A stretch of DNA of 64,000 bases. Source: a virus. Below are positions 1 through 64,000 of this stretch, piece by piece. The position numbers and the translations under genes are program-made. Under the pieces are notes generated by a model. The model was not told the DNA's origin. It saw nothing but the letters and a program-made list of their open reading frames with translations, and did not search any database. The stretch covers positions 43,323-107,322 of IMG/VR virus record IMGVR_UViG_3300003872_000001; one strand, given 5' to 3'. Within the stretch, counting starts at the first letter, position 1; every line of letters starts with the position of its first letter.

Positions 1-606
1 AATTTAAGTGAATTAGCAAGTACACTATTGGTTAAATATCGAGGTGTTGATTCAGAAGAAGATAAAATTTATCTTGAAGCAGTAAATGAGTATCTTACAA
101 AGGCTGTTATGTTAGTAATTAAACTATGTTTAAACGAAACAGAAAAGATTAGTTCGTTTATGGACGATTATAAACTACTATTAGATACTTATGAAAATGC
201 ATTTATTAAGATGCCGGGTGTGGCTAAGCGATATAAATTTAGCTTAGAAAGCATCTTTACTGACCTGCAAGCATCTATGGATATATACAATATAATGAAT
301 GAGGATTTAGCAGAAGAGGAACCTACTACTTCTTTTAAAAATTTTAAAAGAGGTATCATAATAGACCCAGTTGTAATTATGGTTTTAAATACCAATTCAC
401 AGTTAGTAAAGGCAACAAATATACTTTCTGTATTTAAAGATATGGAAGGAGTTAAAGCTATACGTGAAGATGTACTACCTACATTACATCGCTTAATAGA
501 TCAAGCATATGAAACTGGTTATACTAAATTGGTCCTGATCGTAGGTGATGCTACTTTCATTGTTAAACGAACAGTATCAGACTACTTCACTATAAGTAAA
601 CTATGA
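1..606 (+). CDS. Hypothetical protein, 5'-truncated at the window edge
   Basis: Frame is open from base 1 to TGA at 604-606 and is followed by a palindromic terminator. Confidence 0.6.
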   Translation, partial: NLSELASTLLVKYRGVDSEEDKIYLEAVNEYLTKAVMLVIKLCLNETEKISSFMDDYKLLLDTYENAFIKMPGVAKRYKFSLESIFTDLQASMDIYNIMNEDLAEEEPTTSFKNFKRGIIIDPVVIMVLNTNSQLVKATNILSVFKDMEGVKAIREDVLPTLHRLIDQAYETGYTKLVLIVGDATFIVKRTVSDYFTISKL

Positions 607-608
607 TA

Positions 609-640
609 TATCACTAGTAGCATATTAGCTACTAGTGATA
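609..640. terminator. Bidirectional intrinsic terminator (CACTAGTAGC family)
   Basis: tatcactagtagc-atatta-gctactagtgata inverted repeat between convergent genes. Confidence 0.75.
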
Positions 641-724
641 ATTTAAGCAACTATTAAGAAGAAGTTTTTTTATTTTTTTAAAAAATTAATAGCTGTAAGC
701 GTATATACATCTAAACAAATACCG

Positions 725-3334
725 TTAAACCGTGAGATCATCTTCTGTATCGCCGCTATCATCACCTGTGTCACCATCACCACTATCACCGGTATCTGTA
801 TTGTCATCATCACTAGCATCACCAGCATCAGTAGTATCATCCGGAATATCACCTTCAGGATCTCCTTCATCTTCTCCGCCGGTATTGTCCTCATTGGTAT
901 CATCTGCTGTGCCATCTCCTTCCTCATCAATTTTATCTAATTTCTTATTTACGTCTTTAACAAATTTACCTGTCTTCTTAAAGAATGGTATAAGTAGTTC
1001 ACTAAGAATACTAGTGTAATCTTGATATTCATCTAATAAATCAAATTTAATTTTACCTTCTTCATTCCTGGTCATAAACTCAGTTATTTCAGGAAAATAG
1101 TTATTATCAACCATCCATTTCTTAATTAATATAGTTTTCATAACTACTTTAATACCATCTATCTTACCGCTCATATCACCTATAAGTTCATCTGGCAAAG
1201 CGTCACTGCTCATAACTAAATCTAGATAGTCATCTAGTGCACTACTATAGTCCCCGAATAGATCTTTCACATTAGTATTATCAGTAACTTCTGGTTTAGG
1301 TAAACTAACATTTAAATTATCGATATATTCTTTGGTAAGATAGTCCACAATAATATCTTTTTTATTTTCCAATCCTAATTGAGCTATATCTGATTTAAAA
1401 TTTTTTATTAGTTTGGTGTAGTTACTCTCTATCAAACCTTTTATTTTATTATAAATTCTAGGATCATTATAAATAATCTTTCTAGTATAAGATTGAACTT
1501 GTGGTATCAATATATTTTGTAACTGCATAACACGCTTAGACAGTAATATATTCTTTGCAACTACTGTTGTAGCGAAATCTGGATCGTATCCACTTTTAAC
1601 TAATTCTTGTGTTAAACCAAATGACATAATAATATGTTCTTGTATCATATTATCTAATTCGTCATCTGGGATTACTTTACTTGTATTAGTGTCTGTAGTT
1701 GTTATATCCATAGCTGGTAGACGTGGGTGTTTAAATTTAAACACAAAACCTACCTTATGTGCCCAATCAACTAGGTCGTCGATTTTAGTAACTCCTAGAG
1801 GCAATTGTGTTTGTCTAGTTTTCATAGCTTCAGAAATTATTTTTTCTTTAGTACCATCTGGATCGATATCATCGTCATCCAACTCAGCAGAAACTTCAGT
1901 AGTAGTGGTACTATTTTTTATATTCGCCATTAGTTTAGTAAATAGAATAATACTTCTTATACTAAATAGCATAGTTACTTTTTCCAGCATGCTTTTACCA
2001 GTACCATTATCTCTATAATCAAATGCGAAATATTCTAATAGTTGTTTTGGAATATATAATAATTTAGTTTTCTTACCATCTAAAGCACGGAATAACATAG
2101 TTTCATATATATCGTCAGCATCACTTAAAGTAGCTAATGATCCATACACTCCAGTTTCTAATCGTTTTTTAAGTTTATTTTCAATTAGAGTATTATAAAT
2201 TTTTTTAATATCTTTTAATTTAGGATCTTTCTTTATAATACCTTTTAAAGCTTTTTGTGTCTTCTTTATAATATCCAATTTATTATCAGTACTACCACTA
2301 TTTAGAGATCCATTTAACACTTCAGTATTAGATAAAGCTTTCTGTGTATTTTTTAGAGGAGCACCATTATCGTCAAGCATAATAAAATATCCCAAATGAT
2401 CAGTATTATCATTAACACTATGCACCGGGATAATAGATTCAGGAGATAATTTAAGTATAAGTGGTTTACCTACATTTTCTCTAATAGTTTCATCAGAAGT
2501 TTTAACTTCAAGATAAGTAGCCTCTTTATATGAAGTTGTTCTAAATAGGCTATCCAGGCCCATTTTATTTTCCAATTTCTTCATTTTTTCTTTTACACTC
2601 ATATCGACATTTGCTTCTGTGCTAATATTAAATATATCATCGATTTTACTATTAACTTTACGCTTAAATACTTCATTTGCTACTAGACATGTATAGTCAT
2701 CTGTGATGTCCAATACATCATTTTCTAAATATTCTAATTTTATTTCTTCATTACCAAACGTATAAGATTCAGTGGATAATTTATCAGACGCACTACCTAA
2801 TAATCCTTTACTCTTTTCTGATTTTTGAATATATTTAGCCACATCCATATCTTCATGTGATGCATATATATCGCTGTTTATGATTTCATCTAATGCAGAT
2901 TCTGGTATGATGGCCTCGGCGTAACAACCTTTAGTAAATAATGCTTCTCTTATAATAGTTGGTAATTTAGCATTTATGTCATATTCTTTTAACATGAATG
3001 TTTCGATTTCATTTAGGATAGTATTATTTATATCTATTGGTATGTTCAATTCTGGCTTAACATATCTTAATTTACTTTCAAGCATGTCATTAGGTGCCAG
3101 TATACTAGAAGTTAATATTTGTATCGATAGCTCAACATCCGGAAATAATTGTGTGATATCTTCATTATTCTTGATTCTATCAAGTACACTATTTCCTATA
3201 TCACTAATATTACTAGCGTTATTACCCATATTGTAACCAGAACTTTTTCCTGGTTGTGTTAATTTACTGAATACAGCTTCAGCTTCAGCATTTTTCATAA
3301 TATACTTTGGTATTTTAGCAGTTGGTTTTTTCAT
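725..3334 (-). CDS. Portal protein, phiKZ gp129-like
   Basis: About 870 aa with QLFPDVELSIQILTSSILAPND and LSPESIIPVH motifs and an acidic tail, divergent from a gp128-like gene. Start moved to ATG at 3334 because of an upstream GGAG RBS. Confidence 0.75.
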   Translation of the reverse strand: MKKPTAKIPKYIMKNAEAEAVFSKLTQPGKSSGYNMGNNASNISDIGNSVLDRIKNNEDITQLFPDVELSIQILTSSILAPNDMLESKLRYVKPELNIPIDINNTILNEIETFMLKEYDINAKLPTIIREALFTKGCYAEAIIPESALDEIINSDIYASHEDMDVAKYIQKSEKSKGLLGSASDKLSTESYTFGNEEIKLEYLENDVLDITDDYTCLVANEVFKRKVNSKIDDIFNISTEANVDMSVKEKMKKLENKMGLDSLFRTTSYKEATYLEVKTSDETIRENVGKPLILKLSPESIIPVHSVNDNTDHLGYFIMLDDNGAPLKNTQKALSNTEVLNGSLNSGSTDNKLDIIKKTQKALKGIIKKDPKLKDIKKIYNTLIENKLKKRLETGVYGSLATLSDADDIYETMLFRALDGKKTKLLYIPKQLLEYFAFDYRDNGTGKSMLEKVTMLFSIRSIILFTKLMANIKNSTTTTEVSAELDDDDIDPDGTKEKIISEAMKTRQTQLPLGVTKIDDLVDWAHKVGFVFKFKHPRLPAMDITTTDTNTSKVIPDDELDNMIQEHIIMSFGLTQELVKSGYDPDFATTVVAKNILLSKRVMQLQNILIPQVQSYTRKIIYNDPRIYNKIKGLIESNYTKLIKNFKSDIAQLGLENKKDIIVDYLTKEYIDNLNVSLPKPEVTDNTNVKDLFGDYSSALDDYLDLVMSSDALPDELIGDMSGKIDGIKVVMKTILIKKWMVDNNYFPEITEFMTRNEEGKIKFDLLDEYQDYTSILSELLIPFFKKTGKFVKDVNKKLDKIDEEGDGTADDTNEDNTGGEDEGDPEGDIPDDTTDAGDASDDDNTDTGDSGDGDTGDDSGDTEDDLTV

Positions 3335-3364
3335 TATAGCTCCATTCATTTTAAGGATATTCAT

Positions 3365-5878
3365 ATGTATACATTACAGCAATACGTAGATGACAATATA
3401 GTATTGGCCAAATCTATGGTCATAAAATTAACCGATATAGGTGAGCAAATAAACAATAGTTTAAAAGCTTTATTCAATATAGATATACCCTCAGATAAAC
3501 ATGACTGGAAATATTTTTTAAACCTTTCTGGTCAGCCACATTCTACTAATAGTAGAGATATTAAAATAAACATATTAGAACTAAATCAGATAAGACCATT
3601 TAATATAGACACATTAGATAAATACCCAGACACAAGAGCTTCTCTTACAGGATTTAGTAACTATTATAATGAATTAATATATAAGTATCCTAATGATATA
3701 GCATATATAAATGGTTGTATAAACCCTGTTAATATCGATGTAGCTATATCAGCCCCAGAAGGTACTATCTTAACTTATGATGATACACTTGTTGAGGAAC
3801 AAGAATTATCGATAATTAGGAAATTAGAAAAATTCATTATAGATTATCTTGCAAGATGGCATCTTAAAAATTATATGGTCTGCGATGAACTTTATATGTC
3901 ATCTATGTTAGCTACCTTATATGGTGCGATACCTAATAAGTTAATGAATATAAGATTAGCCAATGCTAGATCTAATGAAGCTCATAGCTTCCATGTAGAA
4001 CATTATTTTAGGTCAAATTTTAATTTATGGGATGATGTGCAAGTATTGAATAAAGAGTCACTCTGGTGGCTTTATAACAATCTAGATTACATCATCAAAC
4101 ATGGAGGTAGAGAGAGCACAACTGATCTTATATTAAATAAAATTTTTAATGTAAATAATATTGGCGTCGGCAGGATTATGTTAGGTTTCCAAGATGCTAC
4201 ACTTAAGAAATCTCCTACACTAGATGAATCAGTTTATAATAATTCTACTAGCAATATTATTTCTATAAAAGCAAATGACAGTTACTTTATGAACAATAAC
4301 AAAACTAGAAGTATTCAAACTTTTATAGACACACAATTAGCTAGTAAACAAATAACATCTGACTTATTTAAAAATGATCCATTTTACACTGATATATTTA
4401 AAGAAAAACTAAATGGTAAAAATGATGTATTAGAAAATACAAAAACATTTGATATTAATCCAGTAGTTTTATTAGATATATACGGATTAGATCTTTTTGA
4501 AACCATTGTTGATACATGGGCACATAAAGCTTATAATGACCAATATTTAGCTTTACAATATTTTACCGACCCTAACACTAACGCGAGGTATACTTTATCG
4601 CCTAAGCAAGGTTTCTTAGTATTGATTAAAATGATCGCTATGTTATATGGTGACACTAATACGACTATAGATGATTACTATTATAATAATGTGATATCAC
4701 CTTCTTATGATAAGTCTACATTAATAAATAATTTATTTACTACAGAAGATTTATCAGATATAGCAGACGTTATATTAGCTAATGTTCCTAATACAGTATT
4801 TATTTCCACTAACACTAAGTTTACTACTTATATTAATGATATATTAAAACTTTTTGTAACGGTTAAACTCATTGATTCTAATATAGAAGATTTATCCATT
4901 TCTACGGATATAAAAGCAATTGCAAATCGCTTAGCACAACGTGGAGTTATAAGTATATCCAAAGGTAAGACGATAGATGAATTACTAATGGCAGAAGGTA
5001 TAAATATAAGTATGCCTGGGATATACAATCCTAAGTTAACTATTGCTGAACTACTATTAGTCTTTACAGGTATGAATGTCGACATATATCAAAAGTTTAC
5101 AGATATTAATGACCACTATATATCAATATTCAATAAGTTAACATCTTATACAACACAGATAAATTATACGTCAGATGGTGCTAAATCGTTATATTCTGAA
5201 TATACTACTATGTCTGTTAACCATATCACTAAAGGTGTGATAACAACTGAAGCAGCACATGGCTTCCCGTTGGAACAAGAAAAAACTATAGTTAAAGGTA
5301 TGGGTAATAACTTTAAAGATAGGTTAGATGGGTTCATACTAGATAATACAGATAATATATTTGTATATGATGTATGTGGGATAACCGGCATATGTGAAAT
5401 ATATTCTATGCAAAAGGATATACTGGCAGAAGTAACTCAGCCTAATGTTTATGTGGAAGTACTTAGAAATTGTATACCGTATTATAGCCCTAGTGTTGAT
5501 GTTGAGTCTAATACATTTAAAGAAGAAATATCTTATAAATGGATAGATAATACAGAAGGATTACACTATGCTAATTGCAAAATAGGAGGGTTAGTAATTA
5601 TTGATCAGCAACAGAAAAATTTAGTAGGCAATGTAACAGAACCTAATGTAATAGGTGAAGTTCTACAAGAATGTATACCGTATTATAGTCCAGAGATAGT
5701 ATCTGCAGCTAACGACTTTAAAGACAGTACCCATGGAAAAATAGTTAATACTAATACTATTAAAAATGTATCTAAAGTTGTTATAGATCCAGTTATAGCG
5801 TATACAGGAGATAATACTACAAATCAACCTACAGGAAATGCTACTGTGCCTAATATAATTGCTCAAATAGATATTTAA
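3365..5878 (+). CDS. Virion structural protein, phiKZ gp128-like
   Basis: N-terminal LAKSMVIK...WKYFLNLSGQPH motif, divergent from the portal, AAGGA RBS. Confidence 0.6.
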   Translation: MYTLQQYVDDNIVLAKSMVIKLTDIGEQINNSLKALFNIDIPSDKHDWKYFLNLSGQPHSTNSRDIKINILELNQIRPFNIDTLDKYPDTRASLTGFSNYYNELIYKYPNDIAYINGCINPVNIDVAISAPEGTILTYDDTLVEEQELSIIRKLEKFIIDYLARWHLKNYMVCDELYMSSMLATLYGAIPNKLMNIRLANARSNEAHSFHVEHYFRSNFNLWDDVQVLNKESLWWLYNNLDYIIKHGGRESTTDLILNKIFNVNNIGVGRIMLGFQDATLKKSPTLDESVYNNSTSNIISIKANDSYFMNNNKTRSIQTFIDTQLASKQITSDLFKNDPFYTDIFKEKLNGKNDVLENTKTFDINPVVLLDIYGLDLFETIVDTWAHKAYNDQYLALQYFTDPNTNARYTLSPKQGFLVLIKMIAMLYGDTNTTIDDYYYNNVISPSYDKSTLINNLFTTEDLSDIADVILANVPNTVFISTNTKFTTYINDILKLFVTVKLIDSNIEDLSISTDIKAIANRLAQRGVISISKGKTIDELLMAEGINISMPGIYNPKLTIAELLLVFTGMNVDIYQKFTDINDHYISIFNKLTSYTTQINYTSDGAKSLYSEYTTMSVNHITKGVITTEAAHGFPLEQEKTIVKGMGNNFKDRLDGFILDNTDNIFVYDVCGITGICEIYSMQKDILAEVTQPNVYVEVLRNCIPYYSPSVDVESNTFKEEISYKWIDNTEGLHYANCKIGGLVIIDQQQKNLVGNVTEPNVIGEVLQECIPYYSPEIVSAANDFKDSTHGKIVNTNTIKNVSKVVIDPVIAYTGDNTTNQPTGNATVPNIIAQIDI

Positions 5879-5880
5879 CA

Positions 5881-5916
5881 TAACTACTATTAGCCACATA
5901 TGGCTAATAGTAGTTA
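5881..5916. terminator. Bidirectional terminator
   Basis: taactactattagcca-cata-tggctaatagtagtta perfect inverted repeat between convergent genes. Confidence 0.75.
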
Positions 5917-6570
5917 AAGATTACTTCGTATCATCATAGCATGTAACATAGCTTTTACAGTATTAGTAGAAACTACACCAGTAGCATAGTTTGCTAGTAC
6001 TTTTTGACTAACAGAACCTTGGCTTATTAACAATTTAGTCATAGCATCTTTACTGCCTAAATCACCACCACGATCTTTCATAAGTTCTTGAGCACTCTCT
6101 TTAATACCCATACCAACTAATATTTGTAATTCAGGTAAAGTTAATTTGCTAGCTTTACTTTCTCCAGTAACTTGACCAGTTAATAGATCTATTGTTTTAT
6201 CATCCTTAGGAATAGATATTTTTTTAGTTAAGATTTGGCTAGCACGTCTTGTTGCTATATTAAGAACTAAATATTTATTTGGTGTAATGTAAGGATGTTT
6301 TTTAGCAAATCGTAAACGTTGAAATACTGGCTCACCTAACTCCTCTACTATTTTCATACATTTTTTAGTGTCTAATTTAATATCAGATCCATTAGGTGCA
6401 ACGACAGATAATTTAATTTTTCTATCTCTTAGATCTCTCATAAAGTTATCAAAATCTTTATTAGACATATTTTTAAATATAAGATCTTTATATAGTTTCT
6501 TATTCTTGGTACCAGCTATCTTTTCTATATAAGTAAGTATAGTTTGTTCAGCTTTTTTTCTATCGGCCAT
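5914..6570 (-). CDS. Virion RNA polymerase beta C-terminal subunit, phiKZ gp149-like
   Basis: RRASQILTKKISIP...DLLTGQVTGESKASKLTLPELQIL resembles the beta C-terminal switch region; 218 aa. Confidence 0.75.
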   Translation of the reverse strand: MADRKKAEQTILTYIEKIAGTKNKKLYKDLIFKNMSNKDFDNFMRDLRDRKIKLSVVAPNGSDIKLDTKKCMKIVEELGEPVFQRLRFAKKHPYITPNKYLVLNIATRRASQILTKKISIPKDDKTIDLLTGQVTGESKASKLTLPELQILVGMGIKESAQELMKDRGGDLGSKDAMTKLLISQGSVSQKVLANYATGVVSTNTVKAMLHAMMIRSNL

Positions 6571-6612
6571 TGGGATTCCTTATATATGATGTAATATATT
6601 ACATCATATGAT

Positions 6613-7386
6613 TTAAAACATTATTGGTATACATATATTGGTAGGTGTCTTAATACCTAAGTATTTTACACGATATGTTTCACGATCAGACTGAGTTATC
6701 GTATATGTTGGAATAGGACTAGGTGTAGTGAATACGTCCTTAGGAGTACCAAGATTTAATAAACCAGCTAATTGATTCTTCTTATCTAAAACACCTACTT
6801 CTGGGGAATCTACAATTGTTTTCCATACATTATTACTACCATTACTTGCTAGTCCGTGCATAGTTACAACTTGGTGTTTATTAGATATGTCCTCTTTAAC
6901 TGTAGGTAATTTAAATATAGTTTCTAAAGGAAGAACGGCATCACTTGCTTCTTCATTCATAATACTACCACCACCAACTCTATAACCCCACACATCATAA
7001 CTATTACCCTTTAAGTTTTGATCTATATATTCAAGTTCAGGTATGAGTATAATATCCATATACACTTTATCATAATATGCACGCATATAGTTATTAGTAA
7101 CAGATGATGTAAATGATGTTAGAAATATAAATCTGTAATCTTTATTCTTTTTATAATAATTAGTATCAACAATGGTATTATTAGCGTCTTTACGACTTAA
7201 AACTAAAGGTGAATAAGTACTTGTTTTTACTTCTCTTCTGCTTATTAATGTATCACTAATGCTCATTAACGGTAAGGTCTCTTTAATAGTGATAACTAAG
7301 TTATTTCCTGTTAACGTTTGTTTTTTGCTTTCACTAACAGCTAACTCTACTTTACGTGTCTGAAAGTCTGGTTTTTTATATATCAT
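6613..7386 (-). CDS. Hypothetical protein
   Basis: 257-aa ORF with AAGGA RBS in a minus-strand operon. Confidence 0.55.
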   Translation of the reverse strand: MIYKKPDFQTRKVELAVSESKKQTLTGNNLVITIKETLPLMSISDTLISRREVKTSTYSPLVLSRKDANNTIVDTNYYKKNKDYRFIFLTSFTSSVTNNYMRAYYDKVYMDIILIPELEYIDQNLKGNSYDVWGYRVGGGSIMNEEASDAVLPLETIFKLPTVKEDISNKHQVVTMHGLASNGSNNVWKTIVDSPEVGVLDKKNQLAGLLNLGTPKDVFTTPSPIPTYTITQSDRETYRVKYLGIKTPTNICIPIMF

Positions 7387-7405
7387 CTATTTATCCTTCA
7401 ATTTT

Positions 7406-7798
7406 TTAAATATCAAGAAAAATGTTATTAGTTATAAAGTATGGTAAAACTATTTCTTTCATAAGAGTAACCCAGTCTTCAATGTAACCATCATTTGCAA
7501 TAAACGGCAATACGTTATTTATAATATTACCACTAACACTTCTGTACACTAATAACTCGGTTATAAATAATCTATTTATAATTATCCTCTGCACTACTTG
7601 GTTCTTATTATAGATTGATTTAATATCAGGATTATTCAAAAACTTTTTACTGTGGTCTTTATTAGTAGTTGCTATATGGTCAGCTATTAGCTTAACCAAA
7701 TTAATATCTCCCGATGCTCTGGGTTCATTATATAAATCCATAACATTAACTATTGGTATTGGTTTTTCTTTCTTTTTTGTAACTTTATTAACACTCAT
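7406..7798 (-). CDS. Hypothetical protein
   Basis: 130-aa ORF with GGAG RBS, overlapping the upstream gene. Confidence 0.55.
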   Translation of the reverse strand: MSVNKVTKKKEKPIPIVNVMDLYNEPRASGDINLVKLIADHIATTNKDHSKKFLNNPDIKSIYNKNQVVQRIIINRLFITELLVYRSVSGNIINNVLPFIANDGYIEDWVTLMKEIVLPYFITNNIFLDI

Positions 7799-8114
7799 AA
7801 GTATCTCCTAATTTAGTATTTTCTTTTAGCCAATTGAAATGTCTAATAACTTCAAAATTCTTATGCTTAGCGGCTATCTCATGCATAATAGTTATTATAT
7901 TTTTATATTTAGCATCGGTAGCTAATTTATTAACTACTTTAATTTCTGCACTCTGTATTAAAGGTCTAGTAGTTTCGGTTTGTGTCACACCACTCATGTG
8001 AAAACATAGTCTTTCTAAATAGTAAAAGTAAGTCTCTATTAAGGTATCATCCTTAACATTTAAATTGAATTTTAACCATTCCGGATCCATTGTACACCAA
8101 TTCTTAAGCTTCAT
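7788..8114 (-). CDS. Hypothetical protein (about 108 aa, MKLKNW...)
   Basis: Start shifted to ATG at 8114, directly after the dUTPase stop. The longer ORF-track start overlaps the dUTPase. Confidence 0.5.
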   Translation of the reverse strand: MKLKNWCTMDPEWLKFNLNVKDDTLIETYFYYLERLCFHMSGVTQTETTRPLIQSAEIKVVNKLATDAKYKNIITIMHEIAAKHKNFEVIRHFNWLKENTKLGDTYEC

Positions 8115-8115
8115 T

Positions 8116-8811
8116 CTATTTACCTTGACAATCTTGATCTTGAAAATCTTTATTTGCAATATAATATTTATCATACTCTGCATATAGCTCGTCAAATGAT
8201 AAATCATTATTATTAGAAAATATTCTACAAATATGAACATTATCTTCCTCACCATTTATCACTTTCATATAAGTTCCATCTTTATAACCGTTATCTTGTC
8301 TAAATATATTAAGTACATTCTTAATGACGTATAAAGTGTATAATTCATCTATATCCATATGTATACTATTCATAACTTTAGCAAAATTAAATATTAATGT
8401 TCCTATACTGTATGGTCTAATAAAAGTTACCTCAAGAAGACCTTCTAAGCATTCTACAGTTTCTAAATAATCTAGCGGACCAGTTTTCTTTTCAATATGT
8501 TCAGATAATAAATCAGAGCACATCTCTTCAGTTATATTTGTACCTGCTATCTCAATACCCCTACTCATAATGAAATGCCAAATATCAACAACTTCTATTT
8601 TAAGATTATCCCAATCTACAGCACCATCTAAATTCTTCCAATGCTTATAAGTATCGCTACTGTCTATGGCCTCAGCTATTTCTTGTCTAATATATCTTAA
8701 CCATGTTATTTTTCTACCATTAGTAGTTCTACCTTCAGGCCAATTTTTACCACATGTTTTAACATTAAGTGCATCTTGTAATGCAACCATTTCTCCTATT
8801 TTAGAATTCAT
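8116..8811 (-). CDS. dut: Dimeric all-alpha dUTPase (Campylobacter/trypanosomatid type)
   Basis: Motifs EIAEAIDS, YKHWK, NLKIEVVDIWHFIMS and KNVLNIFRQDNGYKDGTY.K..NGEEDN. Confidence 0.9.
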   Translation of the reverse strand: MNSKIGEMVALQDALNVKTCGKNWPEGRTTNGRKITWLRYIRQEIAEAIDSSDTYKHWKNLDGAVDWDNLKIEVVDIWHFIMSRGIEIAGTNITEEMCSDLLSEHIEKKTGPLDYLETVECLEGLLEVTFIRPYSIGTLIFNFAKVMNSIHMDIDELYTLYVIKNVLNIFRQDNGYKDGTYMKVINGEEDNVHICRIFSNNNDLSFDELYAEYDKYYIANKDFQDQDCQGK

Positions 8812-8812
8812 C

Positions 8813-10273
8813 TTATTTATCCTTTTTTGTTATATTTAATTTTTTTCGTAGATCTTCTGGGTACCAATAAGGTATATACTCACCTTTTCTCATTTTAAGT
8901 AAATCTATAGTACTTAAGAAAGGTATAACATTTTTATCATATTGATTAGGTATCCAAAATCCTCTAGTGTTTAATAATAAATCCCAATCATAACCCATAG
9001 TTTTAAGATCGTCATATAGTTCCTTAGGAGTACATAATAATCCATTTTCACGATATAAAGGTTTAAATACACTTAATTGTAACATTTCACTAGTAATGTT
9101 AATAGCCCTTCTTAGACTACTATCTTCTTCAGTTTTTTTTCTAATTGTTGTCCTGCCTAAGTTAACTTCAGGATATATATCTAAATGATAATGAACTAAG
9201 CTACCATCTATACCATATCTATTATTACTTTTAATATAATGGAATTCAGTCAAACTAGGTAATACACCCTCATTTTGGCTAACTACTAATTCAATAGTAA
9301 ATCCACTAGCGCCACCTTTATTCCTAAGAGCAGTAAGCTTAACAATATTCAATTCTGTTTCACTAGCATCATCTTTAGATCTAGGATATTCTGGTAGTCT
9401 AGTAGATTGATTTTTTAATACTCTAGCTGTATGAGCATACCATGCTATGTTAGTTAAGAAGAAAAATTTAGGACCAACTCCTTTAATAGCATCATCCTGC
9501 TTCAGATATTGTAATTTTTTAGTGGGTTGATTATACATAGCTGGGCCGCTAGCCATATTAATCTTTTCACCAATATGTGCTGTTGTTAAAAAACATATAT
9601 TAGCTTTATTCCCTAATGTAGGAATACTACTTAGAAACTTAGTTTTAAATAAACCTTGTTTCATAAACGCAGTATTAGTTTTACTATCATCTATATCTTT
9701 ACTCATAAGCGAGCTTGTGGAACCTGGTTCAAATTCAGTAAGACTATCTATTTCAGCAAATGTGGGTATAATCAATTCTAATGGTTTTTTTGTATACGGG
9801 TCTCTGAATGCTGTAAAAATCATTCTAGTATTTTTAGATTTAGCTTTTTCATCTGCATATTTATTAATATCATTCACCCATTCATCTGCATTCTCTAAAG
9901 ATTTATCAGTTATATGCCAAAGTGCATTTTCTCCTAAGATTACACTATTCTCATCCATATTAACAAATGGTTTAGCTAGCATTGATAATCTGTCTAGAGA
10001 TACATTAACTTCGGTATCATATGTAGTCATAGCAGTTGGTGTGGAATATAATAGTTTATCAGCTGCTGACAACATTATATAGTGTGTTAAAGTGCTTTTA
10101 AATGAGTTACCTGTACCAACTACTGCCGACATGCCCCCAATACTTATACCACCATTAACCACGGTCTCCCCGTTTTTACCTATAACAAAATTTGCTGTTG
10201 GTATATCCATTAGAGCACCTATATTAATAGACACCTTAGGTAATGTCCTTGTTTTAGTATTAAATTTTAACAT
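8813..10273 (-). CDS. uvsX: RecA/UvsX-like recombinase, phiKZ gp152-like
   Basis: INIGALMDIPT, Walker A GTGNSFKST, YDTE, EIDSLT, LRNKGGASG. Confidence 0.8.
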   Translation of the reverse strand: MLKFNTKTRTLPKVSINIGALMDIPTANFVIGKNGETVVNGGISIGGMSAVVGTGNSFKSTLTHYIMLSAADKLLYSTPTAMTTYDTEVNVSLDRLSMLAKPFVNMDENSVILGENALWHITDKSLENADEWVNDINKYADEKAKSKNTRMIFTAFRDPYTKKPLELIIPTFAEIDSLTEFEPGSTSSLMSKDIDDSKTNTAFMKQGLFKTKFLSSIPTLGNKANICFLTTAHIGEKINMASGPAMYNQPTKKLQYLKQDDAIKGVGPKFFFLTNIAWYAHTARVLKNQSTRLPEYPRSKDDASETELNIVKLTALRNKGGASGFTIELVVSQNEGVLPSLTEFHYIKSNNRYGIDGSLVHYHLDIYPEVNLGRTTIRKKTEEDSSLRRAINITSEMLQLSVFKPLYRENGLLCTPKELYDDLKTMGYDWDLLLNTRGFWIPNQYDKNVIPFLSTIDLLKMRKGEYIPYWYPEDLRKKLNITKKDK

Positions 10274-10442
10274 TTATATTCCTTTAATTTATTTCATCAA
10301 GTAATACATGTATAGTATAAATTATTTGTAATTTAACGAAAGCTAATTTATTCTAGTTTAGTATTATATGATAATATTTAATTTTAATTCTATTTCATTT
10401 AACATATGGAGTTAAAAAATAATACACACAAAAGGAAACAAA

Positions 10443-11888
10443 ATGGATAAGATAGAAACTAGGCATGAGTCAGTGGTAAATAGTTTATATAAAAGTATAT
10501 GTTATAAGTTAAGTAATGATAATAAAATTAGAATGTTCACTAAGGATCAATTAGATAAATATCTATTATCTAATGAAACATATAATACTATATTAAATAA
10601 TCTACAACATACACAAAATAAAGAAGACTACCCGGTATTAGACTATGTAGATAATGGTAGAAATGAAATATATTTAGACCATTTAACTATAGATACTAAA
10701 TCGGGCATATTGAAATTAACAGGTTCTAAAGTATGTAGTGTTTGTAAAAAGGAATTACCTTTAACAGATTTTGGTAAAACTGGTGTTAATAGTAGATCAG
10801 CTACCGGTAGACATTCAGCCTGTAAGAAATGTATTAGATTAAAAATGAAAGAGCCTAAACAACTATTATCTTTTATACATAGATATTTAGATAAAAATCC
10901 TAAAATAGATTTAAAATTTACTAGAGAAGAGATGTGGGATAGTTGGTTACGACCGGATAGTGAATTTATGAAGTTATATAACGCATGGGACAAAATAAAT
11001 ATAAATGATACTCCGAGAATAGAACTCATTGATAAAACTAAACCTTATACATTAGATAATATAAGGCCAATCACTATGAGAATACTTAAACGATTAGCTA
11101 AAGAATCCACTACTAAAGTATGTCAAAAATGTAAAAAAGAATTACCTAAAGAAGCATTCTCTATAAATAGTAAAACTAAAGATGGTAGAGATACTACTTG
11201 TAAACAGTGTACTATAAACGAAAGTAGAGATTTTCATAAGTTAGGATGGCGTATGTATAATGGTATGGTTGGTCGTAGTAAACGTAGAGGGCATGCGTTA
11301 CCGACATATGATAAATATGAGTTTCAAAAATGGTTAGAGAACCAACCTAATTACAAAACACTATACAATAATTGGAAAGAACATAATTGGAACGAAAATT
11401 ATTCTCCTAGTATTGACAGAATAAATAATTATATAGGTTATACTTTAGATAATATACAATTAACTACACGGGAAGCTAATAATGGTAAAGAGAGAATTCC
11501 TGTTTTACTATATGATAAAAGGGGCAATCTCTTAAAGTATTTTGTTAATATAAAAAATTGCGCAGAATATCTAGAGATACACCCAGTTACTATTTTTAGG
11601 AATGTTAAAAAAGGTAAATTTTACTATAATGAACATATAGTTATACCTGAAAGAATATTTTCTGAAATGTTATTAAAATCTATATTAAAAAGAGTAGTTA
11701 CTATAGTAGACAATAAAGATAAAATTTTATCTATAGGTAAAAAAGGTAACATTAAAGTGTATGATAATATTAAAGATTGCTCTAGTGATACTAATGATTC
11801 TCCTAAAGCTATTAATAATATATTAAGATCCGGTAATAAAAGAAAATTTAGCAAGAATGGTTATACATATGAAAAACTAGTTAAGTAG
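10443..11888 (+). CDS. Free-standing HNH-like homing endonuclease with Zn-ribbon repeats and NUMOD1-like HTH domains
   Basis: Two CxxC...CxxC modules, SPSIDRINNYIGYTLDNIQL...AN nuclease motif, C-terminal FVNIKNCAEYL and YDNIKDCS HTH repeats. Confidence 0.7.
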   Translation: MDKIETRHESVVNSLYKSICYKLSNDNKIRMFTKDQLDKYLLSNETYNTILNNLQHTQNKEDYPVLDYVDNGRNEIYLDHLTIDTKSGILKLTGSKVCSVCKKELPLTDFGKTGVNSRSATGRHSACKKCIRLKMKEPKQLLSFIHRYLDKNPKIDLKFTREEMWDSWLRPDSEFMKLYNAWDKININDTPRIELIDKTKPYTLDNIRPITMRILKRLAKESTTKVCQKCKKELPKEAFSINSKTKDGRDTTCKQCTINESRDFHKLGWRMYNGMVGRSKRRGHALPTYDKYEFQKWLENQPNYKTLYNNWKEHNWNENYSPSIDRINNYIGYTLDNIQLTTREANNGKERIPVLLYDKRGNLLKYFVNIKNCAEYLEIHPVTIFRNVKKGKFYYNEHIVIPERIFSEMLLKSILKRVVTIVDNKDKILSIGKKGNIKVYDNIKDCSSDTNDSPKAINNILRSGNKRKFSKNGYTYEKLVK

Positions 11889-11939
11889 CTAAATTCTAAT
11901 ATTTCTTGAATGTTCCAAAATAAAAATAAGGTTAATGTC

Positions 11940-12812
11940 ATGACAGAAAATGTATTAAAAGAATATAGGTTAGCTATAGAGAGTTTACCTAATTTAAAAC
12001 AACGCGTAGATATGTTAGAATCTTCTAATGAGAATTTAGGAGCTGTATTCAATAGTGTCTCAGGATTTATAACATCACAATTCACAGCTATATATAATAC
12101 CTTTAGTAATAACAGCAGTAGATTAGAGAAGGTTAATAAAAAAGATCTAAGCGAACAAGCGAAAGACCTTATTAAAACTAAAAAAGATATAGCTAAAATT
12201 ATATCTAGTAAAGAAATGGCTACTTTACATAATATTGAAGTGCCTGTACCACTAGGTATGAAAGTAGATATGCTTACTGCATCAAGTTATCTAAATACAG
12301 CAACTACTAGAATCTCTAAAAAGATATTAGTGTATATATACGAAGTAGATACATTAGTTAGTAAAATGTTAGCTGACGCTGACTATAGGAAGAAACTTAA
12401 ACCAGGCAAAATGTTCTTTGAAATACGAAGTGACTCTAATGATAATTTAGATAATATAAAAGCTATCATTGATGAAAATGGTGTTAAAGATAGGATGACT
12501 CTAGATAACCTTTTACCTAACTTAAATAGTTTAAATTCAATTTTAGCTAATTTAAATAGTGCTAATAACACACTCACTTATAGTAAGGTAAAAAAAATAG
12601 CAGAATCTATAAATGAATTAAGTAGCAAAATAAATGATTTATACGAATATTATACTGATAATAAAGATCTCGGTATAACTAAATCTAGTATATCTGAATT
12701 AGCTTATGGTGTAGAAAATCTAGCAGATTATACTACTAGTAGTATAACAGTTTTCTATTTAGTTAACCAACTGAATAGTTCATTTGTCAATATGATAAAA
12801 TTAATAAAATAA
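11940..12812 (+). CDS. Putative virion (inner head) protein
   Basis: Helical protein with AIE/SNE protease-type sites near the N-terminus, located between uvsX and RNase H as in phiKZ-like phages. Start uncertain (11910 or 11940). Confidence 0.5.
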   Translation: MTENVLKEYRLAIESLPNLKQRVDMLESSNENLGAVFNSVSGFITSQFTAIYNTFSNNSSRLEKVNKKDLSEQAKDLIKTKKDIAKIISSKEMATLHNIEVPVPLGMKVDMLTASSYLNTATTRISKKILVYIYEVDTLVSKMLADADYRKKLKPGKMFFEIRSDSNDNLDNIKAIIDENGVKDRMTLDNLLPNLNSLNSILANLNSANNTLTYSKVKKIAESINELSSKINDLYEYYTDNKDLGITKSSISELAYGVENLADYTTSSITVFYLVNQLNSSFVNMIKLIK

Positions 12813-12821
12813 GGAAACAGA

Positions 12822-14126
12822 ATGAAGTTATTCGACTTAAGTAATGAAGAAGTAGTTGCTACTGAAGCATATGTACCAAATGAAGATATGGTTGAAGAAA
12901 TAACTAACCTACAGAATGAGATAGTTATGAGTTGTGAGGCTATGACTGAAGGTCTAGCTACAGTTGAAAGACTAGAGACTATGTTAGCTAGTCACGAGAA
13001 TCTACCAAAGAATATTAAGTCTGATGTAGCTTATTGTAATGTAGCTACAGAGAACATCTCTATGGTATGTGCTAATATAGGCCTAACTCCGTCAGTACAA
13101 GTATCTGTAGAGTCTATAGATGATAAAGAACTAGGATCGCTATCTACTGAAGATATTAAAGATACTATACAAAAAATAATAAATGCAATCAAGAAGATGT
13201 TCTTGAAAGTAGCAGCTAAGATCAAACAGTTCATAACTAAACTAGTTCATAATGGTAGAAGACTAGATGCTAGATTGGATGCATTTAAAAAAATAGTTAA
13301 TGACTCTAAAGCAGAAGATGTGCAAGATGAAAAGAAAGAAATTTTATTAAAGAAATTAAAGAAATTCACAACTTTATTTTCAGCTGCATTAGATGATGGC
13401 GCTTCTGGTTCATTAACACTTAAACAACTTGATACATTAATTAGCTTTAGTTCAGAATACAAAAACGTGGATAGTTCTATTGAAGTACCAGAAGAATTAA
13501 TGAATGCTTTCATGAATGGTTTTGCTGACCCTGAAAATGAAGACAAAATATGGGCCGATATCGTTAAACGTTACGAGCATAATTATAAAACTCTATTCGG
13601 TAAACTATTACATAATCTGGCTAAGAATAAAATAGAAGGAGATGACGAAAAAAAAATTGTAACTGATATAAAAATACAGCCAATACGCGTGGATGGTGAT
13701 GTGATTTCCGGTATGATATACTACATGTATACCAAGAATAAAGATAAAGAACCAGAACTTATGTTAAAATTTATGAGCTTTAAATGTGACCAAGATCGGG
13801 TATTCCATGATACTTCAAGTGAGAAAGTTTCTGTTCCGGATTTAGCAGATGTTAAAAAATTTATATCTGGTATTGAAAAGCCTAGTTCCGTATTAAGTAA
13901 ATTATCTAAAGGTGGTGAAGAAGATTTAGACACAACTGAAAGATCTATTAAAAGATTAGAAGAAATTGTCAAAGACGATGATAGTGAAAGTGTTCGTATT
14001 AGTTCAAAAATTAATGAAATATATAGTATAGTTCCTAAAGTAGTTAATGGTAATATTATTAACTATTATAACAATATTGTTAATATATTAGATTTATTTT
14101 CTGCATATATTGTAGTTAAAAAATAA
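12822..14126 (+). CDS. Inner-head/ejection protein, phiKZ gp93/gp162-like paralog family
   Basis: Acidic propeptide with several S/A-x-E sites (ATE, SCE, SVE, STE) followed by DIKDTIQKIINAIKKMF. Confidence 0.6.
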   Translation: MKLFDLSNEEVVATEAYVPNEDMVEEITNLQNEIVMSCEAMTEGLATVERLETMLASHENLPKNIKSDVAYCNVATENISMVCANIGLTPSVQVSVESIDDKELGSLSTEDIKDTIQKIINAIKKMFLKVAAKIKQFITKLVHNGRRLDARLDAFKKIVNDSKAEDVQDEKKEILLKKLKKFTTLFSAALDDGASGSLTLKQLDTLISFSSEYKNVDSSIEVPEELMNAFMNGFADPENEDKIWADIVKRYEHNYKTLFGKLLHNLAKNKIEGDDEKKIVTDIKIQPIRVDGDVISGMIYYMYTKNKDKEPELMLKFMSFKCDQDRVFHDTSSEKVSVPDLADVKKFISGIEKPSSVLSKLSKGGEEDLDTTERSIKRLEEIVKDDDSESVRISSKINEIYSIVPKVVNGNIINYYNNIVNILDLFSAYIVVKK

Positions 14127-14133
14127 GTATAGT

Positions 14134-14167
14134 TATACGCTAGTAGCTAATATGCTACTAGTGTATA
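14134..14167 (+). terminator. Intrinsic terminator (CTAGTAGC family)
   Basis: tatacgctagtagc-taatat-gctactagtgtata. Confidence 0.7.
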
Positions 14168-14221
14168 TAACTTTTAAATTACTTATTTCATTAGTGGAAA
14201 ATAGAAAATAAAGGTTAAGAA

Positions 14222-15649
14222 ATGTCTAAAACTAAAGAAGAGAATGATATTGAAGTAGAACCTACATATCATATGGTTATATATTGTGATGGAAGTGCTG
14301 GGCCTACTAATCCCGGATTCTATGGTACTGGTATACATGGTTATATTTATAGTAATAAAAGTATAGGTATGAAAAATGGTGACCGGCCTAATAAGTTTAT
14401 GATAACCGATATGGGGTATATAGAAAATGGTCAAATGAGTGATAAGGCTAATACTATTATTCCATTAGTCTACTTAGATGGCTATAGGTCTAATAATGGT
14501 ATAAATAGTAATAATGCTGCTGAAATAGATGGTATACAAATAGCTATAGAAACTGCTCTGGATAATTCTAAATATAAAATATCGTCTATCTATATTAAAA
14601 CAGATAGTCTATATGCTATGGGTGTTTTTGAGAAAGCTAAAGGGAGTGTGAAAATTTGGGATACACCAGACAGACCTAATATCGAAAGATATTGGTTAGC
14701 TAAGGATATATTAGAAAGAGCTAAAGAAGTTAACCTTGAAATTAATATTATTAAAGTACTTGGACATAGTACTGCTATCGGTAATCATTTAGCTGATAGG
14801 ATGGCATTCTTAGGTAGAGATATGAGTGGTAAGTATTCTAAAGATGAAACTATTATTAAATATACCGAACCAAAATACTGGAAGCCTAAAATAATTAAAA
14901 ATTCTCTTATTAATTTTAAGAATTTATACTTTATGAAAGGTCTGACTAATCCTAATATGTATTCTATATTAAATTATGGTGATGTGGAATTAGGTAAAAA
15001 AACAAACACAGCAACATTTGGGCTAGTTAAATTAAATGAGCCTATTACATATATTAATAATATTATAGATCAATTTAACAGGTATCTAGGAACTAAAGCA
15101 GTTATTTCAACTATAGATCTTAGTGTACTTTATTCGCAACGCATGATGCATTATTATGATTTATTTAAAGATGAAATACTTATTCCTAATCCTAGAGGTA
15201 GAAAATACTTAGCTGTTCTAGAAGAAGATATAGTGTGTAGTGAAGTATACCCGCCTGGATTAGCTAAAAGTGCCCTAGACAAGACTTTGATACTTAATAA
15301 TATCATCTATGATTATGAACATGAGAAGAATATGTTCCACTATGTAGATATAACAGATAAGATTTATGGTGTGGACAGTAAAGGTAAACCTAAAACTCTA
15401 CTAACACAAACTGATACTATAATAGATGTTACTATAGAATGTGGTGTTGTTAAATTAGAAGTAGGCACAGATATAATAAATAGAAATTTACTTAAGAAGA
15501 TTGAAAATGAAGAAACTAAAGTTTATTTAGTTTATGTATATAAAAGTAAAACTAGTGTACAATACTGGACCTTAGTTGATGCTACTAAGGTTAATAATAT
15601 TGGTGTGTACTGTAATTTTTATACTGGTTATTTATTCTGTAAAAAGTAA
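14222..15649 (+). CDS. Ribonuclease HI-domain protein, phiKZ gp155-like
   Basis: IYCDGS, SNNAAE, IKTDSLY and GHSTAIGNHLAD RNase H catalytic motifs. Confidence 0.85.
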   Translation: MSKTKEENDIEVEPTYHMVIYCDGSAGPTNPGFYGTGIHGYIYSNKSIGMKNGDRPNKFMITDMGYIENGQMSDKANTIIPLVYLDGYRSNNGINSNNAAEIDGIQIAIETALDNSKYKISSIYIKTDSLYAMGVFEKAKGSVKIWDTPDRPNIERYWLAKDILERAKEVNLEINIIKVLGHSTAIGNHLADRMAFLGRDMSGKYSKDETIIKYTEPKYWKPKIIKNSLINFKNLYFMKGLTNPNMYSILNYGDVELGKKTNTATFGLVKLNEPITYINNIIDQFNRYLGTKAVISTIDLSVLYSQRMMHYYDLFKDEILIPNPRGRKYLAVLEEDIVCSEVYPPGLAKSALDKTLILNNIIYDYEHEKNMFHYVDITDKIYGVDSKGKPKTLLTQTDTIIDVTIECGVVKLEVGTDIINRNLLKKIENEETKVYLVYVYKSKTSVQYWTLVDATKVNNIGVYCNFYTGYLFCKK

Positions 15650-15764
15650 TATCTGTATACTAGTAGGCAACTACTGGTATACTTGTAAGCATTTCTTGAA
15701 TAATATGTAACCTTTAGTTATTAAAAAGAGGTTCATTATGTTAAATATGAAAAATTAATAAGGA

Positions 15765-16178
15765 ATGATTATGTCTGATAATAGTATATTTACCGATGAC
15801 GAAAAAGAAATATTAGAACTTACTAAAAAAGTAAGAATCGATGCTTTAAAATCTTTAACAAAAAATGGCTCACCTGTAAAAACTAATGAACTAAGAATAT
15901 TAAATGAAATAAGTACATCTTTAGATAAGGTTGTACAAGATTCTGCGTCAAATAGACTTAAGTCAGAGGATGTTAAAAATAGTAGTGCCACTGTAGATTT
16001 AGTTAGGGAGACATTATTAAATGCTCAGAAGATTAAAAGTAAAATGACCATGAATACTGTACGTGAATTAGATAGCAATTTTAAATTAGAACATATTGTT
16101 CCCGGTCATACTGATATCAACCCTGGTAAACTAGAGCCTTCTGAATTTATAGATATTAACGATGGAGATGCCAAATGA
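15765..16178 (+). CDS. Hypothetical protein, phiKZ gp156-like
   Basis: ORF directly after RNase H, AAGGA RBS, consistent synteny. Confidence 0.5.
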   Translation: MIMSDNSIFTDDEKEILELTKKVRIDALKSLTKNGSPVKTNELRILNEISTSLDKVVQDSASNRLKSEDVKNSSATVDLVRETLLNAQKIKSKMTMNTVRELDSNFKLEHIVPGHTDINPGKLEPSEFIDINDGDAK

Positions 16179-16978
16179 TAATCAACTCACAAAGAACTAT
16201 ATACGCACTAGACATGCAATCACATATGATGCTAGGTATGCCATATGAAACATTACCGAATACTACATTAAATGAAAAATATAATTTTTTAACTAACTTA
16301 ACTACAAATGGTGTATATCCTACTATTAAATATCTGGTAATAGGTAAGGGCGGTACACCTAAGTTCACTAATAGTCTAATGAAGCACTCTGCACACACAG
16401 CTAAAGATGCAGCACTATTCGAACAAGTTCCTTTTGTGATGAAAACACATGAGACTGATTTGTCTGCAGCAGACCAAGCTAAATATAGATTTAGATTTAT
16501 AGAGATTCATAATGGTGTAGAATATGTATGTTACTATTTAAAAATTATTCCATCGATTGATTTAAATCGTGGTATTTACCAGGTTAATGTTGTTGGTAAT
16601 GATGGTAAGTTAGGTTACTTCGACACAAACAGAAGCGATATATTACTACCTAAACCAGCGGCTAATATAAATTATTTAGATACAGCAAATAGTGTTTACC
16701 TTGCAAAAAGTATGAAAGTTATGTTCGAGATGACTATTGATGATATAGACAACCTTAAAGAAGTATATAAAATACTTTATAAGGAACCTGTTAACATAAC
16801 TGAAATTGGAGTTTGTAGCGGGATTGACACACCTATTGCTAGTGGAGCTATTGAGGCTAAATGCGTACAACTTAATTACTTTGTAGGAGTAGACATTAAT
16901 CTGGTAGAAGATCTTGACGCCAATGGCCAGTTTATTAGATCGATAGAAATTGGTGGTAGTGAAATGTTAATAATGTAA
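16175..16978 (+). CDS. Virion structural protein, phiKZ gp157-like
   Basis: NTTLNEK, YLVIGKGG, ALFEQVPFV, YYLK, ITEIGVCSG motifs. Confidence 0.6.
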   Translation: MIINSQRTIYALDMQSHMMLGMPYETLPNTTLNEKYNFLTNLTTNGVYPTIKYLVIGKGGTPKFTNSLMKHSAHTAKDAALFEQVPFVMKTHETDLSAADQAKYRFRFIEIHNGVEYVCYYLKIIPSIDLNRGIYQVNVVGNDGKLGYFDTNRSDILLPKPAANINYLDTANSVYLAKSMKVMFEMTIDDIDNLKEVYKILYKEPVNITEIGVCSGIDTPIASGAIEAKCVQLNYFVGVDINLVEDLDANGQFIRSIEIGGSEMLIM

Positions 16979-16992
16979 ATTAAGGAGGATCT

Positions 16993-17547
16993 ATGGATAC
17001 AATTAATATTTTAGCAATAGATCCTGGTGGGAATACAGGTGTTTCTATATTTACTATAAATGTAGTTACTATTGAAATCGTTAATATAGAAACATTTTTT
17101 ATAGATTTAGAATATTATGATAAAGATAATGATTATGAAAAACTAAAAAATAAACTATTAGGTTTAAGCGTTAGCATAAAACATATAATAGATGTTTATA
17201 ATCCACACATACTAGCAATTGAAGATACATTTGTAAATTATAGATTTCCCAAATCAGCAATTTATCTTTCCCAATATATAGCAACTATTGAACTAGCTGT
17301 AATGTCGTCTAATAAATTTATTAAAATATATAAATATCCTCCTAAACTTATAAAATATTATGTAGGAGCTAAAGGTAATGCCGATAAAGATATGATGTTA
17401 GCTAGAGTAGCTCTTATACCTGAGATAACTAAATATATTAACCCATACCATATAACTGAACATGAAATCGATAGTTTAGCTATAGGTTATATTACTATAA
17501 ATTTTATACGAGAAGATCCTTTACAATTATTAATCCTTTGTAGTTAG
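16993..17547 (+). CDS. ruvC: RuvC-like Holliday junction resolvase
   Basis: ILAIDPG, LAIEDTF, KGNADKD and HEIDSLAIG motifs. Confidence 0.85.
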   Translation: MDTINILAIDPGGNTGVSIFTINVVTIEIVNIETFFIDLEYYDKDNDYEKLKNKLLGLSVSIKHIIDVYNPHILAIEDTFVNYRFPKSAIYLSQYIATIELAVMSSNKFIKIYKYPPKLIKYYVGAKGNADKDMMLARVALIPEITKYINPYHITEHEIDSLAIGYITINFIREDPLQLLILCS

Positions 17548-17549
17548 TA

Positions 17550-17688
17550 AAACTTCATCCTTCAGAGCTGGGTAACACTAGAGTGTTACAACTAGTAATA
17601 TAACTATCAAGTACTATAGGTAGGGAACCGACCTTAGCTGCTCTTAGAGTAGTCTAGAAGCCACCTCGTTCGCAAAGTGGTAGTTCAC
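17550..17688 (+). mobile_element. Degenerate IS200/IS605-family right-end (omega-RNA-like) remnant without tnpA/tnpB
   Basis: GC-richer intergenic segment with GGTAGGGAACCGACC and a terminal GAAGCCAC...GTGGTAGTTCAC hairpin resembling tnpB-element right ends. Confidence 0.5.
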
Positions 17689-17784
17689 TAATGATATAAC
17701 ATACTATTAGGTATTACCTAATAGTGTGTAAATATTTGACATATATCACTTCCCTGAATGAAGAAAATATAAATAGGAGGAGCT

Positions 17785-18264
17785 ATGATTAAAAGGATTA
17801 TAAATAAGTTACAAAATTATTTAAATATACATAATGAAGACCCAATCATAGTAAAAATTAATAAATTAGAATCACATATTTCTAAATATGAATTTAATCC
17901 TTATTTAACAGCAAGTAATATAGAAGTCATACATCCAGATATATTGATCTATACAAAAGCCATTAATGACTTACTTGCACAAAATTTATCTAAAAATTAT
18001 ATTAAGGTACAACCTATAAATAAGAATAGTGTATTAACAGTCCATATAGGTACCTTCTGGACTGATCAAGGCAATTTACTAACAAATACTAATGCAGCTT
18101 TTAAAGAGTGGCTAGAGGCCTCTAAAGAGCTTATTAATAGATACAATATAAATATCAAATTAGTAGGATCTGGTATACCATATAGTAATGCAGTCAAACT
18201 ACAACCATACATCACTAATATAAGGAGTATAATCAATACATTGGAATTAGATTACTTCTCTTAG
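17785..18264 (+). CDS. Hypothetical protein
   Basis: 159 aa with AGGAGG RBS. Confidence 0.6.
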   Translation: MIKRIINKLQNYLNIHNEDPIIVKINKLESHISKYEFNPYLTASNIEVIHPDILIYTKAINDLLAQNLSKNYIKVQPINKNSVLTVHIGTFWTDQGNLLTNTNAAFKEWLEASKELINRYNINIKLVGSGIPYSNAVKLQPYITNIRSIINTLELDYFS

Positions 18265-18298
18265 TTACCAGAAGTAAGTATTTGAGATATGTGCGTAT

Positions 18299-18332
18299 TT
18301 GATTCTAAACAGAAACAAGTATATAATATTAA
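18299..18332 (+). promoter_or_regulatory. Conserved phage promoter, copy 1
   Basis: TTGATT-ctaaacagaaacaagta-TATAAT-attaa; one of four related copies. Confidence 0.7.
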
Positions 18333-18396
18333 AATAAGCATAACAATCAATGTTGTGTAAGCCATCACCAAGTATGGTGATATAAAAGGAAACTTT

Positions 18397-18810
18397 ATGA
18401 ATAAAGGTAAGATCAAGTTAGAGGAAATAACAACTTTCCAAGAAGGAACAATATTAACGAAACTATGGCGTAATATTTTACATGATATTAACTATATAAA
18501 TAATTTAGAATATTTAGTTAATAGATATGTCAATAAGACTAAATCTTCTGTTAATATGGTTAATAGACGAACTAAGTCGTCACTTATTAAAAATATAACA
18601 GCCAAAGATATGAGTTGGAGAACTTTTATAGATTTAATATTTAATGTCTTAGATATCAAATTTATGACAATTAGTATTAAGTTAGATCATGCTGACGGTA
18701 CTAGTACTGTGCACCATATTAAAACAGCTAAACCAATTATTAAAAAGACACTTAAGGGAGTCATAGATGGAGATACAGATGAAGAAACAAATGATAAAAA
18801 GTCTATATGA
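18397..18810 (+). CDS. Hypothetical protein (conserved phiKZ-like)
   Basis: 137 aa with LTKLWRNIL...MSWRTF; AAGGA RBS. Confidence 0.55.
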   Translation: MNKGKIKLEEITTFQEGTILTKLWRNILHDINYINNLEYLVNRYVNKTKSSVNMVNRRTKSSLIKNITAKDMSWRTFIDLIFNVLDIKFMTISIKLDHADGTSTVHHIKTAKPIIKKTLKGVIDGDTDEETNDKKSI

Positions 18811-19231
18811 CACAATAACAGAAACACGATCACCAGAATTAAAAAAGCTATCTGATTTCTTTAAAGAGATATATAAATATAATGTACATACTCTATCTAC
18901 AGAGATAAGTATAAATAAACTTATGGGATATATTTATGAAAATGATACAGACACCATCTTTGACTTTTTATATAGATTGAAGTACAACTTACTTTTAGCT
19001 AATTGTGAAGATGCTTTGCAGACTGTAAGTAAACTAAATAAGAATGATAAATTGTTCTTAAAAAGTAAATATATAGATAAAACATTATCTGCAATTATGA
19101 CATATAATTTTGATAATACAGATGAATTTGTAGAGCTGGTTGTCTTATTAAGATTAAATATTAATTATGTTATAAAAGATATTATATTTAAAATGGAAGG
19201 AAATGATGATGTACCAAATAACAATGAATGA
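18767..19231 (+). CDS. Hypothetical protein
   Basis: Overlapping operon ORF with GGAG RBS. Confidence 0.5.
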   Translation: MEIQMKKQMIKSLYDTITETRSPELKKLSDFFKEIYKYNVHTLSTEISINKLMGYIYENDTDTIFDFLYRLKYNLLLANCEDALQTVSKLNKNDKLFLKSKYIDKTLSAIMTYNFDNTDEFVELVVLLRLNINYVIKDIIFKMEGNDDVPNNNE

Positions 19232-19781
19232 TATTGAAGGTAAAGATTATATCAATATTAGCACATATAGTAAAATTAAAGTAGGTAAGCAACTTGCGCC
19301 AGGATACCCTACATCTTTTAAAACGATATTAGGTACTACTGGAAGTATCAAGAATGCATTAAGTTTCCTTACCATCAAAGGTTTCCCCGTTAAACTCATA
19401 GGTAAGAAACGATTAACCTCATATGACGTTAAATCCCTACAAACTAAAGAGTCGGTTAAAATAGATAACTATAAAGCTTATTTAATTTATTTCATAAGTC
19501 TCAGAATACTAAATGATCCCGAGCTACTTGAGGCATTAAAGAAACTCCCAAAAGATATTAAATTCACTAGCTTTAATACCTGTACAGATAAAATACTAGA
19601 CTGTAAAAGTAGGTTATATAATAGTAATCAAAATATGTATTGTGATGTAGTAAGTGAATTATTCGCACTAATACAAGATGATAAATTTGATAATACTTCT
19701 ATTCAAAAATTTGTAATAGATAATAAGTCTAAAGATATTGAACTGTTTACTTGTTTACCGAATCCAGTTTCTATAATCTAA
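19203..19781 (+). CDS. Hypothetical protein
   Basis: 192 aa with EGKDYINISTYSK..GKQLAP N-terminus. Confidence 0.55.
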   Translation: MMMYQITMNDIEGKDYINISTYSKIKVGKQLAPGYPTSFKTILGTTGSIKNALSFLTIKGFPVKLIGKKRLTSYDVKSLQTKESVKIDNYKAYLIYFISLRILNDPELLEALKKLPKDIKFTSFNTCTDKILDCKSRLYNSNQNMYCDVVSELFALIQDDKFDNTSIQKFVIDNKSKDIELFTCLPNPVSII

Positions 19782-19803
19782 TCTATTAAGAAGACATAAC
19801 TTG

Positions 19804-19841
19804 TTGTATACCTATAGCCTTATTTGGCTATAGGTATACAA
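19804..19841. terminator. Bidirectional terminator
   Basis: 16-bp stem ttgtatacctatagcc/ggctataggtatacaa between convergent genes. Confidence 0.8.
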
Positions 19842-19848
19842 TCATTAG

Positions 19849-22800
19849 TTATGACGCAAAATTAGTATGTTTACTAATGTCTATTGTTGGTTTGGGAAAT
19901 TCTGTTCTCCTATGTTCTATTTGCTGTTTAGGTGTTGTATCAAATACACTACTTATAACATCACTAACTGCATTTGTATTATTTTTTTTATCACTTTCCA
20001 TCTTAGTTAATAACTCTAATATTTTTAATTGTATATTAACTGTATAACCAATATTATTATCCATATTAGCTAATAGTTTATTAGAGTCCTGGCTAACCAT
20101 ATGTAAATCATTTAATGGCTTATTTATGTCCTGAGGAACAGGTTGATAATGCTTAGTAGGTACGATTCTCTTTTTAGGTTGTGACGTAACCACACCAACG
20201 ATAGCTGCGTTATTACTATTTATCTTAGCAATTTTATCATTAGGTAGATCTCTATCAGTTGATAAAGCATTATCACTTTTTATAATATGATTAGTAGCTT
20301 TAGTTGTATTTTGTTTTTTAGCAAATTGACTATAAGCACTTTTATAATCACTAGGATTATTGAAAATATTACTACCTAATTTATACCCGACAGTTGAACC
20401 TATAGCATGATTAGACTTAACAGTATTTAGGATACTGTTATTAGTATTATTATTGGCAGGAATGAGCTTAGATCTACTAGTTTTATCACCCAATCCTGGT
20501 TTAATACTAATATGTTTAACCGTACTTGGTATATTGTTATTAGCAGGAGTAAGTTTATCAGTTGCTGTATGTTTAACTCCAATATGTGTTTTATTTTTAT
20601 CATTCTTTTTAGGATATTTTACTTTTATAGTTGGCTTAATAGGCTGACCCTCGGCATTGACTGGTGCCGAATCTTTAGAGAATAAGTCAAAGCCCAATAT
20701 CTGTTTAGATACAGCTGATTTTAAAGATAGTTTATCGACTACCATATATTTAATAATCCAACCAGCATCCCATAATAGTAATGACCATCCTACAAAAGGA
20801 ACTAACCTTGCTGCTATTTTTGCACTCAATTCACCTACTAGTTCTGCACCAGCTTTTTCTCCTAATTTTTCTAAAATTTTAGTTTTAAAACTGCGGAGTA
20901 TATCTATGATCTTAGATGCGACACCTGACTTGCTTATTTTTTCACCTACTTTAAGAGCTTCTTCCCCGACCTTACTAAATGTCTTACCTATCTTTTCAGC
21001 TCGCTCAGTTCCAAGTAAAGTTTTAGATGCATACTTACCAACAGCACTGATTCCTTTACCTGCTAATTTAACTGCACCAACGCCAGCTCCTATTACTGTG
21101 CTGCCTACACCTTTAACTGCTTTTACAACACCCCCTAATAATCCTGGCATAAATTTTTTTAGAAGGCCTCCTAATTTAAATGGAAGTTTAAGTATGTTTT
21201 TACCGATATTTTTTAGTAAACCAGGGATATGTTTTAAACCGCCCCATAAAAGTTTCTTTAAACCAGCTACAGCTATACCCATAGCAGCTAAAACTAAGCC
21301 AGGAATACCTTTACTAGTAAAACCTTTACCTAATTTGTGAAGGGATTCTTTAGCAGCTCCTTTAGTGTGTTTATTCCAACTCTTTAACTCATCTCTCCAG
21401 TTACCATCTCTTCTACCATCTTTATCTGTATCGAATATTTTAGCATCTTTTTGAGCTTGAGTTTCTTTTTTATGGAATGGGGATAGTTTAGATAACAGAC
21501 CAGCGGCGCCACCGAGTATCACTCCTCCAGCTCCTACTAAACCTTCTTTTAATGTACTTTCCTTACTACCTGAGTCTTTAGTCGTATCATTAGATGTTTT
21601 TTTAGTTTCAGACTTCTTGGATTTATTCCAATTTTTTAATCTTACTTTCCAATTACCATCTCTAGTGCCATCTTTATTTTGGTCGAAGAGTTCATTTTCT
21701 TCTTTTATCTTTTGTTCTTTTTTATATAACGGGTTCAGTGTATGGAATAATCCTGTAATTCCTTTTTTCAATAAGCTAGCAGCTTCTCTATCTAAATCAG
21801 TCCTATGTATGCCAGTAACTAGTGATTTTATTTTAGCAAATTTTCCAGTTTTTATGCTAGTCTTATTGTCTAATATATCATCTTTAATAAGTTTCTTAGG
21901 TATATGTAAGCCAAGGCCTTCAGCATATTCAGAAATGTTTTTAACAATACCTTTCTTATATGCTTCAGAGTTATAAAATTCTTCTTTAAGCTTTTTATAC
22001 TCGCGCAAATCTACATGTAAATATTTACTAGTTATATCTAATAACTTTTCTTTTGTTTTATTAGCTGCGTCTAATGGATTTAAATTATCTTTGACCTTAT
22101 CATATCCATCTTTTGCCATATCAAGATGAATATCTTTAGCTAAAATCGCATAAGCTTTAAGTGCTTTAGTATATTCCTTTATTTCAACATAATGCAAAAC
22201 TTCATTAATGGCTGATTTATGCTTAACACTTAATTGTTCATTATAATCTTTCATTTCATCCAGAATACTCATTATTCTTTTTTTAGTTGAAAATACCATA
22301 TCAGAATTTTTAATAACTGCTTGAGATAAATATATTTTATCTCTGACACTGAATGAATTTAAATCTATTTTAGATGCTGCTGCACTTATATTATTAAATT
22401 TTTTTGTAGTAAATGTTTTAGTTTTATTATACATACTATCTTCTGTAGTACGTTCTTTATCTATAAAGTGTTCAGCATTATTAATTAAAGTATCTATTAG
22501 TTCTGGTCGCTTAGGAACCTTATGTTTACCCATTAGCTTATTAAATAAGCCTGATACTTTATCTAATTTTTTGCTATTAATAACTGTCTCATCGCCATGA
22601 ACTAAACCTACTATATCATCTTTAGTTTCTGGATTACCAGTATAGCCACCTTGTTTGAATTTAGGTATATCACTTACATGTACAGCATCTTTATGTTCAG
22701 TTTCGTTAAACTCATAGCTACTAATATTAGGTAAGTTAGGCTTATGTCTCATTTTATTAAGAATGATCTTACCATTTTTTGCTATAGGATGTTGCTGTAA

Positions 22801-25245
22801 TCTTTTTCCTAATTTTCTAACTTTCTTAGCTTTAGTAGCTACTGTAGTTTTCTTAAGTTCATCTATAGTCTTTTCAGCTTTAGTAGCTACTGTAGTTTTC
22901 TTAAGTTCATCTATAGTCTTTTCAGCTTTGGCTATAGTGTCATCTTTAAGCTTATTTCTACCTTCTTCGGTTTTTAGCTTAGATACAGTTTTCTTAAGTT
23001 TATCTGCTGCTTCTTCAGCTTTGGCTATAGTATCATCTTTAAGCTTATTTCTGTCTTCTTCAGTTTTTAACTTAGATACAGTTTTCTTAAGTTTATCTGC
23101 TGCTGCTTTAGCTTTAGCCGCAGAATCTTTCTTAAACTTATCTTTCTTCTTCTTTAGACTCTCTTTAGCTTTTTCTGCAAAGCTTTTTTCTGCATTCTTT
23201 TCTGCGTCCTTTTTATTAACTTCTTCTTTATATTTATTAGCATCTTTTGCACTAACTTTACCCATTTCATCTAGCAACATTTCCTTATATTGCTCATTAT
23301 TAAAACTTAGCTCACCGGTTTCTTTATTGGTTTTAAGTAGCCTCATGGCAGCTAATTCTTTAGCATTACCAGAATCTATTAATTCTTGTGGTAAATCACC
23401 TAATGTAGGTAAACTTTCTTTTGCATGTTTTAAATTACTATTAGTTCTACTTAGTATATTAACATCTTCTTTTGCTTTTTTAAGCATTTTAACTACCGAA
23501 GCTAGAACTTTTTTCTTCATTTCTTTTGTAAAGTTATTTAGAAATTTCTTAGATGTTAAACTAGTAGGAGCTAATGACCCACCGCTTAATAAATATTTAG
23601 TTACTCCTCTTCTTAGCTGTTTAACTTCTATTTCGCTAGTAAGTTTTAAGCCACCGTATTTAGTTAAATCATCCATAAATGCATCTACATAATAGGTGGT
23701 GTCCTTAGATATTTTATTATGTATATCGGATCTAATATTTTTTTCTATTTGGGAGCTTGTAGTAAATTTATCTCTTCTATAATCATATATTAGTTCATTA
23801 GATTCTGGTTTACCATCTTTAGTACGGATAGACTTTACTTCACCATATATCTTAGATAACAATTGAGGTATAACTTTATTTATGCTAGACTTAGTTCTAT
23901 TATCAAATATTGTACTATCTGTGAGCTTTTCTTTATTAATAGTTAATGTATTCTCTTTATCGTCTCGTGATCCCGTAAAGTTACTAGCAATACTTGCTGC
24001 CCCGTGCATCAAACGACTTTTTAATGTTTCTTTTCTATTACCATCTTTATCAGTTGTATACTCTCTTTCTTTAGATTTAATTTTATCTATATTACCGCCG
24101 ATATCCATAAATGCATTTTTAGTTTTATAAATATTCTTTTTAATATTTTTATTTTCAGCTAAGCGATCACCTATAGTCGATCCTAAGAATTCTTTAATCT
24201 TGGATCCTAATAACATACCTAAGATACCGCCAGTTCCTCCGGCCATAGCAGCTGTTTCGCCAAAAGTTTCTTTTGATTCTGCAGTGTCATCTATAAGGCC
24301 CATCCCAGCTAAAGCCTGATTCTTTATATTGCTAATGCCATTAACTAGATTTCTCCTAGTATTACCAAATATATTATTTCCATTGTATAACGTTTCTGTT
24401 ATTCCGCCATAAGCTTTAGATTTTAAATCGTGCTTAAGTGCTTCATTTTTATGTATCTTCACCATATCAGGAAGACCAGTATTAGTGACTATAGCGTTGA
24501 ATTGATTTTTAAATCCATCCATAGCAGTAGCTAATAAATCTAATTGTTTTTGTGCTATGAATAGTGACTTATATTTTAGTTCCAAAGATCGTCTATAATA
24601 ATTAGCAGTTATTTCATTATTAAACGCACGAATACTTTCTAAATTTACTGCTGCTGTATTTGCTAATTCAGTAGATGTCTTAAATCTATTTAATTCTATT
24701 TTCTTAGAAATTAATTCTTCAACTTTTTCTCGTTGAGTCTTTTCACCTAAAGTATCACCAATAGCTTCTGCTATTTTAGCTGCTTGTAATTCACTTTCAG
24801 ATTTTTTACGATCTTCATTGGAATCATCATCTACACCCATCCACTTTCTGATTTTATTAGTTACAGCTGTAACTTTTTCATTTTTAGGTAATAGTCGTTC
24901 AAAACTATTAAGTGTAGTATTAGCTTTAGTTCTTATTTCAGTAGCTGCTTTTACTAATTCATCTTTAACATCTTTAGCTACATGTACTACTTCGTCTTGC
25001 TCACCTGATAATGATTTAGGTAAAGCATTTTTAGCAATAGTAGTAGCCGTTTCTAATTTATCATCCTTTATATCATCCACGAAACTTTTAGTGCCCGACT
25101 TAAGTGTGTTAAGTACAGCTTCTCTTTTATTTTTAGCGGGAGGAGGTGTAGCGAATGGATCAAAATTATCCATACTTAATAGATCGTCATCAAGCCCTAA
25201 ATCGTCGTTATCAAAATCTAATTTATTATCTAAATCTTTAGCCAT
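19849..25245 (-). CDS. Tail tape-measure-like protein, phiKZ gp181-like
   Basis: 1798 aa; acidic N-terminus, YYRRSLELKYK, NTGLPDMVK, VIPQLLSKI, DxDxDG motifs and a Gly/Ala/Lys-rich region; divergent from the gp180-like gene. Confidence 0.75.
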   Translation of the reverse strand: MAKDLDNKLDFDNDDLGLDDDLLSMDNFDPFATPPPAKNKREAVLNTLKSGTKSFVDDIKDDKLETATTIAKNALPKSLSGEQDEVVHVAKDVKDELVKAATEIRTKANTTLNSFERLLPKNEKVTAVTNKIRKWMGVDDDSNEDRKKSESELQAAKIAEAIGDTLGEKTQREKVEELISKKIELNRFKTSTELANTAAVNLESIRAFNNEITANYYRRSLELKYKSLFIAQKQLDLLATAMDGFKNQFNAIVTNTGLPDMVKIHKNEALKHDLKSKAYGGITETLYNGNNIFGNTRRNLVNGISNIKNQALAGMGLIDDTAESKETFGETAAMAGGTGGILGMLLGSKIKEFLGSTIGDRLAENKNIKKNIYKTKNAFMDIGGNIDKIKSKEREYTTDKDGNRKETLKSRLMHGAASIASNFTGSRDDKENTLTINKEKLTDSTIFDNRTKSSINKVIPQLLSKIYGEVKSIRTKDGKPESNELIYDYRRDKFTTSSQIEKNIRSDIHNKISKDTTYYVDAFMDDLTKYGGLKLTSEIEVKQLRRGVTKYLLSGGSLAPTSLTSKKFLNNFTKEMKKKVLASVVKMLKKAKEDVNILSRTNSNLKHAKESLPTLGDLPQELIDSGNAKELAAMRLLKTNKETGELSFNNEQYKEMLLDEMGKVSAKDANKYKEEVNKKDAEKNAEKSFAEKAKESLKKKKDKFKKDSAAKAKAAADKLKKTVSKLKTEEDRNKLKDDTIAKAEEAADKLKKTVSKLKTEEGRNKLKDDTIAKAEKTIDELKKTTVATKAEKTIDELKKTTVATKAKKVRKLGKRLQQHPIAKNGKIILNKMRHKPNLPNISSYEFNETEHKDAVHVSDIPKFKQGGYTGNPETKDDIVGLVHGDETVINSKKLDKVSGLFNKLMGKHKVPKRPELIDTLINNAEHFIDKERTTEDSMYNKTKTFTTKKFNNISAAASKIDLNSFSVRDKIYLSQAVIKNSDMVFSTKKRIMSILDEMKDYNEQLSVKHKSAINEVLHYVEIKEYTKALKAYAILAKDIHLDMAKDGYDKVKDNLNPLDAANKTKEKLLDITSKYLHVDLREYKKLKEEFYNSEAYKKGIVKNISEYAEGLGLHIPKKLIKDDILDNKTSIKTGKFAKIKSLVTGIHRTDLDREAASLLKKGITGLFHTLNPLYKKEQKIKEENELFDQNKDGTRDGNWKVRLKNWNKSKKSETKKTSNDTTKDSGSKESTLKEGLVGAGGVILGGAAGLLSKLSPFHKKETQAQKDAKIFDTDKDGRRDGNWRDELKSWNKHTKGAAKESLHKLGKGFTSKGIPGLVLAAMGIAVAGLKKLLWGGLKHIPGLLKNIGKNILKLPFKLGGLLKKFMPGLLGGVVKAVKGVGSTVIGAGVGAVKLAGKGISAVGKYASKTLLGTERAEKIGKTFSKVGEEALKVGEKISKSGVASKIIDILRSFKTKILEKLGEKAGAELVGELSAKIAARLVPFVGWSLLLWDAGWIIKYMVVDKLSLKSAVSKQILGFDLFSKDSAPVNAEGQPIKPTIKVKYPKKNDKNKTHIGVKHTATDKLTPANNNIPSTVKHISIKPGLGDKTSRSKLIPANNNTNNSILNTVKSNHAIGSTVGYKLGSNIFNNPSDYKSAYSQFAKKQNTTKATNHIIKSDNALSTDRDLPNDKIAKINSNNAAIVGVVTSQPKKRIVPTKHYQPVPQDINKPLNDLHMVSQDSNKLLANMDNNIGYTVNIQLKILELLTKMESDKKNNTNAVSDVISSVFDTTPKQQIEHRRTEFPKPTIDISKHTNFAS
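22826..23105 (-). repeat. Intragenic tandem repeats (2 x 93 bp and 2 x 48 bp)
   Basis: AADKLKKTVSKLKTEE(D/G)RNKLKDDTIAKAE twice and AEKTIDELKKTTVATK twice, near-identical at the DNA level. Confidence 0.85.
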
Positions 25246-25371
25246 AATATTTTCCTTGATTAATCTTACGACTACTATATAGTCTTCAGTTATAGTCGTT
25301 CATTCAAAAAAATGAATGAGCCACTAGTTTAATCACAGTATCCTATATAATAGTTAATTCAAGGAGATGTT

Positions 25372-26817
25372 ATGGACCCGTTTAATATAGAATTATTATT
25401 TTTAAATAAAAATAATTTAAAGCAATTAGGACAAGTAAAAAGTCTTGATATATTTGAGCCTAATACAGATATATTTAAAATAGATGGATTATTCTCACAG
25501 GAAATATTTGGACCTGTTGGATCAGAGATACGTACTATGAAATATGGTTATATAGATCTTAAACTTAAGATCATGCACCCACTGGCATTTAGATCACTTA
25601 TACAATTAAAAACATTATACAGCGACATTGCATCTGGTAAAAAATACGCAATATTTGATGAAGAACTTGGTGACTTTACTTTATCTAACCCTATAGATGG
25701 AAAAACAGGTTATGACTTTTTTTATAACCATATATTTAAACTTAAATTACTTGCTAATAATAGTGACAGTAGAAGTTTTAAAATAGAATTGATAAAGAAG
25801 TATTATAGTGTACCTAGTCAAGTACATACTTTAACTAAATGGTTAGTGTACCCAGCCGGATTAAGAGACTATAGTTTAGATAAAGATGGTAGAGGTAGTT
25901 ATGATGAAGTAAATGATATTTATAAGAAGCTATTATCTACTGCCAATATGCTTAATAATACAACTATAGACAGTAATAATTTAAGAATGTTCAATACTAT
26001 ACGATATAAGCTACAAGGTATAACTTTAGAAATTTATGAGTATTTTGAAAATTTACTTAAAGGTAAAAAGAAATTCCTACAAAATAAATGGACAAAAAGA
26101 GCTATCGTTTATGGTACGCGAAATGTTATTACAGCTACACCTATCGTTATAGATGATGTTAATAATAAAAATAAAATATCTTTTAATAATACTGTTATAG
26201 GGTTATACCAATATTTAGAAGCAGCTAACCCTATAGTTAAGCATCAAGTATTGAAAATGTTTTCTCATAAGATATTCAATCCTGATACTAATACAGCTCC
26301 GTTAGTAAACATTAAAACTATGCAAACAACATTAGTGGACATAAGTAGCAAAAGTAGAGACGATTGGCTATCGGAAGAGTACTTAGATAATACTATAGCT
26401 AAAATGGGACAAGAGTTCTATAGAAGTGAACCTATTTTAGTAGAAGATAATTATTTAATGTTAATATACGATGACGGGAAGTACGTAGAACTGATCTTTA
26501 ATACTGGTGAAATGGATAGTAGTTTAAATAAGAAATATCTTAGACCTATTACATATGCAGAATTATTTTATCTTGCTATATATGAGATTCGTAATAAATA
26601 TCCAGGCCTTATAACAAGATACCCAGTTACTGAAGAGGGATCTATATACCCAACTATCCCTTATGTAAAAACTACTAATATTAGTAGGACAGTTAAAATG
26701 AAGTACTATGGAGAAATGATTGACGTGTATGAGTATCCTATTCTAAGCGAAAATTATTTTAACTCACTAAGTGTACATAGTACACACTTAGGTCACCTTG
26801 GAGCTGACTTTGATGGT
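25372..26817 (+). CDS. Virion RNAP beta' subunit (phiKZ gp180-like), exon 1
   Basis: DGLFSQEIFG, ITRYPV, ending HLGADFDG immediately before a group I intron. Confidence 0.9.
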
Positions 26818-28804
26818 ACAGTCGTAGAATAGTTTCCGTAGATATTAAAAAGTAAGAGATTTACTGCACTTAGAAGCTTTTATATTACTAAAAAAGCTTA
26901 CTACCTTATTTATTGATAGTATAAAATAAATAAGGATTTAACATGAGTAATCTCAGATTCGATGTAGTCGGTAACAACGACTATTATATAACAGAACATT
27001 TAGAAATTGGTAAAAATAATGAAAAAGCTAGAAATCTTGTATTCGATAAAGATAAAGTTTTTATAACATTATTTGGTTATAGACACAAGGTAAAATTAGA
27101 ATGGCTTTATTGGTTAAGCTACTATAAACTAAATTTACCGAATAATTATGAAAGATATATTAGTGATATTAGATTTTATAGTTTAAGCAGAGATGGTAGA
27201 ACTCTTACCGATGACCATATAGTTTTATTTAAAAAGCCTGTTATAATAAAATATGGCTCTACTGTGTTTAGATTATTGGCAAGATTTCCTAATTACGCTA
27301 TATCTAAAGACGGAACTATTATGAACATGAAAACTAAGTTCTTTAAAAAGCCTAGTAGTAATGAAAAAAATAGATATTTAAGATCTAATATTATTGATCA
27401 AGCTGGACTTTATTCTAGTAACACTAGAGTCACACATAGATTAGTAGCACTAGCATGGGTTCCCAATCCTAATAACGATTTTATAGCTAGACCTATAGTA
27501 GATCACATAGATGGTAATAAAACTAACTGTCATGCCGATAACTTAAGATGGATATCGTTTTTAGGTAATAGTTTAGCAGCAGTAGATCAAGGTCTCAATA
27601 CTATAGCGATACCGGTACTTAGTAAAAATATAGATACGGGTGAGGTAGAAAAATGGGGATCTTTAACCAGGTTCACTGAAGCCAAAGGTAGGACGAGAAT
27701 AGATACTAATGCAGCTCCATTATATAAGTCTAAAGTATGGAAAACTCCTAATGGCGATTATTTACTTAAGTACTTAAGTGATTCCACACCTTGGGCTAAT
27801 AGTGAAGATATTAAAAACAATACCAATACTAAATTAACTATAATTATTAAAGATAAAACATTCACTATACATGGTCGTAACTCTTTGAAAGATTTTGCCA
27901 AGAAAGAATTTGATATAATTATACATGGTAAACAAAGTATAAATAAATCTATAAAACAATTCTTAGATAGATACATAGCTAAATATGATAATAATATAAA
28001 AATAATCATAGATAGACCTAAATACCAAAATGATTTAAATAAAATATTATATAAAGCTAAGAATTTAGTAACTGGTGAAGTGTTAATAAATAAAACTAGA
28101 AAAGAGTTATTAGAATATACCGGTATACCAAAATCATCTATAACTAAAAGCATAGCTAATACTGGATTATATTCTTACAATGATTGGGTGTTTACTACTA
28201 TGTATATAGACTTTCCTAAAGAGAAAGATGTTAAATTTGTTAAATATAATTATAAAATAAAAGTAACCAATACAAAAACCAATAAATCTGTTATATATGA
28301 TAGCTTAAGAAAAGCTTCTAGTGAATTAGACATACCTAGAAGAAAACTTAAAGCTATATTGAATAATACTAATAATATCTTTAGTGGACATATATTCACT
28401 ATGATATAAGTGCCCGTTGTAGAAGTAATTCTATAATGACAACCAAGCTAATTGCGGGAAGCCACTAAAGCTTATAACTACCACTTATAGATGGAAACAT
28501 ACTATAATACTCCAGCCGTAATAGAGGAACTAGGAGCATGGTAAAAACGTTATAAGATGTATATGGGTAATCAGCGCAGCGAAGCACCTTAAACAGCGAG
28601 AGCTATCCTGTATGGAGTGTGTGTGTTCAACGACTAACGGATTGATCACCGTGTAGGGCTCAAGTGAGTGGGTATAGAATCCCTTAAATCGAAATGCTGG
28701 GAACCTATCTATAAGGTTCTTGATATAGTCTCGTCATGCAGGGAAAGCCTGCAGCAGTTCATAAGAGAACGCGGTCAGTGTAACGAACTGATTGGAAGGT
28801 TTCG
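26818..28804 (+). ncRNA. Group I intron 1 (with HNH ORF) in the vRNAP beta' catalytic motif
   Basis: Exon ends in U (GGT) and intron ends in G. Core elements: P AATTGCGGGAA, Q AATCAGCGCAGC, R GTTCAACGACTA, S GATATAGTC. Removal restores GADFDG-DVVSFN. Confidence 0.9.
26943..28409 (+). CDS. Intron-encoded HNH homing endonuclease (NUMOD4-like/HNH_3 plus NUMOD1-like)
   Basis: FPNYAISKDG, THRLVALAWVPNP...VDHIDGNKTNCHADNLRW, C-terminal YDSLRKASSEL. Confidence 0.88.
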   Translation: MSNLRFDVVGNNDYYITEHLEIGKNNEKARNLVFDKDKVFITLFGYRHKVKLEWLYWLSYYKLNLPNNYERYISDIRFYSLSRDGRTLTDDHIVLFKKPVIIKYGSTVFRLLARFPNYAISKDGTIMNMKTKFFKKPSSNEKNRYLRSNIIDQAGLYSSNTRVTHRLVALAWVPNPNNDFIARPIVDHIDGNKTNCHADNLRWISFLGNSLAAVDQGLNTIAIPVLSKNIDTGEVEKWGSLTRFTEAKGRTRIDTNAAPLYKSKVWKTPNGDYLLKYLSDSTPWANSEDIKNNTNTKLTIIIKDKTFTIHGRNSLKDFAKKEFDIIIHGKQSINKSIKQFLDRYIAKYDNNIKIIIDRPKYQNDLNKILYKAKNLVTGEVLINKTRKELLEYTGIPKSSITKSIANTGLYSYNDWVFTTMYIDFPKEKDVKFVKYNYKIKVTNTKTNKSVIYDSLRKASSELDIPRRKLKAILNNTNNIFSGHIFTMI

Positions 28805-28963
28805 GACGTGGTTTCATTTAACCTTCTCTATACTGATGAAAGTATAGCTGAAATAAATAAACTACTTAAAAATAAAAAATTTTATCTAACAGGTAATAAT
28901 GACCTGATGTACCGAGTGAGTACAGATCCATTAGAGCTAGTATTAAAACATTTAACTTTTTAA
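28805..28963 (+). CDS. Virion RNAP beta' subunit, exon 2 (52 aa)
   Basis: Reads DVVSFNLLYTDESIAEIN...HLTF*, completes DFDGD, and gives a 534-aa spliced product. Not in the ORF track. Confidence 0.85.
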   Translation, partial: DVVSFNLLYTDESIAEINKLLKNKKFYLTGNNDLMYRVSTDPLELVLKHLTF

Positions 28964-28978
28964 AGGAATACTATAGTA

Positions 28979-29227
28979 ATGAAAGAAATGAAGATATATT
29001 TAGAAAAAGATTCAAAACATAGAACTAGACGAACTAAATATCGTGATGTAGCTGACCAAGGTACAGTTATAGGCGATATTGATGAGGGACAAGTATTTTT
29101 ATGTGGTACTAGAATAGCCGCTAATCAAATGGTTTGGCGTATACCATTCGCATGGAGATATGATATTTATGATATATATTATGAAGGTAATATACCAGTT
29201 ATCGAATTTACACAAATTAAGGAATAA
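28979..29227 (+). CDS. Small hypothetical protein
   Basis: 82 aa with AAGGA RBS, between the two RNAP genes. Confidence 0.55.
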   Translation: MKEMKIYLEKDSKHRTRRTKYRDVADQGTVIGDIDEGQVFLCGTRIAANQMVWRIPFAWRYDIYDIYYEGNIPVIEFTQIKE

Positions 29228-29229
29228 TA

Positions 29230-32200
29230 ATGAATTTCAATGAATTTTATAAAAAATATGGTAATAGACGTAGTACAAGTCTTATAGAGCCTAAAACTGT
29301 AGATAACGATAGTTTTAAATTTCCTAGAAATAGTATCTTGCAATGGGTTATGGTATCTGATGTAGTGGTTCCTATGACTACAGATTATGGATATTTACAT
29401 AATGAAAAGTTGCCAGTGGTAACTACACCATTAAAGTATAGTAAAGATATTGATCTCGTAGGAACTCCTATACAAAAACCTATAGTTGTCGCTAGAATAA
29501 TGAAAGAGTTAAAATCTAATGAACCTACATTTAAATTTTTAAAACCTAATATTAAATCTATAAAAGTACCTAATACTAAATTATTCATTTTTAATTATGG
29601 AGTAGTAGGTGCAAGTTATAGATATAGTATAGATCCACTTAATGACTATTACAAATATGTTAATACGATGAAAACTATTCTATATAACAGCAGCATAGCT
29701 AATATGGGCGATGGTAGACATCAATTTATACTTATTGATTTACCATTATCTATACCAAACCGTATGGTTCTAGATAGGTTTTTAACTAAAATGACTAAAG
29801 TAGGATTAGAACATTTTAGTACTTATAAACATTTGATTATGTTAGAATTATGGAAATTCCTATCACCTGATACAGAATCACTATTTGATGTACTATCATT
29901 AGCCGATTATAAAAATATAACTTTAATGTTTAATAGTAACGGCAAAGTGTCATTCCTTAATTTAAATTTATTATTAAGTTTATCTAAGGATAGACCTGAT
30001 GTAGTTACAGGATTAAATAAGGTTCCTTCTGAAACTTTAAAGAAAATGTTTTATGTATTTATTACTAAATTATCAAATGTAGTTAATATTCCCGATGCTG
30101 CTATTAAAAAAACAAATGAGTTAATGAACAGTGTGGTAGGTAGTAATAATATGCAATTAGAAGAAAATGAAGAACATTTAGACTCTAAGAATATAGATAA
30201 AGCATTATCAGAAGAACTAGATGATATACCAGATAGTGATAGTATTGACGATATGGTTACTGATTCTGAGATAGAAAAAATATCAGAAACTGCTATGACA
30301 ACCTATGATACAAAAAAAGAACTATTAGACACTAAAGATAATCCTAAAGCAGAGCTAACTAAGAAATTAGATTTATTAAAGAAACATAAAGTTATTTCTA
30401 AAACAAAATTTGATAATTTACATACAGCACTTGCTAATCAAACTAAAATGACAATAGATTTACCAGGTAAAGGTGAAACAAAACTTACTGATCTTTTAAC
30501 TATATCTGATAAAGATTTAACGTTAACTAATAAAGAAATAGAATTACCTGCAGCTAAATCAGTATTAGATCCAACTATGAATAAAAATGTAACATCAGTT
30601 ATGATTTCTAAATATATTGAAAATAAATATTATAAAGATATGACTAGAAGTTTATTCGGATTACAAAAGGCTGGTGTAATTATTAATAGTTATAAAATAG
30701 AGTCAGGTGCGAATATATTAGGTGAATTTCAAATCCATACAATAGAAGTTGTATTATTAGATGGTAGTAAAAGTAAACTAACATTTAAATTACCTACTAT
30801 TTCTAAAGATGGTTCTTTTAAAATGAGTACTCATTCTTATTATATGCGTATGCAGAAAGTAGACAAGGTTATAGTTAAAGTAGGCTTTAACAAAGTTAAT
30901 CTTAATACATACTATGGTAAATTATCTGTGACTAAAGCTACATTTAAAAAAGATGATGCCGGATATGTCTTTAGGAATAAGTTATTAAAATTATCAGAGA
31001 TTAATAAAGAACTAACTAATATAGGACTATTAGATAATATCAAAATGGATCAAACTTTACCTATTGCTTATACTACTATTTCTCGTTATGTAAAAAAGTT
31101 TACACTAGGTAATCTCAATTATAATTTTGATTATGATAATAGAGATAAATTACTACCTAAGATTAAGTTAGACTCTATTGAAAAAAATAAAATTTTAGTA
31201 GGTGTAACTAATGACGGGAAGCCACTATTGATGGATAATGATGGTGTGGTTTATTTAAACAATAAACCTATAGGTACAATATTGCACCAATTAGGCCTTA
31301 AACAAAATGCATTACCAATAGAGTATGCTAATTTAAGGATTCTTAAAAAACAAATACCACTAGTTACTATACTCAGTTATTATATAGGCTTACAATCACT
31401 GTTCAAAATACTTAACACTAAATTTACTAAACATCAAGTTAAAGAAAAAATTACATTAGATCCTAATCAGTATGTAGTATTATTTAAAGATGTTAAGTTA
31501 ATCATTGAAAGAGACTATGGTCTAAGTGATATGATTATAGCTGGACTAGTTAGTATAAAAAATATTACAAGAAATATTAATTTTTCAGTTATGACAAATA
31601 AAGATAACTTTAGCATACTCTTCAATATGATGGAGTTAAGTATAACTTATATTAATGAGATTAAACTTTTAGAGACAATGTATATAGATCCTATGAGTGA
31701 AAATGTACTTAAAAGTATGCATGAACCAATTGTCTTTAAAGCACTATTGATAAGAGCTGCTGAATTGCTTTTAACGGATGATTATATAAATCCAAATGAT
31801 GTAACTAACATATTGGTAAAAGGTTATGAACGCATTCCTGGTATGGTTTATAATGAATTAGTACGGGCTATGAAAGAGCATGCAAATGCATCAATCTTTG
31901 GCAAAAGTAGATTACAGATTAACCCTTACTCAGTATGGGCAACTATAGGCTCTGATAGTACAACTGTATTGATAGATGATCTCAACCCAGTAGCTGAAAT
32001 AAAACAATTTGAAGATGTATCAGCATTAGGTAAATTTGGTAGAATAAAAGAAACATTCACTAAGGATACCCGTAGTATTGATGAATCAGAAATAGGACTA
32101 TTTTCAGAAGCAGTTAAAGATAGTGGTGATGTGGGTATAACTGCATATTTATCAGGTGCACCTACATTTAAAAATATATTAGGAGAAGTTAATAAATTTG

Positions 32201-32284
32201 ACTGGAAAGAAGATGGAATGACTTCTATTTTATCTACTCCGGGATTACTGACTCCATTTACAATAACTGATGATGCAAAAAGAT
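29230..32284 (+). CDS. Virion RNAP beta subunit (phiKZ gp178-like), exon 1
   Basis: YYMRMQKVD, TYYGK, GYERIPG, SEAVKDSGDVG, ending PFTITDDAKR(S). Confidence 0.88.
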
Positions 32285-32818
32285 CAACAGACATCCTATA
32301 AGAGAGTTATATTTCTTATAAGAATGTGATATGTAGATAATAAATAATATAGAATATTTTGAAATATCAGGATATTCCAATAATATAAAAAAGATTCTAA
32401 TAAATTTATTTATTATCACACATATCGTTTAGGTCCAGATTTACAGTAATGTAAATTGGTTATCTTTCTAATTGCGGGGAATCCTTAAAGTCTATAGATA
32501 CTACTTACATATGGAAACATGATGTAATACTCACTTCAGTAATGGAGATAGTGAGCATAGTAAAAACTCTATAGAATATGACAATAGGCAACCGGCGCAG
32601 CGAAGTCTCTACGTGACTCAGTCATACGAGATGTGTTCAACGACTATCCCTGTAACGGGAGTAGGGCTCAAGTGAGTGGGTATGAAATCCCTTAAATCGA
32701 AATGTTAGACACCCTATCATTATAAATGAGGGTGAAGATATAGTCTCGACATGCAGGGAAAGCCTGCAGCAGTTCATAAGAGAACGCGGTCAGTGTAACG
32801 AACTGATCGGAAGATACG
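32285..32818 (+). ncRNA. Group I intron 2 (ORF-less) in vRNAP beta
   Basis: AATTGCGGGAA, AACCGGCGCAGC, GTTCAACGACTA, AAGATATAGTC; U|...G| boundaries restore DDAKRSNFSTIMASHAIP. Confidence 0.88.
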
Positions 32819-33918
32819 CAAATTTCTCTACGATTATGGCGTCACACGCTATACCAATGAAGTCATCTAGTTCTTCTTATGTACGAACTGGTTATGAATC
32901 TGTGCTAGCATTAAGAGCTAGTAAAAAGTTTGTAATACATGCGGAGCAAGATGGAAAAATAACTGATGTTAGTCCACAGTACATTAAAGGTGTTTATAAG
33001 GACGGTACACAATTTAAATATAGTATTAAGAAATGGACTTCTAAAGAAGAGGCTGGCTCAACTTATACGCATAAAATGATACCTGCATTAGGCAAAAATA
33101 AAACATTTAAAACTGGTGATGCATTAGTATATGATCCTATCTTTTTTGAAAAAGATATATTCGATCCAGGTAAAGTTGTCTATAAGACTTCCACTAATAT
33201 GCGCATCGCGTTATTAGAAGACATTCAAACATTTGAGGACTCTTGTACTATAAGCAAAAAGATGTCTAAAAAAACAGGTATAGAAATTACAAAGGTAAAG
33301 TCATTTGTTTTAAATACTTCTGATGTAATAGCTAACCTAGTAAAAATTGGTAGTAAGATAAATGCCAATGATCCATTATTTACAATTGTAGATAAGTATG
33401 TAGCTCGCTCTGCTAAAACTTTAGATAAAGAAACATTAGAGTTACTTAAAGCATTAAAGAACAATAGTCCTAAAGCTAAATACAAAGGAATTATTGAGAA
33501 TGTTGTTATTATGTATAATGCAGAGCCGGATGAAATTTCTAAAAGTGCACAAGAACTTATAGATGCTAGTGATATTAGATTAAAAGCTAATAAAGGTTTT
33601 ATAGGGAAAGTTGATAGCACATATAGTGTTGCGGGAAGTAAATTGATGCCTGGTACTATGGAAATCAAAATATATATTATTACAAAAGAAAATAGTGGTA
33701 TTGGCGATAAGTTTATAGTTGGAGGTCAACTTAAGTGTACAGTTTCAGAGGTTGCTGATTATGAAATATATACAGCAGATACCAATACTGAAGTTGATAT
33801 GACATTTAGTATGAAGGCTATAAACGCCAGGATTGTTAATAGTGCTTTCATCACAGGTATGGCGGGTAGGGCTTTAGAAGCTCTGGAAAATAAAGTAATA
33901 CGGGAATATTTTGGTTAA
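32819..33918 (+). CDS. Virion RNAP beta subunit, exon 2
   Basis: VRTGYE, TFEDS, GDKF..GGQLKCTV, INARIV; spliced product 1384 aa. Confidence 0.88.
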
Positions 33919-33969
33919 GAACGTTTGTTCTTCGACCATATTTCTTGATATTTTAAATAAGGAATAATT

Positions 33970-34203
33970 ATGATTATAAGTTCTAATCTCCAAGAAGAAG
34001 ATAGAGTTGCAGTTAATCTAAATAGTTTAACACTACTTACAACGTTGGCAACTAAAGTTATTGATAGAGTTGTAAATGACCATAGTGATATTTTATATGC
34101 TCCAAAAAACACAATAGGTATAGAGAACTTTTACTCATCAGTAGATGTAATCATATCTGATAAAATTAAAAATGCATTATTAGGAGATGACAATGTTAAA
34201 TAA
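33970..34203 (+). CDS. Small hypothetical protein
   Basis: 77 aa with AAGGA RBS. Confidence 0.5.
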   Translation: MIISSNLQEEDRVAVNLNSLTLLTTLATKVIDRVVNDHSDILYAPKNTIGIENFYSSVDVIISDKIKNALLGDDNVK

Positions 34204-35491
34204 AACTGTTAAATTGCTAGCCGATGAATTAGCATTAAAAGATAAAGTAATTCAACCAGTTAATAATACAGCATTAGCGTTAATTAATGGTGCATCTATA
34301 GAAAGTCAAAATATAGTAGCTAATAAAATAGCTAATAAAATAGGCAATGAAGTTAATCTTTATAGAAATGGATTCGTTCCAGTTCTTAAAAATTATATTA
34401 ATATTATTGAAAAAACTATTGAAAACCGTACACCTAATAACCCAGTTGAGCAATATCAAATTGATGTTATTAAAATACCTGATATAATAAAACTACTTAT
34501 TAAAAAAGGTACTATTAAAAAACAGGCTTCAGTTTATGACCTACCGATAGCTTCTTTAATTATTCCTGCTCCTACAGAAAATATTAAGAGTTATTTTAAA
34601 GTAACTTCCATTGAAGAGCAACTAGCAGTTGATGCTGCATTGGATCGTTATACTAATGAACAATTGACAGCTCTATGGGAAAAATATCTTTCGAATGTAT
34701 CTGGTAGTAATATTAATATTAGTTCTATATCGTATAATGGTTTAGATAATTTCGATGAAATATCTTTACTATTAATATTAGTAGGAAATTTAAAAAATAA
34801 TATACCTGACGGAGTATCTATAAAAGAGAATGCTTATGGCACTATCATGCGTGAATTCTATAATAAACTAGTAGAAGATATATCTGTTATAGTCAGAACT
34901 TATAACGACTATGTTGCTATGAAAAGACTAGTTATTAAAATAGATAATTTTACTATTAAAGTTGTAGAAGATATTTATAATATCTTTTTAAAAGATAATA
35001 GTGCTGAAATTCTACTAGGTATGATTATTACCAAAATAGATGGTTTTGCTAAATATATGTTAGATGATATTGTTGCAAATAGTGATACATATATGAGTAA
35101 TTGGGAAAAATTCCTTAGACTAAATACTATTGCTATGAAACTAGAGTCTAACAATATTTACAAATTAGCTTATACATTTGGTATAGATGAATTATTAAAA
35201 GAAATACCAGAAAGTCTAAACAAATATGTAGTATACGTTGAATCAGACATAGTTACTATTACTGAGAAGTATGTTAGTAAATTAAGCACTGAGAATATAT
35301 TAAATATTCCGGATGTAGCACTATACATTATTGGTAAACTCGTTTTCCCTAATACTAATGCGTATATTTTCTTTCAAGCTATGAATAAGTATAAAGAACT
35401 CGACACTAAGATTACTTCAATGGAAGCAGCTTCATTAGCAACACTAGATATGATAGTAGATTACTTATTACAGCAAGTTAAAGTAGTATAA
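34187..35491 (+). CDS. Conserved protein, phiKZ gp177-like
   Basis: Synteny between the gp178-like and gp175-like genes; AGGAG RBS. Confidence 0.5.
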   Translation: MTMLNKTVKLLADELALKDKVIQPVNNTALALINGASIESQNIVANKIANKIGNEVNLYRNGFVPVLKNYINIIEKTIENRTPNNPVEQYQIDVIKIPDIIKLLIKKGTIKKQASVYDLPIASLIIPAPTENIKSYFKVTSIEEQLAVDAALDRYTNEQLTALWEKYLSNVSGSNINISSISYNGLDNFDEISLLLILVGNLKNNIPDGVSIKENAYGTIMREFYNKLVEDISVIVRTYNDYVAMKRLVIKIDNFTIKVVEDIYNIFLKDNSAEILLGMIITKIDGFAKYMLDDIVANSDTYMSNWEKFLRLNTIAMKLESNNIYKLAYTFGIDELLKEIPESLNKYVVYVESDIVTITEKYVSKLSTENILNIPDVALYIIGKLVFPNTNAYIFFQAMNKYKELDTKITSMEAASLATLDMIVDYLLQQVKVV

Positions 35492-35500
35492 AGGTATAGT

Positions 35501-36211
35501 ATGGAAAGTTTAGAAGTTAATAAATTAGTTAGAAATGCAGATAAAAGTAAGTCTGCTTTTAAAATAGTTGGCGATGTAACCATGGCTACTGAAGATCTTT
35601 CTATTATCTTTCCAGAGAACTTTATCAATGCTGGCTTAGCTAATATGTCTGATGGAGTTTCAGTTATAGGTATCGTTGCCGTGATTATAGGTAATACCTA
35701 TAGTGTGTTGAATATACCTACTAATATTAGGTTAACTCCCTCCACAATAGATAGTGTAGATGTGGGTGGTATTACACAGGTTTTATGTAAATTTAATAAG
35801 GGTGATATTGTCTTAAAAACTAACGGGGTAACTAAGACCACAAAGTATCTTTATAAAATATTAAGTTTCTTTTATATTAAAGGTAAAATACCATGGTATA
35901 TAAGTTATGAAGATGCCAGCAACTTTATATTGGAATCTGTAAAATATACAGGTAGTCATATAGGTGATAACTTCACAGCTACAGAAATCATCACGTCAAT
36001 TGTTTCATATGATCCTAAAAATAGTGATACTGCATATAGACTTAGTGATTTTGAATGGTTCCCAGTATATAAGGGAATGAATAATCAATTTCATGCATTT
36101 GATAATACTACTTCAAAATTAGTTGGTGCGTATTTTTCAGATGGTGTTATAACGAGTATAGTTGATAAAAGTGAAGAAGTTAGCAATATAGAAGAAATAA
36201 TAAGGAAATGA
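35501..36211 (+). CDS. Conserved protein, phiKZ gp176-like
   Basis: GKIPWYISYED, NTTSKLVGAYFSDG, synteny. Confidence 0.6.
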   Translation: MESLEVNKLVRNADKSKSAFKIVGDVTMATEDLSIIFPENFINAGLANMSDGVSVIGIVAVIIGNTYSVLNIPTNIRLTPSTIDSVDVGGITQVLCKFNKGDIVLKTNGVTKTTKYLYKILSFFYIKGKIPWYISYEDASNFILESVKYTGSHIGDNFTATEIITSIVSYDPKNSDTAYRLSDFEWFPVYKGMNNQFHAFDNTTSKLVGAYFSDGVITSIVDKSEEVSNIEEIIRK

Positions 36212-36212
36212 T

Positions 36213-36977
36213 ATGAGTGAAGTTGTTTTTACTACTGTAAAATCTAATGGTGATAATAGGAAATTAGAGAAAGATGATAACGGATATTATAAGGTTACCT
36301 TAGGTGCTTTAAATGTTTTCAATTCCGCTAATCAATATTATGAATTATCCGATAGTGTTAAAAAATTATTTACAGAAGATTCTTCTATATTAATGCGTCG
36401 AATAAAAAGTGGTTCTCTGAAGTCTGAAGTAGGTCATCCTAAGTTAGTACCTGGTATGACTAAGAATGAATATTATGCTAGAAACTTGAGAATAGAAGAG
36501 ACTAACATATGTGCTCATATTAGAGATATTATGTTAGAAGAAACTAATATTGATTCAGGTTATGGTAATGGCGACAAAGTAGTTTTAATTACTGGTTGGA
36601 TAGCACCTAGCGGAGTTCACGGAGAAGCATTAAAAAAAGATCTAGATAATCCAGATGTCAATGTGGCATTCTCTATTAGGTCATTTACTAACAACAGAAT
36701 GGTTGCTGGTACACTTGTGAAAAGAATAGGTCAAGTTGTTACTTGGGATTGGGTTAATGAACCTGGTATTAATTATGCTACTAAATGGAAAACCCTTGGT
36801 ATCGAGTCAAATGATAAATTCACTATGAGTATTGTAGAACTTAAAGGCGGAGATGAAGATATAAATGAATGTCTAAATTGCTCTTTAGAGTCTAATGACG
36901 AAAAAGAACTTACAAGAGAATTGATTCATACTCTAGAAGATGACGATAATAAAAAACACATTATATTAGATTGGTAA
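36213..36977 (+). CDS. Prohead protease, phiKZ gp175-like
   Basis: SEVGHP (His), VAFSIRS (Ser), TWDWVNEPGI motifs. Confidence 0.85.
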   Translation: MSEVVFTTVKSNGDNRKLEKDDNGYYKVTLGALNVFNSANQYYELSDSVKKLFTEDSSILMRRIKSGSLKSEVGHPKLVPGMTKNEYYARNLRIEETNICAHIRDIMLEETNIDSGYGNGDKVVLITGWIAPSGVHGEALKKDLDNPDVNVAFSIRSFTNNRMVAGTLVKRIGQVVTWDWVNEPGINYATKWKTLGIESNDKFTMSIVELKGGDEDINECLNCSLESNDEKELTRELIHTLEDDDNKKHIILDW

Positions 36978-36980
36978 TAG

Positions 36981-37006
36981 CACTAGTAGCTAAATAGCTA
37001 CTAGTG
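36981..37006 (+). terminator. Intrinsic terminator
   Basis: cactagtagc-taaata-gctactagtg followed by a T-run. Confidence 0.75.
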
Positions 37007-37045
37007 TATATTTTTTGAATAATGCACCATTAAGGAGGTACTAAG

Positions 37046-39217
37046 ATGATCGGGAGAACTAATAATGTAAATCCAAAATTAAAACTTAAATCAGGTATTT
37101 TAAAAAATCAGAATGATCAAACTAACGAGAAAATTGATAGTCTTAATATAATAGATAGTAAATGGGTAAATACTATGTTTATGATTCCTAATTCAGACTT
37201 ACCAACTAAGACAGACATGCAATATAGGTATTGGTCTACAGCTGATGATAAGTTTACTGATACTTCACTAGGTGGCTCCATAGCTATCAATGCTAGGCCA
37301 CAGTTTACTCCTTATGCAGACATTCCATCTAAAGGAAGGATATCTTCTCGTCATGATGTTACTATCAATGGTAGAACCGGCGATTACGGTATGGGTAGAT
37401 ATTATAGTGAAGCCATTGACGATAATAGTGAATTGGTATACCTCACATTCGGCATACCTAGATTTAACTCAATATTCGATTTCTTTAGTAAAAGTGTTGA
37501 CTATGTTGATAGTGTTGTTGCTAATACAGGTAGAAGCCCAATAGGGTACCGTGCTGGTCAACTTATGGGTGATGTAGCTATGTTAGTTGCATTCCCAGTT
37601 ATAACTCTTTCAATATGGTTTACTAAGACTGTAATAGGATTCCTAACTGGACATGGTGCATTTGATTATTATTATATAGAAGAAACTATGCATACGTATT
37701 GGGGTACAGTTAATACCATAGTTACTCAAATGGCTACAGAATTAGGTATACTTATTCCTGAACTTATACAAAGTGAAAGTTCTCAATCCGATAAGATCGG
37801 TACTAACTATAAATTTAATCAAACTGCACTTAACAACTTAAAAGCATTAATGCCAGGAATTATCGGACCTAATAACTATATAGATGTATTTGCTATAGCT
37901 ACTAGAGCACAAACTATGGCTGATCAACAAATGTTACGTGATCGTGCGTTATTCGAAAGTAAACAACCACATGTAGATGGGTTATTTGGATATCTTAAAC
38001 GAAAATTTAGTTCAGATGGAAGTGGCGATCCGGGATCAACCACACTGGATGCTATAAACTCAGCTATATCATTTGAAACTTTTATTAAAAAATTTACTAC
38101 TGATCCTTCTTATCCTTTTGCTAAAGAAGTTAAAGGTTCAGTTGATATGAATACTAACACACCTAAGCCAGGCAGTAAAAACACTATACCAACCAATAAG
38201 AAAAATGCACGTTTCGTACAGGGACCACAAGGACGTTATAAAAATACTGGTAATGATCCAAGTGCTCTACTTAAATTTACTAAAGCATTAGACAGTGCAG
38301 TAAGAGGTGGCGGGGAATTTGCAATATTCAAAGTCGACTATAGTGGTAGTGTGAGTGAATCTTTTTCTAATAGTACGAGTGAAATTGGAACATCTGAAAA
38401 ATTAAAATCTTTAGCTAAAAAAAGTAGAGATGTGCGTTTTGACTTATCAGGCGGAAACATTTTAGGTGATACTGTAGGTAAGATATTCGGATATGCAAAA
38501 GACACTATCATGGGTGCATTAGATAGTGTGACTTTTGGAGCATCTAATGTAGTACAAACTTTACTAGGCGGAGGATATATAAACATTCCTAAAAAATGGG
38601 ATGACTCATCATATAGTGCACCTTCGACTAATTATAAGATACAACTTGTATCACCTTATGCTAACCAAATAAGTCAATTACAAAATATTTACATACCATT
38701 AGCATTATTATTAGCAGGAGCCTTACCACAAGCTACAGGTAGAGCAAGTTATACTTCTCCTTATTTATGTAAACTATTTAATAAAGGTAAGCAAACCATT
38801 GATTTAGGAATGATCACTAGTGTTACTATTTCTAGGGGCACATCTAATCTTGCATTTAATAAATTTAAACAAGCATTAGCTATTGATGTTAGTTTTACTG
38901 TTACTGATTTTAGTAATTTATTAACATCTCCTGTCCCGGTATCTATCTTCCAAACATTCTCTCCGGAGTTACAGGATGATACACCGTTCAGTAAGTTTAT
39001 AGCAACAATATGTAGTAGAGACTTACTAACATCAAAATATGCTGTTCCTAAAGCTAAAATAAATCTATCTAGAAAGATTATGAATATGGAACAAACATTT
39101 AGTCCTAATAGTTGGGGACTATTAGCTGGTGAATCACTAAGGGGATTGTTGGGCGGAGCGGCTGCAGATTCAAGTCTAGCTAGCGGTACTCAATCTAACC
39201 AATATCCTTCACTATGA
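37046..39217 (+). CDS. Baseplate/tube-initiator-like structural protein, phiKZ gp182-like
   Basis: FTDTSLGGSIAIN..PQFT, GMGRYYSE, IPKKWDDSS, YIPLALLLAGALP, GMITSVTISRG. Confidence 0.6.
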   Translation: MIGRTNNVNPKLKLKSGILKNQNDQTNEKIDSLNIIDSKWVNTMFMIPNSDLPTKTDMQYRYWSTADDKFTDTSLGGSIAINARPQFTPYADIPSKGRISSRHDVTINGRTGDYGMGRYYSEAIDDNSELVYLTFGIPRFNSIFDFFSKSVDYVDSVVANTGRSPIGYRAGQLMGDVAMLVAFPVITLSIWFTKTVIGFLTGHGAFDYYYIEETMHTYWGTVNTIVTQMATELGILIPELIQSESSQSDKIGTNYKFNQTALNNLKALMPGIIGPNNYIDVFAIATRAQTMADQQMLRDRALFESKQPHVDGLFGYLKRKFSSDGSGDPGSTTLDAINSAISFETFIKKFTTDPSYPFAKEVKGSVDMNTNTPKPGSKNTIPTNKKNARFVQGPQGRYKNTGNDPSALLKFTKALDSAVRGGGEFAIFKVDYSGSVSESFSNSTSEIGTSEKLKSLAKKSRDVRFDLSGGNILGDTVGKIFGYAKDTIMGALDSVTFGASNVVQTLLGGGYINIPKKWDDSSYSAPSTNYKIQLVSPYANQISQLQNIYIPLALLLAGALPQATGRASYTSPYLCKLFNKGKQTIDLGMITSVTISRGTSNLAFNKFKQALAIDVSFTVTDFSNLLTSPVPVSIFQTFSPELQDDTPFSKFIATICSRDLLTSKYAVPKAKINLSRKIMNMEQTFSPNSWGLLAGESLRGLLGGAAADSSLASGTQSNQYPSL

Positions 39218-39279
39218 GTAATTCATCACATTAGAATAGATCGTGCCTTCTAGGTACCTTAAAATGAATATAAAGACTA

Positions 39280-39313
39280 TATAACACTAGTAGCCATAGC
39301 TACTAGTGTTATA
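39280..39313. terminator. Bidirectional terminator
   Basis: tataacactagtagc-cata-gctactagtgttata. Confidence 0.8.
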
Positions 39314-39314
39314 C

Positions 39315-40406
39315 TTATATTTTATGTAGAATACTCATAATAAGACTACTTCTGCTATTAGTAGTAACATTGTTAGTTGGTGCTGTGGGCATAGAAAAAT
39401 CATTTTCTGTTTTATGCACTGCAATTGATCCCATAAATAAATTATTTTTTACACGATAATAATTAGTGTTGCCTTGACTATCTGTTTTCCAAGAAGGATC
39501 ATAACTATCTAACCCACTAGTAATATTCTCATATGTGTAATTACTACTAGTAGCATCTTTTTTTGTTCCAGATAAATTAGACATTACATTATCTATATTA
39601 CCTTTAGTATTAACACGTGCTACACTACGTTCATTTTCAGGCATAGAGTCAGTAATAGCTTTATTAAGCATTATCTTATCATATACTTTACTACTACCTA
39701 TTTTCCCAACGGAACCACTTATGGCACTCATCATACCAGATTTGTCTATTACGCCTTTAGCAAATTTTTCTATACTACTACAATCTAGCCAGTTTAATAA
39801 ACTTTTATTAGTTAAAAAATCTAATAGACCACTTATATCTAATCCGCCCATATGAAAACAACTTGTTAATGTTGACATAAGATTATTTTTACTCATAATG
39901 GTACTACCAACATGGCTATTCAAATCAGACATAACATTACCTTTAATAATAGGTGTTAAAGCTGATATGTCTAATCCTGGATGACTTGTTTTAGCTATTG
40001 TTAATTTAGCATGAATCATTTTATCTAGTTTACTATTTTGAAGTGAAGATAATGTTACACTATGTGTGTTTTCTTTACTAGCACTGGTATTCGATAGTAC
40101 ACTATCAATTCCTACAGTAGGTGTTAGAGAAGAATCTCTACTTACATTAGTTTTACTAGATAATTCTTTTTTATTAGCTGGTGTAGTTACAGAACCATTA
40201 TATAGTGCATTAGTCGGGCTAGACACTATACCGTGTTTGGGATGCTCATTATTAACCATAGCTTTATTAGCTGCAGTTTTACTAGGACTTAACTCTTGAC
40301 TACCCACACTTGCTTTATTAGTTATACTGTCTTTTTTATTCTCAAAACTTACCTGATTAAGTTTCGTTATTGTTTCAACATTTAGTCTTTTTGTAATAAT
40401 AGCCAT
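39315..40406 (-). CDS. Hypothetical Ser/Thr-rich protein, possibly structural
   Basis: 363 aa with AGGAG RBS. Confidence 0.55.
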   Translation of the reverse strand: MAIITKRLNVETITKLNQVSFENKKDSITNKASVGSQELSPSKTAANKAMVNNEHPKHGIVSSPTNALYNGSVTTPANKKELSSKTNVSRDSSLTPTVGIDSVLSNTSASKENTHSVTLSSLQNSKLDKMIHAKLTIAKTSHPGLDISALTPIIKGNVMSDLNSHVGSTIMSKNNLMSTLTSCFHMGGLDISGLLDFLTNKSLLNWLDCSSIEKFAKGVIDKSGMMSAISGSVGKIGSSKVYDKIMLNKAITDSMPENERSVARVNTKGNIDNVMSNLSGTKKDATSSNYTYENITSGLDSYDPSWKTDSQGNTNYYRVKNNLFMGSIAVHKTENDFSMPTAPTNNVTTNSRSSLIMSILHKI

Positions 40407-40464
40407 TATATAACTCCTTATCTTTTTTCATGAAAATAAGAAATAATGAACTAACAGTAAATAG

Positions 40465-40498
40465 TTGATTCTAGAAAAAATTAAGTACATAATATTAA
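40465..40498 (+). promoter_or_regulatory. Conserved phage promoter, copy 2
   Basis: TTGATT-ctagaaaaaattaagta-CATAAT-attaa. Confidence 0.7.
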
Positions 40499-40548
40499 TA
40501 TGAAGAGTATGTAATGTACTTGGAATATTTCAAGTTAAGGAGACAGAT

Positions 40549-40977
40549 ATGTCTATTGAATTCGATAAGGATAAGTTTGATGTCACAATATCAAATGGTG
40601 TGGCTAATATCACATATACAGATAAAGAGGCGTTCTTTAAGAACACTAAAATTCCTAAAAAGGTTCTTAAGGAAGTATTCGATTATGAGAATGAATACAT
40701 CCTGGCTGCAAACATAGAGGGTGCAAAGCAAGCCAAGAACTTGATGGGAGAAAACAAAAACCTAGATGAAGTAGTGACGGAACTTCCATTTTCACCATCG
40801 GCACGTGGTAAGGTTACGGTAGTAGGTAAACGATCACAAAAATTCCGAAGTCCAAAAGATGGTAGTGAGATTGTAAAATCCACACTAAGGACAATCGTTA
40901 AAAATCCATTCTTAAAAGTAAGTGACTCTAAGATAAAAGAACTCACCAAGGATATGACTGAGACACTTCTATCATAG
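40549..40977 (+). CDS. Hypothetical protein, probably early
   Basis: 142 aa with AAGGAG RBS, downstream of a conserved promoter. Confidence 0.65.
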   Translation: MSIEFDKDKFDVTISNGVANITYTDKEAFFKNTKIPKKVLKEVFDYENEYILAANIEGAKQAKNLMGENKNLDEVVTELPFSPSARGKVTVVGKRSQKFRSPKDGSEIVKSTLRTIVKNPFLKVSDSKIKELTKDMTETLLS

Positions 40978-41019
40978 TCCGTAAATTCTACCCAGCTATA
41001 GTTTACATATAGTATGGTT

Positions 41020-41320
41020 GTTTAGCTGCATAAGCCACTTGTTAAATCGTAAAAGAAAGAGTGCACATATCCTACAACTCTAGAAGTTTAGTAGAGATCA
41101 AGTGATTTCGAAATGATGAAGGATAAATCTTGTGTTTAGTCATAAGAAGATTAGACACAAGCAGTTCATAAAGAGAACGGATACTATGTAACGAATAGTA
41201 TCGAATACACATAAGATAGACCTTAGTTACTCTTTACTCTTAAGAGTAACTCAATAACCTATTGATAATACTCTACATTAGGGTTCTAAATAGGTAATAC
41301 TTAATACTGTAGGCTGCAGA
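41020..41320 (+). ncRNA. Putative novel structured ncRNA sharing peripheral domains with the group I introns
   Basis: ORF-free, multi-hairpin region. Modules at 41091-41115 and 41161-41205 match intron P7.2-like and P9-like segments with compensatory changes. Confidence 0.6.
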
Positions 41321-41337
41321 ATAAGATAAGTATACGT

Positions 41338-41371
41338 ATATACACTAGTAGCATATGCTACTAGTGTATAT
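41338..41371. terminator. Bidirectional terminator
   Basis: atatacactagtagc-atat-gctactagtgtatat followed by a T-run. Confidence 0.8.
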
Positions 41372-41379
41372 TATTTTTT

Positions 41380-42249
41380 TTAGTAGTCGTTAAAACCTAC
41401 TTTAGATGCAGTAACATTAGCGTCCGCTCCATCTTTATTAGGTACAATCATATCAGTGTCAGGTATTTTATTAAGTACACTTAACGCTGACAATGTTGTT
41501 TGTCCTAAGTCCAAAACATTTTCATTGTTCATAGTTATACCAGTCCAGTCAATAGAAAGTTCTTTACCTTCTCCGGCTGAATTCATATTCCTTTGCCCAG
41601 TTCTTTCGCCGTTTGATTTAGGCATCATATTAACTCTTAGCCAAGCATCAACTACAACCTTTTGAGTAATATCAGGTTCTATAAATAACACCGTACCGGT
41701 ATAAAAATCTGGAGTATAAATACCAATAGTATCCATATTTTTAATTAAATTAGATACTAATGGTTTTTTAGTATCAGGATCCATCATACCATATCGGATT
41801 AGAATATCAAAGAACTTAGTAATAGCTTTATTAGCTTTTTCTTTATAAGTTGTAGCTAATGAACTTCTAGCTCTTTTGACATCAGTTATTGACTCTTGTT
41901 GTTCACCGCCACCGCCAATTGGTGTTTCATCAAATTCAACTGTTAAACCTGAAGTTAAACCAGTTATAGTTAATGGATGAAGTTCTATAAGAGCTTTATA
42001 CGTAGCTATCCATTTTGCCGTGTCTTGCATATATTGAAAAAATCCAGGTGTTCGCAGAACGATCGGGATTACATTATTCGATACATATGACGCATTCGAT
42101 ATCCATTCGTCATATACTTTACCATCAGCAGCGATAGTACCTATCTTAGGCATATATCCTTGCTGTCCACCATCAACTAAGTTTGCGGTTGGTGCAGCTT
42201 CTGCAAAAAGTTTATTCTTTTCTAAAACAGCATTTTTTAATCTTGCCAT
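41380..42249 (-). CDS. Tail tube protein, phiKZ gp30-like
   Basis: 289 aa downstream of the sheath; ITGLTSGLTVE, YGMMDPDTK, TVLFIEPD, NMMPKSNG. Confidence 0.8.
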   Translation of the reverse strand: MARLKNAVLEKNKLFAEAAPTANLVDGGQQGYMPKIGTIAADGKVYDEWISNASYVSNNVIPIVLRTPGFFQYMQDTAKWIATYKALIELHPLTITGLTSGLTVEFDETPIGGGGEQQESITDVKRARSSLATTYKEKANKAITKFFDILIRYGMMDPDTKKPLVSNLIKNMDTIGIYTPDFYTGTVLFIEPDITQKVVVDAWLRVNMMPKSNGERTGQRNMNSAGEGKELSIDWTGITMNNENVLDLGQTTLSALSVLNKIPDTDMIVPNKDGADANVTASKVGFNDY

Positions 42250-42328
42250 ATTAAATCCTTTTTTATTTTTTGTAGAACTTAAGAAAGCCCTATTTAGTTC
42301 CTTTTAAAAGGAACTTATAGATGAGTGA

Positions 42329-44503
42329 TTATTTTTTAGCTAAATCACTTAAACGATGAGCTTCTATTGTTGTTACCTGAACAGAAAGCATATTAGAGCT
42401 GTAGATACTTATTATCAAATTCCAACTATATCCACGTTGTATATCAGCATCTGTAAATACAACTTCTGGAATAATTACAAACATACCTGCAAATCGATCT
42501 TTAATATTTAGGTTAACAAAATCTACAACTTGTTGTGCGAATTCTGCTTTAGTAAGAGCCACAGAGCCAGTGAAGTTACGCCATGCCCAGTCAGCTACTT
42601 TTTGTAATGTACAAATTGCTGCAACTGTAAACCAACTATTAAGAACAGAAGTATCATTATCATACACAGTTTGAATAGCAGGGAAACTATATTGTCGTCT
42701 ATCATATGGTTGTGCCCATACTAAACCACTATTCCATAAGACTGGCTTAATACCTGCTGGTATGAATTTTGGTTCATAATCTATTAATTCTGTTAATATA
42801 TTTCCTGGAGCTTTATCAAATAGATAAACTGGATTCCATTTACCATCGCCTGCACCCATCATTTTAGATGATTTAATAAGAAGGCTGTAAGTAGCAGGTA
42901 TTGCATCTTGTGTACTATTATCAGGCATCTTTCCTGTACCAGCAACTAAAACACCTCTCATAACAGATGTACCAAAATATGTTGATTCCGGAGTTAACTT
43001 CAATCGAGTTTTTAGTGCAACAGCAATAGCTCTTTCATCACTGAGTGGTAATGTCTTTGTACCTAATGAAGCATCATGTGTACCCATAATAACTGCGGTA
43101 TCTTTTCTAACAGCTATAAAATTACATAATTCTTCTTTAGTTGGTAATGTAAAACCTGAATCATACATAACACTTTCGACATTGATTGCCAAATCCATTA
43201 CAGTACTATTTATATCTAAATATTTCTGCATTTCAGCAACTACTAATTTTTCAAACATTTCATTTGATAGCGTACCATCCGAACCACCATTCATAAAGAT
43301 AGGTGTTTTATAAGAAAATTGTGTTACAGTTTCACCTTTAGTAGGTGTTACATTATTGTCTACTATCAAGCTAAAGTAGTTGATAGATTTACTAGATTCA
43401 GCATTAAAAATATCAAGTAGATAAAATTGTTCTGGGTTCTTAGCAAGTGTAGTGCCAGTATCGGCAAAGTCAAACCATGTGGATGTTGCAGCACTTAAGC
43501 CATCTTCCCAAACAGTAGGAGTATTGCTAACGTATTTAGCTTCTTCCGCCATAACTAAACCTAATACAAGTTCATAATTCTCTTTATAAAATTTCCTATT
43601 ACCAAAATCACTATATTTAAGAGGTAGTAATGGGTTACCTTCGTTGAACCAGTTGTTATCAAAAACAGCATCAAAATCATATCGTGCTTGAGTTAATGGA
43701 TTTATCGCTTTTTCTCTAAATGTAAACATTACACTTGGTTCACCGTACAATGATCTCATTCTAACAGGTGTAGCATTAGGATTTGGTCGTTCGAATAAAG
43801 ATAAGTTATATGGTAATGCTTGATTAGCTGTTAGCAATCTGTCATCTATATTATCATGAAGAACTTTATCTATACTAAAGCCAATATTGTTATATGCTTC
43901 ACCCTGATATGCAGCTACAAATTCTAGTATAGGATACATAGTTGAAGTAGTTGCTGTACCAGTTGAAGTTTTTCCTTTTAGGTTACCTGCTTTAGATTTA
44001 GCAGTACCAAATGTATACATTGGGTCAGTCATAACTTCAGTTACTATATTAACTTTATGACCACTAATCGTAGGTGTGGTAGTATTAGCTATCGGGTCAC
44101 CGTTAGTGTCTAGTACATAATCACCTGTTGATGTTCTTTTATAATTAGGGATTTGATCCGCTACTATATCTAAATAAACTACTATATTAGATTTAATACC
44201 AGCATCAGTAGGTATAACTCGCTGAGCCATAACTGTAGAACCAGCTCCGACAGCACCAGTTAAAAATCTAGTAGAATGATTATAATACTGTTTATTCATA
44301 TCAAATGTTTCTTCGCCATACATAAGTAACATAGGTCCACCAGCTGTAAGTGTAGGGACTGTTGTTCCTTTTCTAGCAAAAATGAAACTTTTCAATAGAT
44401 GTTGCGGTATTTCTAATGCACCAGGTTTAATAACTCTGGTACTAAGGTCATCAGTACCTAAGCTCTTATTCATTGGGGAACTAGAGATAATATTTAAAGA
44501 CAT
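42329..44503 (-). CDS. Tail sheath protein, phiKZ gp29-like
   Basis: 724 aa; IPQHL, YGEETFD, GGSDGT, YDSGFTL, QTVYDNDTSVLNS, D..RGYSW. Confidence 0.85.
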   Translation of the reverse strand: MSLNIISSSPMNKSLGTDDLSTRVIKPGALEIPQHLLKSFIFARKGTTVPTLTAGGPMLLMYGEETFDMNKQYYNHSTRFLTGAVGAGSTVMAQRVIPTDAGIKSNIVVYLDIVADQIPNYKRTSTGDYVLDTNGDPIANTTTPTISGHKVNIVTEVMTDPMYTFGTAKSKAGNLKGKTSTGTATTSTMYPILEFVAAYQGEAYNNIGFSIDKVLHDNIDDRLLTANQALPYNLSLFERPNPNATPVRMRSLYGEPSVMFTFREKAINPLTQARYDFDAVFDNNWFNEGNPLLPLKYSDFGNRKFYKENYELVLGLVMAEEAKYVSNTPTVWEDGLSAATSTWFDFADTGTTLAKNPEQFYLLDIFNAESSKSINYFSLIVDNNVTPTKGETVTQFSYKTPIFMNGGSDGTLSNEMFEKLVVAEMQKYLDINSTVMDLAINVESVMYDSGFTLPTKEELCNFIAVRKDTAVIMGTHDASLGTKTLPLSDERAIAVALKTRLKLTPESTYFGTSVMRGVLVAGTGKMPDNSTQDAIPATYSLLIKSSKMMGAGDGKWNPVYLFDKAPGNILTELIDYEPKFIPAGIKPVLWNSGLVWAQPYDRRQYSFPAIQTVYDNDTSVLNSWFTVAAICTLQKVADWAWRNFTGSVALTKAEFAQQVVDFVNLNIKDRFAGMFVIIPEVVFTDADIQRGYSWNLIISIYSSNMLSVQVTTIEAHRLSDLAKK

Positions 44504-44647
44504 GTTGTCTCCTTATTAATTTATTTCTTTAAGGTTAATTAAAACCAAGAGTATATGCATACTCATTAGTGTAATTCTACACTATATCACATGTGATAGT
44601 TTGTTTTGTAACAAATTCTCAACTAAATGAAAAATTTTAACTAGATA

Positions 44648-46447
44648 TTAGTAGAATTTACTTATAGATTCTGTTTTAGTAGTGGTGTCTAATATAGCCC
44701 TTAATACATCACCAGTTTTCAATTTTATACAAGTATTAGGTTCTGTATTATTTACATTAGGATTAACTATATCGTCTAATGTTCCATTTATAGGGTTATA
44801 AATCATAAAGTTATTAGAATCAGTATAATTAGTTTTAAAGATAACTGAATTGGTATTTACAAGATCAACTTTTTGTAAATCACTATTTCTAAAGGCTTTT
44901 GGTACTCTCACACCATCCAACCATATTTTTTCTTTTATATTATAGTCTTTGCTTATAGCGCTTGTACCGCCCATAACAGTAACACGACCATCATGTTGGT
45001 CTACTAATGTTGCATTACCTAATCCGGTTAATGGTACCTTTGTAACTGTAGTTACAGCTTTCGTAGTGAAATTTATAGATTTTAATATTGAACCTCCTAC
45101 TGGAAGATATATGGCTTCATCCACACCAGTCATAACTATTCCGTTTGTTTTACCTAAAGGTATGGTTTCATCAGCTAATGTTATAGTTTGTTTAAACTGG
45201 ACAGTATTAGTATAAGCATCAAAATCGTATATATCAAATACTACATCTCCATTATTATTAACTGTATTAATTACTAATAAGTTATTAGGTAATAATTTTA
45301 TCCACATATTACTTTTATTATTATATAATGTAACATTAGGTAAAGTTTTAACAATATTTAATCTTTGAGTACTCCTATCATAATTTGCTAATACAAATTG
45401 TCCATTACTAACCATCGGTATCTGTTTAGTATATATTTCATTAGTTACCATAAATGGTGGCATAAGATTATTAGTAGTATCATACATAAACTTTGTTTTA
45501 TTTGCATATGTAAAATTCTTATCTATTATATCAAATTCATTAATAGTAACTGTGTTTAATGTAATTTCATTAGTTAAATAACTACCATCACCAACCATAC
45601 TTAAAAGAGTTATTGTATAAGTATTATTATCGGCTAATAACTCTCCGGGTATTAAAACTCTGGGAGCTGTTGGTAATATGTTTTTACTATATATAGGATC
45701 TTTTGTAAATGTGTCAAATACCTCTAATTTTATAACACCATAGTCTTTATATTGGTTAACTTTTTTAAAATTAATTATATAATCATTATAAGGATATACT
45801 CTATTATTATTGGTATTAGTTATTTCATAATTAAACAAATTATTAGATAGTATAATGTTTCTTATACCAGCTCTACTAGTCATCCCACTACCTGTACCAT
45901 GTATAGCTATAATTTTTAACATAGCTAAATTATATAAATTGATATCTGCCTTATTGATAGTAATACTAGTTAGGTTAGTAGTATCAGCTAAAGAAGCAAA
46001 TACTACATCACCTGTGCCATTGTATATTACCCAATCTGTTAAACTATGACCTTCTAATGTACTTTTAAAAGTACTAGTTTTAATCGTAAAAGTAGATTTA
46101 CTTTTATCTTTTATTTCATCTTCATTTATATAAACCATAGGAGTATCAATAACCACATCTACATTTATCAATAAGGTACTTGCATTATCTTCCACACTAC
46201 CTCTCACTGGCACCAAATCACTCCAACCTGAACTCGTATTATTATTAAAGAATCTTTCTGCTCTGATATAATATACAGCGTTAGTAGGTGGTGTTATATT
46301 ACTATAATATATATCTAAGAATTCTGTACTATTATAAAGACTATCTAACTTAATAGTCATTGCAGCATCACCCCAAACTTCCCATGATGTTTGGATATGA
46401 TCTACATTATTAATAGGTACCCATTTCTTAATTTTAAGTGTAATCAT
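44648..46447 (-). CDS. Putative virion protein with Ig-like and Kelch/beta-propeller-like regions
   Basis: Beta-rich 599 aa; repeated H..T.W motifs at the N-terminus; Kelch-like ATLVDQHDGRVTVMGG. Confidence 0.5.
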   Translation of the reverse strand: MITLKIKKWVPINNVDHIQTSWEVWGDAAMTIKLDSLYNSTEFLDIYYSNITPPTNAVYYIRAERFFNNNTSSGWSDLVPVRGSVEDNASTLLINVDVVIDTPMVYINEDEIKDKSKSTFTIKTSTFKSTLEGHSLTDWVIYNGTGDVVFASLADTTNLTSITINKADINLYNLAMLKIIAIHGTGSGMTSRAGIRNIILSNNLFNYEITNTNNNRVYPYNDYIINFKKVNQYKDYGVIKLEVFDTFTKDPIYSKNILPTAPRVLIPGELLADNNTYTITLLSMVGDGSYLTNEITLNTVTINEFDIIDKNFTYANKTKFMYDTTNNLMPPFMVTNEIYTKQIPMVSNGQFVLANYDRSTQRLNIVKTLPNVTLYNNKSNMWIKLLPNNLLVINTVNNNGDVVFDIYDFDAYTNTVQFKQTITLADETIPLGKTNGIVMTGVDEAIYLPVGGSILKSINFTTKAVTTVTKVPLTGLGNATLVDQHDGRVTVMGGTSAISKDYNIKEKIWLDGVRVPKAFRNSDLQKVDLVNTNSVIFKTNYTDSNNFMIYNPINGTLDDIVNPNVNNTEPNTCIKLKTGDVLRAILDTTTKTESISKFY

Positions 46448-46546
46448 ATCTATCTCCTGTAATTTGAATATTCAACTAATTATCACCACCCCTCGTAAAA
46501 AATCAAATATTCTCTAATACTATGAGTACATAAATAAGGAAATAAA

Positions 46547-48976
46547 ATGCAAATAAAGAAACTTATTTTACATAAATATAATAGATATAATTTTAATAAT
46601 ATAGAAACTTTAGAATATACACCACAACAACATTTACAAATTATACTAGGTACTAATTTAAGTGGTAAAAGTTCTACTATGAAAGAGCTATCACCTCTTC
46701 CTGCTGATATTAAAAAAGATTTTAAAGAAGGAGGTTACAAAAAAATAACTATACTTCATAATAACAAAGAATACGATATATCATCTGGTGTAATAAGTTC
46801 TACCAAACATAGTTTTAAAATAGATAATATAGAACAGAACCCTACTGGTCTTAGAAAAATACAATTAGAGTTAGTAAAAGAACATTTTAATTTAACACCA
46901 CAAGTATTCAGCATTATATTAGGTACTCATAAATTCACAGGAATGTCTATAGCTGATAGAAGAAAATGGTTAACTACTATATCTAATGTTGACTACACTT
47001 ATCCCCTGGGTGTTTATAACAAGATAAAAAATAATTACAGAGATATAGTCGGCGCTCTTAAAATAGCTAATAATAAACTATTGCAAAATACTGATAAAGT
47101 AATTGAGCCAAAACTTAAATCTAAATTATTAAAAGATTTAGAGCACCTTAATAAACTAATAGACCATATCTTATCTACTAAAACAAATGTTAATTATAAT
47201 GAATCTAATTTCGTATCAGTATTAAAAACTTCTATAGCTGAAGTAAGACAAGCACTAAGTACTTTAAATCTTAATATAGAAAACCCTGAAGAAAAAGTAG
47301 TCGCTAAACAATATGAGTTGAAAACAGTTATAAATAATATAACTATGATCAATGATAAACTAAATAAGATATCTAAAATAGATACTAGTTTAGATTTAAA
47401 AACTTTATATAAAGAAAAAGACATTTTAACACAACAATTAAAAGAGTTAAGTAGCTTAAATAAATATGGAGTTGATCTCGACATCATAGATACGGTTATT
47501 GCTTCTTATAATGAAATCTCAACTGATATTATATCTCTGTTAAATAACATAGCTGAAATAGATGTTATTTATTCTGCTGATAAGTTACACAAACTTAATA
47601 ATAAAATAAACCAATTTAATTCTGATAAAGAAAAGATCACTAACCATATAAATAGGTTACAATTAGAAAAGAAAAAATATGATGACCTATTAAATAAACC
47701 ATCTATAACATGTGACAAATGTGGTAATGAGTGGAAACTTAATTATGATAAGATAACACATACTAATGTTATAGAAAAACTAAGTTCATTAGAAGATCAA
47801 CTCGATAAGTTAAATAATGTTATTGAAACAACTAAAAAGATATATGACGAATATATAGTTAAAAAGAATAGTATAGATAACTTAAGGAATTATATTAAAA
47901 ATAATATAGTAATTAAACCTATTTTTAATTACATATTTACTAAATATGATCTACAAAAAGATACAGGTCCTATACTTAATGAATTTAATATGGTTACGAT
48001 ATTCCTTAATAGGATAAAAAATTATACTGCTATTAAAGATAAGTTAATATCATTAGAGAATGATATCAACATAGTTAAAACTTCGGATAAAGTTAAAAAT
48101 GAATTAACTATATTAAATAAAGAATCTCTTAATAAAGATTTATCTTCGAATATAGCTAAAAGAGAGGATCTATTAAAACAGATAAAAGATTTAAATAATT
48201 ATATTAATAAGAAACAAGAAATCACAGTGTTAGCCGATAAATTAAAAAATGCTATTAAGCAAACCTATCGACATAGAGATTATACCTTAAATAAGATAAA
48301 AAATGAACATCTTAATGAACTTGTTAATCTCCTCAGATATGATGTATCACAGATAGAATCTAGACTTAAGGATGATGAGTTAGCTGCTACTAGAACTCAT
48401 ATTATAAAAAAAGATATCGATGAATATCAATCTAAAGAAAAAATACTTAAAATCATGATGAAAGAATTATCACCTACAGAAGGTCTTATAGCTAAGAGTA
48501 TCAATAGTTTCTTAAATTTATTCATTAAAGATCTTAATATCATAGTCAATAGTCTATTTATTAATGATATTAAAGTATTAGCTCCTAATATAGAAGATGG
48601 TGATCTTGACTACAAATTCCCTATCCTTATGAATAATACTGATACAATAAATGATGTCTCAGAAGGCAGTACTGGTCTTAAAGAAGTATTAGATTTAGCA
48701 TTTAGAATTATATTTATGAAATATTTAGGTCTTAACGATTTTCCTTTATACCTAGATGAATATGCTGTAAATGCAGATACCGGTAATAGAATAAAAGCTT
48801 ATACTGCTATTGAAACCATATTAGGTCCTAATTTTAGTCAAGTATTTTTAATAAGTCATTTTGAAAGTATGTTCGGTAGATTCAGTAATGCTGATATATC
48901 TGTTCTTAGTAAAGAGAATTTACTTATAGATGATGATCTAACATATAACCAACACCTTAAACTAACTTATAACTGA
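46547..48976 (+). CDS. sbcC: SbcC/Rad50-like SMC ATPase, phiKZ gp165-like
   Basis: Walker A GTNLSGKSS, coiled coils, CDKC zinc hook, SEGSTG signature, LYLDE Walker B, ISH. Confidence 0.88.
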   Translation: MQIKKLILHKYNRYNFNNIETLEYTPQQHLQIILGTNLSGKSSTMKELSPLPADIKKDFKEGGYKKITILHNNKEYDISSGVISSTKHSFKIDNIEQNPTGLRKIQLELVKEHFNLTPQVFSIILGTHKFTGMSIADRRKWLTTISNVDYTYPLGVYNKIKNNYRDIVGALKIANNKLLQNTDKVIEPKLKSKLLKDLEHLNKLIDHILSTKTNVNYNESNFVSVLKTSIAEVRQALSTLNLNIENPEEKVVAKQYELKTVINNITMINDKLNKISKIDTSLDLKTLYKEKDILTQQLKELSSLNKYGVDLDIIDTVIASYNEISTDIISLLNNIAEIDVIYSADKLHKLNNKINQFNSDKEKITNHINRLQLEKKKYDDLLNKPSITCDKCGNEWKLNYDKITHTNVIEKLSSLEDQLDKLNNVIETTKKIYDEYIVKKNSIDNLRNYIKNNIVIKPIFNYIFTKYDLQKDTGPILNEFNMVTIFLNRIKNYTAIKDKLISLENDINIVKTSDKVKNELTILNKESLNKDLSSNIAKREDLLKQIKDLNNYINKKQEITVLADKLKNAIKQTYRHRDYTLNKIKNEHLNELVNLLRYDVSQIESRLKDDELAATRTHIIKKDIDEYQSKEKILKIMMKELSPTEGLIAKSINSFLNLFIKDLNIIVNSLFINDIKVLAPNIEDGDLDYKFPILMNNTDTINDVSEGSTGLKEVLDLAFRIIFMKYLGLNDFPLYLDEYAVNADTGNRIKAYTAIETILGPNFSQVFLISHFESMFGRFSNADISVLSKENLLIDDDLTYNQHLKLTYN

Positions 48977-49002
48977 TGATAGCTATAGCTATCATCAGTT
49001 AT
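48969..49002. terminator. Bidirectional terminator
   Basis: ataactgatgatagc-tata-gctatcatcagttat. Confidence 0.75.
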
Positions 49003-49626
49003 CTACTTAGCTGGTATATAGTGTTCTTGTATATATTTCTCTAAAGCTTGTAATTTAATTTTATCTTGTTTATATAATTCACGCAACTCTATTAGTTGTG
49101 TTCTATAACTTTTATAAACTGATTTATCATTTTCACGAAGTTTCTTAAACTTTTCAGCTTCAGTTACTGGTATAACTGCTACAGCTGATGCTAGTATTTC
49201 CTCTACAGTACTATTAACTCCTACTATATCCTTTACATCATTTACTATAGTATCTTTAATTATAGTTAAATCCATATCAACAGGTATATTACCTAAACTA
49301 ATAGCTAAAACTCTCTCTTGATAATTTACACCATTTATCTTAGGTATACTTAATATTTTATTCGCTGGTACATAAAAGAACTCACTACCAGATGTAGTAA
49401 ATACAACTATAGGGATATCTTTATTTAAATCACTACTAAATTCACTAGAAGATAATCCTACTGGTGTGTATATAGTTAGATAAGGCTTCTCTCCACTTTT
49501 ATCTAACTCTACTAGACTCCTAACTGCCTGTACTGTATACTCCTGATTATCTCTAACTATGGTATCGAATGGAGGAGCAAACTTAAAAAAACCTTTACTA
49601 CCTATCGGTGGAACTAATGTTAACAT
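49003..49626 (-). CDS. Conserved hypothetical protein, possibly baseplate-associated
   Basis: 207 aa co-transcribed after the spike gene. Confidence 0.55.
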   Translation of the reverse strand: MLTLVPPIGSKGFFKFAPPFDTIVRDNQEYTVQAVRSLVELDKSGEKPYLTIYTPVGLSSSEFSSDLNKDIPIVVFTTSGSEFFYVPANKILSIPKINGVNYQERVLAISLGNIPVDMDLTIIKDTIVNDVKDIVGVNSTVEEILASAVAVIPVTEAEKFKKLRENDKSVYKSYRTQLIELRELYKQDKIKLQALEKYIQEHYIPAK

Positions 49627-49635
49627 ATCATATCC

Positions 49636-50511
49636 TTACATTTTAAAACTATCTATTTTTTTCTTAAGTGCTTTAAACTTATTTTTACTAGCAGATGTTC
49701 TAGGTACATTAGCACCTAGATTACCTACACCCTCATCATCCATACATACTTGTAGCCAATTGCTCAATATAGATATCAATTCACCAGTATCATTTTTTAT
49801 ACTTAATTTCTTAAGTGTTACAGATTTATTATTACCTATTGTTTCAGTACTGTTATTATTTACTGTTTCAGTACGATCATTACCTATTTTAGTAATGATG
49901 TCATGATTGGCATTAAAAGTGAAATCTTCTTTAGCACTATCTAATTCCATAGAATTATTTTTACCATCTATTAAGGTTACAGTGCCATCTTTAGTATTAA
50001 TTTCAAAATCATAAGTAGTTAGTTCACCATCGCTATCATCTGTATGTAATCTAACAAATTTATTTATAGTATCTATAGTCCAATAATAAACCTTTTCTAA
50101 TAAAGTTTTATCTTCTATAGTACCTTTATTGCTGTACACATAAGTAGCTTTTTCTCTTTTCCTAAGATCTAATTCGTTATATATAGTTCCCCAAAAGTAT
50201 TTGTCTGTATTACCATATCTATATATTCTAACAGTCTCACCTTTACATACAGAAGGAGGAGTCAGTCTATTATTATCACCATCATTTAACCATTTACACA
50301 TAATCTTAGTACTCTTAATAATTTTAGTAACTATAGTCTCACCATGTATATTAAGTACTTTAGCATTTTCTATATTTGTATCATCTATGATACCATTACT
50401 ACCTGACATTTGTTCTAACGGATGGACTTCAGCCCATACATCATCTTCTGGTAAGTCATGTGTAATCATACCTAGCGAATATACGTGTAGTGCACTTGTC
50501 TTCATATACAA
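49636..50511 (-). CDS. Baseplate central spike, phiKZ gp164-like
   Basis: NRLTPPSVCKGETVRIYRYGNTDKYFW OB-fold motif; beta-helix repeats IGNDRTETVNNNSTETIGNN. Confidence 0.75.
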   Translation of the reverse strand: MYMKTSALHVYSLGMITHDLPEDDVWAEVHPLEQMSGSNGIIDDTNIENAKVLNIHGETIVTKIIKSTKIMCKWLNDGDNNRLTPPSVCKGETVRIYRYGNTDKYFWGTIYNELDLRKREKATYVYSNKGTIEDKTLLEKVYYWTIDTINKFVRLHTDDSDGELTTYDFEINTKDGTVTLIDGKNNSMELDSAKEDFTFNANHDIITKIGNDRTETVNNNSTETIGNNKSVTLKKLSIKNDTGELISILSNWLQVCMDDEGVGNLGANVPRTSASKNKFKALKKKIDSFKM

Positions 50512-51058
50512 TCTCCTTAATTCTTTATTTCTATCTATTAGACCCCTTATTAAGCTGTTAAGTGGTATAGTTAGGTCTTAACTCATGCAAATACTAAATT
50601 AAAAATAGTTTATAGTAACATATATAGCTATACCTATACAAGCTTATATAAGCCTGTATAGTTTAATTTATTTAGTTATTATTTTAATTCAATATAGTCT
50701 ATTTAATTACTATACTCACTTAATTAATAGTTTATAATTTTTAATTTCGTATATAAGGCGGCATAGCCGCCTTATATAATATTAGTATTATAGTCTATAT
50801 AGTCTGTATTATATTAGGTCACTTTAGTTACTTAGGGTAGTTACTTTTTTACTTTAAGTTTCTATAAGGTCTCTCCGAAGATGCTGCTTCGGTCATCAAG
50901 TAAATAGTATACTTTTTAATTTATTATTAATTTATTCATAATACCCTAGTGAACTAAGTAAGTATAGTTAGTAAGTTCTTTGATTAACTTAGTAGACTAT
51001 ATTACTTAGTCTATTGAAGCAAATTCTTAAATCAATTATAAACATAAGGAACTATGCT

Positions 51059-51553
51059 ATGAGTATACAAAAAATAAGAAATAAGAAGATAAGAAATAAA
51101 CCTGTTTTTATGCCTGTAGATAAACTTCGTAAAATAGGAAAAATGAATGGTAGTATATTTAGTAGTAAGTATGTAGCTGATGATCAAGGTAATGTATATA
51201 TACATAAGATAACAGTTAAGTCTAGATCTATAAATAATGAAATATGTATCTTAGTTGTTAAGATGAACCCATACCAAACCAGGAATGGTTATATGGAATA
51301 TGTATTAACAGATAAGCATGGTATAAAGAAACATCTACAGGTACATAGGATAGTAGCTACTAAGTTTATACCTAATCCTGAGAATAAACCCCATGTTAAT
51401 CATAAGGATGGTAATAGGAGCCATAATGCTGTAGGTAATTTAGAATGGAATACTGTATCTGAGAATAATATTCACAGAGTAATGATGATGAAAAAACGTA
51501 TGGGTGATAATTATACATTTAAAATAGATAATGATATAAAAAAGGAAAACTAA
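51059..51553 (+). CDS. Free-standing HNH endonuclease (HNH_3)
   Basis: VHRIVATKFIPNPENKPHVNHKDGNRSHNAVGNLEW; ATG at 51059 follows AAGGA. Confidence 0.85.
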   Translation: MSIQKIRNKKIRNKPVFMPVDKLRKIGKMNGSIFSSKYVADDQGNVYIHKITVKSRSINNEICILVVKMNPYQTRNGYMEYVLTDKHGIKKHLQVHRIVATKFIPNPENKPHVNHKDGNRSHNAVGNLEWNTVSENNIHRVMMMKKRMGDNYTFKIDNDIKKEN

Positions 51554-51595
51554 ATAATTACTTAGTAATGAAATCGCATCTCTAAAGGACTTTAA

Positions 51596-52425
51596 ATGAA
51601 AGCAGAACAAATAGATTTTAATATAGTAGTAAATTGTGGATATAGTAATAGGACTATAGCTAGATACAAAGATATATGCTATATAGGTTGTTTAATTATG
51701 CCTTAAAATGGGCTAGCGGTTATGATTATCTAGATATAGTTAAGTATTTAGTGGAACATGGAGCGGATATAACTGCTAATCATAATTGTGCTGTACGATA
51801 TGCTAGCAAAAATGGTAACTTAGATATAGTTAAGTATCTGGTAGAACACGGAGCAGATGTAACTGCTGGTGATAATTATGCTGTTAAATGGGCTGGTATG
51901 TATGGTTATTTAGATACAGTTAAATATCTAGTACAATGCGGTGCTGATGTAACTGCTGGTGATAACTGGGCTATAGTAGAGGCTAGCCGAAATGGTTATT
52001 TAAGCACAGTCAAATACTTGGTAAAATATGGCGGTGATGTAACTGATAGTAATAATATGGCTATAGGATCAGCTAGTGCAAATGGTAATTTAGATATAGT
52101 CAAATATCTAGTACAATGCGGGGCTGATATTACTGCTAATGATAATTATGCTATAAGATGGGCGAGCGAAAATGGTTATTTAGATACAGTTAAATATCTA
52201 GCGGAATGCGGTGCAGATATAAATGCTAAAGATAACTGTACTGTTAAATGGGCTAGCGCTAACGGCCACTTAGATATAGTTAAGTATTTAGTGGAACATG
52301 GTGCTGATGTAACTGCTGGCGATAATGGCGCCTTAAAATGGGCTAGTAAAGAAGGTCATTTAGATATAGTTAAATATCTAGAACAAGTAAATAAGGAAAA
52401 TGAAATCGCATCTCTAGAAGTGTAA
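51596..52425 (+). CDS. Ankyrin-repeat protein, frameshifted near the 5' end (possible pseudogene)
   Basis: Eight 30-aa ankyrin repeats (WASENGYLDTVKYLAECGAD) in 51676-52425. The RBS-bearing ATG at 51596 opens a 36-aa ORF that is one base out of frame. Confidence 0.8.
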
Positions 52426-52445
52426 GCCGAATTTAAGGACTTTAA

Positions 52446-53054
52446 ATGAAACATTATAACCCAACTGAGTTAGTACTTAACATGCCAGTTATGTATAGCG
52501 AAGCAGACAGTTCTGGTGATAAGTTACTCAATGGACATTTTGCATCTTATGATGTAGATGGTAATGCTTATGTATGGTCAGAAGGTGGAACTAGTTATAC
52601 TAGATCTATTAAATTTAAACAAATAGTTAAATGTAAATATTGTTTCCCTATGACAACTATGGATGAAGGCGTATTAAGAACTAAACTTATAAATGATGGT
52701 GGAGTTGATGTAGTTGAATTACCAGATGACTATGTTGAACCAATAACTTTAAAAATAACTACTAGATTCTATAAGACCAGGTCAGGCAATAGAGTTGAAA
52801 TAAAAGAAGAAATATCTAAGAAAAAATTTAAGTCATTCATAGGTGTAGTTACTATTCCAGCAGATGATCCATATGATAAAAAATTAGGTAAGTATGGTAA
52901 GATGGAATTTGGCATGTTTAATGTCGATGAAGAAGATGCTTTTACTTCATCAACTGAAGATGAATATCGAACAGTAACCTATAATAGAAATGGAACTGTG
53001 TACTCGAGTCACGATAAAGAACCTAATGCTGATGATATTGTTGGCTACTGGTAG
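52446..53054 (+). CDS. Hypothetical accessory protein
   Basis: 202 aa with AAGGA RBS. Confidence 0.6.
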   Translation: MKHYNPTELVLNMPVMYSEADSSGDKLLNGHFASYDVDGNAYVWSEGGTSYTRSIKFKQIVKCKYCFPMTTMDEGVLRTKLINDGGVDVVELPDDYVEPITLKITTRFYKTRSGNRVEIKEEISKKKFKSFIGVVTIPADDPYDKKLGKYGKMEFGMFNVDEEDAFTSSTEDEYRTVTYNRNGTVYSSHDKEPNADDIVGYW

Positions 53055-53113
53055 ATTGGTCAGCAAAAGATTCTAGGATATAATATGCAACAAAATAGAT
53101 TTGGGGATATCTG

Positions 53114-53398
53114 ATGAATACCCATGGTGATGATTATATAGTGATAGTAAATAGTGTTGATATGAGTACAGGTGATTTTACTTTTTTGGGATATCGAATG
53201 GCTGGTAGTGGCATTCGATATCCTGATATGAATACAACAGATATAAATAAATTAATAAACATCCTTAGGTTCCCTGAACTAAAAGAAGGGCGTATAATAA
53301 TGGATATAATATCTTGTATAATACCTGGTGTGGTACCTAAAGTTCATTGGGAAACGGAAGGGTTAGAAGGCACAACTAAAGATATACCATTTTCGTGA
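53114..53398 (+). CDS. Hypothetical protein
   Basis: 94-aa ORF with an uncertain start. Confidence 0.4.
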   Translation: MNTHGDDYIVIVNSVDMSTGDFTFLGYRMAGSGIRYPDMNTTDINKLINILRFPELKEGRIIMDIISCIIPGVVPKVHWETEGLEGTTKDIPFS

Positions 53399-53401
53399 TA
53401 G

Positions 53402-53435
53402 TTGATTCTAAAAAGAATTAAGTATATAATATTAA
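53402..53435 (+). promoter_or_regulatory. Conserved phage promoter, copy 3 (upstream of phuZ)
   Basis: TTGATT-ctaaaaagaattaagta-TATAAT-attaa. Confidence 0.75.
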
Positions 53436-53489
53436 AATAGAGATATACGTTGATCAGGTATATTGAATTTAAATACAAAGGAGTCTTAA

Positions 53490-54533
53490 ATGGCTAATAA
53501 AATAATTGTACACGCTTGTGGTGGTACTGGGATAAAGGTAGCTGATAAAGTTATTAATAATGTAGCGATATTGGGGGATGGGTTTTCGGATATTGATATA
53601 AAATATATTGATACTAGTAGAGCAGATATATCTAAAATAGAGCATGACCCGAAAGCATTTTGGCATATTAAATCTGCAGAGTTCGGAAAAGATACACTAT
53701 CTGGGTCTGGATCAGAGCGAAGACATGTATCGAAAGAAATATCTGGTGACATTGCAAACTATCTCAATCACTATAATCTTCAAAACTATCACGCTGGAGA
53801 ATATCATTTAGTTGTATTTAGTGCTTCTGGTGGTTCTGGTGGGGTTATTGGGTCATTAATAGTAAAAGAATTATTATCAGAAAACATGCCGGTGGTTGCT
53901 ATAGTTGTAGGTGATAGCAGTAATGGTTTGTCTGCTATTAATACATTAAATACCCTAGCCGGACTTAACAACATAGCAAATAAAGCTAAAAAACCATTAA
54001 ATATTATGTATGTTAATAATAAAGATTTTGCCGAGAATGGTATATTAAGCGGTATCGACAATGCTAATAAAGCTATCTTTTCTAGCTTATCAGTATTATC
54101 ATTATTTTTAAGTGGTGATAATGAGGCATTAGATAACCAAGACTTATCTAATATTATTGATCAGTCTAACTATAAAACTATCAACATACAACCTGGACTA
54201 TATGCATTATCTACATTTAGTGGTAAATCTACATTACCACAAGGTGCTATCCCTACAGTTGCTCGTACACTAACAATAGCTGGTGTATCACCAGATATAG
54301 GTATACAGCTACTACATCATAAGTCTGGTATAGTTACATCTGAAAATGCTAACAAAATATTTGGAAAACAATATCCATTGCATTTAGTAAGTAGTGCGAA
54401 TCTATTTAGTGTTGAGACTATGAATCTTAAAACAGTAACGGATGAATATTACAATATGATGCATAAAATTGAAGTACAACATGTAGAAGGTACATCAGAA
54501 TCTGATGAATCAGATGATGGTTTAGTATTCTAA
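53490..54533 (+). CDS. phuZ: PhuZ phage tubulin
   Basis: HACGGTG, IDTS, GSGSER, tubulin signature SASGGSGG, LDNQD and acidic DDGLVF tail. Confidence 0.9.
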   Translation: MANKIIVHACGGTGIKVADKVINNVAILGDGFSDIDIKYIDTSRADISKIEHDPKAFWHIKSAEFGKDTLSGSGSERRHVSKEISGDIANYLNHYNLQNYHAGEYHLVVFSASGGSGGVIGSLIVKELLSENMPVVAIVVGDSSNGLSAINTLNTLAGLNNIANKAKKPLNIMYVNNKDFAENGILSGIDNANKAIFSSLSVLSLFLSGDNEALDNQDLSNIIDQSNYKTINIQPGLYALSTFSGKSTLPQGAIPTVARTLTIAGVSPDIGIQLLHHKSGIVTSENANKIFGKQYPLHLVSSANLFSVETMNLKTVTDEYYNMMHKIEVQHVEGTSESDESDDGLVF

Positions 54534-54535
54534 GA

Positions 54536-54569
54536 ATAACACTAGTGGCATATTAGCCACTAGTGTTAT
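54536..54569 (+). terminator. Intrinsic terminator
   Basis: ataacactagtggc-atatta-gccactagtgttat. Confidence 0.8.
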
Positions 54570-54727
54570 ATCTTTTTCTATTATTAACCTTAAGGGTCAT
54601 ACACACAGTACCAATATAAATTGAACATGTGGTAATATGTTGATGGAGTAATACTCTGACCACTAAATCATAATAATGTTCCTTCTAGGTGCCTTAAAAT
54701 GATTCTGACAATATAAAAAGGAATACT

Positions 54728-55357
54728 ATGGCAACAACAATTGTAAAAGAAAGAATTATATTAGATCTTAATTCTATATTATATTATATAGAAGATATTT
54801 TAAAGAAATATATTCCCAATACTGAATTTCACAAATATTATAGTGACGATTTATTATACTGTAAAAGTTATCGATTTCCTATCACTAACAGAAGTGGTGA
54901 ACTTGATAAAAAGAACATTTCTAATAAACCATTTTATGCTATAGCAGCAGCATTTTTATTAAGGAAATTAGCTTTATTACAAATATTAGATGAGAATCCG
55001 AACCGTTCGGCGATATTTAAAAATGAATTATTAAATAACACGACTTCGAATATATATAACATTAATCCATATACTGACATCGCAGATATATACCAAGAAA
55101 TGTTTCCAGATATAACTATCATAGATTGTGGTAAAATAGAACACCTTATACAACCTGCAATAGATAAGATACTTAATGTTATTAAGAAAAATCCAGAAGC
55201 AGTTTACTCTATTGATATCGATACTAAATTTATTATTGTATTAAGACATGAGCATATATTGGCTTATAGATATAGAGAAGCTTTAGATTTTAAGCAGATT
55301 GCAGATGCTATAGAATTAGAACACCAGGAGGTATGTAATGTCTATAACAATAGATAG
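54728..55357 (+). CDS. Hypothetical protein
   Basis: Operon between phuZ and the DNA polymerase. Confidence 0.55.
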   Translation: MATTIVKERIILDLNSILYYIEDILKKYIPNTEFHKYYSDDLLYCKSYRFPITNRSGELDKKNISNKPFYAIAAAFLLRKLALLQILDENPNRSAIFKNELLNNTTSNIYNINPYTDIADIYQEMFPDITIIDCGKIEHLIQPAIDKILNVIKKNPEAVYSIDIDTKFIIVLRHEHILAYRYREALDFKQIADAIELEHQEVCNVYNNR

Positions 55358-55877
55358 AGAATTAATAGAACATGCTATAGCGACTACATGGGATGATTAT
55401 GATCAGGATGTAGTAATACTAGATTTATCATCTTTATTTTTAATGTCACCAACTCATTTATTAATTCCTAGAGGTGAAAACTTTAATATACAGACTTCTA
55501 TTTTTATACAAGAGCTAATAGAAATTATTACAATAAGATATGTTAATTTAGATAACTCTTTAGCTATACGGGAATTATTGTCTGATATCATTACAAAAGT
55601 GAATACTTCCACTATGAGTACTTTATCTTTACATACTATATTACATAGTAAAAACTATTCCTTTATACTCATTGCAAATAAAATAAAGAAGTTTATAACT
55701 CATTATTTTAAATTGGTTAATCGTTATGCTAAGGGTTATATAAATGCGTATACGGTAAATCAAGCATCAGAGCTTAATATGATTAGTAAACTATACATAC
55801 CTACAGATATAACTGTTTATATATCAGATGCGACTGTTCGTATGCAAAGTGTACTAATTCTAAAGACAAGACGATGA
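55338..55877 (+). CDS. Hypothetical protein
   Basis: AGGAGG RBS, overlapping operon. Confidence 0.55.
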   Translation: MSITIDRELIEHAIATTWDDYDQDVVILDLSSLFLMSPTHLLIPRGENFNIQTSIFIQELIEIITIRYVNLDNSLAIRELLSDIITKVNTSTMSTLSLHTILHSKNYSFILIANKIKKFITHYFKLVNRYAKGYINAYTVNQASELNMISKLYIPTDITVYISDATVRMQSVLILKTRR

Positions 55878-56242
55878 TAGTAAATAAAATCATAGACTTA
55901 ACTAAATTTAAAGCTATATGTGGTAGACTGGATACCGAATTATTCGAGTTATGGTTAGTGACAAATTTTCAGTTACATACAGACAAGAATATGAATACTA
56001 TTAAAATAGTTAATAAAAAAATAGCTAATGCTCTATTCAATAATGTAATTGAAGAAGATATAGGGCATAAAGAGATATTAGTATTTTATAAGGAAAAGGC
56101 TTATCTGACACATATTATAAGATATTATTCAATATTAAAACATATGATACTTAAGGAAGTATCTCCATATGTAAAGAACATTAAGTTTAAACAAGTTATT
56201 AGTGAGGAACCATATATGATAGAATTTGAGGTTACATTATGA
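55874..56242 (+). CDS. Hypothetical protein
   Basis: ATGA overlap with the previous gene. Confidence 0.5.
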   Translation: MIVNKIIDLTKFKAICGRLDTELFELWLVTNFQLHTDKNMNTIKIVNKKIANALFNNVIEEDIGHKEILVFYKEKAYLTHIIRYYSILKHMILKEVSPYVKNIKFKQVISEEPYMIEFEVTL

Positions 56243-56724
56243 ATCTAAGATCAAATATAAATAGAGTACTAGTGGAAGAGTATAAGTTAGACTTTGAAAA
56301 AGATAGGATATATATAGACATAACACTACCTATATCATTAATCTATAGGATTATAGATACAGGCAAGGTTAACATACTTGAAGTTAGTAAAATAATAGTT
56401 GAGATCATGATAATTAATTTTAAGTATAATGACTATCTAGGTATCGATAGTATTATAGGTTTATTAGAATATGAATTGGATTTGAATAATGGTTACGGTC
56501 AGACCGTAGATATGAATAATATATACACCATTATGATGGAAAAATCAGAAGAGTTTTCATTTATATATGAGTATATTTATAGTAGTATAGAAAAATTTAT
56601 AAAACCAGGTCATACAGTCGTTCCAATACAATGGGTAGGTGATAATTATTTTAATAATATGTCATTAGAGGTAGTTTTAACTAAACAAGATATAGATGTA
56701 AATCGACCAGGTTTGATTTATTAG
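56239..56724 (+). CDS. Hypothetical protein
   Basis: ATGA overlap with the previous gene. Confidence 0.5.
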   Translation: MNLRSNINRVLVEEYKLDFEKDRIYIDITLPISLIYRIIDTGKVNILEVSKIIVEIMIINFKYNDYLGIDSIIGLLEYELDLNNGYGQTVDMNNIYTIMMEKSEEFSFIYEYIYSSIEKFIKPGHTVVPIQWVGDNYFNNMSLEVVLTKQDIDVNRPGLIY

Positions 56725-56741
56725 ATGGAAAGGAGTGTAAT

Positions 56742-57128
56742 ATGGGCGAAAGGGAAATATACATTTTAAGGATGCCAGAGCTACTTAGACAGTTCTTTAT
56801 AGATTTTAAATTAGCCAGTAATAAAGTATTTATTAATACATTTATCGAAGATCTTACAGATATCGCAAAGTCTATGATGTATAGTACAGATGGTGTTGTT
56901 ACTATCGATACACTAATAACAGATCTTAAGTCCGTAAATTTAAATCTAACTCCAGAATTTATTGATTATTTTAATCGTATTATTACTGATATTTGTTTAG
57001 AACTATTACAGATACTTGTTACATATAATCTGCATAATAGGCTCTTTTATGTTGATGTGACAAATACCAGAGGGATAGCATTATTAACATATGATGGAGA
57101 GTTATATTCTCCTACTAGAAAAATATAA
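56742..57128 (+). CDS. Hypothetical protein
   Basis: AAGGAG RBS. Confidence 0.55.
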   Translation: MGEREIYILRMPELLRQFFIDFKLASNKVFINTFIEDLTDIAKSMMYSTDGVVTIDTLITDLKSVNLNLTPEFIDYFNRIITDICLELLQILVTYNLHNRLFYVDVTNTRGIALLTYDGELYSPTRKI

Positions 57129-57143
57129 ATAAGGATATATATA

Positions 57144-57539
57144 ATGGTTACATTTAATATAAATAAAGTGTATAATTTTAATACATTAGCGCCAGTTATT
57201 TTAGGAGATCGTTATGAAAATATGACTGTCTTAGGTATTCTAACAGCTGAAGAAGCTATGAAATATCGTGATATTTACACATTGCATAATAATTTAATTC
57301 CTGTTATAACAGGACTACCTGTAAACGCAGGAGATTGTTCATTTTTACTATTAGAGAATACTAGTAAAGAAACTACGGTTCTAGCTATAGAATACATAGA
57401 TCCGGTCTCAGTGCAATTGGTTACATCTGTTAATATACGAGCAGATATAATGAATGTGTCCACAAATGACTTAGTTATCATTACATCATTATTGAAAGGT
57501 GCTGGTTATTATAATATAAATCTTTCAACATTCCAATAG
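57144..57539 (+). CDS. Conserved protein, phiKZ gp49-like
   Basis: YNFNTLAPVILG motif; immediately precedes the gp50-like polymerase. Confidence 0.55.
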   Translation: MVTFNINKVYNFNTLAPVILGDRYENMTVLGILTAEEAMKYRDIYTLHNNLIPVITGLPVNAGDCSFLLLENTSKETTVLAIEYIDPVSVQLVTSVNIRADIMNVSTNDLVIITSLLKGAGYYNINLSTFQ

Positions 57540-57571
57540 ATATCAGTAGCTTAGTTGGCTACTGATATCTA
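57537..57571 (+). terminator. Intrinsic terminator
   Basis: tagatatcagtagc-ttagttg-gctactgatatcta. Confidence 0.7.
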
Positions 57572-57630
57572 GATTAAATCTTGATTTAAATTCTTAATTT
57601 ACTAACTTAAATGATTAAAAGGAGAAGAAT

Positions 57631-59742
57631 ATGTCACAAGTATTTAAACGAGATATTGATAGTTATCAACGATTACCAGACCCAGTTACGTGTTATATAA
57701 AAGATGCAGCTATTGCGTTATCTAAACGTAATAATAAATCTATAGAAGAAAACACTTTAATAGTTAAAAAGTTATTAACTAGTAGTGACATAAAAAATCC
57801 AGAAGTAACATTTAGAGAGACATTATCAAATGGAGATAGACAAACAAATACTGACAAATTAAGTGGGTATATAAAGCATATAAGAACAGATGCTGTTGTT
57901 ACGGCTCCGTCGTTTACATCTTATGTTCATCCAGATATAGCGAAGTCTTTACAAGCCGGATTTTTAGATAAAAATATTGCTTTAAGAAAAAGCGATAAAG
58001 CTAATGCGTTTCTATATAGACAAAAAGGCGATACTGATAAATTTATTTATTATAACACATTACAAAAAACAAGAAAGATATTTAATAACTCATTAAGTGG
58101 TGCATATGCTAGTAAGAGTACTATATTATATACACCTAGTGCACACTATACATTGACATCTACTACTAGACAGGTAGCTTCTATAGGTAATGCTATAAGT
58201 GAATCCATTATTGCTGGTAATAGGTTATATAAAGATTCAGATTCTGTTATTAACCATATATTAACATTGTGTAGATTTACAACACCTAGTGTTAAAACTG
58301 TAGTGGATTCATATCATTTGCATATTCCAACAACTGATGAGGTTATAGGAATTCTAAAAGCATCATCTGATAACTATTTCTTAGATGATACTGCATATAA
58401 GACTATAAGATCAATAATAGAAAATTGTAGTAAATACGAAAAATGCAATATAGTTTACAATAATGATCTTTGGAATTTAAAGGAGTTTAATCCAGATTTA
58501 ATTAAAGATTTTATTACAAAAATAATAAATAATGTCGTATTACCAATAAATGAGTTAGGAGATGTAGACTCTATACTAAATACAGCTGATGAAGGTATAC
58601 TCAACCTTTTATATCATTTGAATACTGAAATCTTAAGAGGTCAAGATAGACGAAAATGGTCTATTGAGATTAAACAAGTCATGGCATCTGGTGTGATTCA
58701 TGTTGAAAAATGCTTATTAGAATATGAGTTACTATTATCGACATTCTTAGTGACAGATGTATTACCTCCTAATATAGCATATATAAAAGATATGCTTCGT
58801 GATTGTATTGTGCTTAGTGATACTGATAGTACGGTGGCGTCTTATGACCAATGGAGTGATTGGTACTTCGGTAAACCTACCTTTGGACCAGAGGCTACTC
58901 AAGTTACAGCTGTAGTTATGACTATAACCACACAAGTCATGGATCATTATATAAAAATGTTTGCTAGTAATATGAATGTTGCTAAAAGTAATATGAATAC
59001 ATTAGTTATGAAGAATGAGTTCTATTGGTCTTCATTTAGTGCAGCTAATGTTAGTAAACACTATTATGCACAGATAATAATACAAGAAGGTAATGTGTTA
59101 CCAGAGCCAACACTAGAGTTAAAAGGTGTACATTTAATAGCATCAAAAAGTTCTAAAAGTATAAGGACTTCCGGACTAGAACTGATTAATACCATACAAG
59201 ATGCTATAAATAATGGTACTAAAATATCATTGACAAATTGCGCAACTAAAGTTGCGGATATAGAAAGAGAAATAATCAAACGTGCTAAGAACGGTGATAT
59301 AGATATATTTGATATGGAGAAGATAAAGGAAGAAAGTGCATATAAAAATGAAGCTAGTATGTCTCCATATCTACATCACTTATTGTGGAAAGATGTATTT
59401 AGTCAAAAATATGGTTCATCTGATGAACCGCAATACATGGTGTTAAAAATACCGACTCGTAATATGTCTAAACGTAAAATGAATAATTTCTTAGAAACTA
59501 TAGAAGATATAGAATTAAAAGAGAGATTAACATTATTTATAAAAAAATATAATAAGGAGCAAATAACTACATTTAAAGTACCATTAACTATAGCTGCTGA
59601 AAGTGGTGTGCCTGCAGAAATGTTATTGAATTTAGATATAGAACGACTAGTATCAACTAGTTGTAATATGTTATATGTAATATTAGAAACTATAGGTTTC
59701 TATAGGAAGAAGGAATTACTAGTTAGTCAAATGGGATATTGA
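57631..59742 (+). CDS. Family B DNA polymerase, polymerase subunit (phiKZ gp50-like)
   Basis: Motif B QKTRKIFNNSLSGAY, motif C SDTDS, MKNEF, KHYY, ELKGV. No exonuclease domain, consistent with a split polymerase. Confidence 0.85.
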   Translation: MSQVFKRDIDSYQRLPDPVTCYIKDAAIALSKRNNKSIEENTLIVKKLLTSSDIKNPEVTFRETLSNGDRQTNTDKLSGYIKHIRTDAVVTAPSFTSYVHPDIAKSLQAGFLDKNIALRKSDKANAFLYRQKGDTDKFIYYNTLQKTRKIFNNSLSGAYASKSTILYTPSAHYTLTSTTRQVASIGNAISESIIAGNRLYKDSDSVINHILTLCRFTTPSVKTVVDSYHLHIPTTDEVIGILKASSDNYFLDDTAYKTIRSIIENCSKYEKCNIVYNNDLWNLKEFNPDLIKDFITKIINNVVLPINELGDVDSILNTADEGILNLLYHLNTEILRGQDRRKWSIEIKQVMASGVIHVEKCLLEYELLLSTFLVTDVLPPNIAYIKDMLRDCIVLSDTDSTVASYDQWSDWYFGKPTFGPEATQVTAVVMTITTQVMDHYIKMFASNMNVAKSNMNTLVMKNEFYWSSFSAANVSKHYYAQIIIQEGNVLPEPTLELKGVHLIASKSSKSIRTSGLELINTIQDAINNGTKISLTNCATKVADIEREIIKRAKNGDIDIFDMEKIKEESAYKNEASMSPYLHHLLWKDVFSQKYGSSDEPQYMVLKIPTRNMSKRKMNNFLETIEDIELKERLTLFIKKYNKEQITTFKVPLTIAAESGVPAEMLLNLDIERLVSTSCNMLYVILETIGFYRKKELLVSQMGY

Positions 59743-59788
59743 TAATATCTATATTAACTTTCTGTTTGCTAGTAAGAAGTAGACTATA

Positions 59789-59822
59789 TTGATTCTAAAA
59801 AGAATTAAATATATAATATTAA
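59789..59822 (+). promoter_or_regulatory. Conserved phage promoter, copy 4
   Basis: TTGATT-ctaaaaagaattaaata-TATAAT-attaa. Confidence 0.75.
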
Positions 59823-59863
59823 ATTGTACACCTAGTATAAGATTAAATAAATAAGGATAAAAA

Positions 59864-60322
59864 ATGAGTAATGTTCTAAGTGAAGAAGCGTTGATGGTTA
59901 ACACTATGGTGTTTTTATTAATATTTTCAATCGATGATAAAGACACTCGCGGTAAAAGAGTTAGGAAGAAAATAGTAAGGAATATTAAATTTAAATTAGC
60001 TCAATTTAGAAATGAGAATAATCCTACTAGATACTTAGAGTTAGTTAATAAGGCGAGTGTAATATTAAAAGAAGTTAGTGACGCGACAGTTGAGAAGTCC
60101 ATTACACCATCAGCTATGCTAAACTTATTGTATTTCAAATACCCAGAGTTAGTAAAGGAACTAAATATATCAGTAAGAGATAAAGATAATTTAACAAAAG
60201 CATATACAGGTATTAACCTAACATGGCAAACAGTGAAATATACTAATAGACTAGTAGAGAAAATTAAAGAATATTTAGGAATATATATTCCTGTATGGGT
60301 CGATGAAGATATAGCATCATAG
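59864..60322 (+). CDS. Hypothetical protein, probably early
   Basis: 152 aa with AAGGA RBS. Confidence 0.6.
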   Translation: MSNVLSEEALMVNTMVFLLIFSIDDKDTRGKRVRKKIVRNIKFKLAQFRNENNPTRYLELVNKASVILKEVSDATVEKSITPSAMLNLLYFKYPELVKELNISVRDKDNLTKAYTGINLTWQTVKYTNRLVEKIKEYLGIYIPVWVDEDIAS

Positions 60323-60323
60323 G

Positions 60324-60355
60324 TTACTTTCCTCTAGCTAACTAGAGGAAAGTAA
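60324..60355 (+). terminator. Intrinsic terminator/hairpin
   Basis: ttactttcctctag-ctaa-ctagaggaaagtaa. Confidence 0.7.
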
Positions 60356-60388
60356 GGTAATCATAATAAAAATTAAAAGGAATACAAT

Positions 60389-60835
60389 ATGTTTATCATG
60401 ACTAAAAAAAGTCGTGTGGGTATTATCCTAACAACTATCTTAGAAGATGATATAGAGGTTGCTAATATCGTTTATAGGAATACCGATAATGGTAAGTTTA
60501 CTGTAGAGGTCGCACTCACTTTTTTAGATGGTGTCCATGTTATTGGGAAATGGACTCGTGTTGAGAAACCGCCATTAGTATTTCTCAGGGGATATATCCA
60601 AGAACTTTTAAAGTATTTAGAAAGGTTTGATATCACTAAGATGTCAGTTAATTCGAAGGAGTACAACGAAGTAATTGAAAAACTTCAATCACTTCGTCAA
60701 GAGATGTTAACATCCCGAGCAAAGTATTACGCCATCAGCAAGAATACTAGATCTAAACACAGTACTATCAAAAGACGTATAATTTTTGATAGCACTGTTA
60801 CTGTTTACACTATAACAAAATGTAATCAACATTAG
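60389..60835 (+). CDS. Hypothetical protein
   Basis: 148 aa with AAGGA RBS. Confidence 0.55.
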   Translation: MFIMTKKSRVGIILTTILEDDIEVANIVYRNTDNGKFTVEVALTFLDGVHVIGKWTRVEKPPLVFLRGYIQELLKYLERFDITKMSVNSKEYNEVIEKLQSLRQEMLTSRAKYYAISKNTRSKHSTIKRRIIFDSTVTVYTITKCNQH

Positions 60836-60912
60836 GCTGGGTATGAAATGTGGCAAAATAAAAGGAGAACTACATCTAATAAAAAATAATAAAGAAATCA
60901 AAATAAGGACAC

Positions 60913-61278
60913 ATGATGAATTTAAAAATGTACATACTTGATTTATTAAAAAATCAAAAAGATATTATTGCATATAATATAGGTATTGTGGCAACAATTA
61001 TAACTAATGGTGATAACCCAGCTTTGGATCCTATTCCGACAAAACTTGTATTACCAGATAACATTATCTTAAATATTGAGTATAAAGCAATTAATAATAG
61101 AATGAGCTTGTTGGTAACACCTGAACCAGGCACAGAATATGTGTTTCAAGATAATAAACCTGTAACAATACGACTGAATAATCCAGATATGGATATTATC
61201 TTAAGTAATTTAGCTACTATTATTGTTAATAGGTTTAATATCGGAACCTCTAATCAACTTCAAATAGCAATAAAGTAA
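60913..61278 (+). CDS. Hypothetical protein
   Basis: 121 aa with AAGGA RBS. Confidence 0.55.
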   Translation: MMNLKMYILDLLKNQKDIIAYNIGIVATIITNGDNPALDPIPTKLVLPDNIILNIEYKAINNRMSLLVTPEPGTEYVFQDNKPVTIRLNNPDMDIILSNLATIIVNRFNIGTSNQLQIAIK

Positions 61279-61301
61279 AAAGAAAGAAAGGATACTTTAA
61301 A

Positions 61302-62336
61302 ATGGAATCTAGAGTTAAAGGCGTTTATAAGTTAGTGAGGTATGGACAGGAATATAATTTAATATACGATCGTCCGTATCTAAATGTCCCAGAAAAAATT
61401 TATGGTAAAAGTGCTAAATATGCTGCTCATTTCTTTAATACATTTTTAGTATCTAAAGAATCTTGTGGCGCTATGTTAATAGGAGCTAAAGGTTCTGGTA
61501 AAACTGAGTTGAGTAATATGATAGGTAATATTGCTATTAATCATGGCCTATATGTAGTTGAAGTTACTAATATACAACCAACTATTTCTATAATCAATTA
61601 CTTAGATAGCTTGACAGATTGTGTCGTCATTTTTGATGAATTTGGTAAAGTCTTTCTAACAAGTTTACAAGATAAAATGTTAACTATGTTTAGTAATACA
61701 TTTAATAAAAAATTCTTTGTAATAACGGATAATGATTCATATAGGATTTCTAGTTTATTAATAGACAGACCAGGTCGCATACGGTACCATTTGGATATGA
61801 ATAGAGTAGAAGAAGATGTAGTAGTGGAGTATTGTGATGACAAAGGAGTTTCGAAACAATTCTTAAATGAACTTTTAGGCATATATAGATCAAGTACTAT
61901 ATTTAGCTTTGATCATCTTAAAGCATTAGTTAGTGAACATTTAATAGACACAAGTATACCCATAGAAGATATAATTAAAATATTAAATGTGAAAATTTTA
62001 GGTAAGAAAGTTGTTCTAGTAGCTGTAAAACTAGTACTTGATGATGATACCAAGTTAACAGATGAGAATAATGATGAATATGTAATAACATCTAATAATA
62101 CTATAGAAAGGACTCAATTTAATAGTAATGGTCGTTATTATATAAATTGGAAGAAAGTTAGTAAAGTTAGTGATGGAACAACACAGCCAACGGAACCCGC
62201 TTTTACAAGAGAGTCCAGCTCGATGGGAACACTGTATATTACGAATGAAGATGTGATAGATATAGATGAAAGTAATAGAAAGATTATTTGTAAAAAGGAT
62301 AATTTTAAAATTACATTAGAAATCAAAGATGTATAA
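61302..62336 (+). CDS. AAA+ ATPase
   Basis: GAKGSGKT Walker A, VIFDEFGK Walker B, DRPGRIRY arginine finger. Confidence 0.85.
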   Translation: MESRVKGVYKLVRYGQEYNLIYDRPYLNVPEKIYGKSAKYAAHFFNTFLVSKESCGAMLIGAKGSGKTELSNMIGNIAINHGLYVVEVTNIQPTISIINYLDSLTDCVVIFDEFGKVFLTSLQDKMLTMFSNTFNKKFFVITDNDSYRISSLLIDRPGRIRYHLDMNRVEEDVVVEYCDDKGVSKQFLNELLGIYRSSTIFSFDHLKALVSEHLIDTSIPIEDIIKILNVKILGKKVVLVAVKLVLDDDTKLTDENNDEYVITSNNTIERTQFNSNGRYYINWKKVSKVSDGTTQPTEPAFTRESSSMGTLYITNEDVIDIDESNRKIICKKDNFKITLEIKDV

Positions 62337-62343
62337 CTAGTAT

Positions 62344-62373
62344 TACTATAGTAGCTCACAGGCTACTATAGTA
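62344..62373. terminator. Bidirectional terminator
   Basis: tactatagtagc-tcacag-gctactatagta followed by a T-run. Confidence 0.75.
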
Positions 62374-62383
62374 GTATTTTTTT

Positions 62384-62921
62384 TTATTTTTTAATGGGAG
62401 CTGGTGTGCCTATCGGTCTAGGTACTTTTGGAAATTTTTTAGCTTTAGTAGCTGGTTTGATAGTTTCTTTTGGTTCAGCTTTTTCTTCTGATTTAGCTTT
62501 AGTAGCTGGCTTAGCTTTTTCTTCTGATTCAGCTGGCACAGTTTTAGTAACTGGTTTAGTAGCTGGCTTAGCTTTTTCTTCTGATTCAGCTGGCACAGTT
62601 TTAGTAACTGGTTTAGTAGCTGGCTTAGCTTTTTTCAGCTTTAGTAGCTGATTTAACTTCGGAATTTAATTTCCGTTTTAACATTAATACCTGTTCCTTT
62701 AATGTACTTATATCATTTTTGTATTCAGCAATACTAGCTTCTAGTTCTTGAATTTTGTCATCCTTTATTTTTACTGCATCATTATTATTATTAGTAAGTC
62801 TAGTTATAGTTTTTTCTAAACTAAGTATAGTGTCATTTAGATAATGTACACATGTAGCTCCGTATGACTTACTGAATAATTTTAAGATCTTTTTATGTAG
62901 TGAAAGTGGTGCGCACTTCAT
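62384..62921 (-). CDS. Coiled-coil protein with Lys/Ala/Pro-rich repeat tail, split by a one-base frameshift at 62630-62635
   Basis: ORF 62625-62921 stops right after an A6 run. Removing one A gives ...AEKAKPATKPVTK..., in frame with ORF 62384-62596. Confidence 0.6.
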
Positions 62922-63112
62922 TATTACTCCTTAGATTTATTTATCAAATAATAGTAATGTACTAGAAAAGGTACCATAGACGAAATAGATAAAACTTATA
63001 AAGTACGTAATATTATGAGTGGTAATAACCATATCTTAAATTAAATGTGCAAGCCCGTACATTCTAGTAATACTAGTGAATCTAGTAATACTAGTGAATC
63101 AGAGGAGAACAA

Positions 63113-63838
63113 ATGAGTGATACAACTAACGATATTTTGGCTTTAATGGAATCAGACGACAAACCATTTTCGGAACATACTACAACTAGTAGTAAGAAAG
63201 AAGATGATACTGATAATAAAGGTAAAAAGATAGATTTATGGAAAGATACGGATATTCCTAAAGTTAAAATCAATCCAGATACTATACATAAAGTGGATAA
63301 AAGTTATGCGATCTTTATACATAAACCAGAAACTGGTATACCTAAAGAGATCGGCGAGAAATTAAAAGAACTAACCAAAGCTCTTGCTACAAAAGGTTTT
63401 ATATTTAGATATAATGGTGATAATGAACCAATATTTAAAAGTATCTTGGATGCTGACAATATTATTGTTGATACATATTTACCATGGAAAAAGTTTAATA
63501 CTGATGCACCTAATATAAAAATGGTACGACCAGTCGAAATAGCTTATAAGCATGCTTCATATTATCATAAAGGCTTCCCAAAACTTCCTAATAATGTTAG
63601 GACTATATTAGCTAGAGATGTACATGTACTGCTCGGCGAAGATTGCCGACGTGCCGTTTCATTTATGATAGCATATACACCTGACGGATGTGAAAGTAAA
63701 AGTAAGATAGATTTTAAAACTACAGGAAATGTTTCTTTTCCTATAACAATAGCAGAAGAAGTTAATATCCCGGTATTCAATATTAAAAATGCAGATGCAA
63801 TTAATAGATTAATTGAATATCTTAAAACATTAAACTAG
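63113..63838 (+). CDS. DprA/SLOG-like protein
   Basis: YLPWKKFN, RDVHVLLG, IAYTPDG and IA....IPVFNI motifs of phage DprA-like proteins. Confidence 0.65.
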   Translation: MSDTTNDILALMESDDKPFSEHTTTSSKKEDDTDNKGKKIDLWKDTDIPKVKINPDTIHKVDKSYAIFIHKPETGIPKEIGEKLKELTKALATKGFIFRYNGDNEPIFKSILDADNIIVDTYLPWKKFNTDAPNIKMVRPVEIAYKHASYYHKGFPKLPNNVRTILARDVHVLLGEDCRRAVSFMIAYTPDGCESKSKIDFKTTGNVSFPITIAEEVNIPVFNIKNADAINRLIEYLKTLN

Positions 63839-63847
63839 GAGTTATTT

Positions 63848-64000
63848 ATGGATACAAATACAACCACTGTTGCTACACCAACTAAACCTGCTGCTCCAGT
63901 AACACCAACTGTTGCTACACCAACTAAACCTGCTGCTCCAGTAACACCAACTGTTGCTACACCAACTAAACCTGCTGCTCCAGTAACACCAACTGTTGCT
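63848..64000 (+). CDS. Pro/Thr/Ala-rich repeat protein, 3'-truncated
   Basis: AGGAG RBS; perfect 42-bp repeats encoding TVATPTKPAAPVTP. Confidence 0.65.
   Translation, partial: MDTNTTTVATPTKPAAPVTPTVATPTKPAAPVTPTVATPTKPAAPVTPTVA
63866..64000 (+). repeat. 42-bp perfect tandem repeat, at least 3.2 copies
   Basis: actgttgctacaccaactaaacctgctgctccagtaacacca at 63866, 63908 and 63950, partial at 63992. Confidence 0.9.

Follow-up and report, generated by a model that had tools for sequence, protein, structure and literature searches.

A structured RNA of about 300 nt that follows a 142-aa gene in an uncultivated, intron-rich jumbo phage is, with high probability judging from its sequence, the shell of a group I intron of subgroup IA2 (T4 td/Twort type) that is dead for splicing. 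An ancestral IA2 intron would have lost P3-P8, P4-P6 and P7, including the guanosine-binding site, and would have retained its peripheral shell, namely P7.2 (loop AAGU), P9, P9.1 and P9.2 (loop GUAACGA), together with a 2-bp clamp between loops L7.2 and L9.2. Since the guanosine-binding site is gone with the core the RNA should be unable to splice, and nothing is present there that would need splicing. The account as a whole, in which the IA2 descendant occupies a 3'UTR, keeps its shell, has a selected fold and serves as a 3'-end domain, is put forward with slightly better than even confidence.

The window (the whole 64-kb stretch of DNA analysed here) comes from a 107-kb record that is estimated to be ~40% complete. 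It encodes a phiKZ-like tail sheath and a phiKZ-like 289-aa virion structural protein that is probably the tail tube; the nearest isolate is Bacillus phage AgentSmith, with only 37% identity in the 289-aa structural protein and, in a synteny comparison, a different gene order after the tube gene. The features of the locus are listed below, the bounds of the whole RNA being those of the initial annotation, whose coordinates and sequences proved accurate.

40549-40977, + strand: gene for the 142-aa protein, function unassigned (ORF list); the RNA follows its stop codon
41020-41319, + strand: whole structured RNA, ~300 nt
41024-41036, + strand: 5' motif UUUAG-CUGCAU, paired with 41312-41319 in the MFE fold; alternative partner GCAG at 41161-41164
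41066-41073, + strand: AUAUCCUA, probable relic of P7(5')/P7.1(5'); UAUCCU pairs with AGGAUA at 41120-41125
41094-41109, + strand: P7.2-like hairpin, 6 bp, loop AAGU at 41100-41103 (alignment of models R1/R2)
41110-41128, + strand: short 19-nt linker replacing P3', P8, J8/7 and P7', the site of the core deletion by comparison with ~95 introns
41129-41161, + strand: P9-like hairpin, 13 bp, loop AUAAGAA (MFE fold), where the resident introns have a GNRA loop instead
41164-41178, + strand: P9.1-like hairpin GUUC-AUAAAGA-GAAC, with one extra A relative to the family-wide GUUCAUAAGAGAAC
41180-41202, + strand: P9.2-like hairpin, 8 bp, loop GUAACGA at 41188-41194 (motif and model alignment)
41203-41210, + strand: GAAUACAC, corresponding to the GAAYA motif found after P9.2 in IA2 introns; identical in the L004 homolog
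41225-41295, + strand: two further hairpins (41225-41251 and 41257-41295) of the MFE fold, not conserved in L004
41338-41381, + strand: intrinsic terminator, 15-bp stem (41338-41371) and T-run, read from the sequence

Intron periphery without an intron core

Between the stop codon of the 142-aa gene (40977) and the terminator there is no + strand ORF of at least 40 aa, nor is there one anywhere in 40978-41380, as the initial annotation had held. Its statement that no gene is interrupted likewise stands, because the 142-aa ORF ends at the same C-terminus as its insert-free homologs; all homologs, at 35-70% identity, share this C-terminus (..TxxLLS/D stop). The description of the RNA as "free-standing", in contrast, was too strong. 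No promoter of its own was found, and the simplest reading is that of a 3'UTR of the 142-aa gene, a reading made probable by the placement of the RNA between the 142-aa stop codon and an intrinsic terminator; transcription would most likely proceed with the 142-aa gene up to that terminator. The strand agrees, in that the G-U pairs of P7.2 and P9 fit only the + strand. Four DNA sequencing runs of one study, probably derived from the source samples, contain zero variants within the RNA, and a sequencing-run lookup listed no RNA sequencing runs that contain its sequence.

Relatives of the 142-aa protein are few, the four best (P0002-P0005, on ENA contigs) being 67-70% identical. It has no Pfam family, PHROG family or ESM Atlas lead, and its AlphaFold model (pLDDT 73) has no fold match in the PDB, so that there is no sign of RNA binding by this protein. 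Logan contigs of the same samples contain, in other sequence contexts, look-alikes both of the terminator hairpin (41339-41371) and of the promoter-like stretch before the 142-aa gene (40465-40528), the latter with 9 differences in 64 nt; both look like regulatory cassettes that recur in this phage or in related ones.

Folding of the 311-nt RNA stretch yields an MFE of -74.8 kcal/mol, as compared to -58.4 +/- 4.6 for shuffled sequences (z = -3.54), and all the helices named in the initial annotation are present in this fold. One of these, a long-range closing stem, is found in the MFE fold but has no counterpart in the L004 homolog described below. The two modules said to be common to the RNA and both resident introns are also confirmed: module (i), TCAAGTGA..TCGAAATG, has exactly three sites in the window (28660, 32668 and 41098), as does module (ii), CAGTTCATA(A)AGAGAACG (28755, 32770 and 41162), and neither is found in dinucleotide shuffles. 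The introns that hold the first two sites of each are:

28384-28830 (end approximate), + strand: resident group I intron A, RF00028 49.2 bits over 28384-28754 (G000:71706-72076)
32404-32832 (3' end approximate), + strand: resident group I intron B, RF00028 74.6 bits over 32404-32769

The RF00028 gathering cut-off is 50 bits, just above the score of intron A; the Rfam run at gathering score on the whole window missed both introns, a more permissive run recovered intron B, and a genome search recovered intron A. A 488-aa ORF (26943-28409) with an HNH_3 endonuclease domain at residues 185-207 runs into intron A, and the ORF that follows intron B (32836-33918) gives a weak Pfam match to RNA_pol_Rpb2_6 (RNA polymerase Rpb2 domain 6). 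In both introns module (i) is located within the insertion between the P7 5' strand and P3' (P7.1/P7.2), and module (ii) lies past the end of the Rfam model (P9.1/P9.2).

The elements of the candidate RNA stand in intron order: a J6/7-P7 relic 5' of P7.2 (CCUACAACUCUA as against the usual ..CAACGACUA), then GUAG-P7.2, UCGAAAUG, the linker, P9, GCAG, P9.1, P9.2 and GAAUACAC, with UCGAAA after the P7.2-like hairpin at 41108-41113. The same order is seen in the 3' half of a td-like IA2 intron if P3'-P8-J8/7-P7' is taken out of it. Where the candidate has its linker, all of the ~95 other phage introns of the class, which were gathered by pattern scans and model search, have a GAUAUAGUC-type J8/7. 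The initial annotation had left the choice between an origin from an intron and a mere sharing of tertiary modules with one; in view of the collinearity descent from an intron is the better supported.

Absence of the core is evident at several levels. The core motifs AATTGCGGGAA, CAACGACTA and GATATAGTC, previously reported as missing, are indeed absent from 40978-41340, where their best matches have 2-5 mismatches and lie in unrelated places, and are present in both resident introns with 0-1 mismatch. P4 (AAUUGCGGG), the P7 5' strand (GACUA), J8/7-P7' (GAUAUAGUC) and the P3/P8 core are not found in the candidate. Nor did any known family match the RNA in the Rfam check that had been proposed: RF00028 gives no match at E <= 10 in 40960-41390 (431-nt search) or in L004:2900-3620, Rfam 15 (GOLLD, ROOL, HEARO, OLE, raiA etc.) gives zero matches at gathering score over the whole window, and at E <= 10 over the RNA only chance-level miRNA and snoRNA rows are returned, mostly on the terminator hairpin. 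Pairwise local alignment of the RNA to the introns gave meaningless output and blastn just short, weak matches, both being uninformative because the likeness is at the level of motif and structure.

The GAAYA motif is typical of the IA2 intron family (PMC4227781) and also of the introns compared here. Phage IA2 introns (T4 td, nrdB and nrdD/sunY; Twort orf142-I2; RF00028) have the same peripheral order and sequence and the covarying L7.2 x L9.2 pair, and their shared signature of GUAG-P7.2 (AAGY), UCGAAA, P9, GCAG, P9.1, P9.2 (UARCGA) and GAAYA is found in full in the candidate. Unlike these introns, the candidate is without P3-P8, P4-P6, P7, J8/7, splice sites and an interrupted gene, and fails the covariance model. 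The td intron has this short P7.2 too, and its L9.2 loop is UUAACGA; in the 2005 Twort crystal structure of Golden et al. (cited in PMC3984707) these insertions reportedly ring the active site. A special closeness of the P9.1 module to the introns of the window, as suggested in the initial annotation, is not upheld, since GUUCAUAAGAGAAC is conserved in many unrelated phage introns and therefore gives no sign of a special link between the RNA and the resident introns.

A homologous RNA and the probable rebuilding of its stems

An orthologous RNA (L004:2945-3560 of IMGVR_UViG_3300028534_000016) lies downstream of a 50%-identical ortholog of the 142-aa protein, within ~640 nt that have no ORF and end at a terminator, and its core is also absent. 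A covariance model built from the candidate alone recovers this homolog at L004:3069-3180, full length and with all four hairpins (34.7 bits, E ~2e-6 locally), at a place where Rfam gives nothing. ATATCCTA, GCTGCAT, TTTAGTAG, GAATACAC and TTTA before GTAG are found all five only in the candidate and L004, each of them in 0-3 of 95 other introns; GCTGCAT, the 5' motif, is in none of the 95 examined, and the 8-mer AUAUCCUA, identical in L004, is in three. The same locus, the same missing core and the same rare motifs therefore argue for descent of the two RNAs from one core-less ancestor rather than from two independent intron fragments. The core-less RNA would thus predate the split from the L004 phage, its stems having been rebuilt afterwards by compensatory change.

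Between the candidate and L004 identity is 81% over unpaired but 43% over paired columns, yet all aligned stem pairs still pair; the P9 position of L004 is occupied by a hairpin of 7 bp, in 4 pairs of which both bases have changed. When the L171 RNA described below is added, 98.6% of cells are paired with 14 pairs changed on both sides, as against 29-43% paired in a control in which the partner is slid by 1-3 columns, these counts being from an alignment of three sequences only that was fitted to structure by the model. The pairs of the P7.2-like hairpin are kept in all three RNAs. Rebuilding of the stems by compensatory changes since the L004 ancestor would place the fold under selection, and selection on the fold since loss of the core is considered fairly probable from these alignments. 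The compensatory pattern that had been claimed thus holds for L004, whose hairpins are kept in this way, but comparison to the resident introns shows only family-wide conservation of the loops. Since the loops conserved between the candidate and L004 are conserved in all family introns as well, part of the pattern is inherited.

The two RNAs share locus, four hairpins, rare motifs and missing core, but differ twofold in size (~300 as compared to ~640 nt). The L004 RNA has in addition a P7.1-like hairpin, a C:G instead of a U:A tertiary pair, and an adjoining endonuclease-like gene; the 5' and 3' parts are not conserved, and the 3' regions cannot be aligned. Two adjacent hairpins of L004 (L004:3257-3300 and L004:3310-3357) have the same 27-nt loop, differing in its last base, on completely different stems; AGGAUA and CAGCAC within this loop are the complements of UAUCCU and GUGCUG, both located in the 5' part of the RNA.

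A further core-less RNA of 239 nt is found between tRNA-Arg(tct) and tRNA-Asn(gtt) at L171:160-398 (IMGVR_UViG_3300042208_000006), with an identical copy in L280. Like the candidate it has P7.2, P9, P9.1, P9.2 and a U:A loop pair, without P3'-P8-J8/7 between them, and it gives no RF00028 match; unlike the candidate it is located in a tRNA cluster and retains a P7-like GACC/GGUC pair. Because its deletion boundaries differ and the rare motifs of the candidate are missing, the L171 RNA would be of independent origin. Its position in the tRNA cluster, from which it would probably be released by tRNA processing, is suggestive of stable RNA release. Its P9.2 is followed by a P8-like hairpin and then GGAUAGUC, as if intron parts had been rearranged. 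The T4 stable RNAs rnaC and rnaD were considered as kin of the L171 RNA, and show no convincing likeness to it by eye.

Closely related phages manage without the candidate RNA. The empty site of L005/L006, whose homologs of the 142-aa protein are 50% identical to that of the window, consists of the stop codon, ~8 nt and a terminator (similar, as read by eye, to that of the window) followed by the convergent tube gene, and L008, whose 142-aa protein is 37% identical to that of the window, is also without the RNA and has ~30 nt from stop codon to terminator. Identities of the 142-aa protein are 50% for window-L004, 50% for window-L006 and 72% for L004-L006, and those of the tube protein are 64%, 74% and 69%, respectively. 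The RNA-less L005/L006 are thus as close or closer to both of the RNA-bearing phages, and the RNA therefore would be dispensable, having been lost or moved horizontally; judged by these loci, it is an optional element. Two strict motif scans of 2.9 million IMG/VR contigs yielded only the contig of L004, apart from one ordinary intron and some fortuitous matches within coding DNA; among the matches listed for looser P7.2 patterns in IMG/VR almost only ordinary introns are found. Over 55 intron-bearing phage records every other match to model R2 is a normal intron with GAUAUAGUC, and isolate phages gave no blastn or tblastn match to the RNA, to the 142-aa protein or to the L171 RNA.

The contact between L7.2 and L9.2

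In 97 distinct introns, representing every intron in the fetched loci (L009-L259), the fourth base of L7.2 (AAGY) and the R of L9.2 (UARCGA) are U:A in 54, C:G in 35, U:G in 3 and other combinations in 5, some of the latter being mis-picked P9 loops. The complementary rule is thus followed by 89 of the 97, and 92 pair if U:G is counted. Since the loci were picked by the P7.2 motif alone with either Y allowed, this constitutes unbiased evidence for an L7.2-L9.2 base pair. The covarying pair adjoins an invariant G:C, which points to a 2-bp L7.2 x L9.2 tertiary contact in td-like phage introns, and the survey provides a clean comparative data set for it. The contact is presumably the tertiary pairing previously described for subgroup IA introns, and may correspond to "P11" in Jaeger, Westhof and Michel (1991); a literature search on P11, L7.2 or core-less introns returned nothing usable.

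The corresponding partners in the candidate would be U41103:A41191 and G41102:C41192. The covarying pair is thus U:A in the candidate, C:G in L004 and U:A in L171. All four introns and the RNA of the source record (G000) are AAGU/GUAACGA, and all five detected introns and the RNA of G001, the record of L002, are AAGC/GUAGCGA. Records G013 and G037 each mix U:A and C:G introns.

Competing origins and possible roles

The principal alternative, which we consider possible although clearly less probable than selection on the fold, is that of a neutral relic: an intron, or an intron carried along with a homing endonuclease, would have landed in a non-coding site with no need for splicing and be decaying there by deletion, its hairpins persisting through incomplete decay or through refreshment in patches by recombination with resident introns. 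The surroundings of the RNA are in keeping with such an origin. In L002/L004 the site beside the RNA is, from its sequence, a typical mobile-DNA hot spot, with an endonuclease-like ORF and a duplicated tube gene 3' end adjoining the RNA. The 526-aa ORF (L002:4911-6491, - strand), lying between the terminator of the RNA and the tube gene, has repeated DUF723/zinc-ribbon units and an endonuclease-like C-terminus, and looks like a free-standing homing endonuclease insertion; the duplicate of the tube gene 3' end that flanks it is ~75 nt (L002:about 6525-6600). The presence of the RNA varies among close relatives, the family is tiny, and the loop variants equal those of the resident introns. The genomes are moreover full of introns and fragments, with RF00028 hits numbering 4 in the 107 kb of G000, 6 in the 138 kb of G001 and ~18 in the 250 kb of G003 (the record of L011); some of them are tandem introns separated by a few tens of bases, and others are partial (e.g. 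G003:131-189 and 178418-178506). Against a neutral relic, 57% of stem positions are changed between the candidate and L004 with pairing intact throughout the aligned stems, whereas under unselected drift the paired fraction would be expected to fall to about a third to 40%, the level of the slid controls. Among the resident introns found, in records that are only 40-53% complete, none matches the P9.2 and P7.2 stems of either RNA, and recent patch conversion is therefore not evident; the shared rare motifs also argue for one old core-less ancestor. The RNA accordingly looks maintained rather than merely decaying.

Less probable by a good deal is a shell acting in trans, in which the L7.2- and L9.2-like loops or the whole shell would make contact with the resident introns, or with a protein that has affinity for their periphery, and in this way adjust the splicing of the intron-bearing genes, including an RNA polymerase subunit gene. 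Retained in the RNA are precisely those two loops that contact each other in real introns, and its loop variant is that of all resident introns found, in both G000 and G001. For the scaffold, decoy and trans-regulator roles proposed in the initial annotation, this match of loop variants is the one hint. However, these data are accounted for as well by pairing within a single molecule, the contact amounts to no more than 2 bp, and the uniformity within a genome is not general, as seen from the mixed variants of G013 and G037. Every resident intron has its own P7.2 and P9.2, and therefore nothing needs complementing; the relatives without the RNA also speak against this function. A closely allied proposal, a domesticated "intron shell" in the form of a stand-alone, core-free ring RNA acting through its intron loops on the resident introns or on a factor that recognises the periphery, is likewise improbable. 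If true, it would couple the splicing of essential genes (RNA polymerase subunit) to late-gene expression, and the independent L171 RNA would make such exaptation recurrent.

That the RNA is still a working group I intron, or another ribozyme whose core has escaped recognition, or that it belongs to one of the known families of large RNAs, is very unlikely: the closing stem does bring both ends of the RNA together, and the RNA ends in a G (41319), but there is no match to RF00028 or another Rfam family at E <= 10, the motifs of P4, P7 and J8/7 are missing, the protein encoded upstream needs no splicing to be complete, and only ~20 nt separate 41319 from the terminator.

For the preferred reading, a splicing-dead IA2 descendant in the 3'UTR with a selected fold, the role may be that of a 3'-end domain, compact and with a tertiary fold, which would protect the mRNA upstream of it or build up as a stable RNA. 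The protective role is a guess of low confidence, and plain hairpins without conserved loops would suffice for it. Group I introns are otherwise known as ribozymes that work or as sequences lost in their entirety. If the fold is truly selected, the RNA would show, on a small and tractable scale, how an RNA module is put to use again once catalysis is lost, in a case limited to two members in uncultivated phage, and it would offer structural biology a minimal version of the IA2 peripheral ring provided by nature.

Among bacterial group I introns fragmentation "has not been specifically reported" as of 2008 (PMC2504315). Fragmented bacterial group II introns are likewise non-autonomous pieces of self-splicing introns in non-coding DNA, although of another class and regarded as debris. 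IStrons, which combine a group I intron with an IS200/605 element, have an IA2-type periphery in which foreign sequence is joined after P9.2 at GAAYA (PMC4227781). They keep an active ribozyme and transposase ORFs, whereas the candidate has neither core nor ORF and is therefore not an IStron.
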